DNA of 8,335 bases from Legionellaceae bacterium (GTDB lineage Bacteria > Pseudomonadota > Gammaproteobacteria > Legionellales > Legionellaceae). The notes under the pieces are model-generated. The model was given only the letters and a program-made list of their open reading frames with translations, ran no database searches and had not been told where the DNA came from. A program made the translations under genes and the position numbers. The stretch lies in NCBI GenBank assembly GCA_947474165.1, contig CANJHO010000121.1, positions 1 to 8,335 of the forward strand. Reading direction: 5' to 3'. Numbering within the stretch: position 1 is the first letter of the stretch; each line of letters begins with the position of its first letter. Below are positions 1-8,335 of this stretch, one piece after another.

Positions 1-2
1 AC

Positions 3-977
3 TACGATGCCTTGCAGCAGTACTACGATGACCGTGAAGCCAAGTATGGCTTGGCGCTATCCAATAGCAATCGCAAAACCCAAAATGCCGCATTTAATAG
101 AGTTTTTGATGAGGCTATTGTTCGGGGCTACTTGACTGAGAGTAATCGCCCCAAGCTAGATGGCAAGACTAAAGAGAGTGTGCGTCGTCCAGCATTTGAA
201 TTACATGAACTAAGAGCTTTATTAAAGCTACTGGGCCCATACATAGAATCAGGTCGAACTCGGGATGTACGTGAGCGTCGTGAAATCCTACGAGACTATG
301 TTGAGATGTTAGTTGATACAGGTGCAAGACCCGGTGCGGAACTATTAAATATGAAATGGAAGCAAATCCGTTTCATGATGAATCCCATTAGTACGGTGAC
401 AGATCAATTGGATGAAGATGGTGAAGTCATTGAAGTTCATAGCTTGAATCGTAGTTGTGAGATGACGGTTAAAGGCAAGACTGGGCAAAGGCAAATCATT
501 GGACGCTTACCAAGTGTCAGAGTCTTGGAGCGAATAGCCATGCGTAACTATGGAGTGGCTAGCTCAATTAAGGACCCATTGGCTGAACTAATTAAACCTA
601 CCAATGATGACTACATCTTTAGAACCATGGAAGGCCGGGATTTAAGTGATGTACTTAATCATATGTTTGACGGCTTCTTAGCGGACCATGGTTTATTAAT
701 AGATCCCAAGACTAATCAAAAGCGGGTGTTCTATAGTCTGCGTCATACTTATGCCACATTAGCGCTTACTCACGATATGGTGCCTATTCATACGCTAGCT
801 AAGCAGATGGGTACTAGCGTCTTGATGATTGAGAGGCACTATAGCCATTTACAAGTAATACAGGCTATTGAGCAATTACGCGGAACTAATACAAGAAAGC
901 TTATAGAAGCGGATAGTAAGGCAGCGGACAACTACCCGAGCAAGAAGCGGGCTCAGCAGGAGCTGCGGGCTGCTTGA
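3..977 (+). CDS. Tyrosine recombinase / phage-type integrase, C-terminal part (5' end off window)
   Basis: The frame is open to the window edge: codons at 3-11 contain no stop, and the TTG at 12 is only the first possible start in the track. Catalytic-domain motifs appear in order: VDTGARPGAEL (Arg I), FYSLRHTYATLAL (box II Arg-His) and LMIERHYSHL (nucleophile Tyr). Stop TGA at 975-977. Confidence 0.9.
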   Translation, partial: YDALQQYYDDREAKYGLALSNSNRKTQNAAFNRVFDEAIVRGYLTESNRPKLDGKTKESVRRPAFELHELRALLKLLGPYIESGRTRDVRERREILRDYVEMLVDTGARPGAELLNMKWKQIRFMMNPISTVTDQLDEDGEVIEVHSLNRSCEMTVKGKTGQRQIIGRLPSVRVLERIAMRNYGVASSIKDPLAELIKPTNDDYIFRTMEGRDLSDVLNHMFDGFLADHGLLIDPKTNQKRVFYSLRHTYATLALTHDMVPIHTLAKQMGTSVLMIERHYSHLQVIQAIEQLRGTNTRKLIEADSKAADNYPSKKRAQQELRAA

Positions 978-1086
978 AGCGCAAAGGCTATTTAAAGTAG
1001 CACTTATCTATCCAAAGCCTTCTGCAAATAGGGATCATCAGCCCTTCGAGTTGGTAGCCACTGTTTATAGTCGCTAGGCACATTTG

Positions 1087-1257
1087 CTAGCTGACGCTAT
1101 TTGTTGTTGCCAATTGCTGCTGCCCCGTTTTAATCTTCTGCCTAGCTCGCTCAGCTTTGACAGCCTCTTGATCTCGCTTAACGCGATCCCGCATGGATTT
1201 AAGTCTAGCTTGCTCGGGGCTTAAGGGTTTTATCGGAGCGATTTCATCGAATCTCAT
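1087..1257 (-). CDS. Possible 56-aa basic coiled-coil-like micro-protein (MRFDEIAPIKPLSPEQARLKSMRDRVKRDQEAVKAERARQKIKTGQQQLATTNSVS)
   Basis: Hand-translated; not in the ORF track because it is below the size cutoff. The ATG at 1257 lies 2 nt after the stop of the upstream micro-ORF (TAA 1260-1262), which suggests coupling. Only a weak GGGT SD-like sequence is present. No family recognised. Confidence 0.3.
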   Translation of the reverse strand: MRFDEIAPIKPLSPEQARLKSMRDRVKRDQEAVKAERARQKIKTGQQQLATTNSVS

Positions 1258-1259
1258 AG

Positions 1260-1406
1260 TTACCCAATCTGTAATGGTTGATGCGGCACGTTACTAGAGC
1301 CAAAAATCGCCTTGAATAGTGCATATGCTTGAGCTTGATTTTGAGCATAGAGAATCGTTTCCACCCACATCCCTGCCGCATTTACTGTCGTTTTGTATCG
1401 TTTCAT
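1260..1406 (-). CDS. Possible 48-aa micro-protein (MKRYKTTVNAAGMWVETILYAQNQAQAYALFKAIFGSSNVPHQPLQIG)
   Basis: Hand-translated from the minus strand. It has a protein-like composition and the same orientation as the 150-aa gene upstream. No clear SD precedes ATG 1406. Confidence 0.3.
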   Translation of the reverse strand: MKRYKTTVNAAGMWVETILYAQNQAQAYALFKAIFGSSNVPHQPLQIG

Positions 1407-1438
1407 GTAGATATTTAGCTTTTCTTATCAAGCTTTTG

Positions 1439-1473
1439 CAATGCAAGCGTTACTTAAAGTAATGCTTGCATTG
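1439..1473. repeat. 35-bp near-perfect palindrome CAATGCAAGCGTTACTT-A-AAGTAATGCTTGCATTG
   Basis: Outer 10-bp arms are perfect (CAATGCAAGC / GCTTGCATTG). The inner arms pair with one G.T position. It sits 4 nt downstream of the stop (1478-1480) of the minus-strand 150-aa gene. No U-run follows it on the minus-strand transcript, so it is not a canonical intrinsic terminator. Confidence 0.85.
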
Positions 1474-1477
1474 ATAT

Positions 1478-1930
1478 CTACTTGTTTTTATTGAAATTCA
1501 TTTTTAGTGCGCCACTAGCCACCTCAATGGCTGCATCCAAATTGCCACCTTCAGTTTCTGACTTGAGTAATTCCAGTGCCACTATTAAGTCAGTCATATT
1601 TGTCACGCAGATCGATGTTTTGCCAGGAACAATTTCGATACGCTTGCTACCGTAAAACACTGATAAACATAAGGCGCCATCAACTGCCATAAACCACCAG
1701 GGCTTGATGCGCTTAGGACGTTCAATGCTTTTATAGTTTCCTTCTACATCTTTAACCGTAACCCTGCGTTTCACAACAAAGTGGGTATGTTCTATTTGGC
1801 TCCTAGCTAATTGGATCTGCTCCCAAAGTTTATTGCTTAGCTTATTACGTCTTTGCTGTACTGCCGGCATAGATCTTGGTCGTACAGCATCGACAAATTG
1901 CAGATTACTTAAAGCATTTGGTGTGCCCAT
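1478..1930 (-). CDS. Hypothetical protein, 150 aa
   Basis: Track ORF. A GGAGA SD lies 5 nt upstream of ATG 1930 (minus-strand sequence GGAGAACACCATG). The composition is protein-like, with basic RRNKLSNKLWEQ and KRIKPWWF segments. From memory it resembles DUF-type hypotheticals found on proteobacterial islands, but I cannot verify that here. Confidence 0.75.
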   Translation of the reverse strand: MGTPNALSNLQFVDAVRPRSMPAVQQRRNKLSNKLWEQIQLARSQIEHTHFVVKRRVTVKDVEGNYKSIERPKRIKPWWFMAVDGALCLSVFYGSKRIEIVPGKTSICVTNMTDLIVALELLKSETEGGNLDAAIEVASGALKMNFNKNK

Positions 1931-2156
1931 GGTGTTCTCCTTACAAAAGTGGGGTACACAAGCAATGTATGGCTGACCAAGGGTTTAGGGCGACCTCTAT
2001 TTGGTGTTCTGTGAAATTCAGAGCATTTTGGACAGAAAAAATGCGGTCTTTCTTATCAAGAGATAAATATTTTTGTGAGTTGCTCGGTTGCGACAGAGTG
2101 GGTTACAAAGGTAAGGGAAAAACGTTACTAGCTGAGTAAGTGGTAGCTAATGGAGT

Positions 2157-2171
2157 TAAGTGAGTCACTTA
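2157..2171. promoter_or_regulatory. 15-bp palindrome TAAGTGA-G-TCACTTA, an operator candidate in the leader of the 153-aa gene
   Basis: Perfect 7-bp arms. A related half-site, TCACTAAGT, recurs at 2239-2247. The palindrome lies 165 bp upstream of ATG 2336. Confidence 0.3.
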
Positions 2172-2335
2172 GTGGCAAATGAATAACTCTGACTAGCAAC
2201 ACAAAAGCACTTCTCTCTAATGAGAGAAGCAACTAATCACTAAGTAACGATCTTTTGAGATCTCTTCTTCTAGTAACTAACGTAGAAACTAAAACCAAGC
2301 GACTTGCAACATCACTCATCTAAAAGGAGATAAAA

Positions 2336-2797
2336 ATGAGAGAAATTGCAGTCAGAATGTTTATTAATGAAAAATTTGCTGGAAGCTATGGAAATATGGT
2401 GTTTAATCGCGCTGCTTATAACGGCTCAATCGAACTACATAACCCTATGCAAAAGTATTTAGTGGATTTTTATAGCTACATCCATTGGGAAAACCGTGCT
2501 CAGACACAAGAGCAAATAGATATCGTCAATGAGCTGATTAATACAGACTTACCTAAAGCGCCCAATATCCTGATGTCATGGATACTGCATTGGGATAGGG
2601 ATGCAAAGATTAAACAAACAGTGCCGGGATTCTGTGCGTATTTGCCAGATAGCGGGGAAATGCATTTGCGTATTGGCGATGAGCAGCGGGGGACAAAAGG
2701 GAGTTGGGACTTGTCAGTGCGCCACTGCAAAAACGCAGGGCCAAAGCTTCCCGTGTTTATTGCTACTAATGTGGATTTAACAGTTTGGCAACAATAG
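2336..2797 (+). CDS. Hypothetical protein, 153 aa
   Basis: Track ORF. A strong SD (AAAGGAGA) lies 6 nt before the ATG, and a clean terminator follows 31 nt after the stop. No family recognised. Confidence 0.8.
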   Translation: MREIAVRMFINEKFAGSYGNMVFNRAAYNGSIELHNPMQKYLVDFYSYIHWENRAQTQEQIDIVNELINTDLPKAPNILMSWILHWDRDAKIKQTVPGFCAYLPDSGEMHLRIGDEQRGTKGSWDLSVRHCKNAGPKLPVFIATNVDLTVWQQ

Positions 2798-2818
2798 CGA
2801 ATACATAAAATTGTTAAG

Positions 2819-2966
2819 AAACCCCTCAAAAAAGCCTGCTGAACGCGGGCTTTTTGCATTCTTAAGCATGGTTAGCTGAGATTGCATAAACGCAGTACAG
2901 CGTGGATTTGAGGTGTTTTTAGTGGTGTGTCAAAAACCCACAGTATTTGCATATAAACCCCTCAAA
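2819..2966. repeat. Three clustered copies of the 12-mer AAACCCCTCAAA (two direct, one inverted)
   Basis: Exact copies at 2819-2830 and 2955-2966. An inverted 11/12 copy, TTTGAGGTGTTT, lies at 2907-2918. All are in the non-coding region upstream of the short recombinase gene. Confidence 0.6.
2828..2855 (+). terminator. Rho-independent terminator, bidirectional-looking
   Basis: A-run 2828-2833, stem GCCTGC (2834-2839), loop TGAAC, stem GCGGGC (2845-2850, one G.U pair), T-run 2851-2855. Confidence 0.8.
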
Positions 2967-3075
2967 TTCTTAGTCAATTTGTTGTCTAGATCTCACATAA
3001 AACAGCTAAATATTAAGCGTAGTGTGCATATAAGAAAAATATGCTTTTCTTTTGTGAATGATGCAAGTCGTTGAT

Positions 3076-3095
3076 TCTTGGAAGATCTTGGAAGT
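3076..3095. repeat. Tandem decamer TCTTGGAAGA / TCTTGGAAGT
   Basis: Two adjacent 10-bp units with 9/10 identity and one helical turn of phasing. They lie 143 bp upstream of the recombinase ATG. Confidence 0.6.
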
Positions 3096-3237
3096 CCATG
3101 GTTTCGCTAAGAATCATTGGGTAAAGATGACAAATCATAAGAATTCAACTAAATCTCTTGGCAAATAGAGGTCGACCATTAGCCCATAAGAAAACAAACT
3201 ACATACATGTTTTTTATTAACTACAAAGGAAAAATAG

Positions 3238-3804
3238 ATGGCACAAGCTAAAACATTGACACCTCAAGAGCTAGATAAAGTATTGGCATACGTAGCTACA
3301 AAGAAGTACCCTGAGCGCGATAGAGCGTTGATATTGACTAGTTGCTACTCAGGTCTTCGTGTTGCTGAAATCGCCAGCTTAAAAATGCGCGATGTAGTTA
3401 ATGAAGACGGCACGATTCGCAATGAAGTACGTTTAAGCGCAGCGCAGACTAAGGGTGGACAACCTAGAACGGTATTTTTACCTAAGAAATTACAAGATGA
3501 ATTGGCGATTTATTTGGCTACTCGCTATGCCAAGTTTCCGGATGTGCCATTCTTCCATACCGCTAAAAGACTAGGATTCTCAGCGAACTCTTTATGCCAA
3601 TGGTTTTTTTGGGCTTATCGCAATGCTGGAATCGCTGGAGCTTCAAGTCATAGTGGTCGCAGAACCTTTATTACAACACTGGCAAACAAAGGTATCTCCG
3701 TAAGGGTGCTGGCTGGATTGGCGGGACATAAATCTATTGCTGTAACTCAGAAATATATCGACGTCAATCCAGATCTCATGCGTAATGCAGTGGAGTTGAT
3801 CTGA
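3238..3804 (+). CDS. Short (188 aa) catalytic-domain-only tyrosine recombinase, FimB/FimE size class
   Basis: Track ORF with an AAGGA SD upstream. Motifs: YSGLRVAEIASL (Arg I), SSHSGRRTFITTLA (His-x-x-Arg), LAGHKSIAVTQKYI (His ... Tyr nucleophile). There is no room for an N-terminal core-binding domain. Confidence 0.88.
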   Translation: MAQAKTLTPQELDKVLAYVATKKYPERDRALILTSCYSGLRVAEIASLKMRDVVNEDGTIRNEVRLSAAQTKGGQPRTVFLPKKLQDELAIYLATRYAKFPDVPFFHTAKRLGFSANSLCQWFFWAYRNAGIAGASSHSGRRTFITTLANKGISVRVLAGLAGHKSIAVTQKYIDVNPDLMRNAVELI

Positions 3805-3825
3805 TAACCATTATTATGAGAAGTA

Positions 3826-4794
3826 CTAATCAGGACTTTTTTTCAAAAAAGAAAAATCATCATAATGATATTTTGCTTCTATACCTGGCCTAAGCATTTC
3901 GGCAATTTGTAAATATCCGTCTACATAATCATCGGCTTGAACCTCAACTATTCTTGCACCTAAATCAGATAACATGGTTCTGATGCATTGTTGACTAACT
4001 GATTTAATCTTATTTGGCAATTCAATTGAGTAATAACTAATCCCACCAATATTAGATGGATGCTGTGCTTGTAAGCTAGCTTTTTCAGAAATTAACCACC
4101 ATAAGATAATTTCAGAGAAGTCTAAACCAAGGCCTATGATGTGAATCTGATCTTTAAGAAATACGTCTACCCATGAGTAAAGTTCACAATTTTTCTCAAA
4201 GTTAAAGTTTGGTTTTTTACCCATTAGCGGTGAGCGGACAGGTTCATTCATGTGCGCAAACTGGATTCCTTTATAAAGATAGTCCTTCACTTGCCCCATA
4301 TACTTTGCATACTGGTTATACCCCAGCAACATAGAGCTAGGTTTTTCAACGTCACCATGTATTTTCCAAAAAACTTTCTTACCATCCGTCTTCGCTCTAA
4401 ATAGTGAGTGATATTTTTCTGATACTTTTTGAAATTTAGGTGTGAATGGGTGTTTATAGCCAACGCCGCCATCTACTGAGCGGTTGTAGTTAGTTGTAAG
4501 TATATTTCTTGCTAATCCACTATAGATATCAGTTAAACGATTTGCTAAGCCACTTTTTGACAGAAGTTGCGCGACATCTTTTATTAATTCATTAGGATCT
4601 TTTCCATCCCTAATTAGTTGCAGCCTAATTTTCTCAAATACTAAAGGTAATGGTTTCTGGTTTAGGTCATAGACTGGTACCGAGAATCGTTCTGATAATT
4701 TATTTAAAATATCCTCCCACGATAAGCCACCAAAAGTTGGTTCTAAAGAGCGTGTGATTCCATTGCCAAGTAAAACTGTATTTTTAATAGCCAT
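3826..4794 (-). CDS. SIR2-like (SIR2_2 / ThsA-type) protein, 322 aa, putative NAD+ glycohydrolase effector
   Basis: Track ORF with an AAGGA SD 6 nt before ATG 4794. Ordered motifs: VLLGNGITRS..LSWEDIL, ILTTNYN (Asn102, codon 4489-4491), WKIHGD (His146, codon 4357-4359) and IHIIGLGLDFSEIILWW. No additional domain is apparent. Confidence 0.8.
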   Translation of the reverse strand: MAIKNTVLLGNGITRSLEPTFGGLSWEDILNKLSERFSVPVYDLNQKPLPLVFEKIRLQLIRDGKDPNELIKDVAQLLSKSGLANRLTDIYSGLARNILTTNYNRSVDGGVGYKHPFTPKFQKVSEKYHSLFRAKTDGKKVFWKIHGDVEKPSSMLLGYNQYAKYMGQVKDYLYKGIQFAHMNEPVRSPLMGKKPNFNFEKNCELYSWVDVFLKDQIHIIGLGLDFSEIILWWLISEKASLQAQHPSNIGGISYYSIELPNKIKSVSQQCIRTMLSDLGARIVEVQADDYVDGYLQIAEMLRPGIEAKYHYDDFSFLKKSPD

Positions 4795-4819
4795 TTCTTA
4801 TCCTTAACTTTAATAACAC

Positions 4820-5551
4820 TTATTCAATTGATGGGAACTTCAGTCTTGCCGCGTTGTAAACCAGTCTCTCCGCCTGCTCTTTATATCTACTGGCAGCCAT
4901 TTGACGTCTTTGCTTCTCTTGCTCTGCGCTATTAGATTCTTGAACTTTTCTACCAAGGTGGATTTCAGCTAGTTTCGCTCTTTGCGCTAGTTGATAGAGC
5001 TGAATATCAGGGTTGCGGTAAAGGATTTCTGCAACGTCTACTAGGATTGGGATGGTTTTATGTTGTAGCTTAGTAGTTTCGAGTTGGACTAAAGCAGTAC
5101 TTTGAGCCCTCACGTCCAAGTTCTTGCCATCATGATGTTCGTCTAAGAGCTTGTTAATTTGCTCAAGTATGGTCACTCGTCGTAAATTCAATGGAATGTC
5201 GAGAATTAAGAAATTTTTTGGTTCGACTTCTAATTTATTTAAAACTTCAGCCTGGTCAATTGCGCGAACTTTAGAGTATTGATGCCGCTCGCTAAAAATG
5301 CGCTTACCGATATTTCCCCACCATTGTGCCCACGAGACATTTACATCTCCGAATAAGGCATAGGTATCTGCAAGAGCGTGGTTTTTACCGCCTTTTGAAC
5401 AACATTCTAGGTATTCATTGCTGGCATTAAGACAGCGCCACCATTCGTAGTACAGCGTATCTTTGGCTTTGCGCCAATCATCTACTGTTGAACGACCTTT
5501 GCGAAGTCCGCCGGGAATCTCTTTATAGAGCCCCAATTTTTCATCTGACAT
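4820..5551 (-). CDS. Unknown 243-aa protein, upstream operon partner of the SIR2-like gene
   Basis: Track ORF, 25 nt upstream of the SIR2-like gene and co-directional with it. Trp-rich N-terminal half (DDWRKAKDTLYYEWWRCLNASNEY, SWAQWWGNIGKR) and a charged helical C-terminal tail (EQEKQRRQMAASRYKEQAERL). Weak SD (AGG). No family confidently recognised. Confidence 0.75.
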   Translation of the reverse strand: MSDEKLGLYKEIPGGLRKGRSTVDDWRKAKDTLYYEWWRCLNASNEYLECCSKGGKNHALADTYALFGDVNVSWAQWWGNIGKRIFSERHQYSKVRAIDQAEVLNKLEVEPKNFLILDIPLNLRRVTILEQINKLLDEHHDGKNLDVRAQSTALVQLETTKLQHKTIPILVDVAEILYRNPDIQLYQLAQRAKLAEIHLGRKVQESNSAEQEKQRRQMAASRYKEQAERLVYNAARLKFPSIE

Positions 5552-5646
5552 ATGAGCCTATATTTAAATGACGCACTAAAAATAGATATGAAAAGTATAA
5601 GCACAATTCTTATCTACTTTGATTAGCGTTTACCCCTTAATGGGAC

Positions 5647-5686
5647 ATTAACAAAACTGACATAAATCAACTGTTCATCCGAAAAA
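5647..5686 (+). promoter_or_regulatory. Partial (first 40 bp) copy of the conserved array element, in the divergent intergenic region
   Basis: ATTAACAAAACTGACATAAATCAACTGTTCATCCGAAAAA matches about 31/40 positions of 6650-6689. The internal spacing is identical: TTCATCCGAAAA begins 27 nt after ATTAAC in both. Confidence 0.6.
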
Positions 5687-5745
5687 GACCCCTATTTTTA
5701 TAGACTCATATAGCGAAATAACTCGCATAACAATGGAGAAACAAG

Positions 5746-6588
5746 ATGAAAAAGAATGGAAAGTTATTAGTAGAGCAAGTGTTATCAGAAGGGGATTTAC
5801 TGGCACAGCAGCAAGTTGATTTTTACGATAACTACATTGTGAAAGCAAACGACGTTTTATATGGGCTATTGGCTGATTTAATGCGATATAGCGATCAGGT
5901 TCTGGGGTCTGACTATAAGCTAGAAATTCTATCCAAAATGCGCAGTACTTTATCAACCAAGCACCATATCAAAGTTCAAAAAAATACCCCAGATCTGACC
6001 ATTATTGTGAAATATGTAGTGCGCACTAATCGTAAAAATGCGCACGTTTATGCCAGAGTGCTTGATATGGCTTATAGACAGGATGTAATGGCTGATGAGC
6101 TAGAAGATTTCATACGCCAAAACGGAGGAATTGACCGTATTCGCGAAAGTAATGTGAATTTAGAAGGCGTACAAAAGCGCAAAAGTGAAGATGAGGGTAG
6201 GACAAAGCTTGTGAAAGCACTTTTAAACATAAAAGCTGAAACGCCTATGGCTGAGTTTAGGATTCCAGGCGAATGGACCAGTCAAGTACATGATTCGCAT
6301 GGTGTTGGCTCATTTCTATATCCCATTTGCGCCAAAGTTGATGGAATTTACAAAGTAGTAGGGATTGTTCCTATGGATTATGAGTTTGAGGAGCAAATTC
6401 TTAAACGGGTAATAGTGGACATTGGCAGCAAAGGGAGTTATTCAGAAATTGAAAAACAGCAATTTGCAAAAGCAAAAGAGATGATTTCGCCTGCTTATCA
6501 ACTCAAGATACAAGAGGAGCGCGATAGGGTTGATGAACAACGTCGAGCCAAAAAGCTGACTCTCCAGCCGCTACCAATGGCTGCATGA
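5746..6588 (+). CDS. Hypothetical protein, 280 aa, first gene of the plus-strand array
   Basis: Track ORF with a GGAGA SD 6 nt upstream of the ATG. Charged C-terminal region (EERDRVDEQRRAKK); the protein ends ...PLPMAA. No family recognised. Confidence 0.8.
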   Translation: MKKNGKLLVEQVLSEGDLLAQQQVDFYDNYIVKANDVLYGLLADLMRYSDQVLGSDYKLEILSKMRSTLSTKHHIKVQKNTPDLTIIVKYVVRTNRKNAHVYARVLDMAYRQDVMADELEDFIRQNGGIDRIRESNVNLEGVQKRKSEDEGRTKLVKALLNIKAETPMAEFRIPGEWTSQVHDSHGVGSFLYPICAKVDGIYKVVGIVPMDYEFEEQILKRVIVDIGSKGSYSEIEKQQFAKAKEMISPAYQLKIQEERDRVDEQRRAKKLTLQPLPMAA

Positions 6589-6612
6589 AACAAGTGTTAC
6601 TTGCAGTAACGG

Positions 6613-6634
6613 TGCCACCTTCGGGTGGCATTTT
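6613..6634 (+). terminator. Rho-independent terminator TGCCACC-TTCG-GGTGGCA-TTTT (copy 1 of 3)
   Basis: Perfect 7-bp stem, UUCG tetraloop and T-run, starting 24 nt after stop 6588. The same 22-mer occurs at 7183 and 7738. Confidence 0.9.
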
Positions 6635-6649
6635 CGTTAAAAGCTATCG

Positions 6650-6720
6650 ATTAACAAACTTGATTCGAATTGATTGTTCATCCGAAAAACAGGTCAAAAC
6701 GCCTATCTTACGTATATGGG
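6650..6720 (+). promoter_or_regulatory. Conserved 71-bp upstream element (copy 1), candidate promoter/operator/leader
   Basis: Starts exactly 37 nt after the terminator start and ends in TATCTTACGTATATGGG. Aligns without indels to 7220-7290 (about 59/71) and 7775-7845 (about 64/71). Confidence 0.7.
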
Positions 6721-6758
6721 TTACCGCACTTGGTGGCTCTCAACTAAAGGAGAATTAA

Positions 6759-7175
6759 ATGAGTAATAAATCTTATGTAATTGCAGTCAATATGATTCCT
6801 TATGGCATCAAGATGGTAGTTAAATCTACGACAGATTTTGTAGATGCGATTGTTAATGAATTTGAGAGGTTGGTAAATAGTGATCATGAAAAAGCCGATG
6901 GTTACCACTTAGTGCTTAAAGCAAAGCTGTTACGTGAAGATGCATTTTTTAATAAACATCCTAAGGCAGCGCACGTTCAGAAAGAAAGATGGGGTAAGTT
7001 TTGCGATCTTTGCGTTGATTTTGCCGCTCTTAATACGGTTTTATACAAAGAGCCGATATATCTAGTGCATCCGGAGCAATTTGATGAGCAGCGTGCTCGC
7101 GGCTTATTGGATCTGTCGTCTGCTGGAGGGGTAGATCTGATTCCAGAGGTTCCTGTAATGCGATTAGCAGCTTAG
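6759..7175 (+). CDS. Hypothetical protein, 138 aa
   Basis: Track ORF with an AAGGAGA SD 5 nt upstream. It is followed 7 nt later by a terminator copy. The protein ends ...VMRLAA. Confidence 0.8.
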   Translation: MSNKSYVIAVNMIPYGIKMVVKSTTDFVDAIVNEFERLVNSDHEKADGYHLVLKAKLLREDAFFNKHPKAAHVQKERWGKFCDLCVDFAALNTVLYKEPIYLVHPEQFDEQRARGLLDLSSAGGVDLIPEVPVMRLAA

Positions 7176-7182
7176 TAATAGA

Positions 7183-7204
7183 TGCCACCTTCGGGTGGCA
7201 TTTT
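7183..7204 (+). terminator. Rho-independent terminator, identical copy 2
   Basis: TGCCACCTTCGGGTGGCATTTT, starting 7 nt after stop 7175. Confidence 0.9.
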
Positions 7205-7219
7205 CTATCGGTTTCGGCA

Positions 7220-7290
7220 ATTAACAGAGTTGATTTGAATTAGTTATTCATCCGAAAAGTAGGTCGAAACGAATATCTTACATATATGGG
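7220..7290 (+). promoter_or_regulatory. Conserved 71-bp upstream element (copy 2)
   Basis: Has the same 37-nt offset from the terminator start and the same length, and ends in TATCTTACATATATGGG. Confidence 0.7.
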
Positions 7291-7331
7291 CTGTCGCTCT
7301 TGAGAGCCTTAATTAAATAGGAGAAGTTGAA

Positions 7332-7730
7332 ATGAGCATTGAGAAAATGTTGTCTATTAGCCTGGCAAATCTTGATGTAGATTGCACTATCGAGGTTCCA
7401 GTAGATATGTTCTTTGAGCTGCTTGAAAACACACCAGATTTGGTTGGGCGGTTTGGTTTTGAGAGTTCTATGAGTCAGTGGCTTGAAATGCTGTCTATGG
7501 TTAAGGCTGAATATAAAGAAGTTGGAAATTGTGATTGGTCCAAAGCTAATGCCGATGAAGAAGTTTTCTTAAGACGCTGTCAAATCGTTGTGGCTCTTGG
7601 GGCGCATTTGAAAGATATTCCCTTAATGTTATCCGGAAAAGGTTTGGTAGATTTTATTGAGGATATGGGCGGCATAGAGGTCACCGAACAGGTTTTGAAT
7701 GGCTCTCTACCCATAGAAAACTTTGCTTAA
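7332..7730 (+). CDS. Hypothetical strongly acidic protein, 132 aa
   Basis: Track ORF with an AGGAGA SD 7 nt upstream. By my count it has about 23 Asp/Glu against 9 Lys/Arg. Confidence 0.8.
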   Translation: MSIEKMLSISLANLDVDCTIEVPVDMFFELLENTPDLVGRFGFESSMSQWLEMLSMVKAEYKEVGNCDWSKANADEEVFLRRCQIVVALGAHLKDIPLMLSGKGLVDFIEDMGGIEVTEQVLNGSLPIENFA

Positions 7731-7737
7731 GTTTTAG

Positions 7738-7760
7738 TGCCACCTTCGGGTGGCATTTTT
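7738..7760 (+). terminator. Rho-independent terminator, identical copy 3
   Basis: TGCCACCTTCGGGTGGCATTTTT, starting 7 nt after stop 7730. Confidence 0.9.
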
Positions 7761-7774
7761 GTTTATATCTATTG

Positions 7775-7845
7775 ATTAACAAACTCGATTTGAATTGATT
7801 GTTTACCCGAAAAGTAGGTCAAAACGCCTATCTTAGGTATATGGG
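7775..7845 (+). promoter_or_regulatory. Conserved 71-bp upstream element (copy 3)
   Basis: Has the same 37-nt offset and ends in TATCTTAGGTATATGGG. Confidence 0.7.
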
Positions 7846-7885
7846 TTATCAATCTTGATGGCCTTCAATAAAAAAGGAGAAATGC

Positions 7886-8335
7886 ATGTGTAATTGCAAA
7901 CATACGGCAGCAGACTTTAAATTAGCAAGTGAAGCACCATTTAACTCCACTCTTATAGAGGTGGATTCTGAGTGGATGGAAATTGGATTGCAAGATGTTG
8001 AATATATGGAAGAGAATTTCCCAGATACCTTCTCAATTCCGGAAAAGGAGATTCGTGAGTCAATCCCCGTGGGAATGATGGCTAAGGTGATTGTTGATTG
8101 GGGAATTGAGGATGTTCCAAATGAGCGATTTTGGTTTGAGGTCACTTCATCGCAAGTAGATGATGTGGGCAACTTGGCGTACTTTGGAGTTTTGCGTAAT
8201 GACACCATTGTTGCCCCTTGGGGTGCAATGATGGGCCCTATCTACGCCTGGAATATCTGTGATGTTGATGCAGAGGAGTACTTTAATCGAAATACAGTTG
8301 GATGTTCCTGTGATCGGTGTCAGCAGATCGAATTA
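7886..8335 (+). CDS. Hypothetical acidic Cys-containing protein, N-terminal 150 aa (3' end off window)
   Basis: Hand-translated: MCNCKHTAADFKLASEAPFNSTLIEVDSEWMEIGLQDVEYMEENFPDTFSIPEKEIRESIPVGMMAKVIVDWGIEDVPNERFWFEVTSSQVDDVGNLAYFGVLRNDTIVAPWGAMMGPIYAWNICDVDAEEYFNRNTVGCSCDRCQQIEL... The frame is open for 150 codons to the window end. A GGAGA SD lies 5 nt upstream, at the same module position as for the other array genes. It is absent from the track only because no stop is reached. Confidence 0.8.
   Translation, partial: MCNCKHTAADFKLASEAPFNSTLIEVDSEWMEIGLQDVEYMEENFPDTFSIPEKEIRESIPVGMMAKVIVDWGIEDVPNERFWFEVTSSQVDDVGNLAYFGVLRNDTIVAPWGAMMGPIYAWNICDVDAEEYFNRNTVGCSCDRCQQIEL

Follow-up and report, generated by a model that had tools for sequence, protein, structure and literature searches.

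A stand-alone, defence-type SIR2-like protein as exchangeable cargo of a small tyrosine-integrase island in Polynucleobacter sinensis

AbiH of Lactococcus lactis (PF14253) is a single protein of about 300–350 aa which consists essentially of one SIR2-like domain and is borne on a mobile element. It has been placed in the ‘SIRim’ branch of SIR2 proteins, together with ThsA, DSR2 and FAM118 (bioRxiv 10.1101/2024.09.18.613514), and has been predicted to deplete NAD in a sirtuin-like manner (PMC13064643). FAM118B/SIRanc is a stand-alone, SIR2-only vertebrate protein which is described as processing NAD and forming head-to-tail filaments (PMC12700824). KomC (Kongming), DSR2, the SIR2-APAZ protein of SPARSA and Avs5 rely on KomB, a C-terminal sensor, a short pAgo and a STAND NTPase, respectively. 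Concerning the mobile elements which carry defence genes, the hotspots of P4-like satellites and P2 prophages and the GMT islands have a conserved backbone with slots in which unrelated defence genes interchange. Variable defence cargo is also carried by tmRNA-associated islands (PMC12595487).

The whole stretch of DNA that was analysed (8,335 nt; hereafter the window) belongs to a small tyrosine-integrase island of Polynucleobacter sinensis, which spans at least 9 kb from the integrase to the last shared gene. Its features are presented in Table 1. An earlier note on this DNA had singled out two minus-strand ORFs, of 322 and 243 aa (the latter here called p243), with a 25-nt gap and an AAGGA motif between them, and had proposed that a SIR2-like NADase and its partner form an undescribed two-gene defence system. 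All these elements are present, and the AAGGA lies 6 nt before the ATG of the SIR2 gene on the minus strand. The pair does not lie between two recombinase genes, as had been described: both of these share its low-coordinate side, and the high-coordinate side contains only genes whose annotation gives no function. The SIR2 gene is indeed more AT-rich than its neighbour (GC 35.5% vs 42.8% in p243 and 40.5% in the window), and both its GC and its GC3 (29.1%) are the lowest of all window genes. In a scan of 3600–5800, neither sigma-70 promoter-like nor terminator-like sites rose above what shuffled sequence gives; because no terminator-like site stands out there, co-transcription of p243 and the SIR2 gene is plausible. 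Based on the gene arrangement, the divergent intergenic region upstream of p243 is the likely promoter region of such a transcript. No tRNA genes or Rfam matches were found in the window.

Table 1. Coordinates of the window features discussed in the text
Feature	Position	Strand	Basis
Large tyrosine integrase (~450 aa), C-terminal 321 aa, cut by the window edge	1..977	+	PHROG, Pfam
DUF6641 backbone gene	1478..1930	-	Pfam DUF6641 5.8e-09
Tyrosine recombinase, 188 aa, catalytic domain only, convergent with p243	3238..3804	+	Pfam Phage_integrase 2.5e-22
Cargo segment, ~1,015 bp, between the stop codons of p243 and the small recombinase	3805..4819	.	Nucleotide homology breaks
SIR2-like gene (322 aa)	3826..4794	-	Pfam SIR2_2, ThsA profile match, AlphaFold, Foldseek
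Spacer, 25 nt, with AAGGA ribosome-binding site at 4801-4805	4795..4819	-	Junction comparison
p243, backbone gene of the island, 243 aa	4820..5551	-	Recurs with small tyrosine recombinase
Divergent intergenic region, p243 (-) / 280-aa backbone gene (+)	5552..5745	.	Gene arrangement

Judging from its sequence and its structural model, the 322-aa protein is a genuine defence-type SIR2 enzyme, predicted to degrade NAD. The motifs LLGNGITRS, SWEDIL, ILTTNYN (Asn102), WKIHGD (His146) and IHIIGLGLDFSE start at residues 8, 25, 98, 143 and 217, and Asn102 and His146 are 44 aa apart, as the earlier note had described; the two p243 motifs that it quoted are found at residues 24 and 73. The protein matches Pfam SIR2_2 (PF13289) with 30.9 bits, which is above the curated threshold of 24.5, and SIR2_2 is matched by 23 of 27 members of its family. 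In the alignment of these 27 sequences (25–83% identity), G10/N11/G12, T101/N102/Y103 and H146/G147 are invariant. When the family profile is compared with PDB sequences, the best solved-structure match is the SIR2 domain of ThsA (6LHX, E 4e-10): N102, H146 and G10-N11-G12 align with the ThsA TTNYD, HG and GAG columns, so that N102 and H146 correspond to the columns of ThsA N112 and H152. N102 falls on the column which reads Ala in 8BTO (TTAYD) vs Asn in 6LHX (TTNYD), and which we take to be that of the catalytic Asn112. The SIR2 identity and the Asn/His pair originally suggested are thus supported by both the Pfam match and the ThsA alignment.

Concerning the fold, the AlphaFold model (pLDDT 88, pTM 0.89) contains a single domain, and the SIR2 fold spans the entire protein, in agreement with what had been expected. 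All 14 Foldseek matches in the PDB with E<0.001 are defence SIR2 NADases (KomC, DSR2, SPARSA, Avs5), the top ones with E values from 9e-8 to 9e-5 and a probability of 1.00; the canonical sirtuin SIRT2 is found only in 15th place (E 7.6e-3). As the protein contains only two Cys, it has no sirtuin zinc module. A housekeeping (CobB-like) sirtuin is ruled out by this absence, by the patchy distribution, by the location of the gene on a mobile element and by the defence proteins among its structural neighbours. The family is distributed across Proteobacteria, Bacteroidota, Firmicutes, Chloroflexi and one archaeon, and it occurs in only three viral contigs.

The SIR2 protein resembles AbiH in being a single-gene, SIR2-only product of a mobile element. 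It differs in sequence: it has no AbiH match at E<=1, and the weak matches of its relatives (three of the 27 family members and the translated genome locus L103) reach 19.1–27.5 bits, below the Pfam gathering score (30.9), on which AbiH membership was rejected. Since the AbiH profile is unmatched and the relatives remain below threshold, the protein belongs to a separate SIR2_2 subfamily, a wide group of stand-alone SIR2 proteins of about 240–330 aa, near but outside AbiH. With ThsA of type I Thoeris (6LHX, 8BTO) it shares the aligned columns of the GxG loop, of the Asn in TTNYD and of the His in HG; the PADLOC match to ThsA is confined to the SIR2 part (model positions 72–177 of 478), the protein lacks a SLOG/STALD domain, and no ThsB/TIR match is found among the window ORFs. 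Because of these two absences, activation by cyclic ADP-ribose is not expected. Kongming, DSR2, SPARSA and Avs5 supply its top structural matches but differ in their additional parts: HerA, a large C-terminal sensor, short pAgo/APAZ, STAND NTPase and KomA/KomB are absent from the 322-aa protein and from the nine window ORFs scanned. Membership of SIR2-HerA (Nezha), DSR1/DSR2, SPARSA, Avs5 or Kongming was therefore rejected, as their defining domains or partners are missing in the window, and domain and PADLOC scans of the window ORFs bore out the reported lack of TIR, HerA, Argonaute, SLOG and STAND. FAM118B shares the stand-alone, SIR2-only architecture and is matched by the family profile (E 3e-5); it is eukaryotic and distant in sequence. 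The filaments of FAM118B offer a model for partner-free SIR2 activation.

PADLOC gives partial matches to the SIR2 domains of ThsA, LmuA and PDC-S25 and has no dedicated model for the protein, so its putative defence role is drawn from homology and context. The protein might instead act as an island-stabilising (addiction) toxin, or as an NAD-dependent modifier of another target by ADP-ribosylation or deacylation. Thirteen sister SIR2 alleles have Asn in place of the catalytic His and are retained as intact ORFs (natural His-to-Asn alleles are found, for example, in L015 and L053), which makes it less certain that NAD hydrolysis is what selection maintains; the mobile-element location suits addiction, and how AbiH itself acts is not known (PMC13064643). 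Against such a role, the nearest structural matches are without exception defence effectors that deplete NAD, with canonical sirtuins far behind; the zinc module is absent, the family has no conserved antitoxin-like gene next to SIR2, and hypervariable alleles in a hotspot which also carries AbiE, restriction–modification and PDC-S33 are what one typically sees for defence genes. We consider a function outside antiphage defence unlikely.

The partner protein, p243, is mostly helical and Trp-rich, with C40, C50 and C51 invariant, and has no credible match in Pfam, NCBIfam, PHROGs or PADLOC; a PADLOC match to Csn2 (E 1.9e-4, 19 bits) is put down to chance, as nothing in the context points to CRISPR. 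The best E value of its profile against PDB sequences is 0.29, and Foldseek searches of its AlphaFold model (pLDDT 71) in the PDB and BFVD gave nothing below E 1. The idea that its Trp-rich N-terminus recalls island-borne regulators survives as a weak echo: when 20 distant relatives were scanned with Pfam and NCBIfam, the only matches were to PF20109 (Trans_reg_dom) and stayed below threshold, two of the relatives reaching 20 bits where the cut-off is 23.8. An exhaustive HMMER search shows a large family (659 clusters at 50% identity, E<=1e-3), entirely without annotation; p243 itself is absent from IMG/VR. p243 is always found tail-to-tail beside the small tyrosine recombinase, in which Pfam Phage_integrase covers residues 6–177 of 188. 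This is so even in relatives with 23–26% identity, where the order is p243, then none to several variable genes, then the convergent recombinase; the DUF6641 gene follows beyond the recombinase wherever the contig reaches far enough. The recombinase is 95–100% identical across Polynucleobacter-type islands, and p243 64–100%. By this recurrent context, p243 is a housekeeping (backbone) gene of the island and not a dedicated partner of SIR2.

The SIR2 gene is exchangeable cargo between the stop codons of p243 and the recombinase. This slot is empty in loci L010, L011, L012, L032 and L046, in which the two stop codons overlap (TTAA). It contains a Sel1-repeat gene on the opposite strand in L014 and L017, a 258-aa gene (p258) without annotation on the p243 strand in L024 and L031, and a 238-aa gene directly downstream of p243, on the same strand, in L131; one slot contains a five-gene mix including H-NS and an HTH regulator. 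The SIR2 alleles found in the slot are 37–100% identical to that of the window, with 72–92% for p243 and 95–99% for the recombinase; SIR2 identities of 37–96% are paired with p243 identities of 90–92%. The breakpoints at the cargo edges are sharp and the junctions are the stop codons of the flanking genes: nucleotide homology to the empty L010 ends at the p243 stop codon and restarts at the 3' end of the recombinase, and homology to L015, which carries a 37%-identical SIR2 allele, ends 35 nt inside the SIR2 gene. The junction AAGGATAAGAAATG is common to the slot-1 SIR2 alleles with 37–100% identity and absent from SIR2 genes in other slots. Judging from these junctions, the 25-nt spacer with its AAGGA belongs to the slot and not to the SIR2 cassette. 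Apart from short chance matches, no direct or inverted repeats bracket 3805–4819, and an integron-like cassette was rejected, as attC-like inverted or direct repeats are missing at the cargo bounds.

These observations bear on the reading originally proposed, in which p243 senses or regulates, SIR2 acts as the NADase effector, and both are dedicated components of one system. The two genes run in the same direction, separated by 25 nt that contain no terminator, and a SIR2-family gene directly follows p243 in 24 of the 52 informative p243 loci. Many of the loci compared here are redundant metagenome contigs, so that the counts do not represent independent samples. The other 28 p243 loci have no adjacent SIR2, and they include empty slots and slots with non-SIR2 cargo. 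SIR2 alleles with 37% identity adjoin p243 proteins with 90% identity, so the two do not co-vary, and no SIR2 gene was found in the slot of p243 relatives with 23–26% identity. SIR2 genes also occur in other slots and other transcription units of sister islands. In L137–L140 (59% alleles) and L051, SIR2 lies about 2.6–2.7 kb beyond the p243 end, after DUF6641 and small ORFs, with the p243/recombinase slot empty; in L135 the SIR2 gene adjoins two DNA methylase genes and an HNH gene. P. sphagniphilus MWH-Weng1-1 contains an intact p243 beside a frameshifted SIR2 gene. Among 80 SIR2-family loci in species-representative genomes, p243 is adjacent in three, present at a distance in one and absent from 76, and no neighbour of the SIR2 genes recurs beyond clade-level synteny. 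The association between the partner and SIR2 genes, which had been set out beforehand as a test, is largely missing outside one island family; within that family it is positional and not specific. A dedicated pair is very improbable on this evidence. As p243 is backbone and SIR2 is swappable cargo, the locus offers a single-gene defence candidate and not a two-gene system.

The close SIR2 relatives with enough context (identity of at least about 38%; L051, L135 and L137–L140) are all found in islands with a p243 homologue, and the family members without p243 are only the more distant ones (24–35% identity). Co-occurrence alone therefore leaves room for a dependence of SIR2 on p243 in trans within the close clade.

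A related reading regards p243 as the conserved sensor or adaptor of a modular system, serving any downstream effector (SIR2, the 258-aa or the 238-aa protein) in the manner of Lamassu or CBASS cores with swappable effectors. It would account for the unrelated same-strand genes found directly downstream of p243 (the SIR2 alleles, p258 and the 238-aa gene). It does not fit the intact, conserved p243 of at least five distinct islands with an empty slot, the opposite-strand Sel1 gene or the mixed five-gene slot; moreover, what invariably adjoins p243 is the small recombinase and not an effector, and no sensor or NTPase domain can be recognised in p243. We therefore give this reading very little weight.

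Looking at the island as a whole, the large integrase falls below the Pfam Phage_integrase cut-off (7e-05, 23.1 bits against 27.1) and matches a PHROG integrase with 3.7e-24; its reading frame is open to base 3, and the fragment shares 97% identity with the C-terminal region of the product of a 450-aa gene in L010. The DUF6641 gene is present in L129, L131, L135 and L144, including distant islands with the p243/recombinase pair; a literature search on DUF6641 found nothing. Identical islands are flanked by different host genes. Sister islands carry AbiEi/AbiEii, a BsaWI restriction–modification pair with PDC-S33, methylases with HNH, and Eco57I with T5orf172, and the defence-island setting suggested for the locus is supported in this respect. 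The island resembles the hotspots of small integrative elements in its conserved backbone and in the defined slots where unrelated defence genes replace each other. It differs in its main slot, which lies where the stop codons of p243 and of the catalytic-domain-only recombinase overlap, and its backbone is not that of the tmRNA-associated islands (PMC12595487). Membership of the GMT islands was rejected (GmtY scored 20.5 bits, with a cut-off of 340, and GmtZ 13.5, with a cut-off of 600), and no alpA/intY arrangement was seen in the window. One could imagine, rather speculatively, that p243 and the recombinase form a conserved module which captures or exchanges promoter-less genes at overlapping convergent stop codons, p243 being the missing DNA-binding partner of the truncated recombinase, and that the other island arm contains a second cassette array, delimited by 137-nt terminator/leader repeats in one to four copies; we regard this as improbable on present evidence. 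If true, the island would be of greater interest than the SIR2 gene, as freshwater Betaproteobacteria would then possess a novel type of island with several slots for capturing cargo.

Our preferred reading, to which we assign a probability of about 0.68, is that the SIR2 protein is a stand-alone, AbiH-like abortive-infection effector carried as exchangeable island cargo. The promoter-less SIR2 gene, sitting exactly between the p243 and recombinase stop codons, would reuse the slot-borne ribosome-binding site and would probably be read through from the p243 promoter, which makes p243 and SIR2 an operon in the transcriptional sense only. The core of the protein (GNG loop, Asn102, His146) is predicted to hydrolyse NAD+ upon activation. 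A phage cue would provide the trigger; most likely the protein would bind a phage component directly, assemble with itself into an active oligomer or filament, or do both. The loss of NAD+ would then halt phage replication. Filament assembly is documented for ThsA, Avs5 and FAM118B, and the title of a PDB entry describes a helical KomBC assembly. SIR2 alleles would swap between islands by recombination in the conserved flanks.

The two-gene reading, had it held, would have meant a new SIR2 architecture among the catalogued antiphage systems. The subfamily to which the protein belongs raises the question of what holds a SIR2 NADase inactive, and what then switches it on, when it has neither a sensor domain nor a partner, and the natural His-to-Asn alleles are a ready-made probe of the requirement for NAD hydrolysis. 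The case also illustrates that, within a mobile element, a functional pair cannot be deduced from a conserved neighbour lying close by. In the streamlined freshwater bacteria Polynucleobacter and Limnohabitans, this compact island family, in whose slots SIR2 alleles, AbiE, restriction–modification and other genes are swapped, is a useful natural system for studying the turnover of defence genes.

The two minus-strand genes described in the earlier note, a SIR2-like gene and the gene of a 243-aa protein (p243), were both found in the window with 25 nt between them, and the AAGGA Shine–Dalgarno motif is located at 4801-4805, 6 nt ahead of the SIR2 ATG. Every motif quoted from the 322-aa product is in place, with an Asn102-to-His146 spacing of 44 residues. 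The hand-counted drop in GC content was also borne out (35.5% in the SIR2 gene vs 42.8% in the upstream p243 gene), and the GC3 of the SIR2 gene, 29.1%, is the lowest of the window. The position of the pair between two recombinase genes has to be corrected: the small tyrosine recombinase (188 aa, catalytic domain only) and the large integrase fragment are both found on the low-coordinate side. A promoter and terminator scan around the pair gave no signal above chance.

Features of the window and of the compared loci (L-numbers: loci or islands from genomes and metagenomes)
Feature	Location	Strand	Remark
SIR2 gene	3826-4794	minus	322-aa ORF
p243 gene	4820-5551	minus	243-aa ORF
Small recombinase	3238-3804		low-coordinate side of pair
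Large integrase fragment	1-977		low-coordinate side of pair; open to window edge
137-nt direct repeat	6612-6748, 7182-7318, 7737-7873		three copies
TTAA stop-codon overlap	L010:10729-10732		empty state
Asn at window-His146 column	L015, L016, L018-L021, L026-L030, L051, L053
Defence-type cargo in sister islands	L011:4182-6014; L129:3753-5949 and 12281-13309; L135:2765-5973; L137:8027-8683
tRNA-Met/tRNA-Thr beside distant island relatives	L129:15545-15621, L131:14680-14755, L133:2867-2943

Sequence and predicted structure place the 322-aa protein among the defence-type SIR2 proteins. It matches Pfam SIR2_2 at 30.9 bits (gathering score 24.5), and across 27 aligned relatives with 25-83% identity G10-N11-G12, T101-N102-Y103 and H146-G147 are invariant. 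The profile of this alignment matches the SIR2 domain of ThsA (E 4e-10) and places TTNY on the ThsA TTNYD and HG on HG, so that the proposed Asn/His pair falls on the catalytic residues; in the TTNYD column ThsA entry 8BTO reads TTAYD, presumably the N112A mutant. The AlphaFold model (pLDDT 88, pTM 0.89) gave 14 Foldseek matches in the PDB below E 0.001, all antiphage SIR2 NADases (KomC, DSR2, SPARSA and Avs5); a canonical sirtuin appears first at rank 15 (E 7.6e-3). Its two cysteines are too few for the sirtuin zinc module. PADLOC returned partial matches, confined to the SIR2 portions of ThsA, LmuA and PDC-S25, and nothing fuller.

The window is part of a small integrative island. Its p243 has a 100%-identical counterpart, a hypothetical protein, in Polynucleobacter sinensis, and its entire gene order recurs on contig LOJJ01000004 (GCA_001595985.1) as well as in several metagenome contigs, where the otherwise identical gene block adjoins differing host genes. 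In L002 this common block, measured from the integrase to its last gene, is ~9 kb long. Islands related to it adjoin tRNA-Met or tRNA-Thr genes, which neighbour the large integrase in L129 and L133, and this adjacency suggests tRNA-targeted integration of the distant relatives; no tRNA gene is present in the window or in the close Polynucleobacter loci examined.

p243 loci were gathered from metagenomes and genomes, and all window proteins were mapped onto them. A SIR2-family gene directly follows p243 in 24 of 52 informative loci, a tally which takes in redundant contigs (the loci are partly redundant), and is not found there in the other 28. The position between the stop codons of p243 and the small recombinase is a cargo slot: it is empty in L010, L011, L012, L032 and L046, where the two genes converge so closely that their stop codons overlap; in L014 and L017 it holds an opposite-strand gene for a 255-aa Sel1-repeat protein, and in L024 and L031 an unrelated 258-aa gene. 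Each cargo gene seen in the slot lies precisely between these stop codons. The SIR2 alleles of the slot are 37%-100% identical to the window protein, the adjoining p243 72-92% and the recombinase 95-99%, and nucleotide homology between islands ends sharply at the cargo edges. Very different SIR2 alleles share the ribosome-binding junction AAGGATAAGAAATG in the slot, and it is missing where the SIR2 gene sits outside. The small recombinase is itself an unusually conserved gene flanked by two variable regions (95-100% identical between the window and L010-L032), its neighbours p243, p153 and p280 falling to 59-72%.

SIR2 genes also occupy other positions. In L137-L140 (59% identical alleles) and L051 the gene is found ~2.6-2.7 kb past the end of p243, after DUF6641 and small ORFs, and the p243/recombinase slot is empty. 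The SIR2 gene there directly follows a 56-aa-type ORF, on the integrase side in L137-L140; the L051 contig stops before any integrase. The matching gap of the window, from the integrase stop to the 56-aa ORF (978-1086, ~109 nt), is empty. In L135 the SIR2 gene adjoins genes for two DNA methylases and an HNH protein. The 83%-identical homologue of Polynucleobacter sphagniphilus MWH-Weng1-1 (L050:6001-6967) is frameshifted near codon 80, a sign of a pseudogene or of faulty assembly, beside an intact p243 (89% identical) and recombinase (99%).

Scanning one genome per species for the wider SIR2 family retained 80 loci, which span Proteobacteria, Bacteroidota, Firmicutes, Chloroflexi and an archaeon. 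p243 is adjacent in only 3 of them and nearby in 1, and no other recurrent neighbour was found across the 80 beyond close relatives. The possible two-gene defence system of the earlier note thus failed the co-occurrence test. A dedicated p243–SIR2 partnership is made very unlikely by the empty and non-SIR2 slots, the lack of co-variation and the SIR2 genes in other slots; p243 is an island backbone gene and most likely not a SIR2 partner. It may still act in trans on SIR2 within the close clade, since the close SIR2 relatives all lie in islands encoding a p243 homologue.

Searches of p243 against Pfam, NCBIfam, PHROGs and PDB sequences, and of its mostly helical, medium-confidence model against PDB and BFVD with Foldseek, gave no match. 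The family is large (659 clusters at 50% identity, E<=1e-3, exhaustive HMMER search) and all its members are unannotated. In 6/6 relatives examined at 23-26% identity, a p243-like gene is followed by zero to several variable genes and then a small tyrosine recombinase (185-231 aa) in convergent orientation; L135 (35% identical) has the same order, and DUF6641 lies past the recombinase wherever the contigs of the distant relatives reach far enough. The recombinase is therefore the constant companion of p243. The WWWE(C/F)LRRN motif of two distant relatives gives sub-threshold matches (20 bits vs 23.8) to PF20109, the N-terminal domain of proteobacterial regulators. Within the W-rich N-terminal segment (residues 34-58), C40, C50 and C51 do not vary among close relatives and H58 hardly varies; these residues might coordinate a metal. 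As a tentative suggestion, p243 may bind DNA and take part in the regulation or recombination of the island.

The Asn102 column is retained in 98/98 SIR2-family ORFs, and the catalytic His is replaced by Asn (W-x-I-N-G) in 13/99. These 13 ORFs are intact and form a single clade of Polynucleobacter-island alleles, within which the change arose, as L025 carries His and is 72% identical to the Asn-bearing L027. The natural replacement matches the engineered H146N of PDB entry 9xvc. The window allele carries His, so the prediction of NAD hydrolysis stands for it; given the Asn alleles, this may not always be the selected activity.

We propose that the SIR2 gene is exchangeable cargo of the island and that its transcription probably comes from read-through that starts in the presumed p243 promoter region (5552-5745). 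The protein most likely acts alone as an AbiH-like abortive-infection effector, with predicted NAD+ hydrolysis once activated. As it has neither a sensor domain nor a conserved partner, it would most likely be switched on by recognising a phage component directly and/or by assembling into an active oligomer or filament. Filaments have been described for ThsA, Avs5 and FAM118B (FAM118B in PMC12700824), and a PDB entry title names a helical KomBC assembly. The extreme divergence of SIR2 alleles inside conserved flanks fits an arms-race gene.

On the other arm, the 137-nt repeat copies are 72-85% identical and ~560 nt apart, copies 1 and 2 each just upstream of a ~135-aa ORF. The unit starts with the terminator-like hairpin GTGCCACCTTCGGGTGGCATTTT, contains another hairpin and has an AAGGAG site near its end; the 57-aa ORF listed at 6585-6758 is probably the repeat read as protein. 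Sister islands have 1-4 copies, so the repeats look like the marks of a repeat-delimited cassette array. Other slots of sister islands contain further defence-type cargo: AbiEi/AbiEii, a BsaWI-type restriction-modification pair, two DNA methylases with HNH, and a DEDDh exonuclease. This cargo also includes a RelA/SpoT protein that matches the PADLOC candidate PDC-S33 (E 5.5e-117).

Concerning known systems, the window protein has none of the partners or domains that define Thoeris, SIR2-HerA, DSR1/2, SPARSA, Avs5 and Kongming. By score it is also outside AbiH: the AbiH profile does not match it, and its relatives score 19-27.5 bits, all under the 30.9 threshold. It is a member of the SIR2_2 or 'SIRim' group, which already holds stand-alone proteins such as AbiH and FAM118B (bioRxiv 10.1101/2024.09.18.613514). 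The less ordinary features are those of the island: a cargo slot at the junction of two overlapping stop codons, several other slots in which cargo can sit, and the repeat-delimited gene array on the other arm.

Follow-up and report, generated by a model that had tools for sequence, protein, structure and literature searches.

A repeated putative terminator-promoter module precedes unrelated, shuffled gene cassettes in a Polynucleobacter integrative island

The window, that is the whole stretch of 8,335 nt that was analysed, belongs to an integrative island of Polynucleobacter of about 11 kb, with low GC and a tyrosine integrase. Related islands occupy different chromosomal sites in different genomes, and these features together support the mobile element proposed in the preliminary description of this DNA. 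Two tyrosine recombinases are encoded in the island, the integrase at 12-977 and a 188-aa protein at 3238-3804, and both match only the generic Phage_integrase family. The latter adjoins its own pair of 16-nt inverted repeats (1988 and 3162), which suggests a different job from cassette exchange; no inversion of the segment bounded by these repeats was seen, the orientation being the same in 9 of 9 loci. No tRNA or tmRNA gene was found at the island ends and no relaxase or oriT-type gene among the called genes of the island. The region 6600-7900 gave no match in blastn searches against plasmids and phages.

The genes of interest form an array on the forward strand. To its left and on the reverse strand lies a 243-aa gene (4820-5551), conserved in all islands and divergent from the first module of the array, m0. 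In relatives of the Limnohabitans type the divergent intergenic region beside this gene again contains a box of TTAACAAA type, and the 243-aa product is a candidate partner or regulator of the modules. The array opens with a 280-aa gene (5746-6588, forward), conserved in first position and with no family or structural match, followed by three cassette genes in the same orientation: a 138-aa gene behind module 1 (6759-7175), a 132-aa gene whose product is very acidic with a pI of 4.2 (7332-7730), and a 152-aa gene cut by the window end (7886-8335), also very acidic (pI 4.05) and with CxC/CxxC ends. Some members of the UniRef cluster of this last protein are named DUF2314, and every source name of the cassette proteins is "hypothetical". 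The open reading frames of 280, 138, 132 and more than 150 aa had been taken to be unrelated, and they do constitute separate BLASTP families at E<1e-5.

Searches of Pfam, PHROGs, NCBIfam and PADLOC returned no family for the 280-, 138-, 132-, 152-, 205-, 176-, 106- and 80-aa proteins of these islands, and comparison of the cassette proteins with PDB sequences gave no match. The 205- and 280-aa proteins had no tblastn match in phages and plasmids. For the 243-aa protein no Pfam, PDB or Foldseek match was obtained; its AlphaFold2 model (pLDDT 70.6) could not be assigned to a fold (best Foldseek match in PDB, E 0.21), nor could that of the 280-aa protein (pLDDT 76.6; best E 0.54). No DNA-binding protein was recognised, the 243-aa and 280-aa products being without family or fold match.

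The array genes are separated by repeated units, three of which (6613-6758, 7183-7331 and 7738-7885) open with the same hairpin and T-run, the identical 22-mer TGCCACCTTCGGGTGGCATTTT starting at 6613, 7183 and 7738, and were grouped as a single 137-nt repeat family in a repeat search of the window. A block of 71 bp starts 37 nt after each hairpin start, at 6650, 7220 and 7775, with ungapped identities of 83.1% (m1/m2), 90.1% (m1/m3) and 81.7% (m2/m3), and the start codons at 6759, 7332 and 7886 lie 39, 42 and 41 nt after it. All of this agrees with the preliminary description, including its hand-aligned estimate of about 82-90% identity with no indels and its distance of about 39-42 nt to the ATG.

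Each unit can be divided into a terminator-like hairpin and a predicted promoter/5'-UTR module, all on the forward strand. Hairpin 1 (6613-6634; arms TGCCACC and GGTGGCA around TTCG, then TTTT; -14.7 kcal/mol) is followed by module 1 (6650-6758), which comprises a core at 6650-6687, a 16-nt spacer, the hexamer TATCTT at 6704-6709, a stem-loop at 6718-6739 and the SD sequence GGAG at 6749-6752. Hairpin 2 (7183-7204; TTTT tail, -15.7 kcal/mol) is followed by module 2 (7220-7331), with its core at 7220-7257, TATCTT at 7274-7279, a stem-loop at 7288-7309 and an SD. Hairpin 3 (7738-7759; TTTTT tail, -14.7 kcal/mol) is followed by module 3 (7775-7885), with its core at 7775-7812, TATCTT at 7829-7834, a stem-loop at 7843-7864 and an SD.

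The three units first described are real but their number was an undercount, since a fourth, a fifth and a sixth copy were found. The fourth, m0 (5647-5745, forward), precedes the 280-aa gene and contains a core (5647-5684), a -10-like hexamer TAGACT (5701-5706), a GCGA/TCGC stem-loop (5713-5726) and an SD ahead of the ATG at 5746; its position between divergent genes accounts for the lack of a terminator upstream. A search with a 23-base core pattern, allowing at most 3 mismatches, found 4 sites in the window and none in 200 dinucleotide-preserving shuffles. The fifth copy is more diverged, has a terminator hairpin unlike the others and is found ahead of a 205-aa gene some 60 nt past the window end; it was located in related loci (L002 at 8290-8453, L005 at 8387). 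The sixth represents a class found at the left end of the island, ahead of an 80-aa open reading frame. Across the islands, 8-9 unrelated gene families sit behind the module.

Every internal junction of the array contains a stable hairpin with a C(UUCG)G loop (-14.7 to -15.7 kcal/mol), followed by 4-5 T. The terminator-like stems are of 7-10 bp, are placed 5-24 nt past the stop codons and have the sequence features of Rho-independent terminators; the T-runs are short, so termination may be partial.

The layout downstream of the hairpin is fixed in 49 distinct module sequences from 40 loci, a set that includes very diverged copies and does not amount to 49 independent observations because all copies share ancestry. 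It consists of a 38-nt box (TTAACAAA...nCGAAA), a 16-nt spacer, a TAnnnT hexamer, a stem-loop, a ribosome-binding site and the ATG. The hexamer occupies exactly positions 55-60 from the first core base in 49 of 49 sequences, with the variants TATCTT, TATCGT, TAGACT, TAATAT, TATTCT and TAAAAT, and the stem-loop begins 7-10 nt past it, while the 16 nt between nCGAAA and the hexamer are wholly different between module classes. A consensus scan called no sigma-70 promoter in any module. The -35 position reads nCGAAA, which matches no assignable sigma consensus, and none of the sigma-28, sigma-32, sigma-S, ECF, T7-like, Pho-box, LexA, IHF and H-NS motifs, compared by eye, fits all module classes. 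RNA structure in the 38-nt box is weak, lacks compensatory changes and is broken in classes m0 and m4; this absence of conserved structure points to a site acting at the DNA level.

The 5' stem-loop shows RNA-type covariation. Its partners can pair in 96.6% of cells, compared with 27-52% when they are slid, and in classes m0 and m4, whose sequences are unrelated, the hairpin is still formed at the same place. G:U pairs are frequent (UG 13/26, GU 10/26), a tolerance that points to RNA on the forward strand. UA-to-CG double changes are also present, although the covariation is modest, with 2 pairs showing double changes, a count reached by 314 of 500 shuffles. A search of the window against Rfam 15 at E<=10 gave no match with E<0.6 over the conserved box or the leader; the sole nearby match is a terminator hairpin resembling the ncS54 terminator (E=1.1), and three related loci gave no match at the gathering score. 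A curated cis-regulatory RNA family therefore finds no support among the Rfam covariance models.

The module family was found only in Polynucleobacter islands, always on the same strand and 61-74 nt upstream of an ATG, in a scan that used an exact pattern and one representative genome per species and could miss diverged copies elsewhere. Being confined, in the genomes scanned, to one island family and always upstream of a start codon, the core is not a genome-wide dispersed repeat. The core-geometry pattern had 0 matches in viral contigs. Two metagenome matches to a 21-base pattern (L029 and L032) were rejected as chance, lacking the hexamer, hairpin and ATG geometry, about 1 chance match being expected in that collection.

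Comparison of related islands revealed gain, loss and movement of cassettes at the modules. In L012 and L033 a 176-aa cassette separates the 132-aa gene from the 152-aa gene, whereas in L027 it separates the 280-aa gene from the 138-aa gene. L026 has neither the 138-aa nor the 132-aa cassette, and its chimeric module is of m1 type up to GGGTTA and continues with the m3 hairpin. Loci L020 and L025 are reduced to the 106-, 280- and 205-aa genes, the last of which is preceded there by a main-class module and not by m4. A single gene was found with up to four different module mosaics, and some related islands bear different cargo, such as umuDC. Several of the inferred left junctions share one short stretch, GTATATGGGTTA; on the right, the junction maps to the terminator hairpin or its vicinity, and copies of one gene can have leaders that diverge close to the SD. 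The cassette found at two positions, the deletions with chimeric modules and the differing cargo suggest that the modules also act as recombination substrates, and with the mosaic modules they support the earlier suggestion that the repeats serve as homology arms. A further earlier claim, that the non-coding DNA is better conserved than the coding DNA, did not hold: the modules compared were paralogous and the genes non-homologous. When orthologous islands are compared, the genes are conserved to about the same degree as the modules, and only in the most diverged island pair are the modules (82-83% identity) above the genes (74-75%).

The unit is probably composed of an intrinsic terminator, an island-specific promoter and a structured 5' UTR, by which the cassettes would be insulated and co-regulated while being shuffled by recombination. 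The intrinsic terminator would end the transcript of the upstream gene and the island-specific promoter would restart transcription, giving a short structured leader. In this arrangement the 38-bp upstream box would extend from about -66 to -29, followed by the 16-bp spacer and the -10 hexamer at positions 55-60, and transcription is predicted to begin near position 67-69, counting from the first core base. The predicted 5' UTR is of about 35-45 nt, with the stem-loop first and the GGAG ribosome-binding site last. Each cassette gene would thereby be insulated from its neighbours, and one shared input would drive all cassettes together with the left-end gene beside the integrase. The preliminary description had proposed insulated, identically regulated units, and at the sequence level the hairpin and T-run, the layout fixed in the 49 copies and the 5'-UTR stem-loop favour them. 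Because no co-oriented gene lies upstream of m0, the 280-aa gene must be transcribed from that divergent region. Since nothing like TTGACA is present at -35 and a long sequence-specific box takes its place, the input most likely comes from a dedicated protein, whether activator, repressor or alternative sigma factor, and "identically regulated" probably means dependence on such a further factor; the product of the divergent 243-aa gene beside m0 would be one candidate. Modules of about 110 bp, near-identical and in direct orientation, are suitable substrates for homologous recombination, which may delete, insert and move whole promoter-gene-terminator cassettes.

Four other explanations were weighed against this one. 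An unlikely one is that a single mRNA starts at m0, the hairpins being 3'-end stabilisers or processing signals and the box an RNA site (for RNase E, for an RNA-binding protein or as a translational operator) through which the output of the individual cistrons is set. It would account for the short T-runs, the A/U-rich box, the conserved RNA stem-loop upstream of each SD and the absent sigma-70 -35, but the box has neither conserved pairing nor an Rfam match, and a TAnnnT strictly kept 16 nt past it across a spacer of free sequence is a promoter signature and not an RNA one. In addition, m0, mL and an extra copy at position 3543 of L001 keep the box-ATG distance although no co-oriented gene lies upstream of them. 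Quite improbable is an integron-like system in which the modules, or part of them, are sites where an island tyrosine recombinase excises and inserts cassettes. Neither attC-like imperfect inverted repeats nor GTTRRRY/RYYYAAC boxes were found, ssDNA folds on both strands yield small stems only (z -1.0 to -1.8), and each cassette has a promoter-like module, unlike the promoterless cassettes of integrons. The 188-aa recombinase sits beside its own inverted-repeat pair, and the junctions are spread over more than one point, with leaders that differ near the SD. What such a system would explain is the presence of two tyrosine recombinases, the size (about 0.55-0.7 kb) and single orientation of the cassettes, the occurrence of one cassette at two array positions and the several left junctions inside GTATATGGGTTA; breakpoints are only bracketed between informative sites, which leaves some room for site-specific exchange.

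The remaining two explanations have very little probability. A selfish or neutral repeat of MITE, REP or Correia type, spread within the island with no regulatory role, is suggested by a repeat of about 150 bp that has a hairpin and several copies; against it are the absence of terminal inverted repeats, the confinement to one island family, the constant strand and start-codon register, the functional sub-elements kept while the spacer drifts, and the higher identity of modules than of genes in the most diverged pair. The doubt already expressed about a MITE/REP origin was well founded, as no terminal inverted repeats were present and all copies, which exact-pattern scans found in islands only, are in register with start codons. 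Equally remote are Frpo/ssi-like single-strand promoters of a transfer leading region, firing from ssDNA on entry into a new host. No extended ssDNA fold rebuilds a -35/-10 pair, no similarity to plasmid DNA was detected and no relaxase or oriT-type gene was seen in the island, although the array genes all share a single strand, many of the products are strongly acidic, relatives have a umuDC cassette and leading regions are enriched for such cargo (PMC11541004). The earlier analogy with anti-defence clusters of leading regions is, in consequence, suggestive in its cargo, the very acidic small proteins and the umuDC of relatives, while the oriT, relaxase and Frpo-like ssDNA structure were not found.

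The terminator-promoter-leader reading may be extended, though rather speculatively, by taking the modules as the operator-promoter set of a dedicated transcription factor or sigma-like protein, encoded by the island or by a helper element, that switches on the left-end gene and the shuffleable array in one step as an "establishment regulon". The 243-aa protein, conserved along with the modules, would be the obvious candidate factor, and the array would supply the very acidic products, which are possibly anti-defence proteins, and in relatives umuDC. If true, the array would be to a chromosomal island what leading regions are to plasmids and early regions to phages, with the promoter itself serving as the vehicle of cassette exchange. 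Under the simpler terminator-promoter-leader reading the module would already constitute a compact natural "plug-and-play" expression unit, formed by a terminator, a 38-bp box, a -10 hexamer and a stabilising 5' hairpin. About 10 ORFan families, several of them extremely acidic, would be marked as a co-regulated set and as candidates for anti-defence or establishment functions. The clear phylogenetic footprint should lead straight to the regulator, and cultured carriers exist, among them P. sinensis MWH-HuW1 and P. sphagniphilus MWH-Weng1-1.

Several known systems resemble this array in part. Integron cassettes lack promoters, and their attC site, an imperfect palindrome that folds, is recombined by IntI at one fixed point. 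Integron arrays such as those with the Vibrio VCR share with the island short, unrelated genes of mostly unknown function in one orientation, a repeat far more alike than the genes and a content that differs between strains. However, the island repeat is not palindromic, resembles a promoter in its layout and has junctions at different points, and no R''-L''/L'-R' inverted repeats with a GTTRRRY core folding as ssDNA were found in it. The morons of temperate phages are extra genes with their own promoter and terminator and are comparable as autonomous promoter-gene-terminator units placed between other genes of a mobile element; morons are individually different, whereas the island units share one repeated, co-evolving module. 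From MITE, REP and Correia elements the module differs in that no terminal inverted repeats were found in it and exact-pattern scans gave no scattered copies independent of genes. In plasmid leading regions, Frpo promoters are ssDNA hairpins beside oriT that imitate a sigma-70 promoter (Samuel et al. 2024, PMC11541004). The anti-defence islands with Frpo likewise contain co-oriented small accessory genes with a repeated promoter element each, umuDC and acidic proteins, which in the present island are possibly anti-defence-like, but no ssDNA hairpin with -35/-10 and UP element, no similarity to known Frpo, no adjacent oriT and no transfer genes were found.

Among known systems the nearest is the PeSL, the promoter-early stem-loop regulatory cassette of T4-type phages (Arbiol et al. 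2010, PMC2839356; Comeau et al. 2014, PMC4122927). In both cases a composite intergenic motif of about 100 bp or more, comprising a stem-loop terminator or attenuator, an AT-rich upstream region, a promoter and an SD before the start codon, is repeated immediately upstream of ORFans in a plastic region, and where relatives differ by an indel or a replacement, the motif marks the boundaries and chimeric copies of it remain. The shuffled gene carries its own promoter and terminator in both; for PeSLs their activity was demonstrated experimentally, as were mini-circles (PMC2839356; PMC4122927), and for the island modules it is predicted from sequence. PeSLs have -35 and -10 elements near the sigma-70 consensus (TTGACA, TATAAT), while the island modules lack a sigma-70 -35 and have the 38-bp box instead. 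The stem-loop of PeSLs varies in position, defining five subclasses, in contrast to the island terminator, fixed 37 nt upstream, to which a conserved 5'-UTR hairpin is added. Finally, PeSLs reside in lytic T4-type phages and the modules in a chromosomal integrative island, with integrase, of a betaproteobacterium. If the likeness holds, the PeSL principle, by which accessory genes are insulated by one repeated promoter-terminator cassette and shuffled with that cassette as the recombination handle, would not be peculiar to T4-type phages and would extend to a small island in the chromosome of an abundant freshwater bacterium.

The small genes at the right of the window are separated by three near-identical units (6613-6758, 7183-7331 and 7738-7885; modules m1 to m3), as the preliminary description had claimed. 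Each starts with the identical 22-mer TGCCACC-TTCG-GGTGGCA-TTTT (at 6613, 7183 and 7738) and contains a conserved block exactly 37 nt after that start (at 6650, 7220 and 7775). The three blocks align without gaps over 71 nt, with identities of 83.1%, 90.1% and 81.7%, and a repeat search of the window groups the units into one 137-nt family. The count of three was nevertheless an underestimate. A 23-base core pattern with up to 3 mismatches gave 4 matches in the window vs 0 in 200 shuffles, the fourth being the m0 box (5647-5684). This box has no preceding hairpin and is located upstream of the 280-aa gene, in a 194-nt intergenic region common to this gene and the divergent 243-aa gene. A fifth, more diverged copy (m4) lies just past the window end, upstream of the 205-aa gene (8290-8453 in the Polynucleobacter sinensis locus, L002), and its terminator hairpin is longer and different (GATAAGTGGTTGC-TATA-GCAACCACTTATC). 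A sixth class, without the TGCCACC hairpin, was identified at the island's left end in three related loci (L011, L013 and L016), upstream of an acidic 80-aa ORF that precedes the integrase. The genes separated by the modules are mutually unrelated, as first proposed, and form separate BLASTP families. A 57-aa ORF (6585-6758, plus strand), annotated in public gene calls (L002 6537-6710; metagenome contig L005 6578-6751), lies wholly on module 1; modules 2 and 3 carry no equivalent ORF, and the call is probably spurious.

The module layout is invariant in 49 of 49 distinct module sequences. Diverged islands (L036-L041) were reached through homologues of the 280-aa protein (57-60% identity), and their modules reach no more than 16-50 bits with the module profile. 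In the 49 modules the 38-nt box opens with (A/G)TTAACA(A/G)A and closes with nCGAAA. It is followed by a spacer of exactly 16 nt, unrelated in sequence between classes (e.g. AACAGGTCAAAACGCC, AAGACCCCTATTTTTA, TTTAAGCTACCAAAAC and TGCCTATTAAGAACTA), and by a TAnnnT hexamer (TATCTT, TATCGT, TAGACT, TAATAT, TATTCT or TAAAAT). A stem-loop begins 7-10 nt past the hexamer, and then come GGAG and ATG. Two conserved elements, the second being TAnnnT, separated by a constant distance of unconstrained sequence, form the pattern classically seen in bacterial promoters. Transcription starting about 7 nt past the hexamer would place the stem-loop at the extreme 5' end of the mRNA. In the stem-loop 96.6% of cells pair, vs 27-52% in slid controls, and UA-to-CG double changes are present; classes m0 and m4 have other sequences in its place, unrelated to it but likewise pairing. 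G:U pairs are tolerated (UG 13/26, GU 10/26), which points to an RNA read from the plus strand. The 38-nt box showed no conserved pairing in the module alignment and no Rfam match, which fits a protein site at the DNA level. Since no TTGACA-like -35 was found at a legal distance in the modules and a consensus promoter scan made no call, we infer that the putative promoter depends on a factor, be it an activator, a repressor acting on a weak promoter or an alternative sigma.

At each internal junction a terminator-like hairpin starts 5-24 nt past the stop codon. These hairpins (-14.7 to -15.7 kcal/mol) carry the very stable C(UUCG)G loop followed by 4-5 T, and are inferred from sequence to terminate transcription; a simple terminator scan flagged only the third. 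Diverged islands retain the GCCAC/GTGGC stem with other loops, or have a 23-nt island palindrome in its place. This near-perfect palindrome, (C)AAGCGTTACTTnAAGTAAYGCTT(G), with an RNA hairpin of -22.8 kcal/mol, was identified at 1439-1473 in the window and also at L002 9222-9240, L011 6710-6728 and 7210-7228, and L037 7908-7930. It marks island landmarks: the left border and the positions after the 80-aa ORF, the two small minus-strand ORFs and the 205-aa gene. Downstream of umuC in L037 it stands where the terminator would be. Its role could be that of a terminator-like hairpin acting in both directions or of an operator for a protein.

A dispersed repeat, of the MITE/REP kind or otherwise, would be expected genome-wide and in no fixed relation to start codons. 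In a scan of one genome per species (GTDB) the exact core pattern matched only in four Polynucleobacter species, always in this island family. A looser pattern matched 17 stretches of JGI metagenomes, 15 of them from the same island; the other two lack the downstream module geometry and were rejected as chance. All copies are on the coding strand with a start codon 61-74 nt downstream, and the defining features of MITE/REP repeats are absent from the modules. The modules are therefore not the kind of dispersed repeat that would have refuted the preliminary description. An nhmmer search with the module profile found no further copies in the window and one additional copy in L001, a related locus, ahead of an acidic ORF (about 70 aa).

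The arrays differ in gene content and order. The window, L002 and L005 contain genes of 280, 138, 132, 152 and 205 aa. In L001 and others an additional 106-aa gene follows m0, ahead of the 280-aa gene. A 176-aa cassette was identified between 132 and 152 in L012 and L033, and between 280 and 138 in L027. L026 presents 280, 176 and 152, then a 261-aa P-loop-like gene and a 187-aa gene; L020 and L025 present 106 and 280 followed directly by 205; L036-L038 present 280, a 145-umuD-umuC cassette, 138 and 205; and L039-L041 present 280 and a 272-228 pair. The modules themselves are mosaic, with up to four combinations of spacer, box, middle and stem-loop in front of the same gene. In L026 the module of the 152-aa gene is chimeric, identical to window m1 up to GGGTTA and with the m3 stem-loop thereafter; the 205-aa gene of L020 and L025 has a main-class module in front of it instead of m4. 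Cassette-specific DNA extends from about module position 75 (counted from the first base of the box) through the stop codon, and the DNA common to units comprises the terminator hairpin, the spacer and positions 1-74. The suggestion that the modules act as homology arms for cassette swapping is supported by the 176-aa cassette at two positions, the L026 chimera and the mosaic modules. Exchange by a recombinase at a single site is less favoured than homologous recombination between direct repeats, because the junctions, bracketed only between informative sites, do not all coincide. The modules also lack the defining features of integron attC sites and of Frpo/ssi promoters. The idea that the non-coding DNA is better conserved than the coding DNA stood only in part: it mainly contrasted paralogous modules with non-homologous genes. 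In close islands both are equally conserved (93-100%), and a mild module excess appears among orthologues (82-83% vs 74-75% for the 280- and 205-aa genes in L020, the most diverged pair).

The island is about 11 kb long with low GC (38-40%). The window is 99.99% identical to the ENA metagenome contig L005 and 97.9% to LOJJ01000004 (P. sinensis MWH-HuW1). Its gene order is a tyrosine integrase (12-977), two tiny minus-strand ORFs, a DUF6641 protein, a 153-aa gene between 16-nt inverted repeats, a 188-aa tyrosine recombinase (3238-3804), a SIR2_2-like gene of 322 aa (3826-4794, minus strand), the 243-aa gene divergent from m0, and the plus-strand array. The inverted repeats (GGGCGACCTCTATTTG / CAAATAGAGGTCGACC, at 1988-2003 and 3162-3177) enclose the 153-aa gene and the intergenic region on either side of it (each about 400 nt), directly adjoin the FimB/E-sized 188-aa recombinase and are kept in diverged islands. 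This suggests an invertible segment; its orientation was the same in 9 of 9 loci examined. The two non-coding stretches beside the 153-aa gene are unusually long (1931-2335, about 400 nt; 2798-3237, about 440 nt) and gave no above-threshold Rfam match, only noise with E>7 at 2222-2306 and 2826-2894. What occupies the slot from the 188-aa recombinase to the 243-aa gene varies: the SIR2_2-like protein of the window has weak ThsA-type PADLOC matches, and elsewhere the slot holds unrelated proteins of 307 or 311 aa (L001, L026) or of 257 and 284 aa (L036). It may be an exchangeable position for defence-type cargo.

The chromosomal neighbours differ from contig to contig. Right of the P. sinensis island (L002 9700-17682) GC is 57-65%, compared with 38-40% inside it. 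Such a GC content is very unlike that of Polynucleobacter, so the island is embedded there in foreign DNA of mosaic structure. In L005, the contig of the window itself, a lactate permease gene follows on the right instead. Diverged islands end at the right with a tRNA/tmRNA-like 3' end (..GGTTCAAGTCCGCGAGGGCCCACCA; L037 ~9430-9470, L039 ~11660-11700), as expected for att duplication at a tRNA-type integration site; ARAGORN found no complete tRNA/tmRNA gene in the loci.

The cassette proteins matched no family in Pfam, PHROGs, NCBIfam or PADLOC, and no relative was found in PDB, phages or plasmids; the 280-aa protein had no fold match. All are named 'hypothetical' in their sources, the named members being all from Polynucleobacter. 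Six of nine are very acidic (pI 4.05-4.3, net charge -7 to -20). One diverged relative of the island carries a umuDC cassette, with three genes behind one module (L036 6814-9049; L037 5675-7910): a 145-aa protein, a UmuD-like protein (Peptidase_S24) and a UmuC-like Y-family polymerase (IMS). The acidic proteins and umuDC recall the establishment and anti-defence genes of leading regions (PMC11541004), a resemblance by analogy.

A possible lead to the factor behind the promoter is the 243-aa gene, which is divergent from m0 and conserved in all islands; its product had no match in Pfam, PDB or Foldseek. Homologues with 59-61% identity were identified in Limnohabitans sp. INBF002 (AP027055) and one metagenome contig. 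There the divergent intergenic region beside the 244-aa homologue holds one or two TTAACA(A/G)A-type boxes (L044 9703-10000; L045 9746-10000), and no repeated modules separate the small genes downstream. Because these relatives keep the box without the repeats, the comparison suggests that the m0 promoter came first and was later copied to the cassettes in Polynucleobacter.

The modules are real and functional-looking, and are best described, from their sequence, as a variant of the promoter-terminator regulatory cassette. The reading of the cassettes as putative insulated, co-regulated and shuffleable transcription units, in part already proposed, is well supported by the geometry of the 49 modules and the comparative data. 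No description of the island or its repeats was found in the literature searched, and the modules had no matches in phage records and viral contigs. In logic the modules come closest to the PeSL cassette of T4-type phages. PeSLs are composite motifs of about 100 bp, made up of a promoter and a stem-loop, that precede ORFans in hyperplastic regions; they mediate insertion, deletion and replacement, with homologous recombination between direct repeats as the proposed mechanism, and leave chimeric motifs behind (PMC2839356; PMC4122927). Unlike PeSLs, the modules lack a sigma-70 -35; their upstream box is long and specific, their terminator sits at a fixed position, their 5'-UTR hairpin is conserved, and they reside in a chromosomal integrative island instead of a lytic phage. 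The principle is known from phages, and the island adds a clear-cut chromosomal case whose host can be cultured and whose candidate operator is sharply delimited.
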